Source: Welwitschia mirabilis
Taxonomy: Eukaryota
Assembly (NCBI GenBank): GCA_051453625.1
Contig: JBOZIK010000001.1
Location: 20,367,356 to 20,424,584 of the forward strand
DNA: 57,229 bases
Direction of reading: 5' to 3'
Below the pieces are notes generated by a model. That model was not told the origin of the DNA and searched no databases. It saw nothing but the letters and a program-made list of their open reading frames with translations. The position numbers and the translations under genes were made by a program. Of the stretch, positions 1 through 57,229 are shown piece by piece; position 1 is the stretch's first letter, and every line of letters starts with the position of its first letter.

Positions 1-53
1 TGTAAAACAACTCAAAATACCTTATCAAATACACTTAAGTTGGCATCGCAACA
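1..53 (-). mobile_element. Terminus of an Athila-type LTR; the element continues left of the window
   Basis: 1-53 (aaaacaactcaaaataccttatcaaatacac...ggcatcgcaaca) resembles 10861-10911 (aaaagtacttaaaatacctgattcaatac...agcatcacaaca). The minus strand starts TGTTGCGATGC. Confidence 0.55.
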
Positions 54-63
54 AGCTCATTAT

Positions 64-330
64 TTTGTTAAGGGACTAATAAAAGTTTGAGTATGGGAGA
101 AACTCATGAAGTAAAATGTTTTAATTTTGTAACATGATTTCATCAAATTCATTAATTTTTTCTAAATATCTTATTTACTTTTATTACATTATGGATTAAA
201 AATGTTTCAATTTTTAAAGTTAGCATAACTACTATGGTATAAGTCTCAAAATTACTTTATCATTAATTGACTATTTGTAAGAGTGAATAATATCTAATTA
301 ATTAAAACTATTTTATAACAAAAGGTTGTA
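64..330 (+). mobile_element. Athila-like pre-PPT/PPT and start of a decayed 3' LTR
   Basis: ttgttaagggactaataaaagtttgagtatgggaga resembles the Athila 3' boundary (TTGCT..GGACTAGCAAAAG..TAAGTGTGGGGG) with transition decay. Right end is a guess. Confidence 0.4.
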
Positions 331-799
331 ATCCTTAGTTTGTAACATCGTATCCTTTCATCTTGATTCTTAAGCCTATGAAGTTAGGTGAGGTGGATAG
401 ACTAGGTAGATATAACCAACAGCAACTGCAGCTAATTCCTAAGGGCCATAGAAGGGGGCCTAAGGTCATAGTCCATGCCTTTACCTTTGATGACCAGTCT
501 AAGACTAGAACAAGACATAGAGGTGATATCATTGCTATTATATTTTAATGTTATATAAATAAAAAGATACTTCATTTATGCCATTGATTTTCCATTAAAT
601 TCCTTATTTTTAATTTCTAAGATTTCTCATTAAAATCTAAAGTCCAATCCTAATTCAGTAATTTGGAACATTAAAATTAATATCAAAGCTAATAAAGGTA
701 GTAAATTACTATCTTTCAGATCCATATAAAATAAAGAAAAAAAAAATGAAGAAGAAAGATACACAATTTCTTTTATTATTCAAATGCAATATAAAACAA

Positions 800-3250
800 G
801 GCAGTATGATAAGGAGATATAAGAAGCTCAAAAGTAGACATCTAATACTAGTGAGGGGAAATAGAAATAAAGTCTCATTAGAAGGAGGAAAATCATTGGA
901 CAAACATAAAGCATACTTTTAACCTTCCATGGAATTAGCTGTTTGTTCTACATCAATTGATCTAACATCAATAGTAGGAACCTATAGAGACAGATAAATG
1001 GCCCAACCCATAGAATCCAAAGATGATGACATCCGAATAAACTTACAAGAAACTAGAAAAGGATTCCAATATAACTTCATGTAAAGTTTACTATAAGCTA
1101 CTAAATTACTGAGTAGATGCTCCTAAGAAAACTCGTCATCATGATATATGACCACAATATCTTCTATAGTAATAGCCAAATGGTCTACATAAATATAAAT
1201 CATCTGTTCACTCTTAGTCAGTCACACAAAAAAATGGCCATGCTAGGCTTCCAAAGCTACCAATTGAGAAGCATTCATCCTTGACTTCTTCTCAAAAAGA
1301 CATAAATTTTTCACTTAATTCTATAGAAATAAGAAGGATTAGTACAAAATAAGAGGATATTATATTCAAATAAATGAATGAGAAAATAACATTATCTCAA
1401 TCATGCAGAAGGTATTATTTATAATCTATTGTTGCTCAAGCCTATGGCGTGTCATGCACTAAAAAGATTTTAGTATATCTATTAAATTTTAAAAATCCTT
1501 CACCTGTTGTGGCCATTCTCGCTAAAGAATATAATGAAGAGTGAAACAATCTCTACGACTTAACTCGTAGTTATAAGAAAAGTTGCCCACATGAGAATGA
1601 TAGGATGAATTAACATCATCTAGGTATGAAGGATGAGTTACTTGAATATGAAGCATATTCCAAATAACCTAAAACTCCCTAATTTGGTCTAGTAATTCCT
1701 TGACCTATGTAATAAGGGACTTGAGCACTGAGAGTATCTTATTTGTCTAGTACATAACCTAACTTGCCTTATTAACAATGCTCATAGATGTAATAGGAGG
1801 ACAAGGAAAAGATTGTGTAACTTATTCTATGACTAGTAGATCTTGTGGCCTAAAATAAGGAAAATAAGGATATAATAGGAAATGTCCCCTCCTTGAGATG
1901 ATGTATCATTAAAATCCAAAAAATCATCATTAATATCTAGATCTAAGTTTAAAATTAATCATGAGAGCTATAAGAAAAGGAGAATATAAAACCACTTACT
2001 TTAATAGCTTACTCCCTTAGCTATTTTATATGTTCTATAACATGTAAGGGGTAAACTCCACCTCCACTTCATCTACAATAGGTAGAGTCTTTAAACCCTA
2101 TAAAAAGGAAGTAAAAAACACTTGCTTCTTGTTAAATGAAAGTAAGTAAGAAAGAAATCAATGTCCGTAATAAAATAATAAAGAATAAAACTCACCCCAT
2201 GAGTTTGAGTACAATGACAAAAGCTAAGAGATAGATCCTCCTTATTTACCTAGTAAGAAATTAGTTGTACCATGTCATTGTCCTTGCAAGGATGCAAGAA
2301 GTTCTAAAAACTAGAAGTAGTAACTCTATTCATATAACACCATATAAAAACAAACCATAATGTTAGATTCTTATTGAAAGAATAAGTGAACAAAATCCCT
2401 GCCTTAGATAAAATAAAGAAAGTACCCTCAGGATAATCCTAGGATCATGTAAATCCAAACCTTCTTCTTCCACTATACTAGGAGAGCATGAGTGAAGTAA
2501 CATTTAGTAGGGTACATTTTTTGCATGTATAAAAAAAGAGGGATAAGTTCAAGAAGAAGAAGACAATGGATATAAACTTTTAGACCTAGTGCTTGCAAAG
2601 TATAGCTTTAATAGCACATGTCCACATAAATACTTCCCCCTTTCTCCACTTCTTTTAAGATGAATAAGTTGGCCAAGGTAGAAGATAAAATAGCAGATGC
2701 CCAATTAAAATAAATACCCCTAACAACAAAAGAGGTTAAATACATAAAGTAATGGGGGAATTTGCTAGAATGATCATGAAGAAAGGCATGGTAAGCAATC
2801 AATTACTCACAAGTAGCATAATAAGGAGTCATGAAATTATTAGTAGTTACACCATGCCTATGGGTATCTATTTCCCTTATAAAAACAGATTTATCTAATT
2901 ATTTAAAGAATAAATCTCTAAAATCAAAATTTAAGCAAGTTGCCTTAAAAGAAATGTTATTTTCCTCACTTAAACCTAAATTCAAATGAATACTCTCCTC
3001 TAAGATAAAGATAAGGCCATGTATAGGTTGCAAAATGGTATTATTTTGAAAATCAAAAGAAGCATATGGGGAATCTAAGATATACAATATGGTAAGATGT
3101 CAAAGGAGGAAAAAAGAAAAACCATAAATATTAATTAGATTAAAAGAAAATACCTAAGAAAAACCTCATTGCAAATCCCTCTTTGGAATCTTTAATTCAA
3201 CAAAATGAACATTAGTGGAATTCGAAGAAAGATGAGGAAAAAAATGCTAT
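800..3250 (-). pseudogene. Decayed retrotransposon-associated extra (env-like/accessory) ORF
   Basis: Minus-strand frames read as protein broken by stops, e.g. PHYFMYLTSFVVRGIYFNWASAILSSTLANLF (ORF 2608..2802). A G-x-x-FNWA motif is common in plant LTR-element accessory ORFs. Family not identified. Confidence 0.4.
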
Positions 3251-3629
3251 TTCATACCTAAAATAGTGAAGTAAGAAGAAGTTGAGGAAGGAAAGATAAA
3301 ATATAAGTAAGATTCTATAATATATATATATATATAAAAGTACAACCTGATGTCACCTACAAGAAAAGGAATCCATTAAGAAAAGGATTAAAAAAGTAAT
3401 ACAAAAAGATTTAAATAAAAGAATCAAAGAAATAAAATATAGTAATACCTGAAAGAAGAAGGGGTTTGGATAACTTCACATGTAAAAGAAAATAAAAAAT
3501 GAAAATTGCAATGCCTATTTATGATTAAAAAATCCTAGGGTTAAACTGATCCTTTCACTTTAGTAAGAAAATTAAACACAATCTAGTTAGCTTAAGGTAA
3601 AGAGTCTATCCCAACCATACTTAAGAAAA

Positions 3630-4615
3630 CATGACATCATGCTTAAAAGGCCCCCTCTATGATGTCACAATTACCATAGGAAACATAACATCATGCTTGA
3701 AGGGTCCCATCTTTAACAGCATAATTACCCTAAAAAACTCAACACTGCACTTGAAGGACCCCACATTCAATCTCATAGTTGTCCTAAAAACTCAACATCA
3801 TACTTAACAGGTCCTACCTCCAATATCATATTTGTTAAAGAAAGCCTGATGTTGTACTTGGATGACTAAAACCTGATGTTGTAGTTGAACTATGAAAGCC
3901 TAACATTATACTTGACTAACTAAAGCATAACATCATACTTGATCCCTAGAGGTATAATGTTGCACTTAGTTCACTGGAGGCCTAATGTTGCACTTAAATC
4001 TTGGAGGCATGACATTGCACTTGGTCTACTAAAGCTTAACATTACACTTAATCCTCGGAGTGCTGATGTNNNNNNNNNNNNNNNNNNNNNNNNNNNNNNN
4101 NNNNNNNNNNNNNNNNNNNNNNNNNNNNNNNNNNNNNNNNNNNNNNNNNNNNNNNNNNNNNNNNNNNNNACAATTACCATAGGAAACATAACATCAGGCT
4201 TGAAGGGTCCCATCTTTAACATCATAATTACCCTAAAAAACTCAACACTACACTTGAAGGACCCCACATTCAATCTCCTAGTGGTCCTAAAAACTCAACA
4301 TCATACTTGACAGGTCCTACCTCCAATATCATATTTGTTAAAGAAATCCTGATGTTGTACTTGGATGACTGAAACCTGATGTTGTAGTTGAACTATGAAA
4401 GCCTAACATTATACTTGACTAACTAAAGCACAACATCATACTTGATCCCTAGAGGTATAATGTTGCACTTGGTTCACTGGAGGCCTAATGTTGCACTTAA
4501 ATCTTGGAGGCATGACATTGCACTTGGTCTACTAAAGCTTAATATTACACTTAATCCTCGGAGTGTTGATGTCATACTCAACCTTCTGAAAGCTTAACAT
4601 TACACTTAACCACTA
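3630..4615. repeat. Degenerate ~27-bp tandem array (core RAYRTYRYACTT), partly duplicated across an N gap
   Basis: Units such as aacatcatacttgatccctagaggtat / aatgttgcacttagttcactggaggcct / gacattgcacttggtctactaaagctt. 3669-4069 reappears at 4170-4570. Confidence 0.85.
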
Positions 4616-7600
4616 GATAGTAAGGGGCTAACCCACTTACTATCATATATAGCATAGATAATCTTAGCATTTATAAGTTTAATAATTTTATCTTTGGCTA
4701 CTTGCTTAAGCGATGAGTTAAGCCTTCATTAGGATTGCTTAACTGGTTTAGCATTATCTTCAAGGTACATTTTGTGTTAAACTATAGAAAGAGGAATGGT
4801 AGCTAAAAATTTATGGGTCTAAGCAAAAGCATTTTCCTTAGAAGTTAAAATTTAGACTAAATTGGATTCTTGTTGAGGAGTAAGGAGTTCACTTATTACT
4901 AAAGGTTTCTTCAGATTGTTGGATAAAAAAATCTATTTTATATCTTTGAATAACTCTTTCAGTACTAAGTTGTAATCTTTAATTTTTGTTGCTAAATTAT
5001 CATCATTGACTATTATCTTGGATCATTGACTATCATCCTAGACTGTTATCTAGATGACTATAGTAGATGACACCCCTCAAAAAGGTTTTTCGTTGAATTC
5101 ATATGTTGGATTTCTTTCAAGTTTAAAACTTTGTCATTCTCATGATCGAGACAGTGTATTTCAATTGGGTAATCATATAAGGTAAATTCATGTAGCATTT
5201 TCAATCTCTTCTCAATTGGGCGATATGATAAAAAAAAGTTAGTTTAAGTTCTTCTTATAAATTACACTCATCTCTTGTTTCTTTTTCAGTAGCATCAAAA
5301 ACTCTAATGATGAAGTTCTTATTTCCTACATCACATTCCATCATTCTAGTTTATGTATCAATAATACAATGGGCAATTGCACAAAAGACTCTTTTTAAGA
5401 GTAGTGGATAACCTCCATCATGTTCTACTTTAATAATAACCACATCTATGAGGTAGAAGACTTCCTCTATTTGTATAACTAAGTCTTTAATGATTCCCAG
5501 ATCTTCTTAAGTGAAGTATTATATAATTCTATGGTGATTTGTATAGGTTTTGTTCTATTTTCCTATCTAAGTCTTTTACATATGTGAAAATACATGATGT
5601 TTACACTTGCTACTATGTTATTTATATCCTTTGTAATTCTCTTTTTTCCTTTTAAACTAATACTTACTATTGATGCTTTAGAATTTTTAAATTTAGGACA
5701 TTTTTCATGATTAAGTTGTAGATATATTGAGCAAGAAATACCTTAGTAGGAATGGTATGTTTTTGTTTTCTTCTAACTAGGTTTTTCCACAAATTAGCAT
5801 ACCTATGATTTTCTTTCAAGAGTTTTCAAAAAGGTAAGTTGATGTTTACTTCTTACATCAAGGCTTTTAAGTGTTCATCATAGGTAGGATTCATGTTTAC
5901 CTATCAAGCCAAGGGGTAAATGGTTTCTTCCCTTTGTTTTCTTATGAAGAATCTTTCATGGAAAGCTTATCATTTAAAATTAAAGAGAAGTTGTATGTGT
6001 CTAAAATTTCTATATCATCTTATTTCTTATTTTTTTGGTTATTTTTGGAGCTTGAAGCCTTATGAGTAGAAGGTGTTGTATGATGTCCACTTCTAGTTAC
6101 TACCTTTAAATCTTTCTTAACTTCATTTTGATTAGGTAATTGTTGAGATTCTAAAAACTCTTGTGATTTTTGATTAGCTAATATTTTTTGTTAAAGCATA
6201 TTCACTAATTTTTCAATATTGTTATTGGTCTTTTCTTACATTTTTTTTTAATCTTCTATTTTTATCTCTAAGTGGATCACTTTTATTTAGGTGAAGGTTT
6301 GAGGTGCTTCGCTAAAAATTAGAGTTATTTGGTTGGAAGTTTAAATTCCTAAATCTATTTTTAAANNNNNNNNNNNNNNNNNNNNNNNNNNNNNNNNNNN
6401 NNNNNNNNNNNNNNNNNNNNNNNNNNNNNNNNNNNNNNNNNNNNNNNNNNNNNNNNNNNNNNNNNATGTCAATCAAGGCTTTTCTAATTCTCTTGTTTCA
6501 TTTCAAAGTAACACTCACTTTTGCTGCCAGGTTCTTTGAATTTAGGACTTTTTTTCTAAACCAAGTTGGAGATAGATTGAGCAAGGAAGACCTTACTAAG
6601 AATGATACATTTTTATTTTCTTCTAACTAGATCTTTATACAACTTATCATACTTAGAATTTTCTTACAAGAGTTTTAAAAAAGATAAGTTGATGTTTACA
6701 TCTTGCATCAAGGCTTTCAATTATTCATCATGGGTAGGATTCNNNNNNNNNNNNNNNNNNNNNNNNNNNNNNNNNNNNNNNNNNNNNNNNNNNNNNNNNN
6801 NNNNNNNNNNNNNNNNNNNNNNNNNNNNNNNNNNNNNNNNNNNNNNNNNNNNNNNNNNNNNNNNNNNNNNNNNNNNNNNNNNNNNNNNNNNNNNNNNNNN
6901 NNNNNNNNNNNNNNNNNNNNNNNNNCTGCCAGGTTCTTTGAATTTAGGACCTTTTTTCTAAACTAACTTGGAGATAGATTGAGCAAGGAAGACCTTACTA
7001 AGAATGATACATTTTATTTTTTCTAACTAGATCTTTACACAACTTACTATACTTAGAATTTTCTTACAAGAGTTTTAAAAAAGATAATTTGATGTTTACA
7101 TCTTGCATCAAGGCTTTCAATTATTCATCATGGGTAGGATTCAAGTTTAACCTATAAGCCAAGAATTAAATGGTTTATTCCCTTTATTTTCTTGTGANNN
7201 NNNNNNNNNNNNNNNNNNNNNNNNNNNNNNNNNNNNNNNNNNNNNNNNNNNNNNNNNNNNNNNNNNNNNNNNNNNNNNNNNNNNNNNNNNNNNNNNNGTA
7301 GGATTCAAGTTTAACCTATAAGCCAAGAATTAAATTGTTTATTCCCTTTATTTTCTTGTGAAGAATTTTTCATGATAGGCTTATCATTTAAGATTAAAGG
7401 GAACTTATAAGTATCTAAAATTTCTACATCATCTTCTTCCTTACATTTTTCATTATTTTTGGAAGTTGAAGCCTTATGGATAGGAGGTATTATATTATTT
7501 TCACTTCTAATTACTACCTTCAAATCTTTCTTAACTTCATTTGGATTGGATAAAGGTTGAGATGCAAGAGATCCTTATGGCCATTGATTAGCTAAAATTA

Positions 7601-9633
7601 TTTCTTGAAGCATATTTACGAAGTTTTCAATATTATTACTAGTCTTTTCTTACATGTTTTTTAATTATTCTATTGAATATCTAAGTGGATTACTCTGATT
7701 TGGTTGAAGATTTGAGGTGCCTGGTTGAAAATTGGAGTTATTTGGTTGGAATTTTGAATTCATGAATCTATTCTTAAAAGGTTTGTAATTTAATTATTCA
7801 CTCAATCTTTGTTGAAATTATAGTTGGCTTTTAAAGTTAAAAGGTCTTTGATTAAATGCACATACTTTCGTAAAATGTCCTTTCTTTATAAGTTGGTAAC
7901 AAGGGGCATTCTTTAGTTGGATGAGAGTTGTCTTCACATATATCACATGTTGAAGTTGTGTTTCCCTCTTTTACTACCTTTGCATTAGTTATCCTTTGAG
8001 TGTACTTCTCCAAGGTGATAGTGAAATCCTTAATTATATTAGTTGAATTACCTTTCTCTTCCTTCTTATCATATTTTACTTTCNNNNNNNNNNNNNNNNN
8101 NNNNNNNNNNNNNNNNNNNNNNNNNNNNNNNNNNNNNNNNNNNNNNNNNNNNNNNNNNNNNNNNNNNNNNNNNNNNNNNNNNNTTATCATATTTTACTTT
8201 CTCTAAGTCTTTGATGATTTGGCCTATGATTTGATCTTTTTTAGAGGTTGGTTTTGGCCAAGTTTGACTTATCTCAACTAAATATTCTAATAACTTCCAT
8301 GCATCATCTAAGGTCAAGTTTATTAATTTGTCATCATAAGAAAAGTCTACAAGTTGTTTAGTTTGACTAGTCAATCCATTATAAAAATAATCTATCAATT
8401 CTTCTTTATGAAATTCATCAATAGGGTTAGAATGAATAGCTATGATAAATCACCCACATGTTATGATATAATTTTCTTNNNNNNNNNNNNNNNNNNNNNN
8501 NNNNNNNNNNNNNNNNNNNNNNNNNNNNNNNNNNNNNNNNNNNNNNNNNNNNNNNNNNNNNNNNNNNNNNNNNNNNNNNNNNNNNNNNNNNNNNNNNNNN
8601 NNNNNNNNNNNNAGTTTTGCTTTTTCTTTAAGTGTGATAAAAAAGATAATCACATAAATATGATCACTAATACATTTCTTCGTATTTCTTGAGGTAAAAA
8701 CAAGTTTTTCAATGTTGGCTAGATGTTGAACAGGGTTTTCTTCAAGTTTCCTCGAAAATGTTAGATATGCACTTAAATTTCTTAATTTTACATCATCACC
8801 AGAAATAAAAAATATTTTGTATTTCATGTTTTCTATTAGCATTTAAATCTCTAAGCGTAGCATTCGCATTTGAAGAAGAAGTTTCTATCATGATTGATGT
8901 ACTAAATGAACCTACTTGTTTTTGTTTTTGTAATGATTTTGACATAGATAAAATAAAAATTAATACAATCTACTTCTATGCTATTATTTTCACAATTTTC
9001 TTTTGCAAAATTTAACTCTAAAATAATAAAAGTAGAAAAATATTCTTCTTCAATTCTTAGAATCTGCATACATAGGGTGTACATATCTGGATTTTGCTCA
9101 AAGTTGAATAAACCTTCTCTGATGTTTTCTTCGATTAAGTTCCACTTTCTCTGATATTTTATCTTTTTACTAGAATTCATCATGTTCCTACATACTTAAA
9201 AAGAAAATGTAATGGCTATCATTTTATATGTCATCCAAATGATATAGGAGACGACTAGCAGATATATGTTGTAGAGAATAGAAAAATGGAACTATGGAAA
9301 AGAAAACAGAAACTAAAGCAGAATTACTGACAGTCATCTGCCTAATCATCTGGATGATAGAGGGGATAATGTACTCTTTATTATGCTAATAAAAATAGAA
9401 AACTTTATTGTTGAAATTAGAAGAAATATGTAAAATACAAACCATCATCTACCTAGTCATGGGAACGATAGAGAGGATCACAGGGCTTATTGACACTACT
9501 AAAATGAAAAATTATGAAAAAATGAACCTATGAAAACTAGAATAGAAATACAATACTATTTCAAATAAATAACTTAAATGGAAATTTAAGATACTTATCT
9601 GAATAGTGATAATCTTGCAACTCCTTGTGACCT

Positions 9634-9653
9634 TACCCAACAATACCATCAAA
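9634..9653 (-). promoter_or_regulatory. Decayed tRNA-Asp primer-binding site
   Basis: tacccaacaataccatcaaa versus the Athila PBS reverse complement tccccggcaacggcgccaaa: mostly transition mismatches, adjacent to the LTR end. Confidence 0.6.
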
Positions 9654-10911
9654 TGTTACGATGTTAATTTATGCAATCTTAAAATCATTAAGCAGATCCT
9701 GTCAATCATAAATGTTTATAAAAAATAAACACTAGTATAGATGCAAGTTAATCCAAATGTTTTAATTTGTTGAAGGAACTAAGCTAGAAGTTAGAGAATT
9801 AATTTCAATAAAGTATTTTTAGTCTTTTTCCTTTAAGTAAATAAAGATAAGAAACAACAAAAATGCAACTCTAGATGAATGATGATGAAATTCTCATAGA
9901 TGAAATTCAAATTTAATGAATCTAAGTAATAAATCTATTTAANNNNNNNNNNNNNNNNNNNNNNNNNNNNNNNNNNNNNNNNNNNNNNNNNNNNNNNNNN
10001 NNNNNNNNNNNNNNNNNNNNNNNNNNNNNNNGATACATGAAATAAAATATGAAGAATGCAAATATAGAAATGCAATATGGAATGAAATGAAATAACAGAT
10101 CTAAACTACTAATGACAATCTTAATAAAGGTTATCCTTATGATCTAGATCAACTATGAAGTTGTCACAAAATCATCACCAATATAAACCATAAGGGATAA
10201 GCACATAATTAAAGTGAAGTAGTTCTTATACTAATCTGGAATTTAAATCAACTTATAAAGCAGCAGCACCTTAATAGAGGATACACAACCCAACATCAAG
10301 GAAGACTTCTATTTGTAGCTAAAGATGGACCTCGTGTCCTTGAATCTCCTATTATAAGAATTCTTGTATAAAAGATGAAATTGGGAGTAAAGGCAAGAGG
10401 ATCATTTATAGTTTTACATTGAAGATTCTAAAATCAAAAAACCTATAAGTTGGGATAAAAAACCTAGCAACCCACATGGGGTACATAACCCTATTACAAA
10501 GGTAATTCATTTCATTCATACAAAGTAGATTTTTATCCTGACAGTCGTCCAGATGAGACTAGGGATGATACCCCGTAATAAGGGATGGGTCATTAACTTC
10601 TAGCCTCGCAGTCAACCCTAGAAATTTAGTCTAAGTTACGATGTGTATTGTCTTAGATGTCATCTGGATGACATAGGGAACAATAAGCTTCTTAAGACTT
10701 CCAATTAAGAGAAATCAGCAATTACATCATTGGTCTTCTCCTTAAAGTTCTAAGTGTCAGAATATGCCTGAAGTACCTCCAAATATGCCTAGATTTCATG
10801 AACATCTCATCGACTCTCCATAATCATTAGAATTTCATCTAAACTTATTTAAATGTTCTATAAAAGTACTTAAAATACCTGATTCAATACATACAATTCA
10901 GCATCACAACA
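9654..10911 (-). repeat. 5' LTR of the Athila element
   Basis: TG...CA ends with imperfect terminal inverted repeats (tgttacgatgtt at 9654; reverse complement of the 10911 end is tgttgtgatgct). Abuts a decayed PBS. Confidence 0.7.
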
Positions 10912-13560
10912 CTGGCACCTACTAAAATATGTGTGTAATGAAATTAGATAGCTTCAAAGTTAAAAAAATTATTTTGAATACTCTATAGGTGAATCGGTTT
11001 TTAACCTAGAGGTTAAAAATATTTTGTTACAATGTTTAAAATGTGGTGAAAATGGACACACAATAGAAAAATATAAGGATGAAAAAGTGGCAAAGAATGA
11101 CTAGCAAGAAGTGAAGAAAAAAGATGATCAAAAGAAACAAGCTTCAATTCCAAATAATGGCCCAATCACAGAAGTAAATAAATTTGATATTCTGTTTAAG
11201 GAAGAATTAGATTACTTAGAGGAAAAAAAGAAAATGAATGTAAAATTTGTGAATAAGAAAATCCTTAGATGAAGCACATTCACAATGCATCAGCATGTTC
11301 ATAAGAACCATAAACCTAACTGTTAAAAGTGAAATAAGGATAGGATGAAAAAGAGAGAAAAAACATAATGGAAAAGCATGTTTGTGACATACAGCCACTA
11401 GTAAAAACATGAAACTTGGAGAGATGGATAGGAGAATCAGAATGAATATCCATAAAGGTAAGATTGAGAAGGAGATGAAGGAGGACATTTGAAATAGTAA
11501 ACAATCTCAACTCTTCTTTTAATGATCATTTCCTAGAATTGTAGAGGCCCTGGAAATGGCCAAAAAATTTTCCATCTTTAAAGTCTGTTAAAGAACTCTC
11601 TAGTATCTTCATGTCCTATTCGAAAAACAAAATTGAATTCTATCAAAATTATTTCACTTGTACAAATTCCTCCTTCTAAATTTTTACATGGTAAATATCA
11701 CTTTATTATAAACCATTCAGGATATGCTAGTTTATAGCCTATATCTAATTGAAATTGGGAACCATAGCTGACTAAATTAGATGCTGATGTTTGAGGCTTT
11801 GATTACTAGCATGATTTCTAAAGAGCTTGGAAAGATAGCTTTTAATCTCTGTTGTAATATTCTCATATGTTAATTTATAATATATATTTACCATTTCTCA
11901 AAAAAAAAGGAAAACTTGAGACTTATATAAAACCAAATTATTACACTTTCTTGGAAAAATCATTGATACAATAAAGAAAATAGTGATTGTTAATGTTTGA
12001 AATAGTGTTTATCTATATACAACAAAGTTCACTAATTACAACTTCCTCTTGGAATCATGATTACATTTTTCAAGTCGTTATTACATGGCCTTACTCAAAA
12101 TGCATGTCTTACACTTCAAATTCTCTAGCTTCAAATCTTCTATAATTCCTATGATATGAGCTACCCTTTTCAATGAAATATGACTAACTCTATCATGTTA
12201 TAGTGCTTATTTTAAAATATTCTATGAATTATGCATCTTTACCACTATAAACTGGAATGTTTATTCTTATGTTTTAACAAATTTCTTTTCCTCCCTAATA
12301 TGTTAATGTCGTACAATTTAAGTATATTATTTTTATTTCTACTTTACTCATGAAAAAAGTATTTTCACATTTGGTCATCTTCACTTAATCATTTGCTACT
12401 ATGATGATGACATTAAGTCCTTTCCAAATCATTGTAGTTAGTGGTAAAAAATTTTGTTTCAATTCAAGAATGCACAACACATCTTTAAGATGTACTTTAA
12501 CTAATTAATCTAAATAGTTTACCAATGCTATTCAAATACCTATTAATAGATTTAAATTCTTATCTACCATTTGGAACCTATTATTTAACATATAGAATAA
12601 GTCCATTTTTTAGAATCATATACTAAGTTGCTTTAGTATCTATTATCCTATAGTGTATTTTAAGAGCTAGAACTAAATTCACACAACCTACTATATTTGC
12701 AAAATCTTTAACTAAACTAGCTTGATCTCATGCTTCAGAAGTTTTACTTGATCTAACTTCTTTTTCATGTATATTTTTTACATGTTTAACGAATATGTAA
12801 ATTTTTTAATTATTGAATATTTTAACACTTCATTCATCTCCTCTACTTACCTCAACTTTCTTCAAAAGTTGGTGATACATGAATTTACAATCAAATGGAT
12901 AATGAGCATTCATCTTACGTATGCTATACGCTCATGTATTTATTCTTAGATCCACATTTTTTATGCTTTTTCTTTTAATCACTAACTTTATCCTAATCTT
13001 ATAACTCATCACATTTAGTTAGCTTATTTACTTACTCGTTACTACCTAAACTTTAGTAAGATTCATCATATATAGAACTAGTTCTAATGCCATTCCATTG
13101 TCATGTATCATACTATTTATTAAGGTTTAATAGGATCTCAATACATGTTTTAAAATTCATAATCTTTAACTTTCCATTAGTTGATAATATCAAGATTACC
13201 TAGTCATATGTTGGGATAACTGAAGTACTCTTAATCAAAAAGGCCCATGTAATACACTGCAACTTGCAGTTCTTATCAATAATCTTCTTAATTCCTCATC
13301 AATCATTAACTACTGATAATGCTTTGCCTTTCCATGAAAATATTGTTCGTCTTACTCAATAAATATGTTAACTTGATGTCTAATTTCTTATGAACATTAC
13401 TTTTAACATTTTTACAAACTCATATGTAATTGTTCATTTTCATATCATCTGATAATGATGTTCATTCATGATTAAAATACTTGAAGGAGATAATACTTAA
13501 TCAATGTTATACTACTTNNNNNNNNNNTTATTATTTCTTCATGACATGATGCTACTAGCA
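10912..13560 (+). mobile_element. Very old L1-type LINE: ORF1 knuckle, ORF2 endonuclease start, RNase H-like tail
   Basis: CLKCGENGHTIEK at ~11034-11075. ORF2 start MIIS*NCRGPGN at 11522 (consensus WNCRGLG). IKILEGDN at ~13470 resembles the RNase H EGD motif. Much shorter than a full ORF2, so internally deleted. Confidence 0.65.
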
Positions 13561-14040
13561 AATGATTTTTTTTCTTTTAGATGACTCCTATGTATCTATT
13601 TAGCTTTAGTTACCAAAAATGAACTTACTATATTATCGCCTAGTTAGATGTATCTTTTAAGATTAAACTCGTATTTTTTCTTTTTAATTAGTTGATGTTT
13701 TCACTATTTTTTAGCACTTTCACTAATCTTGATGTTTTTAGTATTTTTTACTGCTTTTACTTATCTTTAATATCTTAGATCCATTTGATTCTATACTTTT
13801 GAGTTTTTGGAGTTCATGAGCACTACTAAAAAACCTCTCCTCTAAAGCAATAAAATTAGCATTAAGTTTAAACTATTTCAAATGCACCCTTTTGGTTTTT
13901 AATATGTTATGTAGCCACCAAGAGTAATTCACAATTTACGATGTTTAAATAATAAATTTTACCCTATCTAGTAAAATAAAATACTAGTTAAATTAAAAAG
14001 AATTAAACTACACGATTTCACATGTATTAATTAATAAAAA

Positions 14041-14106
14041 AAATTTCTAGAAGGTCATCCATCTTAATTATTCTTTAGAAAAAACATGCTTAGCTACAAA
14101 ATTCTT
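14041..14106 (-). pseudogene. 5S rRNA-derived fragment (possible Cassandra TRIM LTR remnant)
   Basis: tttctagaaggtcatccatcttaattattc...aaacatgcttagctacaaaattct aligns to the plant 5S reverse complement TTCCCAGGAGGTCACCCATCCTAGTACTACTC...AAGCACGCTTAACTGCGGAGTTCT. Confidence 0.7.
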
Positions 14107-14879
14107 AACTGTGATACTATTAGTGTGGACTCAAGGATAGTTCTAACAAATTAATTCCACTTTATTAACCACTTTTTCCCTTTAGAGATTAACTCTTTTA
14201 AGCCTTACCTAGACACTTGTGGAAGTGGCTTTAAAAATTCAATATCCTCCTTACGTAGGAATCTCCCATTTTTTATTTCTAATCTTCTCTTAGTGCCAAA
14301 TATCATGTGAGGCATCAAATTATTTTTGAGTATAATTATCTCTTAGAGTTAAGCCTTGCTTTTGAATGTTAAATAATTTTGTATCATTGAGACGTAGCAT
14401 ATGACATTAGGAAATCAAACCTAAAGTGGTGTTGCATATGACATCTAATAGGGAAGTGTCAAATCTAAATGGTAAAACATTCATGTTTGACGACATGTGT
14501 AATGTTGAATAGCATAATGGCTTGCCATATCACATGACATATCATGGTAGATAATACAATGTATAATTTTTGATATTGGAATGTGTCATGCTAGGCATAT
14601 CACATGTTTGATGTTTGACATTAGGCATTGAAATTTTGATGTATGATGCCTTCTAGTAATTGCATAAAATTATAGTTATGAAAACATAATTTTTAATATA
14701 AATTTTAATGTTTTAAATCATTTCTAATTCATTTTTCATTGTTCTTCTCTTTTAATCCTTGAACAATTTGCTAAAATTCTATATAAATATTGTATAATGT
14801 CTAGTGCTTTCTAATAATTATTTCACATATTTTACTATTTTTAGAGTTGGTGGATTTTAATTGATTTTATCTTTTTAAG

Positions 14880-16450
14880 ACCAGTTTTCATGTTTTCTTT
14901 TGAAACTATATGCCATAAAACTAAGCGATGATCAGCTATAAGTTATTAGAACAATATTTGTTTCAATGTATCTATTCAATACTTCTACTAAGTTATTAAG
15001 TCATTCATAAAATGTATCATCAAAAATAGAAGAAGCATCCATAAAGAATTACACACAATCTCCTATAAGATATTGAAGTATTTTATCACATGTCTTTGAA
15101 AGATAATAATGGCATTACATAATCCAGAGGGTATTCTCTTATAAGTGAATATTTCAAAAGGGCATATAAAAGGTGTTTTTTACTTAGCCTTTGGAGGCAC
15201 TTTTTAGTTGGTTGTATATGGAGTAACCATCTAAGAAATAATAATATGATTAACATGATAGTTTGCCCCATAGGAATTAATCAATAAAGGATAATTAAAA
15301 GTGGTGTTTTTTAGTAATAGCATCAACTTTTCAAAGTATGTGCAAATTCTCGATCTAGTGGATAGTCTCATAGTTACTACTTCTCCATGCTAAATCCTTT
15401 TTATGATTTCAAATTTCTTAGATACATGGTGTATAGGAATAGTACATTTACTCTTATGTACATGGTAAATAATTCTAGCATTAAAGAGTCCAAGAATTTT
15501 TTCCTCCTTTAATACTTATGTTAGGTTTAGTTATTCTTTGAGTATTCATCAAGGGATTAGAATTTCTTATATCTTTAATTTACATGTGCGTAACTTAGGA
15601 TTTGTTTCTTTAAAATAAACATTTATACATCTAATAGCCTTCGTATACTTCTTCAAAAGCTAAGTAAGTTTGGTTTCATGATTAGATTCTAAAAGGCTAG
15701 AAATCAATATAGGATATGTTTTGTATTTATCTAGGTATATATGTTTTAAATTTTAGGATATTGACTAAAGTTTAAGTTGTGATGATATGTTTTATTTATT
15801 TAACTCTTAGTATGTGACCTACGTAGAGATTGATATTTTGATTTTCAAGGAAATCTAGTTTATGTAGGTATAATGCTAAATTGCTTAAATAATTCCTTAG
15901 TTTCTTTACATTTTTTATATTAAATTGTTTCTTAATTAATGATATCTTCATGTTCCTTTTCTCTTGTCTTCCTTATAAATTTAGGAAAATGAAGGGAGGA
16001 ACATAGTTTATAGATTTTGGATCATTATTTTTATCATGTCCCTCATGTATTTATTTAATAAGTGAAGGAGGTTCTTATAAGGATTCTTAGTTTTAAGATT
16101 CTTAATTTTTATAGATTATTTTTTGTAGTTATAATAGAATTATCTTAAACATTTATAGTCACTTAGTTGATCTTCTTTCAACTTCTTTCATAATTCATAG
16201 GTTGTATGTTCTACTTCTAGTAAGAAAATGATTTCACCTTTACACTAAGAATGAGCATAATAAAATTTCTTTATATTTAAATGATTTGAAAATACTTGGG
16301 ATTTTCGTCCATTAATGATGTTTCCAAATTATCAAAGTTATAAACTTGTTAACAATTAGTTTATCCTTATTACCTAACATATTTCATTATACTAAGTTAA
16401 CTTATAGTACTTTGATAAATTTTCATCTTGATTATTACCTTAAATAAAAC
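14880..16450 (-). mobile_element. Second, older Gypsy (Athila-like) pol/RT remnant
   Basis: RIPSGLCNAIIIFQRH (consensus RMPFGLCNAPATFQR) at ~15090-15140. Decayed RICIDYRKLN..KDHFPLPFIDQ at ~15280-15355. Confidence 0.7.
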
Positions 16451-17449
16451 AACAATCCCTTACAGTGTATTAGAAAACAAAGAAAAGTGAAAAGTCAAAA
16501 TAGAAAATTTAATAAAATTAAAAATATTATCTAATTTCTTATAGGATTCTACTTCTCAAGGGTAGTTCAGAATTAGTTATTTAATTACATAATTGCTACA
16601 AATGTGATTAAGATAATCAATTTAAGAAGGATCTTTTTCAACTATTTTAAATCGTTTACTGTAGGGATTGGTTTTTTTGGATTAATATCCAATATCAATG
16701 GGTTCTACAACTTGACTTATTTAAGGATTTGGATGCAAATCTATTAATAGTTACACATTGGTTTATATCTTAATTATTGTATTTGATAACTAATGTTTAG
16801 TTATTATAATGTAGTTGCATTTATATAGTGAAATTATGGAATAACTACATTATGAATCTAAGTTTATTGTTATCTTACTTTAATTTTGAAGTTATTTTCA
16901 TTAACCCCTCCATCATAGTTTCCTTGTGTAATGCTATATTTTTACTAAGATAAGGTATTTTTTATTTGATAATGAAGCTCTATAAAAGGGCTACAACCAT
17001 TACTCCATTATGAAGTAATCTAATGTTTTTTTTCCTCACTTTGTAACCTTGACATTCATCTTTAATAAATAATTAATAATTGATGATTCTATGCATGCTT
17101 AATGCTTTTCTTTATTATTAATATTTGTATTTGTGTTTTATATATCACTTATATTCATGAGTCTACATAATCTAGACCTTTTAACCAATAATTTATTCAC
17201 TGTAAAAGTGTAACCTCCTTTTACAATGTAAAAGTTACCATTAAAATAAACTATTCCCAAAGATATTATAAAAAGTATGTTTTAACTCCTGTACATTTTT
17301 ATGTAAATAAAATATATTAATATTTAAAAAAATAAATATAAAATCATTCAGAGACCACTCTTTGTTATTTATTAATATCTTAAATATGAAAATAAGCTAA
17401 GTTTTATCATATTATACTTTAATAAATATAATTATTTTTAAATTACTAT

Positions 17450-17642
17450 GAGACATTAAACTTCAAACTTTTAGTCACCATGTCCCCCCTCCCAAAGAAG
17501 TGCAACCACCATTATTACCTAAGCAATTAACTTAATCACTTCTAGGACATTATAGTTTACCAAGTAGGGTATCCAAAGATTCAAACCACAACCTTTTAAA
17601 TAGATAATGAGTGTTTTAATAGTTGGACTATCATTTCATTTG
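17450..17642 (-). mobile_element. tRNA-derived SINE-like repeat, copy 1
   Basis: The reverse complement aaatgaaatgatagtccaact...tctatttaaaaggttgtggtttgaatc...ggtgactaaaagtttgaagtttaatgtc matches the copies at 28591 and 26525. Confidence 0.6.
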
Positions 17643-17886
17643 TTGTTAAATTATTAAATTAAAATATTTTAAATGAGATTGCAACCATTACATTATTGAC
17701 ATAATTATTTAGACATAATGATAAAATCATAATTATTGTTATGACATAAATCACTTCCAAGTTAATTCCTAGTTTATCATATTCATATATGTTAAAACTT
17801 ATTTTTATTAGATGTCATTAAGGACATAAATATTAGATGCATAATTCAAAAAAATAAAGCTTAATACATAAGCTTTAACATACACA

Positions 17887-18540
17887 TGTTGGGCATTGAA
17901 AATGCATCTTTGTTATTTTATTAACAACATTTTTAACAAAGGGGTTTGAAATATATAAATGCATGGAGAGTTGTGACTTTGAGATACTATGTTTTGGTGT
18001 GTGGGTTCATATCTAAGTTTCTGCAGATTTGGGGCATTCATTAAATTACAGTGCATGACTCAGTTCATGCTCCTTCTGGAGATAAAGACGACAAACCACT
18101 TTATATGCTAGACATTTAGCAACTACGAAACAAACTATGGCATCTTAAAGAAGAAGATTTGCATTCGTAAGCGACAAAATTGCAACAAACAACTAAGACA
18201 TAGTTGCAGTCTAAAAGGGAAAATTTATAGCTACTTTCTAGATCTAATCCTAACCTTCTTGTTTATCTTATTCCTTCCTTGATGAATCGGTAACCACATT
18301 TTTTTTTTATTTTTAATTTGGAGTTCTCAGAATGGGTGCATTTGCTTACTTTCTGGAATATTTTTCATGACTCTTTCTTGTTTAAAAGTGAGTGGATGAG
18401 GACATTACAAGTCATCATGTTAAACTCATTCTTTACTTCTAGGTTACAAACCCTTAATATTGCAATTCATCATTTCAAGTTCAGTCTCTGCAAATGATTC
18501 ATAAATCCTTAGGTTTATTTTCCATTGCAATGTTAGTCTA
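17887..18540. repeat. LTR-like direct repeat, copy A (upstream of Copia gag)
   Basis: Begins TGTTGGG. From ~17913 it is colinear with 22891-23513. Confidence 0.75.
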
Positions 18541-18548
18541 TTGTTAAA

Positions 18549-21500
18549 ATGGTAAAGACAAAAATTCCTCGCTTTGACATCAACAACTATGAAGTTTGGA
18601 AGAGGTGCATGAAATTCTTGCTCAAATCAGAAGGCATATGGGAATAAACTCAGGAGGACTTTGAAGAAATTGCTGATGTAACTGATACAACTACCAAAGA
18701 GTAAATAGTTTATATGAAAAACAAGTTGAATGACAATAAGGTAATAACTTTTATTCATTCTAGTATGTCTGATGAGGATTTTTAAAAAGTTTCTAATTGT
18801 TCTTTAGCATTTAAATTATGGAATGGCTTAGATGAGAAATACAGAGAACATGAAAAAATAAGAGCTAATAGATTGCAAACTCTCAAAACATAATATGAGA
18901 CTCTTAGGATCAAAGAAGAAGAGTCAGTTGAAAGTTACATCTTAAGGGTGAAAGATGTTAAAACTATGATAAATCTAGGTTATTCAATCTCAGATAATGA
19001 CATAGTCCTTAATATTTTAAGAATAGTTCTAAAGTCATTTAAACCTCTCACTATCTCAGTTAACAAATTTCTTGATTTGAATAACCTTACATTAGATGAG
19101 CTCACTAAACATCTTGTTTAGTTTGAATACAATTTAAAAGAAGAAGAGGATGAAGAATCAAAGGCCTTTTAAGCTGAATCATTAAATGCATCTCATCCCT
19201 ACTTCTGAGAAAAGGGTAAAGGTACATTTTATGATAGAGGTTTTAGGGGAAAAGGCTACCAAAGTAGAAGTGGAAGAATCTTTGGAGGATGTGACCAAGA
19301 ATCCAACTTTCAACAAAAGCAGTAAGAGGGTCAATCATCAACATCAAATTAAAAAATGCATGAATTATTCTACTACTACACACAGGGGAACATAATGAAA
19401 GACTAGAAAAAGAATCAAATTTGAGTAAAATAATGCAAATCTAGCAACTGAAAATAAAGAACAGAAGTAACAGGATGCTTTCTTTAAAATAAAAGGTAGA
19501 ACTAAATAAGAAGAGGGGGAGGAAATTAGTTCTTTCATGGCTCAAGAAATAAATCTTGAAGTAAATTTATTTGCCCCATCATCAAAATCTACTTTGTGGT
19601 ACCTTGATAGTGGCTGTTAAAAACACATCACACATGAAAAGGAGCTTTTAAAGGATTTGTAATATGAAAACCTTAGAACCATTACTTTTTGAGGTGAAAC
19701 CATAGCTGAAATCAAAGGTATTGGTACTTTAGTGATCAAAAACCACCAAGGTGAAAACGTTTTATATTCTTATGTCTATTATGTACCTGGTTCATATTAC
19801 AATTTTTTTATCTTAGACAATTAGATGAATGAGGTTATAAAGCACTCTTTCAAAATAAAAAGTGCTTGTTATTCAAAGATAATAAGAAATTAGTTATCAC
19901 CAAATCTAATAACAACTTTTATAAAATAGCATTTGAAAGGGCAATGATTGAAAAAGAAGAAGAATTTTGGATTTGGCATCAAAAACTAGGACGTCCTTCC
20001 AATCACACCCTAGAAGTAATTTTGAAAAATGGGCTAGTTCATGGAATTTCCAAAATTTCGGTCCATCCCAACTTAACATGTAATAATTGCATTCATGACA
20101 AGCAAACAAGGACAACTTTCTCAGAGGTAAGTTCTACGACTTCTGAAAAATTACAACTTATACATTCTGATATTTCTGGTCCTTTTAAAACTCCAAGTTT
20201 AAATGGAATTTGTCAAATTTATTTTGTAAAATACAAGTCTCAACATTTCACTATTTAAAAGTTTATACAACTTGGGTTAAAAATATTTGTGAAAAGAAGA
20301 TCAAAGTTTTAATGAACGTTAATACTATTTCAAAGAATTTCAAAATTTCTTGCAAAAAGAAGGGATCCAGCATGTAATAACAACTCCCTGTATACCTTAA
20401 GAAAATGGGATTTCTGAAAGAAAAAAATCAATCTCTTTTAGATATGACCAGTGCAATGTTATTGCACTTGCAATTAGAGGAGGAGTTTTGGGCAAGCAAT
20501 AAGCACTACAAATTATTTGCAAAACAGATTGGTAACTAGCTTCTTGATAAATAAAATACCATATGAATATTGGTTTAGGAAAACACATTCCTTAAGTCAT
20601 TTGCAAATATTTGGAAATAAGCTATGTTAAAAGTGTCAAATCTAGTATAAACAAACTTGAACATAGATCTGTTAAATGCATCTTTATGAGATATTCCCAA
20701 AACAACAGAGCATAAAGATGTTATGATGTAACTAACAAAAAGATGTTGAAGAGTGTTGATGTGAGTTTCGTAAACTTCCAACATTTGGAAGACAAAAGAG
20801 ATACTAAAATCCATGAAAAGATTTTAGAAAATAGTTCAAAACACTTAGAAAATTTAGATTCTGAATTAGAAAACAATTTTGAATACAATTTAGATTTAGA
20901 AAGTAATGAGACTCCAAAATAAAATTTAGATGATAACCTATCTAATTTGTTAAATTTTGTCTCTGAACAACCTGAAAAAGAGATTAGGATGAATTCATAT
21001 CACTATGTCTCAAATATCCCTAGTAATTCATTTGCCCCTATATAACAAGAGCACAAGTTAGAAGGCAATTAGAAGAAAGTCAAAATATAGCTGAATGTAG
21101 GGCAGTTATAATAGAGTAAGTTGCCTTAGTATCACAAAGTTCTAACATGGATCTGTTATGTTACAAAGATGCAAAGAATACCCCACATTGGATGAAGGCT
21201 ATGAAACACAAAATTACCCAAATAGAGAAAAATAAAACTTATACTTTAGTATCTTATCCCAAAGCCAAAAATATAATTGGGACTAAGTGGATTCATCGTA
21301 CTAAGTACAATCCTGCCCATTCAATAAACAAAAATAAGGCTAGTCTAGTGGTTAAAGAATATGTACAAGAGGCTACCATTAACTATGAAGAAACCTACCA
21401 TTAACTATGAAGAAACCTATGCACCTATGGTAAGGCTAGAATCCATTAAAGCCTTCTTAGCATATGCAATCAAAGTTCAAATGGTACTTTTGCAAATAGA

Positions 21501-22694
21501 TGTCAAACCAACATTCTTGAATTGTATTCTTAGTGAGGAAGTTTACATCTCTTAATCTGAGGGATTTATTATACTTGGAAAGGAAGATCGTGTACTTTGA
21601 CTGAAAAAGGCCTTGTACAGTCTAAAACAAGCACCAAGAGCTTGGCTCTCTAGGTTAGATGAATATTTGAAACAACAAAGTTTTGCAAAATGTTTAGCTG
21701 ATAATACCTTGTTTAAAAAGACACATGCAAATATGATTGTGTTTGCTTTAGTTTATGTTAATGATATAATCTTTGTTGGAGATGATCATCAACTAGTTGA
21801 AAAAGTTAGAAAAGACATGAAAGCAGAGTTCAAAATGACCGATGTACGAAAACCTTCCTACTACTTGGGAATTGAAATTCAATAAACTCCATTTGGCTGA
21901 ACTAACGAAAATATGTTGAAGATATGCTTCAGAAATTTCAAATGCAACTTTAAAACCCGTTTCGACTCCTCTCCAATCCAAATTTAAACCCAAAAAAGAT
22001 ATGGAAAGGATTTGGTTGATGAACACCTTTACAAGTCCATGATAGGTAGTTTGATCTACTTAACAACATCATATCCTGACATTCAGTTTGTGGTTAGTTA
22101 TGCATCTAGATTCATGTCATGCCCAAAGAAACCTCATTTAGAAGCTATGAAAAGGATCCTTAGATACATATGACATACAACCTCCTTAGGTTTCTTTTAT
22201 GAAGCAAACAACAACCTCCAACTAACCAGTTATGTTGACGATAATTGGGAAAGCAACGTATATGATAGAAAAAGCACATCTGATTTTGCCATGTTGTTGG
22301 GAGGAAGTTTGTTTTCTTGGAGTTCTAAAAAATAACCTTGTTTTACTCAATAACAGCAGAAGCTAAATCTATGGCTATACATCTAGTAAGTCAACAATTA
22401 ATATGGCTAAACAAGTTGTTTTCAGATTTCATGATTCAAATTGAGAAACTGGTACACTTGCTTTGTAATAGCATTTCTGTAATTGCCATTAGTAAAAATC
22501 CTGTTATGCATTCGAGAACAAAACATATTGATATTAAATTCCACTACATAAAAACATTAGTAGAGAATGGATTGTTGATACTTAATTATTGCCCTACTAT
22601 ACTCTGATTAGCTGATTTCTTCACTAAGCCTTTACATAAAGCAAGGTTTCAAGAATAATGAGATAAGTTTGGTTTGATTTTTTTATGCATTTAA
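18549..22694 (+). mobile_element. Ty1/Copia gag-pol, complete domain order but pseudogenised
   Basis: Gag MVKTKIPRFDINNYEVWK; protease WYLDSGC*KH; GAG-pre-integrase WHQKLG; integrase LIHSDISGP; RT YSLKQAPRAW and LVYVNDII; RNase H KNPVMHSRTKHIDIKFH and ADFFTKPL. Confidence 0.95.
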
Positions 22695-22890
22695 TATTTG
22701 TATCTTTAATGGTATCTAATCAAGGTAAGTTTTAACAATATCCCCCTTGACATGAAAAACATAAATGCAAATTAAGGAACTTTTCCAAATTCCTCCCCAT
22801 TGGCCTTAATATCAAAATATATGTCTATACTACATGCATTGAGGTGATGACACATGGCATACAATTTGAAACTTGTGGTGTGCCCGCTCC

Positions 22891-23513
22891 TTATTTTATT
22901 AATAACATTTTTAACAAAGGGGTTTAAAATAAATGCATGTAGTGATGTGACTTTGAGATACCGTGTTTTTGTGCTTGGTTCATATCTGAGTTTTTGCAGA
23001 TTTGGGGCCTTCATTGGATTGCAGTGCGTGACCCGATTCATGCTCATTTTGGAGATAAATACAACAAATCGCTTTGTATGCCAGTAATTTATCAACTGCA
23101 AAATAGACTGCTCATTTTGAAGGAGAAGATTTGCATTCGTAAGTGACAAAACTGCAACAAACAATCAAGACGCAGTCGCAGTCCAAAAGGGAAAATCTAC
23201 AGCTACTTTCGAGATCTAATCTTGGCCTTCTTGGTTTATCTTATGCCTTCCCTGGTGGATCTGCAAGTGCATTTTTTTGATTTTCTATTTGGAGTTCTCA
23301 AATGGATGCATATGCTTGCTTTCTGGAATCTTTCTCAGGCTTTAAAAAGCCCTCTTCTGAGGACATTGCAGTTCGTCATTTCAGGCTCAGTCTTTGCATC
23401 GGGGTTACTAACCCTCCGTATTGCAATTTCTCATTTTAGGTCAAGTCTGGTCACAAACCTCGCCATTGCAAATTCCTCGTTTCAGGTTCATTTGCCATTG
23501 CAATTTTAGTCCA
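22891..23513. repeat. LTR-like direct repeat, copy B (downstream of Copia RNase H)
   Basis: Colinear with 17913-18540 (shared ttttaacaaagggg, gaagatttgcattcgtaag, ccattgcaat..tagtc.a). Ends in CA at 23513. Confidence 0.75.
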
Positions 23514-26136
23514 TGAACTGGATTATAGATCCCTGTTATTGTAATGAGATTAGTTGAAAACTTTTTGTTTTCTTATGAGGATAACATTTTCTTCATAGTT
23601 TAATTCATCACTCTGTTTATTATTAATTTCCTTTTTAAAATTCGCTAAATCCCTTCTTATTTGAAGAAGAATACACACTGCATTTTTGAAGTCATTATTA
23701 TAAAATGATTTTTGATTTCATGCCCTGTTCTATGTGAATCTCTATAATATATGATTTGCCCTCAATGAGCAGCGTGCTAAGATTATCTGAAATTTTGTTT
23801 TCCCTGTTATTCAAGAGGCTTCATCCTAACAATAAAATGATTTCCTGTTAACGTCTTGTAATTATCCTCAGCTTCCACATTTGTTTTCTCATTTATGTCG
23901 GCGTTAACAGAAGAAATTTGAGCCTTAACAACTCAATATTAAATCCATTTTTCTATCTCCAAATTTTTCCAATTGCAGTACGCTCTTAGTTCTTACACAA
24001 ACCTGCAAAATAAACTTAAAAATGAACTTGCAGATCATTTGTATTTGAGATCCAAAGATTCATATTTTGACAACACTGAAGGTCTGCAAATTAAAACGTC
24101 TTCCGAAATTTGTCCTGTTTTCATTTGAAGACTTCCAGCGTATGAATTTCCTATTGTAAAGCTTCATGGAAGTCACACTTATTCTCCCGTTCTTGTTTCA
24201 CCTGGACATTCTTTAAACAAGGATCTGCTATTGACAAGCTTTTCTTCATATTTTCTATCTTTTCTGAAGTCTCCTTGCATTAAAAATAGTTCCAAGTGTT
24301 TTTCTGGCATTGACTTCTTTTAAAATATTCTGTTCACCGCATTAAAAATTTTGGAAATTTGGAGCAATGTTTCTTGGACTAAAAAAGGGTGTAGTTTCCC
24401 TGTGTTGGCGAGTTCCTTTGGTTGCTTTAATTACTGCCTTGATAATCTGAATGAAAGTTTGATACACAACGTTTCTACCACCATGCCTACTGTAAACTCT
24501 GTTTATTTTCAGAAACGTTGGTTATTTGGAGATTTTCTGTGTTCTCCTTTGTGGTTTCCAGCAATTGGAAAGGCCCAATGCTTATTTAAATCAAATCTTT
24601 AGAATGTTTGGGCAATATTTGCATAAGGTTTATTCTTCAGAACTTAATGTTTGATCAAAGAATTAAATCATTTTTTATGCTTCCATTGCCCAAAGTTTTA
24701 AGGCTTNNNNNNNNNNNNNNNNNNNNNNNNNNNNNNNNNNNNNNNNNNNNNNNNNNNNNNNNNNNNNNNNNNNNNNNNNNNNNNNNNNNNNNNNNNNNNN
24801 NNNNNNTTTTAAAGACGAACTTTAGTATCTCATATAAAGGTTTTTGATATCCCTGAAGCACTCTTAGAAAATGTTTTAATATTTAAATCATTTTTTATGC
24901 TTCCATTGCCCAAAGTTTTAAGGCTTACGTCTTTTAGTTCTCGAATTGATAGTCTGCATTTTTAATTTGTTTATCTAAGACATCTTCAACATCAATGAAA
25001 GAAATGGATATAACTAGTCTTTGAGAGTTCCTATTTGAGTAGCCTGTAAATAATGAATTAATATTGTGTTTTACTTTATGTTTTCAATATAGTTAATTCA
25101 AAATCATTTTTTTATTTAATTGTCAATTATGATCTTATGATTTAGAGCCAATATTAGATGCTCTATTTAGAAGAATGACATTGTAATTGTCCTAAATTTG
25201 AGTACTATATTATGACATGGCACTTCACCACCACTAAAGTTCAAATTGAAAGGAATGTCAACTTGGACTTCTCATTATATTAGAATCATAAACCAAAATA
25301 CGTTCTTTATGGAAACTTGTGTTTACACTTCATTTATCTAAATATTAATTCTACAATAAGTATTTTTAACCATATGATATAACTATTATTCCTATATAGT
25401 TTTTTAACCATAAGATTTAACCATTATTTCTATGTAGTTATCTAAATTCTTACTGACTTTCCCATTCTTACTTGTGATTACTAGTTTCATGTCCTTCCTT
25501 TAAAGTTTTATAAGATACTACTCTATTATGAATGAAAGAAAAATTATCATCATCATTATTTTTTTATAATAAATCATGCTATCATATTAAGTTCTACATA
25601 TGTTTCCCCTATTTAAAAATATGTATTTCTATTTTCCTTTTAAAGACGAACTTTAGTATCTCATATAAAGGTTTTTGATATCCCTGAAGCACTCTTAGAA
25701 AATGTTTTAATATTCTTGCAGAAAAATTTAATAACATCATTCAACAAGTGTAAACACCTTGTGGAAGATTTTGAAGATGGATGTCATGCATTCGATCATT
25801 ATCTACATATTGAAATCTATGTAAAATATTTTTTTAGTGATCATAAGATCAAATATGAAGTTCAATGAATCTAAAATATAAATGATGGAAGTAGCAATTG
25901 CCTTAAACATAAAGTATATTAAAAATAGATATAGATAATTGTTTTGCTTATTTAGAAGTTTAAAATTCAATATTCCTAGTTTGTGGCAACATAGATCATT
26001 CCATTTATTGTTTCTAAATTTTTAGGAAAACATATGATGGATTTAAGTCACTTGTGTTAAACAAGCCATTAACAGAGAGAATTAGAGAACATAAAGTGAG
26101 AGGCATATACATGTTGGAGAACTTAAGTTAGGTGGG

Positions 26137-26248
26137 TTGTAGGAATGTTGCAAATCTTTCTATCACAATTATAGAAAGATAGTAGATGTCTCTTGTAGGA
26201 ATGTTGCAAATCTTTCTATCACAATTATAAAAAGATAATAGATGTCTC
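26137..26248. repeat. 2 x 56-bp tandem duplication
   Basis: ttgtaggaatgttgcaaatctttctatcacaattataRaaagataRtagatgtctc occurs twice with two mismatches. Confidence 0.95.
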
Positions 26249-26524
26249 CAAAATTTTGTTCAAGGAAAGACTCAAACCCACAATCTACAACTCACTGATT
26301 TCTAGACAAAACTGAGATTAGATTTTTTATTTGGTCCTTGATGTTAGAAGCCTTTTTTTTTTAATCCTTCTTTTTGGCATTTGATTAATATATCTTAGTA
26401 ACTTGTGTTTTCTTGTTCTATTCTAATAAAGTGTTCATTTTCTTGTATTTGTGGGAAATTAGATGCAACATTTTCTTTAAGAGATTAAATATAGTTTCTA
26501 AATCTACTACAAATCATAAAAATT

Positions 26525-26690
26525 AGTACCTTTGGGGGATGTCAAACTCAAAACTTTTAGTGACCATTTGTTTGACGGTACAAGCACCACGATTACTCAA
26601 GCGTATGTAATTATGCACTAAGCCTCATAGAGTGCTAAGTAAGATACCTAAAAGTTCAAACCCATCACCTCGTTAAAAAGATTGAGTCAT
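26525..26690 (-). mobile_element. SINE-like repeat, copy 2 (lacks its 5' end)
   Basis: Reverse complement: gaggtgatgggtttgaac...ggtcactaaaagttttgagtttgacatccccc. Confidence 0.55.
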
Positions 26691-28590
26691 GGGTTACGAA
26701 GGGTTACTAAGGTTGGGTATCTATGCTAAGTGTCATGCCCTACACTTGAATGAAAGATGTATCCTGCTAGTTAAACTTTCACTTTAATAGCAAAAATTAA
26801 CACCTTTAACTCTACTTTTTAGCCATTAAAATGTGTCTTTAAAAGCAAAATGCCATTGGCTTAGGATGTATGTTGACACCTACTAAAGGCTAAACATACC
26901 TTAATTTCCGTTTAAATTTCTATTATTTACTCATGATTTGGTTGTGAGACTTTACCGCCTTCTATTATTTGATTATAGTTTATGGTACATTAATTAACTT
27001 TGTGGTAGTTGCCTTTCAGAAACCGTCCTTTTAGGTTCCATTATTATTTTCCATGATGAGGTGGATCCTAGTCAACCTTTTCATATGCCAAAGGCAAGCC
27101 ACATGTGGGTTTTAAAAAATAAGGTTTCTTTGTCTAAGAGGATTTAATTCTACAGCAACTACACACTAATGTTTGTCAGCTTTCTAACATTTTCACATGC
27201 CTTTTGGATAATTAACAATTTTGGACCCTACCATTTGCATTTTATTAATTTTTAATTTACGTTATAAAAGAAACCATTGTTTTCCGTAAAGAATAGCAAA
27301 GGCAGAGATGGCAATTTAATATTGTAATACCAAACATGTTTGGTTGTATTATTGTCATAACAAATAGGTTAGGTTACATTGCACTCATCAAAGTAACAAT
27401 GACCATTTCTATTGTTTATTACTTATTACCACCTTTAATATACATCAAAGTAATAGTAGATCATTAGCCAATTATATGGATTTGCATAATGATAATAGTT
27501 AGTCCAATTTTAAAGTTTGTATTGATCCTTTCCTTCTAATTTTGTCTTGAGCAATTATTTTATACGTAAATAAGAGGGCAAGTGTTTAGGAAATTGTTTA
27601 GATATAAGTAGTTTAACGAATGTGTTGCCACTTTAATAGTAAGGGGCAAGTTAAGTAAAAGCTGTTGATTTTTTGAAAGAAATATTCATTATCACTAATC
27701 CTATTGTATTATGATTGTGTCAATGTGGCCTTTTCCAACCTCTCAAACCTAAAGTATGAGTAAAATAAATCTCACTAAAGCTTGGGATAGGACTATGGTA
27801 ACATAATAAGGGTCACATATCTTGGTTTTAATTATTATCCTATGGTTATTTTAATAGCGGGAGGCAAATTTAGCGTAAAATAAGAAATATTTCATCTTAA
27901 AAAAATAAAATTTCAATTTCAATTTCATTAATATCTTTATATTTCAAATCAAATTAAATTTCCAATATAACAAAGACATAAAATCCAATTTATCATAAAT
28001 AGCTAAATAAATTAATAGAATATTTTTTTTAAAAAAAAGGCATGTGCAAGATCCCAGACTCTAAACTAGAAGCATTTTGAAAAAGAGAGCTATCCAAAGT
28101 TTGGTAATAGTTAATAATATTATTTGTGTTATTGGGGGTTTCACATGTAATCACTTTCCCTGCTTAGTGCATCCCTCACAAGCGCATGGAGATACTAATA
28201 TTTTTTTTAATAACAAAAAGGCTTTCCAAATCGTTTGGCTTAGATGATTGGTTAATGCCTGCTAATGACATTCTCAACACGTCGCGTGATGACCATTACA
28301 AATTTTATCACACCACGTCATCTAATTATTGGCCTCTTTTTTTTTATGACTCGGGAAAAGGGAAACACCAAACTTCTTAGCTTCCTTTGTTACTTGCAAC
28401 GGATACGACCTTCAGCTTCATTCTTATTGCCATTGGAAATGGGAAATGATATATTAAAATTATTTATATCACCAACAAATATCATGCTATTGCAGATTTT
28501 ATTTATGTTATTTAGTACTTAAAATTTTATTAACTATTTATATGTTTATTATTCAAGACATCATTTTTAACGTTGGTGAATATTTTAGGC

Positions 28591-28865
28591 CAATGGGGCG
28601 GTAGTTCAATTAGTAGGAGACTTCTTCTCTATTTAAAAGGTCATGGGTTCAAACATTTGGATGTCCTGCTGGGCGCACTATAAAGCCTTGGGTGTCATTA
28701 AATGATTTGGTTTAAGCACTTGTTGTGCCTTAGCTTTAGGGAAGATATAATAACTAAATTTTAGGTCCTTGGGTGTCATTAGATGATCTGGTTTAAGCAC
28801 TTGTTGTGCCTCAACTTTAGGGAAGATATAATCATTACATTTTAGGTTTAGCATCCTCCAATGAC
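28591..28865 (+). mobile_element. tRNA-derived SINE-like repeat, copy 3, with an internal 81-bp tandem duplication
   Basis: ggggcggTAGTTCAATTAGtagg (A box) ... aggtcatgGGTTCAAAC (B box). 28686-28766 is repeated at 28767-28847. Confidence 0.7.
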
Positions 28866-29225
28866 AAATACTTTAAAAACAAGAGTATTGCTTGTCATAT
28901 TGAAGTGTTTGGTTTTGACAAGTATGATGGATTGAACTTCTTTGAATGCAGAATTGCTACTTGTAAAGAATACAGACTAATATAAAGGTCATGCATGGAT
29001 GTTCAATGAAGTCAAGATTCCAGCCATTGCATACCATGAACATTACCAAAATGTTCAAGAAGCTTTGGCAATTAAAAATTCATGCTAATAATGTAAATAG
29101 GGATAATGAATTGTCCCTTAGCCCTTGGAATTCATTGGTTTGCAAAATTTGTGATTGACCTGTATATGCTTCTTTTGCCCTCCTCACATCACACCCCTGA
29201 TGATGACGCTTTAAAGCCTTAGCTA
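28866..29225 (+). mobile_element. Decayed 3' end of a Penelope-like element (GIY-YIG endonuclease plus hammerhead-like motif)
   Basis: KSIACHIEVFGFDKYDG..FECRI / GHAWMFNEVKIPAI..QEALAI / HANNVNRDNELSLSPWNSLV, with two frameshifts. Followed by CTGATGA at 29197-29203. Confidence 0.6.
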
Positions 29226-29790
29226 TGTAAATTGCAATGTATTGTAAATAAGTGTGATATAACTTCTAATAAAATTATCTTATGTCACTTGTGTACTTGA
29301 GCTTTAAAACTTAAGTATGAATCAAATATGAGACTTACACATTTTATGGCTAATTTATATGGGTAAGGGCCACTCATGGGTTTTCATCCAACCATGCAAA
29401 CTAGAGGATTTTAGTAAGTATGTTACAATTTTTATGAATTAACTTCTTAGGGAAAAAAACAATTACATAAATAAATGTTAATAGAGTTAGTTTAAGGGTC
29501 CTATTCTGGGTAGGTGTGACTAGAATAGTCCAATTACATCATTTTTCTTTTTTACTCTTTGATATCATTGGAGATTGCCCAATAGTAATGTTTGGGTATT
29601 TGTTCAAATAATTTTCGCTCATTGCTAGTAATGAGCAATGATTTATTCAAAGTTTTTGAAATTTCTTTTATGAAACTTTCCACATTTCAAGTTCATGAAA
29701 GGATCATTTACAAGCTTTAGATCATTGTAATTAAGAAAGCGATTTAGCTATTGAAGGAGTGAGTTTAATCGACTTCATATTCTATATGTT

Positions 29791-30155
29791 AATGGGGTGG
29801 CAATCCAACTAGTGGGACACTTCATTCTCCATTCGAGAGGTCATGCCACTCTTTACACAACAAGAGACTATTAACATAATAAATTATTCACTTTGGTAAT
29901 CATGATAGTTGTACTTCTAATATGGATTAGGTCATTAAAAGTTTTGGGTTCAACTTCCCCTAACTTCATGTTCTATAACTAATTTCGAAATTAATTTTTC
30001 TCAAAAAATTAAATCTATTTTTGTAATCAGATTTACCGCATAACCAACACTAGGCATGTTAAAGAGGTAGTAGGTTTAAACATTAGAATGACATTATTGG
30101 TATACCATAAGATGACATTTGAATGACATCATTAACTGCTTGATATAATTAAGAT
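29791..30155 (+). mobile_element. SINE-like fragments (copies 4 and 5) in the gene's upstream region
   Basis: aatggggtggcaatccaactagtgggacac...gagaggtcatg (29791); ggtcattaaaagttttgggttcaacttcccc (~29930); aaagaggtagtaggtttaaacatt (30061). Confidence 0.5.
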
Positions 30156-30235
30156 CTTTAGTTTCAGTGATCACGACAACTATAATTTTAAATAACAAAG
30201 TCAGTAATAGTAAAATATACTGCTGAATCATCCAA

Positions 30236-30243
30236 CCACGTCA
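30236..30243 (-). promoter_or_regulatory. TGACGTGG bZIP-type element (second copy at 28313-28320)
   Basis: ccacgtca on the + strand at the edge of the CpG-rich promoter. Motif match only. Confidence 0.35.
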
Positions 30244-30592
30244 CACAAGGCTCCACGATTAAATGAAAAGGACATCGGTCTTCCTCCAATGACACAGCAC
30301 ACTGCTACACGCAAAACCCATTGGATCGCATGGGCGGGGACAATTTTATGATAATAATATTTCGCAAAGAGGTCGGGAGGAAAAATCGGAAAGAGATAAG
30401 AAAATGACTTGGCACCGGGTGTGGTCTTGTCGTGGAAGAACGCGATGTCGTGTCGGGAGATTCAAAGATCCGAGACAAAATCGCAGTCGCAGTCGCAGAC
30501 AAAGCCATGCATCTGCGTCTACAGCAGTAGCATTTGTAACGCCCGTTTTCTCTCTTCTAGCAATTGCGCCCTTCCAAAATGGGCCGCTGCCA

Positions 30593-30600
30593 ATATAAAA
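30593..30600 (+). promoter_or_regulatory. Candidate TATA box
   Basis: atataaaa about 180 bp upstream of the first in-frame ATG (30778). Confidence 0.35.
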
Positions 30601-30876
30601 CTAATGAGCAGAACCGGAAACAGCATCGTTTCGTCCTTGCCCATCTCAGATTTTCCATCAATCGTCATCTGGTGCTTTCATCTCTGTAAGCTCACTTGCC
30701 TATGAGCTATTTCAGCAACTCCAAGTCCTTACTTGAATGGCACAGAAGCTCTTTCCAATGATAGTAAGAATAAGAAGATGTCTGGAAGCAAACGGAACCA
30801 GCAGCATCACCATTCTTTAGCACCAAAGCCGCAACCGCTATGGTTTCCGAGGAACCGAGCGGAACAAGCGGAAAGA

Positions 30877-31713
30877 ATGATAAGGTCTATTCGGCTGCTG
30901 CTTGCAGCCATTCTCGGAGCGGCCCTGCTTTTCACTTTCTCCACGAGGTTCACTCAAAGACTTGCAACGGTTCCAGAGATCTTTAACCAAATCCAAACCC
31001 TAAATTTCACTTTGCAACGCGTACAAAATGAGCTCGCAAGTACCAGCCAGGGACGAAGCCAGGCTAGACCGAGAGCAGGAGTATTCAACTCTACTTTGCT
31101 CTCTTACGCTGCTCTCGAGCTTGGCGAGGCGGACGAGAAGCAAAAGATCTCGAATCTTCTGGAAACCGCGACTTTACGTGGAAGGTATTACAGAAGAGGC
31201 GTTCCGAGGCACGATTCGGAGATAATTCCGTCTTCTTCTTCTGTGAATCGCAGACGAAGGCATTCGGCTCCGATTCAGATCTTCCATCCGCGATTCGCTC
31301 CCTTTTTGCCGGAATTCCGTCGCATTCTGCGATCCTGGGTGTCCAGCAAGCGATACGATCCCCGCGTTATGGCTGAACTTCTGGAACTGGTAAAATCCCC
31401 TTTGGACCACCATTTTAGCAACATTTCTGGACCCGTAGGAGCTTCAAGCTCCAGCCAGAAGCGATTCGGATCCTGCGCCGTGGTCGGAAACAGCGGAATC
31501 CTCCTTCAGGAATCCCATGGCGACCTTATTGATTCGCATGAGTTTGTAATCCGCTTGAATAATGCTCGGACAGCAGGGTTTAGGAATTCCGTCGGATCGA
31601 AAACTAATCTTTCTTTCGTGAACAGTAACATCCTTAATTTGTGTTCTCGTCGTTCCAGCTGCCACTGTCATCCCTACGGCGAAAGCGTTCCAATCATTAT
31701 GTACATCTGTCAG
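30877..31713 (+). CDS. GALT29A: GT29 sialyltransferase-like / beta-1,6-galactosyltransferase GALT29A-like, exon 1 (alternative in-frame ATG at 30778)
   Basis: N-terminal signal anchor [15 protein letters not shown]; sialylmotif [12 protein letters not shown]...[13 protein letters not shown]...[21 protein letters not shown]. Donor CAG|GTACTT at 31713/31714. MIRSIRLL resembles the Arabidopsis GALT29A N-terminus as recalled. Confidence 0.93.
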
Positions 31714-31975
31714 GTACTTTGATCGTGAATTGATTTTAGAATCCTAGAAAGTTTTGTTCTCGCGCTAGGGTTTCTGGAACTTTCCGTCTAAGACTTTACG
31801 GATTTCTGTTTCTGTTTAGTTTGGTAAAGATTTCATCATTATACACAGGTTTTAGTTGTGCGGACTTGCACTCTGTAATTGCGATATTTCCGTTTCGTTC
31901 TTGGGGCAGAGCAGAGCAGCACTTAAAAGTTGATCGTGGTTAAGATGTAATTGTTTTTTTGTTGTATTTTAACAG
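31714..31975 (+). other. 262-bp phase-0 GT-AG intron
   Basis: GTACTT... T-rich tract ...ttttaacAG. Splicing gives [11 protein letters not shown] in frame. Confidence 0.92.
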
Positions 31976-32404
31976 GCTGTGCATTTCATGGATTATGCCT
32001 ACTGTAGCGCTTCACACAAGGCTCCGCTTCTGGTCACCGACGGGCGCTTTGACAAACTCTGCGCGAGAATCGTGAAGTACTATTCTCTGAAGAATTTTGT
32101 GGAGAAGACTGGAAAGGGACCAGAAGAATGGGGCAGTGCTCATGAAGGTGCCATGTTTCACTATTCTTCAGGCATGCAAGCAGTGATGCTTGCCCTTGGC
32201 ATCTGTGACAGAGTCAGTCTGTTTGGATTTGGGAAATCCCCTTCTGCAAAACACCATTATCACACAAACCAGAAGGCTGAGCTGCCTCTCCATGACTACG
32301 AAGCTGAGTACCAGTTGTATCACGATCTCGCTACTCGATCACCCAACATTCCATTCCTTGGTGATGCCGATATTGATCTTCCTCCTCTGCGAATCTATCT
32401 GTGA
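31976..32404 (+). CDS. GALT29A: GT29 / GALT29A-like, exon 2 (421 aa total from ATG 30877; 454 aa from ATG 30778)
   Basis: Sialylmotif [24 protein letters not shown], motif III HHYH, motif VS HDYEAE. TGA at 32402-32404. Confidence 0.95.
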
Positions 32405-35203
32405 TACTGTTCGTTGACGTATGCAATGTAGTCTTTTCCGTAGTGGCCTGCTCAAATTTGAGTTTCACAAGGCTTTTCTTGTGAAATTAAGCATTCTTGA
32501 TTATTGGCTTTTCCTGTGAAAATATCCACTCTTGATTCTTGGTTTGCGGAAGGGTTATTGTTTGTTTGAGGAGTGTATAAACCTTTTAGGGATTAGGCAA
32601 AATAGCACATCTCCTTTGCCTGTCCCACAGTCAGAGAAGCATGCCTACTTAACACCCACCTAAAGATCTGTCGCCTAGATTTCTCTTGGAGAAGACCAGC
32701 GTTGATTCCCTACCCATTACCACTTGGATTTGAGTTTGCCTATACATTACAAATTAGCAGAGATTTTTAGTAATCAAGGCAGAGCTGTTCAAATCGATAG
32801 GTACCTTGAAACTGAAACCCTCAAATCTTGGGTTCTTTTTCGGGTCGTTGAGGTGGAGAAAGAGCATCGACCTGGGGTCGCAGGTGGCCACAATTTCCAT
32901 GGATATAATTAAACCTCTATCATAAGTATAGGGACAAACGGTCAAGCAAACCGTATGACCAGTTTTGGCTAGAGGCTTCCCTTTTGAATAATCCTGATAA
33001 CACTTTCAATATATCCAAGCAAAATCGATTTCTTCGCCTGTTCAGAGACTCGGAACTAGATCGCCTGCTTCGGGGAAAAGAAACAAAGCCCATTTTTGTC
33101 AACCATTCCATGTTGTAGATTTTTTGCTTCATCATTGTTCTATAATTGTTCTGGCTTCATGGATTTGCTTGTTGAATGACCATCCAAAATAAAGTTATTT
33201 GGTCTCTGTTATGTTGCTCTTGCATGCAGAATTAGTTGACTAAGTAAAATAGGAAAGTTATTTAAGATCTCTTAATGGGGGAAAGGGAAAATTTTCCATT
33301 GTGAAAGAGGCAAGATTTCTTGCATGATAAGCATTGCCAAACACGCTAGTTCCAAGCTAATTTGTATCAGCAGTTTTGTAAACTTTACAGTTCACATTCC
33401 ATGCCCCACACTAAATGATGCTTTTTTAGTACAGCCAACAATTTTCCAATATGCGAACATATATGTTAGTAATCCGTCCTATGAAAGGGGGTGTGCATTT
33501 CAGTACATTCCAGTATTTGGAGTTACTGTGGGTGCGCGTATTTGAAGTTACCAGTGGGTGCACATTCCAGATGAACTGAAAACATATAATGATGTTATCA
33601 ACTGAAAGTTCAACCAACACAACTGCTACACGTGGTTCATTTTTTAAGATAATCGACTACCCTTAAAAACAGTTATTGGAAAAAAGATGTTTAACATCTT
33701 AAACTATACTTCCTCCAACGAAAGATTATAGTTGTCTAATCCTCTTTATTCTCTTTGATGATCCAACTCATTATTTTAGATTAGAGGTCGCATTTGATAA
33801 ATAATGGAAAAAAGTGCATGAAAAAGAATAAAATGCTTGTATAAGTAATAGCAGACTCAATGAAAACAAAAAAATGGCTTATGTTTTATGGATAATTGAA
33901 TAAATTCTTTCATGAATCACAAATTGTTATTAGTAGTGAGGGTGGTTTGGCTTAACAAACTGGGTATGAGGGTCTACATTCAAAGCCTTTGTTTAAGATC
34001 AATGGGTAACCAAGCGGAGGGTGACTCGAATTGCAAAGGAGGATGCTTTAGCTTGACATATTAATCTATGTTCAAGGACTTTTGTCTAAGATCACCAGGT
34101 GGCTAGGATGGGTCTGTCGAGGATTGCAATCAACCTGTTCAATGCCTTATGCTTTGATTGGACTATCTTTCCAATTTTGACCTAAGAGAGTAGTTATGGG
34201 TTACACCTTTTCTATAAGGGTTAGTAGCCTTTGCATAGATAGTCATGACTTCTTACATCATAATGAGTTTTAACATTTATGTCAACCCATTTCGACTTAC
34301 AAAACAATAGTTTTAGTTGTTAATAAAGAATATTAATTGCCCCTCAATGATGAGCTTGTTGCATGTCATAGAATTCTTGCCTTTAAGACTATTGTTCATC
34401 CTTTCAATGGTTGTTTATCCTTTGAATGGTTGTTCTTTCACACGAATCTTCTCTACTTCCTTCCTTTATGTTAAAATCGTCATTTTCATTGCGCGTTTGC
34501 ATATGTTATAATGAAATTGTTGAATGAAGGGTTATAGAATCCTTACCATCTTCTTTTTATGATGGCATTTTTTCATATCCTCGTGTCGTTTCATATCCCT
34601 AAATCTTTTTGCTATAAATAAGATTTCTTTCTCCTATTATTTTTATATCTTTAAAAAATCCTCTATTATTGGATCTTGGCGATTTCAAAATTTGGAGCTT
34701 GAAAAACATTGGAGTCTTGGAGTCTTGGAAGTTAAGTCTTCATCCAATTTCAAGTATGGTTTAAGGCTTTATTTATTTATTACATGGTCTTTATTTCTTG
34801 CATGTTTGAATAGTCTTTTGTTATTGCGTCTTGTAAGATTGTTGGATATTCTCTATTTCTTGTATTTTGCGTTTCCTTCTTGTTGATAATCGTTTTTTGC
34901 TGACTCTTGTAAATTTCCCTTTTGAGCCATCTTGAGATTATCTTAGGACCAACCATTGACCTGTATTATGGTATATTAAATTATGTAAATAAAACTGTTT
35001 GAGATAACTAGTTGTTCAAACCTCAAAGAGTGATACACTTTGTTGTGAGTCTTGCAGCCATGGGATTGAACCTCTAGGAAGAAAAGGGAAAAATGTGCAT
35101 AAATATGATGATTTTATCCCTTTTGTTTATGTACAATTGGATTACTTAGATTATTGTGGATCAACATAAAGAAGATAATATGAAAATGAGGTCTTGGTTA
35201 CAC

Positions 35204-35397
35204 TTTGGATTATTTTGGCAATGTATCTGGGATTAGTTTGGCAATGCATCTTGGATTATTTTGCCATTGCATTCTTGGATTATTTTGGCATTACACTCTT
35301 GGATTATTTTGGCAATGCAACTTGGATTATTTGGCAATGCATCTTGGATTCTCGTGGCAATGCATCTTGGATTGTTTTGGTAGTACGTTTTGGATAT
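35204..35397. repeat. 23-24-bp minisatellite, ~8 copies (CTTGGATTATTTTGGCAATGCAT)
   Basis: Head-to-tail units with no unique spacers. Confidence 0.9.
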
Positions 35398-35959
35398 TCT
35401 TGTAATTCGTTACCTTGCACTTGAAAACCCTATACCAACCTATTCCTTGCCATGAGCCATACTGAGAATTGTGAAGGTTACAGTTCTCACAGCATACTTG
35501 TATGTGCAAGACCCAATGCAAATGAAGATGCACGAAAGAGCTATGGTTGCAGTGTAAAGTGGATGTCATCTCAATGTTGTTCTTTATATATATATACACA
35601 CATATATACACACACAAATTGTGGTAGTTAAAATTGAAGAACCTTGGATGTCCTAGTAATTTGTGATATTTATTGACATGATGATGTTTATGAGACTCAA
35701 GTTTATTTAGCAATAAAAAGTGTTACAAATTTATGAGTAATGTACTTATGTGCCTTTTGTTGAAGAAAATTATGAATGTTTTAAGTTATTTTCTCTTCTT
35801 TGCTAAAAGTTACATTAGAAGTAAATTTGTAGTTTTGCTTTATAGGCTATTAAATTGTGATACATATCTTGAGATATAACATGTTAAGTTATAATATCTT
35901 GTAGTTAAGGCCACAACTGTTCATGCCTTACCATGAAAATAATTCTATGTGTACACTTA

Positions 35960-36340
35960 GCTTAGATGGCTAAGCTAAGTTGGTGTCTAATATCAGGTCG
36001 TTAAAAGTGGACATCACATTTTGGTATTGAGTTATTGTAGTTTTTGGGTGAAAAATTTAGGATGTTACAAAAAGCAAGCATATAGAGAAACAAACTCCAA
36101 GGGAAATAACAGAGGTTTTATAATGAAAAAGGTACAACCCCACTCCGATCTATTAGAGTTGTTCTAAAGGAAATTTAGTTGATGATAGTAAACATCTTGA
36201 TGAGCTAACAACATTTGTAAGAAACACAGTAGATGCTTATAATGTTGAAGATATTTACATTGCAAGTGCTAATAAAAACATAATGCATTTTGCACAAAAA
36301 AAAGATCTTTAGAATGCTAAAAACCTTTGGCTCAAAGACT
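35960..36340 (+). mobile_element. Possible LINE RNase H-like remnant
   Basis: Weak motifs: VDDSKHL (EGDS-like) and DIYIASANKNIMHFAQ (HIxREANxxADxLA-like). Confidence 0.3.
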
Positions 36341-36429
36341 TACTAATGTAGTTGTGACATTATAAACATGTTACAATTATTTATGAATTTAATCTTCTTT
36401 TTCTAAGAATAAGAGTGATTTAATACCAA

Positions 36430-39400
36430 TTACAAAAACTATAGAGCAAGAAAAAGAAAAAAAGAGAGATATATTTTAAATAATAAATATTTTGTTTTTT
36501 TCCTCATTATTTTAAATGATAGAGCTTGCTTTTATAAGTAATTATACCTAACTAGATTTTCACTAGGGTTTTTATTTTCCTTTAGTACCACGGTGTCACT
36601 ACTTAGTGGCGTAGCAATTCCCTTCTCAATATGGAAATATGTTCTCTTCTAAGCGAATCAAAGTGCTTAGAGGAAAAACTTAAGAATGTCGCCTACCATA
36701 AAACCTCTTAAAAGGCAATTCCCACATGATGGAACTACTTCATAGAGAAATAGTTAGATTTTTCTACATATCCCCTAGTAATAAGATTTATGTATTACAC
36801 ATCTCATAATGCTAGAGAAAATTGTACTACACATCTCATACTACTAGGCAAAGTTTTACTATAAATCCCATAGTACTAGAATCAAGAAAGACTTTTCTCA
36901 ATGACTTTGAAAGTTAGATAANNNNNNNNNNNNNNNNNNNNNNNNNNNNNNNNNNNNNNNNNNNNNNNNNNNNNNNNNNNNNNNNNNNNNNNNNNNNNNN
37001 NNNNNNNNNNNNNNNNNNNNNAAAGTTAGATAAAGAACAATATCTATAGCATGATAAGTTACATTAGCTCATAGTCAATCCTATCTTGAATTGAAAGTAT
37101 TAAAACTTTTTTCGACCAAGTGGTTTAATTAGAATATTAGTTGCTTTTTCTACTATCAAATAATATACTATTATAATCACTTCTTGATGTATGAGTTTCC
37201 TTATTTTATAGCTCCCAACATAAAAATTTTTGATCCTATCAGGATGCACTAGGTATTTTGCGATGTAAATGGTAGATTGACTATCGATGAAGAGCTCAGT
37301 TACTTTTGATTGCTTGAAGTTTACTACCCCTAGAAGTTGTCTTATCCATTCAATTTCTCTACATGATTTGGACCCAACTATGTAGTCTACTTCTACAGAG
37401 GATCTAATTATTACTCTTTAACACCTAGATCACCAAGACAAAGGTGGTGCTCTTAAAAATATGACGTATCTTGATGTTGATAAAGATGTTTTCGAGTCTT
37501 TAGCAAAATTTGAGTCAGAGCATGCCTTTAAGACAAAATGAGAGTTTCTCTTATATATAGGACCTAAGTCTTTTATCTTTTTCAAATATTTCTGTACTCT
37601 CATAGTAATGTTCAAATGGCTAATGTTTAGTTCATGAAAAGATCTAGATAAGACACCAACCACATATGAGATATTAGGTCTAGTGTTGGTAACATAAATG
37701 AGACTACCAATTATTCTTCTATATTTGATTTTGTTTGATAATTCTAAGTGCTCACAATCCTAATTTTTACATTTCATGCTAAAGGTGTAATAGCTTCTTT
37801 GGCATTTTCTAGTTTAGATTTCTAAATAAAGTCTCCAATTTACTTTCTTTGACTCAAAAATATTTCACTCTTTATTTGCTCAATCTTTATGTCAAGATAG
37901 AATCTAGAAAATTCTAGATTAACATTTTTAAATGTCTTACTTAAAGTAATGTTTGTATGGTTTACATCCACTTCATTACTACCATTTAGCAACATCTCAT
38001 CTACATAAACCACTATATCTGTAGACTTGTCTCCACCAGATTTTATGAACAATGTGTCATCTACATCCTGATAGTTACATAATCTAAATTCAATGGTGCT
38101 CAAGTAATTAGTTAGTTTTGAATACCATGATTCTGGAGCTTTTTTTAGCCCATGCAATGACTTAATTAATCTACATACTTTTTGTTCCTTCCTTTCACAT
38201 CGCATCATATATATTTCTTATTTAAGGTCTCCATTGAGAAAGGCATTAGTTATGCATAATTGGTGCATTTTTCACCCCTTTAGAGTTGTTAAGGAAATCA
38301 TAGTTTTGATGGTAGTCCATTTAGTTGGTGCAAAGAATTCATTTTAGTCTTATTTTTTTCATTGAGGTAGGCCCATAGTAATAAGTCGATATTTGTATTG
38401 TTCAAGGATTTTATTTACTTATTGCAAAATAAAACATCAACCAATTTGCATGTACAATTTTCTAGAAGTGTATTATATTATTCTTTCATAGTTTGGACCC
38501 AGTGATCATGTAGAATGGCATATTCAAAAGCGATTGATTTACCATCAAAAGTTAGATGGAGTTCATCATTGTCATCAAGATATGCTTGAGAGCTTTGCCT
38601 AGTTCTAATTTTTTACTTTTCATCATTATGAATATCTTATAAAGTAGACTTTAACTAAGCACTTTATTTTTGTCTACGAGAGAGATCAACATTCTTACTA
38701 GGATAATCCAATGCGTTACTACTAAAACCATGTTCATAAGTTCTAGGAACATGAAAATGCTCAATTCTTCTAGGTTATATTATGAATAAATCATTTTATC
38801 TAGAAGAAACTTATAAATTGAGGCTAATAGAGACATATGTCCTTTTAACTATAAACATTAATCATCCAAAACTTATATAGGATGAGAAGAAGAATACAAC
38901 TTACAAAGATTAAACTAAGATTATCCTATGAAGTTTCAAAAAAGATGAAATCATGAAATACAATGATTTTATAATGCTTAGGAATGTACATGTGAGATTC
39001 TTTTGAACTTGTTGGATACTTCACACATATGCCAGCACGAGCATATGCACCAAACTTATTATGATGTTCAATAGAAATATGGACATAGAACTTACATCCA
39101 AAAAAACAAAGATGGGTCAAAGTAGAATTATACCCATTACATAGTAGGGAATACACGTTATTTAGAAGAACAACTAATATGTTATTGAGACAAACTACAG
39201 TACTAACTGCTTTACCTCACAAATAGGTTTTGCAACTATTAAAGTACATCATTAAATGTGCCACATCCATTATGGCCCGATTGAATCATTTAGTCATGTC
39301 GTTTTGTTGAGACATTCTTGGGCATGTTTTTAGATGATGAATGTCTCTTGAAGCAAGAAAATCCTTGAATTTAGCTGATGGATATTTACCACCATTTTCA

Positions 39401-40001
39401 GAATGGAAACACTTAATCTTATTACTAGTTTTCCTTTTCACTTTTGCTTTGAAAATCTTGAAAATATTTAAAGCAAGAGATTTTGATCTCATAAAATAAA
39501 CCCAATCCAAGTGAAAAAAAATTATCTATGAATGATCTAAAGTAGAGATATCCCTAGGTAAAGATTGGCATAGGACAATATAGATTATTAAGAATGTGTA
39601 TAAGCTTTCAATTAGCATGCCACTTGTTGGGGAAAAAGAATTGTGATTTTGCTTTACCCTTCACACATGCTTCACATTAAGGAAAATCACATGGAATAGA
39701 TGGTAGAAGCTAATGTTTATTCTCACACATTACAATCAAAGAACAAGAATTGGGATGACTCAAGCAATCATGTCATAGAAGCAATGGGGAAACGTCTTTT
39801 TATGAGATATAACATGTAATTTCATGTATACCACTACAGCTTAGAAGATGCATCATTTTTAAATCCATGTAGCCTTTCATGATAAGGTTGTAAAAAGCAT
39901 AAAAAATGTGGATGGAATCCTTTTTTATGAATATTAAATGATTATCTCTGACTAAGTGGAAAAGGAAAAAAAAGATGTAACCTTAAAGAGAAGGGACGTA
40001 T
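36430..40001 (-). mobile_element. Decayed Ty1/Copia element (integrase-RT-RNase H, PPT, 3' LTR), cut at 40001 by a Gypsy insertion
   Basis: WVYFMRSKS...IKCFHSENGGKY...CPRMSQQN; LCFFGCKFYVH; LIKSLHGLKKAPESWY...VVYVDEML; CSDSNFA; NILIKPLGR. PPT AGGGGA then TA-TGTAG, with the LTR starting at 36768. The LTR's far end is uncertain. Confidence 0.88.
36793..36885. repeat. ~32-bp tandem repeat x3 in the Copia 3' UTR
   Basis: tattacacatctcataatgctag / tactacacatctcatactactag / tactataaatcccatagtactag. Confidence 0.7.
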
Positions 40002-43000
40002 TGTAACACACTCACTTTAATTACCCTAATTAAGCATAATTTTTTTTACATTATTAACTAAAATGCAAAATGGAACCGAGGATCAATTCCTGTTTAGATC
40101 CTATTAAAATATTGTAAGATTTAAAATAATTAAATAACATCGTTATTGCTTAATTATAGACCCTTTTGGTTTGCATACAATAACGATGCCAAAGTTTTGT
40201 CCTATAGTTATTTCTAAATTTTGTTTTCGTCAGACAAAGATATTTTGTATAAAGTTGATGTGATAGAATATTAACTTGTTTTATCACATGCACAGATAAG
40301 CTTTAGGATAGTGTCTATCCAATACAATAAAAGGTTGCATTTCCCATTAATGGCATTCCAACTTGATATATGGCCAATCTCCAGACGTGAGTTGGCTCTA
40401 TGTTAGGTTCTAGACTATACAAATATGGCTAGGCTCAACTTCGTAGGCTTAGACCTTACCTTGATATATCTCAAATATACGTGACAGGTGGTACATGAGA
40501 TGGATGCATGCTTACAAATGACACTCGCTTCCTTGAAGCATCTGATGTAACATAATCCTTTGATACCAAAGGCTTGAGATACTAAGTCATAACAAGTTCA
40601 TACATGGGTAACGCAGGAGAGTGGTGATTAAATTCACTTCTAGAGAGCTTTATAAATAAAAGTACAATGCAACCCACCTTGGTGATGAAATCTGAGTATG
40701 GAAATGAACAATTATTGAGGTTATGTTGATTTAGTTGAATGAATACACTATATATATATATATATATATATAAACATATAATTACGTGGATATTTAGTGG
40801 AATCTTTACCTAGTAGAAATAATTCTAATCATCATTAGATTTATTTTATAAAAACAATCACACAGAAGAAAAATAAAGTATATAAGCATCATTTTGATTT
40901 TATATAAAAGAAAAATGTTAAATTCGTAAAGCATAATAGTGAATATAAATGAAATAAAACATTCCTTTTTTTCCCCATATTATAATAATTCTTTTCAAAC
41001 TAAGGCACATTAATATATACAAGTTCTATTATAGAAATATGTTCCATTTATGGAATTGAACCAATTTCTAAACCTCCTTTATAACTTCTAAGTATGTATA
41101 TCAAAATAAAGTTAAGTAAGATATATATAATTTATCAAAATAAAACATTAATAAAGTTGGGAGATTAGGCTACACATCTCTAGAATTATTAAGTAGACAA
41201 ACCTAATGTTTATGTCTGAGATGTAAGAATGAGGGCCTAAATATTAATAAATAATATATAAAAATGATAAAATAACAAATTTAAGTTAACTAGAAATCAT
41301 ATATAGTATTTAAAATAATTGAATACTTACATTAACTAATTTTTCATAATTATTAAAAGTATTTACAAATTTTCTTAGCTTTTAAAAGGCATTAAAACTA
41401 AAAATTTCTAATTAATTATTTAAAAATGTAAAAATAAATTATACTTTCTTTCTTTAAGCTAGAGTCGTCATATTATCCTTAAAAATTAAGATTATTAAAT
41501 TTAAATTAGTATAGAAACATTTTATAGGGATAAATATGACTATAAAACTGCTCAAATTTTGGAGTTACCAAAATAATACATTATACTAAAATGGTTATAA
41601 CATTTAATCTACTTGGAATTGTTAAATGAATAGATACTTTTTGAAAATCGTATTGAATTCTCTACAACTTGGATAACTTTATTTTTACCCAAAATGACTT
41701 GTTAATTTTAAGCATGAAGACTTTTTGCTTACTATTTTCTGCTTGTAAATTTTGAGTTATTTTCATAAAATAAATTTTAAAAATTATTCTACTAGCAGAA
41801 AAATTACTATTTTAAAATTTTAAATTTCTAACATGATTCTAAAATTACATAAAAATGTTATAAAGATTCATTTAGTATTAATTAAGTTATAGCTTTCTTA
41901 AGTTAGGCTTCACTTTTGGGAAAAAGAAAACTTTAACTACACTAAAGACACGAGAACTCTTACTTATCAAAATTAATAACTTCACTAAAAATTTATAATA
42001 AAATTATTATAAAAATTGTGTAATAATAAGTTATAAATAATATAAGCTTAACTTACAACAATAATAAATGCAACAAAATCAAGAGCCTTAGAATCTTTCA
42101 AGAAGGAGTGCTTAGCCTAAATGGATTTTAAGGATCAGATTTATTCACCCCAACAAGAACTCTAACATTAATTAGATGCAAAAGAATCTAAAATGCATTT
42201 CAAAAATAATATAATTAAAAAAAAGGGTACTTAAAATTATAGTGAATCCTTGATCAATTATCCAAAATATCCATCATTAACCTCCTCAACTAAGCCTGTA
42301 AAGAGATCCTTCAAATCCCTTTTTTATCTTAGTCTTAGTCAATAGGAGGAAAATGTTCATTGGTAATCCTATCAAATAAGCATGTAAAGAGATTCCTCAA
42401 ATCTCTTCCTTATTTTAGTATCAGTCGATGGGAGGGATAACATTAATGCCACATTAATACTATAAGCATATGCATAGGCCTAATGTAAAGATACTAGTAT
42501 GGAGCTAAAATTCTTATAAAAGAAGAACTTACTATGATGGAAAAATATTGATTATATTTAGAGAAGTTTTAATGGAGTGTTAAGCTCTAAGATTCTAGAT
42601 CCAAGCTTCAAGCTTTAAGCTCCAAGCTGCGACTCCACACTCAAGAGGATGAAAGATTGAGAAGAAATTTAAATAACATAAACGTGCTTGAAGAATATTA
42701 GCTTGAGAAGAAAGAAGAGGGCTATATTTATAAATAAACAATGTACCAATGTTCTTAATATCATTGTTCTAAGACACCCACATCATTCTACCCATAAGGT
42801 AAATAAATCTCTTTTACTTGATGAGCTTGATTAATGATAAGTTGGATGCACTTGTATAAAAGTATTATGGACATATGAATGACAAGTGATAAGATTAATC
42901 AATGACAAGTTGTATGAACTTGTATGAAAGTAATACTGACATATAAATGATAAGATTCATTAATGAAAAGTCATAAGAGCTTGTGTAAGAAATGAAAGTA

Positions 43001-44008
43001 ACCTATGAATGACAAAAGGAATTTTATTTATGACACGTGCACCTAATTGAGGTGAGTAATATTCTTGTTTTAATCAGCAAGATTATTTACATGCATTATT
43101 TTCTTATGCTAGTTCCTTTTTAATTCTTCATAGGCTCATATTAAATCCAAAATATATTTTAAACAATGTATAAAATGCATTAGAAGAAAAAATGCACCAA
43201 TTTCAAATCTGCAATGTGATACAATAAGAAAAATAATATTTTATGCATAAAGTACTTTGACAAATATTAATAATGATAAAAGTCATAGTAGAATAAATTG
43301 TACTCATTTATCTTTTTTAGGTTTATAGATAAGAGTGCATGTCCTTATTTACATGTTCATACTTTTCAGGATCATCACATTAACAACATAAATCACAAAA
43401 AAGAATTGTGAAAATGGAATGTAAGAAAAATGTCATAATTGAATGTAAGAAAAATTTTATAATTAAATGTAATAAATTGTCATATTTTAACATAGTACTC
43501 TTACATTCTGCTTACTTATTATTTTTTCACTTTTACCAAGTAATTTTAGTTTTTTTCCTTTACTTTTAGACTTTAATAAGACACATGGATAAATAATTGA
43601 AATAAAGATATTATATGCCATTTTTGTAGACATGTGATTATTATTTTATACCTTTACATGAATTTTATAATTTAACTATTTAATCATGTAAATAACATAT
43701 CTTATCATAAATAGATTTACTTAGTATTAGTAGTTGGATATTCTTAGTTTATTAATTTCTCTTCCTATTAAATTCTTATGATCATGATTATTTTAAAAAT
43801 GAAATTATTGAAAACTAAGATTAATTAATTAACTAACTTTATGAGTATATATAATTCAAATTATATATTTTTGACATAAGAAATATAACACATTATTAAT
43901 TGTAAAGCTACATTGATTCTTATATGTTTTAAAAAGAAGGATTTTCATTTGATATAAAAATGTATATTATGTTTACTAATTAAAGATTACAAAATATAGG
44001 GTATAACA
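40002..44008 (-). repeat. ~4-kb 3' LTR of a Tekay/Del chromovirus (may contain nested sequence at ~42000-43310)
   Basis: tgtaacac...agggtataaca ends, with the PPT (reverse complement AAGTAGGGGAGTA) at 44009-44022. 40002-40168 matches 57066-57229. Confidence 0.8.
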
Positions 44009-44079
44009 TACTCCCCTACTTAATAAGGATTCACTCCTGGGATTCAAAGTACATAATGATTTGAAAGTCTAAGATTACA

Positions 44080-47000
44080 TATTATAAGATTTAAAAAGGC
44101 TTGGCTAGTAATTTTTCATTGATTCTTCTAGCTCCTAAGTAGCTTCATTAGGACTATAATTACTCCATTTTATCTTTACTTGGTGGATCTCCTTGTTCTG
44201 TAAACTGATAGTTCGTTGGTCCAACACTGCTTCCGGCTCCTCTATAGTCGAACAATCGGGTTCCACCTGAATATGANNNNNNNNNNNNNNNNNNNNNNNN
44301 NNNNNNNNNNNNNNNNNNNNNNNNNNNNNNNNNNNNNNNNNNNNNNNNNNNNNNNNNNNNNNNNNNNNNNNNNNNNNNNNNNNNNNNNNNNNNNNNNNNN
44401 NNNNNNNNNNNNNNNNNNNNNNNNNNNNNNNNNNNNNNNNNNNNNNNNNNNNNNNNNNNNNNNNNNNNNNNNNNNNNNNNNNNNNNNNNNNNNNNNNNNN
44501 NNNNNNNNNNNNNNNNNNNNNNNNNNNNNNNNNNNNNNNNNNNNNNNNNNNNNNNNNNNNNNNNNNNNNNNNNNNNNNNNNNNNNNNNNNNNNNNNNNNN
44601 NNNNNNNNNNNNNNNATTAGGACTATAATTACTCCATTATATCTTTATTTGATATATCTTATTATTCTGCAAAGTGATAGTTCGTTGGTCCAACATTGCT
44701 TCCAACTCCTCTAGAGTTGAATAATTAGGTTTTTACCTGAATATGAGACCAATTGAACACATGAAAAGAATTTACAATATACCTTTTTAGCATATTCACA
44801 TGAAGAACATTATGCATGTGCAACAATTGGGAAGGTAGAATGCGTTTGTATGTAATATGTCCAATACATTCTAGTATTTGAATTAAACTAATAAATCTAA
44901 GGGCTAATTTTGATCTCTTAACTCCTTATATAACTAATTTTAATGGTCACACCTTTAAAAAGACATGATCACCTACTTGGAATTTAAAGTCTCTTCTTCA
45001 ATAATCTACATACATCTTTTATCTATTTGCTACTTTCTTTAGTTTATTCTTAATCGCTCTTATCTTATTTTCCATTTCTTATAGCATTTTTTATTTTATA
45101 GTTAATATTTCCTCAAGTTTTATCCATGTAGTGGATGCTCTGCATTTTCTACAATATAGAGATTTAAATGGAGTCATTTGAATAGAAATTTTATAACTAT
45201 TATTATATGCAAACTTTACTAATGGTAGGTATTCTTTTCCACTCTTAAGCTCATCAAATACACATACCCTAAGAAGGTCTTCTAGGATTTGATTGATTTT
45301 TTTGCCTGATTATCTATTTAAGGATGAAATGTAGAGCTTAGATCCTAAACCCAATTTTAATTCTTGCCAAAATATAAAGGTAAATTTTGAATATCTGTTA
45401 GAAATAATTATTAAGGGTACATCATGCAAAAGAATAATATTCTAGATGTAAACTTTTCCTATATCCTTAGCACCATAAGTAGTCTTTACTAGAATGTGTG
45501 CTGACTTAGTTGCTGTATCAATTATATTCATGATTAAGTCATTACCTCTTGAGGTTCTGGGAAGCCTCAATATAAAATCCGTGGAAATAAAATCCCATTT
45601 ATATTATGGAACATTATGAGGATAGAGTAGTCCTACTGGATTCCTATATTCTGCCTTACTTTATTAATAATTTAGACACTTTAATTTAAATTTTACTATA
45701 ACTTTTTTCATCCCTAGCCATTAAAATTTTTGCTTTATGTCTTGATATATTTTTATTCGTCTAGGTTGACCCGATATCGGAGAAATACGAAATTCAAAAA
45801 TTAGCTTTTATCTAATCTCATATATAGTAATTAAGAATCTTCCCTTGAATTTAATAATACCTTTTAAATCAATACTAAAGTCTCTTGAATTTGTTGATTT
45901 TTCTAATTGATCCTTTAATAATTTTCATCTTTATTTTGACCCTCTATACTAAGAGCAGGTCTGTGACTTTGAATTTTGATAATTGCTTTAAGATAGTTAC
46001 ATTTACTAGGATCCCATACAACTTTATTTCCTTTGCCCTCATTGTATAAAATTTTAAGATCAAAATCATACAAAAGTTTTGTCCGTCTTCTTTGCTTAAG
46101 GTTAAGTTTGGTTGAGTGAAAATGTATCTTAAACTTTTATAAGCAGTTCAAATTTNNNNNNNNNNNNNNNNNNNNNNNNNNNNNNNNNNNNNNNNNNNNN
46201 NNNNNNNNNNNNNNNNNNNNNNNNNNNNNNNNNNNNNNNNNNNNNNNNNNNNNNNNNNNNNNNNNNNNNNNNNNNNNNNNNNNNNNNNNNNNNNNNNNNN
46301 NNNNNNNNNNNNNNNNNNNNNNNNNNNNNNNNNNNNNNNNNNNNNNNNNNNNNNNNNNNNNNNNNNNNNNNNNNNNNNNNNNNNNNNNNNNNNNNNNNNN
46401 NNNNNNNNNNNNNNNNNNNNNNNNNNNNNNNNNNNNNNNNNNNNNNNNNNNNNNNNNNNNNNNNNNNNNNNNNNNNNNNNNNNNNNNNNNNNNNNNNNNN
46501 NNNNNNNNNNNNNNNNNNNNNNNNNNNNNNNNNNNNNNNNNNNNNNNNNNNNNNNTCAAAATAATACAAAAGTTTTGTACGTCTTATTTGCTTAAGGTTA
46601 AGTTTGGTTGAGTGAAAATGTATCTTAAACTTTTATAAGCAGTTCAAATTTAAAATTTGACACTATAGAGATAATGCTTTCATAAATTTAAAGTAAATAT
46701 TACTATAACTAATTCAAGATTATGAATAGGGTGGTTTCTCTCATGTCGCTTAAGTTACCTTAATCCATATACTATTACTCTTTTGTCTTATTTAAAAATA
46801 ACTTCAAAACCTTTTCCTGATGCATCAGTGTAAACTAACAAGGTCTTAGAATTATATGGCATTACTAAACACTCTTTAGAATAATCAAAAGACTATTGAC
46901 ATTTTTCTATCCACTAAAAATCTTTATTTTTCTTAAAATGCTTGAAGATGAATTGACGATAGTACCCAATAAGACCAAGGAATCTTCTAACTTTAATAAT

Positions 47001-49430
47001 AGTTGTAGGTGTTGTCCATTTCATAATTGTCTTTAACTTTATCTGGATCGACTGAAATACCCTTCATAGATACTACATAATCCACGAACTGAATGGATTC
47101 CTTCTAGAAAGAATTTTTTTCGATGTTAGCATACAGTCGATGAGTTCTTAAGTCCATAAGACTATTGTTAAGTGCTTCTCATATTCCTTATAAGATTTAT
47201 AATAAATAAGAGTTTTATCAATAAACACAATTACAAAGAAATCAAGATATGTCTAGAAAATGTGATTCATAAGACTCATAAATACTGTAGGCATATTAGT
47301 TAAAGCAAAAGGCATAAGTCTTTTTTAATTTGACTTGATGATACCCAGATTTTAAATCAACTTTAGAAAATACTTTAATTTCCTTCAATTGGTTAAAGGA
47401 AGCTAAGTGTTCTAACTTTATTAATGGATACTTGTTAATGGATCCTTGTTCTTAATTGTAACTTTATTGAACTATCTGTAATCAATGCATAACCTAATTG
47501 TTCCAACCCTTTTCTTTTATAAATAACACTCGTGCTGCTCATGGTAATACATTAGAATGAATAAAACTTTTTTATAGAAGTTCTTCAAGCTGAATTTTTA
47601 ATTCTTTCATTTCTGTAGGAGACGTTCTATATAATGCCTTGGAAATAGATTGCATTCCTAGGATCAGATCAATAGTAAACTAAACTTCTTGAATAGATGA
47701 CATTCTTGGTAATTTTGTTATAAATACATTAAGATGATCTTAAATTATTGGTATACTCCTCACTAAAGTTTCTCCTTCATTTATGTTAGCTAATTTGAGA
47801 CAAAGCATATAAATTAATGATCCCTTCTTAATTTTCCTCCTTATGTGCTTGGATTTAATTAAGTTACCCATATCTAATTTGGATTGACCTTGAAAGATTA
47901 TTCTTTGATTACGATTTTGTTATCTCTATTTGACGCTTCTTACAATTTATATCTACCTTATTCTACATTAACCAATTCATTCCCAAAGCAATATCATATT
48001 TTTGTAGGTTGATAATAATTGGTTGAATCTAGAAATCTCTTATAGATAAAGTACAATTTTATACCTATTGATTAACCTTACTTATAGATCCATTTACAAG
48101 CTCTATGCATTCCTCGATTAGAGTATAATATAAATTTTCTCTTAGAATAAATTTAGGGGATATAAATCAATGAGTTGCTCCATAATCAAATAAAATAATT
48201 ATTTTTATATTATTAAGTAAAGCTTTACCTTCTATAAGTAAGATCTAAAATTTCACCCCTTAATTACCTATTGCTACTCGAAGTCATCCAATTAATTATT
48301 GAATGGTGTGAGATCCTTGAAGATTTTTTGCTTATTATCTAGGCTAGCTCTTAGTGAGTAATGGACATTCTTTAATCTTCTAGTTTCCTTTATAATTAAA
48401 GCATTAAAATCCATTATTAGATTTATCTTGATAATTATTTTGACAAGGATTCTACTTAAAATTAGATTTTTGTGATTGATTTCTCACATGACTCTGACTA
48501 TGAATATTCTGATTCGTTTTGAATGGTGCATGTTTATTTTTATGAAATTTTTATTTCTGCTATTGTTATTACTAACATTATTCATATTGAAATTCTAATT
48601 CTTATTGTAATGATTCACTTGTGATTAATTTCCTTTAAAGCTAAAACCCTTAGGAGGAATTAATTTCTTTTTTTCTTATTGTCTTTACCAATTTTGTTCT
48701 ACCACTTTTGCTTTCTCTATAGCCTCAGCTAAATTTCTAAATTAAAACATAGATATTTTAGTAGCAACAGAATGAAGAAGAATATTAATAAAGATATTTT
48801 ATTTGGCTTCTTCATCAAGATGCATATGAGACATATATCTTAATAATTTTACAAATTTAAATTCATGAGAAGCTATGGTCATATTATGAGCTTGCCTTAG
48901 ATTGTGGAATTTAGTAACCTTTTAGTGAATGTAAAACTTAGTGATATACATGTGCTTAAACTCTTCCCATGAATATTACACCTCACCTAACTTTGCCATT
49001 TCTATTTTCCATTATAAATTAGCTTCTCCTTGTAACATGTAGATACCTAAAGAATCCTTTTCATATTCCTCACATCCTAAGGTACTTATAAAATTTCAAT
49101 ATCACTTAGTCATGCCTTTGTTTTTTATGGATGTAAACCTCCTATAAACTTTGGTATATTTAACTTAATAAATGTTTGAATTGACTTTTGCATATCCACG
49201 TCCTTATTAGGTTGATTAGTACTATTATTCATTTGTGGTTTTTGACCTTGATTTACTGTTTATAATAGAAATTATATGAATGCACTCATTAATGTCTCTG
49301 GTTTAAGAGTGATGAAAGGTTGATTTTCATCATTACGCTATCGATTAATCCTTGAGATTTGTTGATGTTAATTAGTTGGTGCACTTGACTTGACCTCAAG
49401 ACTGGGTTGATGATAGTGAGCCATTAGGAA
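44080..49430 (-). mobile_element. Tekay-type Gypsy gag-pol with chromodomain, pseudogenised
   Basis: Protease LFDYGATH*FIS; RT MPFALTNMPTVFMSLMN...YLDFFVIVFID; RNase H LVYTDASGKG; integrase KWDFISTDFILRLPRT; chromodomain KIKWSNYSPNEAT*ELEESMK. Confidence 0.93.
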
Positions 49431-50810
49431 GGAGTGAAAAATATTATTAGATTTGGTTAACAATAAGATTAATATTATATTAAGAGTTGAAGTTCATATG
49501 TTCTTAATAAAGATTGTGTTATAATCACTAGATAATTAATTTAAACTAAATTATCAAATTAATTTATCTTCCTTACTCACAAAGGGATTTGTTCTATTAG
49601 GCTAATAAGTTACCAATAGCGGTTAGAAATCATGGGGAAAATTATATAATTGATTATAACTTAGTTGAGGATTTTGATCATTTTTAAGGGTATATATGCT
49701 TATGATATATTTAATTATGTTTTGTTTAAAATGATCAAGCTCTATAGGATATCATATGAGAATATGAGTTTCATAAGTAAAGATCATTATCCCTATTTAT
49801 AAGGTAATAAAGTTTTTAAAGACATGCTTAAGTACTAATTATCTAATTAAGATTGCTTAGGAATTAGAGTTAGCATGAATATAATTAACTTAATGCTTAT
49901 TTATAGATTACCATGGGTACAATAAACTTTATGATTAATTAATCATTATGATTTTCATAACTATAATTATTTAGTAACTAAGATTATCATGAGCATAATT
50001 AACTACATAGTTATTAGCATTAGCATGGATGTAATTTACTTAATCATTTATGGATTAGGACCATCATGGTTTTAATTAAATTCATGATTATTTAAGGATT
50101 AGGGTTACTAAAATTATGATTAATTTCATTTTTGCTTAGGAAATGGGAATTATCTTAGACATAAGTAACTTCAAGATAATTCACAAAATAGGATTGTAAT
50201 AGGTATAATTAACTTCATGATTATTTGGTAATTAAGGTAACNNNNNNNNNNNNNNNNNNNNNNNNNNNNNNNNNNNNNNNNNNNNNNNNNNNNNNNNNNN
50301 NNNNNNNNNNNNNNNNNNNNNNNNNNNNNNNNNNNNNNNNNNNNNNNNNNNNNNNNNNNNNNNNNNNNNNNNNNNNNNNNNNNNNNNNNNNNNNNNNNNN
50401 NNNNNNNNNNNNNNNNNNNNNNNNNNNNNNNNNNNNNNNNNNNNNNNNNNNNNNNNNNNNNNNNNNNNNNNNNNNNNNNNNNNNNNNNNNNNNNNNNNNN
50501 NNNNNNNNNNNNNNNNNNNNNNNNNNNNNNNNNNNNNNNGTAACTTCAAGATAATTCACAAAATAGGATTGTAATAGGTATAATTAACTTCATGATTATT
50601 TGGTAATTAAGGTAACTATAAATATAACTAATTTTATAATTATTTATGACTTGGGATACTTAAAAGTATAATTAATTTCATGATTACTTTACAAATTAGG
50701 ATTATCATAAATATAATTAATTCTTTAGTTAATTAGCAAGTAAGTTTATAATGAATATAATTAAATCTAGTTTCAAGTAATTAACATAAACATGATTTGA
50801 GTTAATGTAG

Positions 50811-50822
50811 GCTCTGATATTA
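50811..50822 (-). promoter_or_regulatory. tRNA-iMet primer-binding site of the Tekay element
   Basis: gctctgatatta versus canonical gctctgatacca. Confidence 0.75.
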
Positions 50823-51165
50823 TTACATAACACGATTACTTTTTTTTTTTTCTTTTTGAAAAAGAAACCGAGCATTATATTAAAAAAGTAGTAGTTACAG
50901 GGAGGGGCAAAAGAACCCTATGCTAAGGTTTATAAGTAAACCTAGTTACACCAAAAATCTGCCTTTAAAAATTCACACGAATACACTAAAAACGAGACAT
51001 GAGATGTTTATTGTAAAAACAGGGGGAAAAACCCCATAGCTCTTAGTACTAAAATAGAACATAGCATAACTATAGAAGAGCTAATTTGAACTATAAGAAA
51101 ATAGCTGGTTAATATCCCATGTAGCTGGAGAATAAGTGGCTATGCTTGTGCTAGACCAAGAATCA

Positions 51166-51330
51166 TTATAATTCATCTATCAGAGGCTTAAATGCCTGAT
51201 TTACCTCTTTAAAGTGCTTTACTCCTTCTTAGTTCTTATCAGGATGAATTCTTAAGGCCTTCTTCCAAAAACTCGATTTAATAACATTCAACAGAGATCT
51301 ATGGAAGATGCTGAGGATCAAGAAGGCGCA
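51166..51330 (-). pseudogene. DnaJ/Hsp40 J-domain at the C-terminus of the LINE ORF2 frame
   Basis: Manual translation: CAFLILSIFHRSLLNVIKSSFWKKALRIHPDKN*EGVKHFKEVNQAFKPLIDEL*. HPD at 51246-51238. Confidence 0.88.
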
Positions 51331-53340
51331 TCTCTTCATCCCATGGATTGTGGTTAATAGGACTTCTCTCCTTATATGGTTCATATCAATATCTTCATGA
51401 GTTACCTGATTTTCTTCCTCTGAGGTGGGGTCTGAATGGTTATGATATTTTGTCCCCTTACTATGTTCGGGGCTATCAACCTTCTTCTGAGGGATTTCCT
51501 CCTTACCTTACTTAGGCTGTGATTGCTTCTCTTCCTACACTTTGATAAGGGTTTCTGCCTGACCTGGTGCAAGATAAGATTGTTCCTCTTCTTGTGTTGG
51601 GGGTGGAATTGACTCTTCCTCTATAGAAGTCTCTTGGGTTGGAGGTGAAGTCACTTATCTCTGAGTCTGAAAGCCTTCTAACTCATTCTCCTACTCACAT
51701 TAAGAATCTTTATCATTCTCATCCATTTTCTTCTTTTTTACTCTGGGCTATTAGGTCTCATCTAATGTCCTTTACTGAGGGGGAGGGGAGAATGCCTCCC
51801 TCACCCTCAAGTCCCTTGTAGCTCTCCACAGAGCCATGACAAGGCTTGAATGCCTTGTAGTATTCTTTTTTCACAATATTTAGAGGAATAAGTAAGGTAA
51901 ATTAATTTGGTTCTCTAATTCTAAGGCCTTAAGAAAGATGAAATGCAATTCAAGCTTCGAAAAATACCCCGTCTGTATGAAGTATCTATCTATCAATTCT
52001 GCACCTAANNNNNNNNNNNNNNNNNNNNNNNNNNNNNNNNNNNNNNNNNNNNNNNNNNNNNNNNNNNNNNNNNNNNNNNNNNNNNNNNNNNNNNNNNNNN
52101 NNNNNNNNCTAAGGCCTTAAGAAAGATGAAATGCAATTCAATCTTCGAAAAATACCCCGTCTGTATGAAGTATCTATCTATCAATTCTGCACCTAAACCC
52201 CAAGGGCATGGAAGTGCCTTTCTACTAATGTATCCACTTAATAGCTTAGGGATGCCTCTCGGGAAAAAATGAAAAGCCTTCCTTTATCCTCTACAGTTGA
52301 GTGGAATTCTCTCCCCTTCCATGGGAATTTTTAGTAGGNNNNNNNNNNAAGAAAGGGATTCTTCTCTGATTTCAATTAGGATTCTTTTGAATGTGGTTCT
52401 ATGCCCTCTCCACCTTCTATAGAATGGGGTGATATTGGCCTTGGACTCTCCTTTCAATTTGTGCATAAGTGCTCCCTAGCCCAGGGCCTTCACCTTGTCT
52501 CGAAGGGCCATGCATCCTTCAAACAAGCTTAAATTTTCTGGTTTATACATTGGAGTGACCCCTATAGCTACCCAAATTTGTGAATGGTACCATATGATTT
52601 TCCTAGCATTATTAATAGGGAATGTAAGGGAGGAATTATTTAAAATCAAATCATTACATGTACGATATATCTGATAAAGCGTCAGGTGTATCCCATCCTT
52701 CATGCATGTCTCAGTTGTTTTTTTGGTCTCGTAGTAATTTGTCATTAATTCCATTAAATCAAAGATTCATTTGCATTAATGAAATAGGTTTTGTGCATCT
52801 TCTTAATTTGAGTGACAAATTGGATAATTAGTAGTAACCTAAATGTCATGTTTAATCAATTGGTCTCTTGTCAAAAGTTGATTTGGTCCTTCAACCATTA
52901 AAAACTCTTGATCTTGTCAGGTATCTGCCCACTCCCAAAACTCTTGTAGACTTCATTTTTACCATACTTCTTGAGGATAATCATTTTAGTTATGTCTTTA
53001 TTAGAGATACCTAGATTTATTATATTACTTCTGGCATTAGAAACATGTTTTTTGAGGTAAGACTCTTATTTACTTGTGCTCCAGTTTGGATACTTATAAT
53101 TGATTAGATCACTTCATGGTTGATCACTCTTAAGCAAGCTTTGATTATTTTGTGAACTCCAATGAGAAGACAATCTTCTGGCTTATGAATTCCTTAACCT
53201 CATGCCTCATTGAGGCAAGTAAGGAAATCCCACTTACATAGGTGAATGCATCTTTTATTATTACCTCCCAATCAAATGAAGTCTTTTATCATTTTATTGA
53301 TTTTTTATTATAAATTTGAGGGCGTGCACAGTTTGGTTGT

Positions 53341-53391
53341 GGGGGGGAAGAAGGGGGGGTGTGAAGGAAAGGGGAGGGGAGGTGATAGGGG
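53341..53391 (+). other. G-run cluster with G-quadruplex potential, inside an insertion in LINE ORF2
   Basis: Five runs of four or more G: gggggggaagaagggggggtgtgaaggaaaggggaggggaggtgatagggg. Confidence 0.7.
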
Positions 53392-56300
53392 AGCATATGG
53401 ACCAGAAGGATGCAACTAGGTAAGTATTTTCTATGATGATTTTGGCTTTGGAAGAAAGAAATGTATTTAGCCATGCATTATGTTTCCTCTGAATTAACTC
53501 CAAGATGAAGTTCTAGGTCAGTGACTTATGCTAATTTCTGAGGACAATTCTTAAGTAGATGTCCTAAAGATCTTCCATTTTTACATTTGAAATTCTAATG
53601 ATTTTGCTACTTCTTATGATGCTTTTGCCAACAATATGAATTCGATACTTATTCCAATTAGTTCAAAGACCTGTGACATCTATGAAGAGATCCATGAAAT
53701 TCTTAGTAGCTCTAGCCTGTTGATAGGAAGCTTGAATCATAATAATTGTGTCATCTGCATAGTGATTATTTATGAATGTTTGACCTTATATTTTAATTCC
53801 TGTGACTTCATTGCTTCTAAGAATTCCCTATAAGACATTCATGATGAACAAAAAGAGGTATGGGGATAAGGAATCCCCCTACCTTAATCCTCGACCTACT
53901 GAAAAATATTTAGATCTATGATTGGTAATTTCTACTCTGAACTCACCAAAATCTTGAATGCCAACCCATAAGTTTGTGATGTCAGAGTTAAATCCGATTT
54001 TCCTAAGAATACAACCTAAATCTCTCTAGCTCACGAAATCATATGTTTTTGCTATGTCTAATTTAGCAACGAGTAAAGAAAAATTATGCTTTTTAACAGA
54101 ATGGTTGATTTCATGAGTTAGGAAGATTTGGTCCTGGATGTATCTAGATTAGATAAAGATATCTTGGCTCTCAGAGATAACTTTGGAAAGGAGGGGGCAA
54201 TATGGCCCACCATTATTTTGGTGAAGATCCTGTAAAGAATGTTGCAGATACCTAAAGGTCTGTAGTATTCTAGTTTACTGGTACCTCGTTTCTTGGAAAT
54301 GAGTACAACCTTGGTTTTATTGATCTTTATGGGAATGCATTTATTATTAAGAGTATCTAACATTACATCATGAAGTTTGTCTTCCATGATGGAGAAGTAG
54401 GCCTTAAAACAGTTCTACTGGCCATCCATCTAGCCTTGATGCTTTATTGTTCTTTATGGATTGCAGGGCTATTTAGACTTTTCTCTATCTAATGGCCTAA
54501 TTAAGCAAGCATTATCTTTATTAAAATTTTTCTTATCTTTTGGAATATGTTTGGGGTTAATATCTTCCCACTCCCACACATTTTGGAGGTGGGTCTGCAT
54601 TTCGTTGGTAATATCCCTTCATTTTCAACTACTTGCTTTTTGATTAGAGGCCTTCTAATTTTGTTATCTATTCTATGTTGATTAGCCTGTTGGAAGAAAC
54701 ATTTGGTGTGTCTATCCCCTTTTTTAAGCCATTTAATCCTGGATCTTTTCCTTTAATGATTCTCCTCATTTGCATTTATTTTTTGAAGTTCCATTAAGCA
54801 TCTGTACTCCTTATTGTGAAGGTTGTCCTTATCTCCTCCAAGTTTCTGCTCTATTTGGATATCTTATAATGTTTTTTCCACTTTCTTTTTCAACTTGAAT
54901 CTTTCATTGGCCTTCTTCTATAGTCCTTGAGATATGCCGTAAGAGTGTTTAAGCATCTATATAGAAAGGTTAAATGAAGAGTGCTATCATATTGGTTTTA
55001 AATCTTTTCAAATATCCTTCTAGTCTTTTTCCTTAACATCTAGTATCTCCTCATCTGAGTGGGGGATCTATTGGGTATTATTACCCTTATTCTAAATTTA
55101 ATTAGTTAGTGATTAGAGGTTACTCTGTTTAGTTCCCATGCTTCAATATGCAGCTTGGCTATATCCTTTCTAGTCAGAATTTGATCGATTCTGGACATAA
55201 TCTGGTTACCTCTCATTCTCCTATTAGACCAAGAGTATTTGCATCCCGTGATTAGAATATCTGAGAGATAATTTTACTCTATAAAATATCTAAGGATTGC
55301 TACCTTCTATTATTCTAGTTTTTACCCCCTGTTTTCTCCCATCTATGAAGGTATTAGTTAAAACCCCCCATAACAATCCATTTAGCTTTTTCCACTACTA
55401 AACTCTATAAATCCTTTAGCATTGAGGCTTTTTTTAGATTGTTTTGAGGTCTGTACACATTTGTGATAGTCCATTCTTCTTCCTTAAGGTATATAATTAA
55501 GTGATGTTTATTGCTATGAATTAAATTCACCTCCTTTTTCATGAGGGTCATGATTCCTTCTAAATTTCGTTGAGCTACAGAGGTGAATTTGTTACAGTGT
55601 TTTAAGAAATTGTCTAATTTCATACTATCACATATCTTCATCTCTTGTAAATAGACTAAGTTAGTATTGAATTTACTAATTAAGTCTCTTAGGGTCTTCT
55701 TCTTATAGGGGAATTCTAATCCTCTACAATTCCAAAAGAGGCACTTCATCAGGTTTGTTTTTGCTTCTTTCTAGGCATCCCTTGACCTTTTTTCAATGTG
55801 TCTTCAATAGCTACTTGGGATCTATTTGCCATGTTTTCTGCAGTTTTCCTATCTTAAAGTATTCTATTGCTGGGCCTTCCCTTCATATGGTTTTTGATAG
55901 CATTTATCTTGTCTATGTTCACTTGTTTTTGAGATTGAAAAATGTCTCTATCCTCTTCTTCCATTAGGTGTTGAAAGGAATTATACACTTGGTCTTTTTT
56001 CTTCTTTTTCTTAGGGTAAACTATTGTGTTTTTGACTATTTTCTCTTTCTTCTATTTATGCTAGCATTCATTCTAGTTGTGTCCTATCTTTCCATAGAAG
56101 GAGCAGATTTATTTCTGCTTGTCCTCAATCTTTATTTGCCTTTTCTTGAATTTGTCCCTTTCGTGGTCTTTTTCCCATAGTGTGAATCTTTTTTCTTCCC
56201 TCACACATATTCTTAATGCATATCCAATATTCTGGCATGTCTCACATGTTACAGGAAGGTTCTCATAAGTGACTTCCAAGTCATACATTTCCCATTTGGA

Positions 56301-57065
56301 TTTGAATTTCACAAATTGAATCTCCTTTATTTCTTTAATGCTAATTCATATACAAAAAATTTCTAGAACCAATTTAGTTTGTTTAATAATGATTCTATCT
56401 AGTTTTATCAGCTCTCCAAATTGAGAAGTAATTTCCCTCAGAAGATCTTTGCCCGAATACTCTAGGGAAAACCTGTATATGTAGGTCCATATATGTAGCT
56501 TTTTGAACAAATGCATATTTTCTTATGCCCTTGACGTCCATTTGACTAGAGTTAACCCTCTTATTCCAAAGAACCATGATCTTCTAGTAATAAATTCATC
56601 TTGATCCCATTCATTATCAAGCTAAAAAGGTACCAAGACTTCTGACATGGCTATGATCTCGACTTTGCTAATCTCTGTCCTTGGTGACTACCCATTCTTT
56701 GATAAGATCAAGTCTAGGCCTTGGGTCAAACAAGATAAACTTGCTGATCAAACTGTATTGAAGTTTCTTCTCTATTTCAGAGCATGTGTCTTTAGCTATG
56801 TCTAAAATAAGGGTTTTTCTCTTCTTGAAGGACTAAATCTTCTCTGTTTCGAGGGTAAGAGCCTTATCTTAAACCATTTTACAAAACAACTTTGATAAAA
56901 GAATAAACCCACAACTAACTTTTTGAACCATCTATAAGCTAGTTGAAATCATCCCCGTATGTGTTGCAGCTCTCTAGGATCAAAATCGTTCTTCTCATCC
57001 TTAGTGCTTCCAAAACCTTATCTTTCACCTTCATTCTCTTATGCCTTTCTCCTTAATAAAAGATT

Positions 57066-57229
57066 CATAACATCCTTAATTTAATTATCCTAATTAAGCA
57101 CTTTTTTTACATTATTAACTAACATGCACAATGAAACCTAGGATTAATTCCTACTTGGATCCTATTAAAACATTATAAGATTTAAAATAATTAAATAACA
57201 TAATTACTACTTAATTATAGATCCTTTTG
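57066..57229 (-). repeat. Resumption of the Tekay 5' LTR (runs off the window)
   Basis: Colinear with 40002-40168 (ttaatta.cctaattaagca...gatcctattaaaa...aagatttaaaataattaaataaca). Confidence 0.9.

Follow-up and report, generated by a model that had tools for sequence, protein, structure and literature searches.

The 57,229-nt stretch of Welwitschia mirabilis DNA analysed here (the window) carries a plant L1-type LINE, dead and more or less full-length, that occupies about 57099 to 50840 of the minus strand. Its last ~1 kb is a module of a ~180-codon linker and a class-A-like J-domain, with a 305-nt untranslated region and a poly(A) behind them. In the reading that we favour, at chances slightly below even, the LINE subfamily to which the element belongs has captured the J module, which would be translated as the C-terminal end of ORF2. 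A J-domain fused in frame to ORF2 had been proposed in the first-pass annotation; of this proposal the frame shared with the ORF2 tail and the multi-copy state stand, whereas no intact copy was found, and the LINE tail, linker and J-domain are only presumed to have been translated as one protein. The features of the element are as follows.

57099-57108, minus strand: putative 5' end of the LINE; an A-run plus GT here matches 50846-50838 and is a weak candidate for a target-site duplication
56370-56672, minus strand: ORF1 with DUF4283 (PF14111, E 1e-7, 32.1 bits, above the cut-off of 27.2)
55309-55737, minus strand: APE-type endonuclease remnant (Exo_endo_phos, E 0.0083, 16.3 bits, under the cut-off of 24.5)
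53636-54408, minus strand: reverse transcriptase domain in two frames (RVT_1, E 5.1e-15; blastx matches to the plant LINE ORF2 proteins P0005-P0009)
52766-52907, minus strand: weak zf-RVT match, second half only (PF13966, E 0.034, 15.2 bits, under the cut-off of 27.5)
51883-52765, minus strand: ORF2 C-terminal tail of no recognisable family, ~228 codons once the assembly artefact is removed, open in one frame
52009-52196, no strand: assembly artefact, a gap of 100 N plus an 88-nt duplicate of 51921-52008 (188 nt in total)
51343-51882, minus strand: hydrophilic linker rich in E, T, K, P, S and Q, 540 nt or ~180 codons, with period-3 in the J frame
51172-51318, minus strand: J-domain remnant, helices I-III with HPD (Pfam DnaJ, PF00226)
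51163-51168, minus strand: tandem stops TAA TGA that close the J-domain frame
50858-51162, minus strand: multi-copy 3' untranslated region, 305 nt
50840-50857, minus strand: poly(A) of 18 nt, one of them a G, 3' terminus of the element (read directly; reads seem cut at 50831-50867)

Structure of the LINE

Read from 5' to 3', the domains follow in the order ORF1 with DUF4283, putative endonuclease (EN), reverse transcriptase (RT) and putative zf-RVT, and then comes the tail. Two decayed CCHC knuckles can be made out by eye behind DUF4283. The endonuclease remnant also matched the N-termini of P0005 and P0008 by blastx (E 0.006 and 0.001, respectively). A protein search with the RT returned five matches at 28-37% identity, all of which contain RVT_1, three zf-RVT and two Exo_endo_phos, and the three named ones are from plants. 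DnaJ is absent from all five of these nearest LINE ORF2 proteins, and none of them has a module like the one described here. The three frames of the plus strand gave no Pfam match. This copy is dead, as stated before; the collapsed frame running from the tail to the J-domain contains 14 stops in 286 codons.

The search for a target-site duplication returned nothing beyond a 9-nt match, mostly A, which is no better than chance. At the 5' end, loose ends of read contigs mark the edge of a flanking high-copy repeat at 57102-57111. The two flanks of the LINE are different repeats.

The ORF2 tail and an assembly artefact

The segment from RGIPKLL to LGAELIDRYF (52283-51880) had been labelled zf-RVT-like, which is wrong, as zf-RVT is unmatched there even at E values up to 10; the sole match, a weak one, lies upstream at 52766-52907. 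A frameshift near 52883 divides the first and second halves of zf-RVT, and one additional base is present behind 52883 in other copies (5 + 5 contigs in run X1 and 6 in run X3). The tail that follows is open in a single frame, which has 2 stops in 215 codons, the two alternative frames having 20 and 19. It gave no Pfam match, RVT_3 being absent at E values up to 10, and none of 259 candidates scored when it was compared with longer proteins. A likeness to RNase H motifs seen by eye in the tail was not supported, either by Pfam or by a profile built from P0005, P0006 and P0008.

The tail is interrupted by a 100-N gap, on either side of which lies an 88-nt direct duplicate (51921-52008 and 52109-52196, 99% identical). 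In contigs of X3, 51951 is joined either to 52154 or to 52160, and 17 or 23 letters lie between the joined positions. Other copies are thus without the duplication, which is an assembly artefact. Once it is collapsed, the frame of 52283-52109 is that of 52008-51166, and the single frame reported before holds. A shared frame has a chance of one in three of arising unaided.

Two stops, TAA at 51880-51882 and TGA at 51871-51873, stand 229-232 codons past zf-RVT. In related plant LINEs the ORF2 tail measures 256 and 258 aa, so that the stop pair, roughly at the place where plant L1 ORF2s normally stop, may be the true end of ORF2. Just past this pair comes an A-rich stretch (51739-51726; 14 nt, 2 of them G).

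The linker, the J-domain and the 3' end

In this copy the linker is broken by 10 stops over its 180 codons, and all six frames across it have 7-15 stops per ~180 codons, so the openness of the J frame is not special. Its period-3 signal is strong and coding-like (z 6.9, a value reached by none of 1000 shuffles). Among 353 windows, each of 540 nt, it ranks joint third, and a copia gag accounts for one of the two above it. Codon position 2 is rich in A (0.47) and poor in G (0.11), with a phase that is stable over 51828-51379 (~450 nt) and lies in the J frame. No tandem repeat was found in the linker.

The J-domain was confirmed with Pfam DnaJ (PF00226), the match reaching E 6.6e-8 and 33.0 bits, above the gathering score of 27.8, over profile positions 5-56 of 63. 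It ends at position 56 with helix IV missing, and a complete, intact four-helix J-domain is therefore not present. Among PDB structures, 2och (dnj-12) matched best (E 6.3e-8) and aligns without gaps through HPDKN and helix III; DNAJA1 matched at E 4e-5. HPD lies between helices II and III, as RIHPDKN in the translation, aligned to the HPDKN of 2och, and is directly followed by the one TAA of the domain. As noticed before, the W (TGG) of FWKK occupies a conserved R position. The stops of the linker and J-domain had been described as TAA or TAG, each one C>T away from a Gln codon: all six concerned are indeed TAA or TAG, but the derivation from Gln fails at least at 51655-51657, a codon that is Glu in 4 contigs of X1 and 8 of X3. 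A Met located 4 codons ahead of helix I, the usual start of class A DnaJ proteins, hints at a captured 5' exon and counts against reading the module as an extension of ORF2. A protein atlas searched with the 92-aa open stretch placed DnaJ at rank 2 among its clusters (0.90), which is a lead only.

The 3' untranslated region and poly(A) reported after the J-domain are present, the former measuring 305 nt instead of ~325 bp. Read in the J frame it has 11 stops in 102 codons and is without a period-3 signal. The poly(A) behind it is the sole clear one, as no clean poly(A) occurs between the ORF2 tail and the J-domain.

Copy number in public DNA runs

Contigs of 300-500 nt from two public DNA runs (X1 and X3) were placed on the window at 80% likeness. 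Counts for X1 and X3, respectively, were 56 and 59 at 51080 (within the 3' untranslated region), 38 and 27 at 51468 and 59 and 55 at 51720 over the J block, compared to 70 and 66 at 52730 and 51 and 48 at 53027 over the LINE tail. The J block is thus covered by 27-59 contigs per place in each run, mostly less than 90% alike, and is multi-copy like the LINE tail (48-70), and hence neither a one-off capture nor a host gene. The pieces of other copies among those listed tile 51658-53122 and 51075-51449 at ~81-84% identity. Apart from the N gap, the only indel in 50860-52330 is a 3-nt insertion among the 12 indels listed, to which 35 more belong. No pile-up of loose ends was seen inside the element among the 21 of 7094 rows listed. 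On the favoured reading the LINE tail and the J block would be linked in most copies; single contigs, at 300-500 nt, do not reach from the one to the other within a copy.

The core of the linker (bin 51452-51674) departs from this pattern, with a summed depth of ~100-110 and only 3-8 contigs. At 51657 it is crossed by at least 4 (X1) and at least 8 (X3) contigs, and the all-depth is 18.8 at 51569 and 25.9 at 51657, against 167 and 362 alongside. Most copies may lack the linker core or be divergent there. Copies are ~82% identical, which is near the 80% cut-off, so that a faster-changing stretch would drop out. The GC content of the core (0.46) is the highest of the element and may contribute to the dip, but a bin with 0.43 has normal depth. 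Summed depth amounts to 334-581 in the J block and 444-833 in the ORF2 coding parts, compared to 102-111 in the linker core, 123-176 in the 5' UTR and 190-303 in the spacer between EN and RT. This depth pattern fits constraint on the J-domain during the activity of the family.

Regarding expression, none of 182 RNA reads of run X14 and none of 34 of run X17 was at least 99% alike, and J-block depth was 0-0.6, about a quarter of each run being covered.

Origin of the J module

The main alternative is that ORF2 ends at the TAA/TGA pair (51880-51871) and that the J module is an untranslated passenger amplified inside the 3' UTR of the LINE, its source being the 3' part of a host transcript or of a flanking gene, acquired by 3' transduction or RT template switching. 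We regard this as a serious possibility, somewhat short of probable. The stop pair sits where standard ORF2s end, the density of stops beyond 51882 is near random expectation, the Met is found where class A J-domains ordinarily begin and the A-rich 14 nt could be an old tail; passenger captures are moreover far commoner than domain fusions, which counts for this explanation, and it would account equally well for the many copies and for the presence of just one poly(A), at the terminus. However, the A-rich stretch is no clean poly(A) and is crossed, at 51720, by the 59 (X1) and 55 (X3) contigs given above. An untranslated passenger would have the period-3 phase of the linker and the J-domain in the frame of the ORF2 tail only one time in three, and, if unconstrained, should be covered evenly, whereas coverage of the J block exceeds that of the linker core 3-5 times. 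Finally, a host protein with both linker and J-domain was not found in the protein searches.

The fall in depth could also mean that two repeats adjoin, the LINE ending near 51700 and the J block (~51480-50840) being an independent retrocopy family or a part of another element, met at a low-copy joint. Depth and contig counts do fall tenfold between 51720 and 51468, and the J block is about as large as a small mRNA and comes with a Met, UTRs and a poly(A) of its own. Such a joint appears improbable, as neither a clean poly(A) nor a target-site duplication was found for a separate insertion of the J block, 3-8 contigs of other copies, with 74-80 letters to the contig end, cross the low-depth stretch in both runs, copy numbers of LINE tail and J block are alike and the listed rows have no pile-up of loose ends at either edge. 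The period-3 signal is also phase-coherent from 51828 to 51379, over the supposed junction, and the identity of ~82% so close to the cut-off, together with the GC maximum of the linker core, may offer another account of the dip. Least probable by far is a single-copy host DnaJ gene or pseudogene lying downstream of the LINE, or a 3' transduction confined to this locus: the window itself holds one copy of the J-domain only, but the 27-59 contigs of other copies over the J-domain and UTR in each run contradict it, as do the stops, the poly(A) and the want of introns.

According to the reading of the module as part of ORF2, an ancestor of the LINE subfamily would have taken the module of linker and J-domain from a host gene of the DnaJ type. 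Copied along with the element tens of times, the module would most likely have been translated as a C-terminal extension of ORF2, and its J-domain would bring host Hsp70 in cis to the new ORF2 protein or RNP. The more specific proposal of a plant L1 family whose ORF2 protein carries a J-domain on a disordered linker and recruits Hsp70 in cis to fold or activate the RT or RNP is rather unlikely on present evidence.

No protein combining linker and J-domain was found among 1.84 billion representatives in an exhaustive search; its two hits were rejected, one as a repeat artefact and the other as a generic tandem DnaJ. None of 552 candidates scored in a search of proteins of near length with the linker and J frame, and none of the 598 pattern matches of a metagenome scan with the 92-aa open stretch was confirmed. 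RT and DnaJ were not found combined in one protein, and no paper on a LINE with a J-domain was listed in full-text literature searches.

Significance and comparison with known systems

LINE RNP assembly and RT activation need host chaperones in several systems. A LINE-encoded J-domain, if true, would be a sign that recruiting chaperones in cis is selected for. The few kinds of captured domain known from non-LTR elements, such as RNase H and the helicase of R1 elements (PMC4686597), would gain a new one. If the module is a passenger only, it represents an ordinary though well-amplified capture of host sequence by a LINE.

The nearest comparators are plant L1-type LINEs such as P0006 (Rosa rugosa, 1324 aa) and P0008 (Rhodiola kirilowii, 1304 aa), with which the element shares an ORF1 with DUF4283, an RT, a tail of ~230-260 codons and a poly(A) end, and probably also, given weak matches under the cut-offs, the APE-type EN ahead of RT and the zf-RVT between RT and tail. 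It differs from them in that its RT is only 28-37% identical, in that RVT_3, which they often carry, is undetected, and in the ~240 more codons contributed by linker and J-domain. A precedent for a foreign domain at the C-terminal end of ORF2 is provided by insect R1 LINEs, in which an SF1 helicase domain has been added there (PMC4686597). Clade, host and domain are different, and the helicase lies within ORF2 by the authors' account (PMC4686597), whereas the continuity of the J-domain with ORF2 is putative here.

Among J-domains, those of class A (C. elegans dnj-12, 2och; human DNAJA1, 2m6y and 2lo1) align gaplessly with the remnant from helix II over HPDKN and the short loop that follows into helix III (E 6.3e-8 to 5.5e-5). 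In class A DnaJ proteins the J-domain is N-terminal and continues with helix IV and then the G/F and zinc-finger regions, whereas here it is located at the C-terminal end of the frame, stops after helix III and is decayed. Chimaeras generated by LINE 3' transduction or RT template switching, as for human L1, have host sequence appended downstream and a poly(A) that is not the LINE's own, and such events are usually single or low-copy; the J block, in contrast, is found in tens of copies and in frame with ORF2. The large T antigen of polyomaviruses, which are DNA viruses, carries an N-terminal J-domain of demonstrated function, and the LINE described here would resemble it as a selfish element with its own, putative, J-domain for host Hsp70.

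The LINE and its ORF2 tail

The J-domain remnant lies near the 3' end of a decayed plant L1-type LINE, which occupies the minus strand of the window from ~57.1 kb to 50.84 kb. Pfam was run on translations read through stops (stops rendered as X). DUF4283, Exo_endo_phos and RVT_1 were found in three different frames, indicating frameshifts in this copy, and no Pfam match was found in the three plus-strand frames.

Features of the LINE (all on the minus strand)
DUF4283, E 1e-7, 32.1 bits vs cut-off 27.2
Exo_endo_phos, E 0.0083, weak
RVT_1, E 5.1e-15
52766-52907, sole zf-RVT match, second half of the profile only, E 0.034, 15.2 bits, under the cut-off
51883-52765, ORF2 tail
51343-51882, linker
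51318-51172, J-domain
3' UTR, 305 nt, followed by poly(A)
50857-50840, poly(A), 18 nt, end of the element

The endonuclease (EN) and RT parts were confirmed by blastx against five plant LINE ORF2 proteins, themselves found with the RT piece, which share 28-37% identity with the RT of the window and carry RVT_1 together with zf-RVT, RVT_3 and Exo_endo_phos in varying combinations. The first half of zf-RVT was recognized by eye in a different frame from the second, a change explained by one additional base behind 52883 that contigs of other family copies have and the window copy does not. The zf-RVT-like segment that the first-pass annotation had placed at 52283-51880 matches nothing in Pfam.

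Past zf-RVT, one frame remains open, interrupted by a single stop in the 139 codons of 52349-52766 and by another in the 76 of 52109-52338; the remaining two frames contain 13 + 7 and 13 + 6 stops over these stretches. The intervening 10-N gap (52339-52348) corresponds to positions of which 9 or 7 are absent from other copies. A 100-N gap is flanked by an 88-nt duplicate (51921-52008 and 52109-52196, 99% identical), and contigs of the public DNA run X3 join 51951 to 52154 or 52160 through 17 or 23 letters. This marks the duplication as an assembly artefact, so that the initial collapsing of it was justified. Once the duplicate is taken out, the frame extends over ~228 codons up to a TAA at 51880-51882, with a TGA three codons on. 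This ORF2 tail is well preserved, with 2 stops, and has no Pfam or database-protein match. It occupies the RNase H place of related LINEs: in two of the five proteins, P0006 (Rosa rugosa) and P0008 (Rhodiola kirilowii), the tail past zf-RVT measures 256 and 258 aa and contains RVT_3, whereas neither Pfam nor a small profile built from related LINE tails detected RVT_3 in that of the window.

J-domain and 3' end

The proposed J-domain was borne out by a DnaJ match (Pfam E 6.6e-8, 33.0 bits vs 27.8, profile positions 5-56 of 63) at residues 231-279 of the translated frame P0002 (51318-51172), which is that of the ORF2 tail. Among solved structures, class A J-domains match best (2och dnj-12, E 6.3e-8; DNAJA1, 4e-5), with a gapless alignment over helix II, HPDKN, the short loop and helix III. 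The remnant is defective: a TAA immediately follows HPDKN, W (TGG) replaces a conserved R, and helix IV is absent, TAA TGA standing directly past helix III. A Met four codons ahead of helix I, approximately where class A DnaJ proteins start, could derive from a captured first exon or could be due to chance. The 3' UTR and poly(A) described initially are both present, the UTR being slightly shorter than the ~325 nt claimed.

A search for a target-site duplication at the presumed LINE ends gave nothing beyond a 9-nt A-rich match. The poly(A) adjoins an AT-rich 44-nt tandem satellite (49836-50780, GC 0.17) whose contig depth, summed for each DNA run, is very high (43,564 and 122,494); 77 nt of it (50540-50616) exactly copy 50165-50241 across a 298-N gap, probably another gap artefact. 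The presumed 5' end adjoins the edge (57102-57111) of a very high-copy repeat, 57102-57229 (summed depth 68,534 and 79,159), of which 40004-40168 is an 85% copy.

Coding character of the linker

With 7-15 stops per ~180 codons in each of the six frames, stops are uninformative on whether the linker was coding; another minus-strand frame is open over 72 codons (51402-51620). The period-3 power of its 540 nt is 3.69, compared with 0.74 ± 0.43 for shuffled sequences (z 6.9; equalled in 0 of 1000 shuffles), and each half is significant (z 2.4 and 5.0); the RT piece gave z 2.5 and the 3' UTR z -0.6. Read in the J frame, the linker has A at 47% and G at 11% of second codon positions, both keeping a steady phase from 51828 to 51379; a search for tandem repeats within it found none. 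On this period-3 evidence, the linker resembles a hydrophilic stretch that once was coding, in the frame shared by the J-domain and the ORF2 tail.

The linker ranks third among the 353 windows of 540 nt in the whole stretch. One higher-ranked window is a decayed Ty1/copia gag (18600-19400, plus strand; Retrotran_gag_2, E 3.8e-18); the top one (2701-3240, power 4.14) matches nothing in Pfam in any of its six frames and lacks a long open frame. The part of the window with the highest GC holds two open frames resembling exons of a plant GT29 sialyltransferase-like gene (30706-32404, plus strand; Glyco_transf_29, E 1.7e-22 and 1.5e-12).

Copy number and continuity

Logan contigs of DNA runs X1 (organism A) and X3 (organism B) were aligned to the window at 80% likeness. 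Both runs contain the window locus (0.89 and 0.86 of its words, respectively) and are thus close kin rather than independent witnesses of age.

Contigs with a letter differing from that of the window (X1, X3)
51080, J block: 56, 59
51468, J block: 38, 27
51569, linker core: 4, 3
51657, linker core: 4, 8
51720, linker, upstream part: 59, 55
52730, LINE tail: 70, 66
53027, LINE tail: 51, 48

The longest other-copy pieces among those listed (51075-51449, 51658-51992, 52220-52722, 52358-52781 and 52740-53122) each differ from the window by 16-19%. Together with the contig counts, they show that the J block is repeated tens of times; a single-copy host gene, a single capture or any other single-locus event is thereby ruled out. 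Over the RT core (53682-54127), contig depth is 3-6x that of the remaining element, probably because other LINE families also pass the 80% cut-off. At 51657, the letter of other copies turns the TAA into a Glu codon; this stop is private to the window copy and does not go back to a Gln codon, contrary to the earlier claim that every linker and J-domain stop is one C>T from Gln.

Simple continuity is put in question by the linker core bin (51452-51674), where summed depth falls to 111 and 102, neighbouring bins having 333-581. Identity among copies is ~82%, near the cut-off, so that a linker diverging faster among copies would drop out; alternatively, the linker may be missing from most copies. 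The few contigs covering 51569 and 51657 do span the core, with 74-80 letters to the contig end. Its GC of 0.46 is the highest of the element, and another bin with GC 0.43 has normal depth. Of the 12 indels listed (among 47), the only one within 50860-52330 outside the N gap inserts 3 nt at 51951, and the 21 ends listed (of 7094) show no loose-end pile-up inside the element.

Fusion, passenger or neighbouring repeats

We tentatively favour an ORF2-linker-J-domain fusion, to which we give a little less than an even chance. The three parts have one frame in common (expected by chance in one case out of three), the linker is coding-like, and the J block is better covered by contigs than the linker, the 5' UTR and the EN-RT spacer. 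The other remaining reading, only somewhat less likely, is that the J module was amplified as an untranslated passenger, given that two stops stand where an ORF2 usually ends, that a Met lies near the class A DnaJ start position and that such captures are generally commoner. Two unrelated repeats lying side by side are improbable, as both blocks have similar copy numbers, contigs cross the junction, neither an internal poly(A) nor a duplication came to light, and the period-3 signal keeps its phase over the supposed junction; at 51739-51726, an A-rich stretch falls short of a clean poly(A) and is crossed by 59 (X1) and 55 (X3) contigs. Any role of the J-domain in recruiting Hsp70 is purely inferential.

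Comparison with known elements

No protein combining the linker and the J-domain was found among 1.84 billion representatives, none of the five nearest LINE proteins contains DnaJ, and full-text literature searches turned up no description of a LINE with a J-domain. The element is classed as a LINE that captured a host domain, for which the nearest precedent found is that of the insect R1 LINEs, whose ORF2 carries a C-terminal helicase domain according to PMC4686597.
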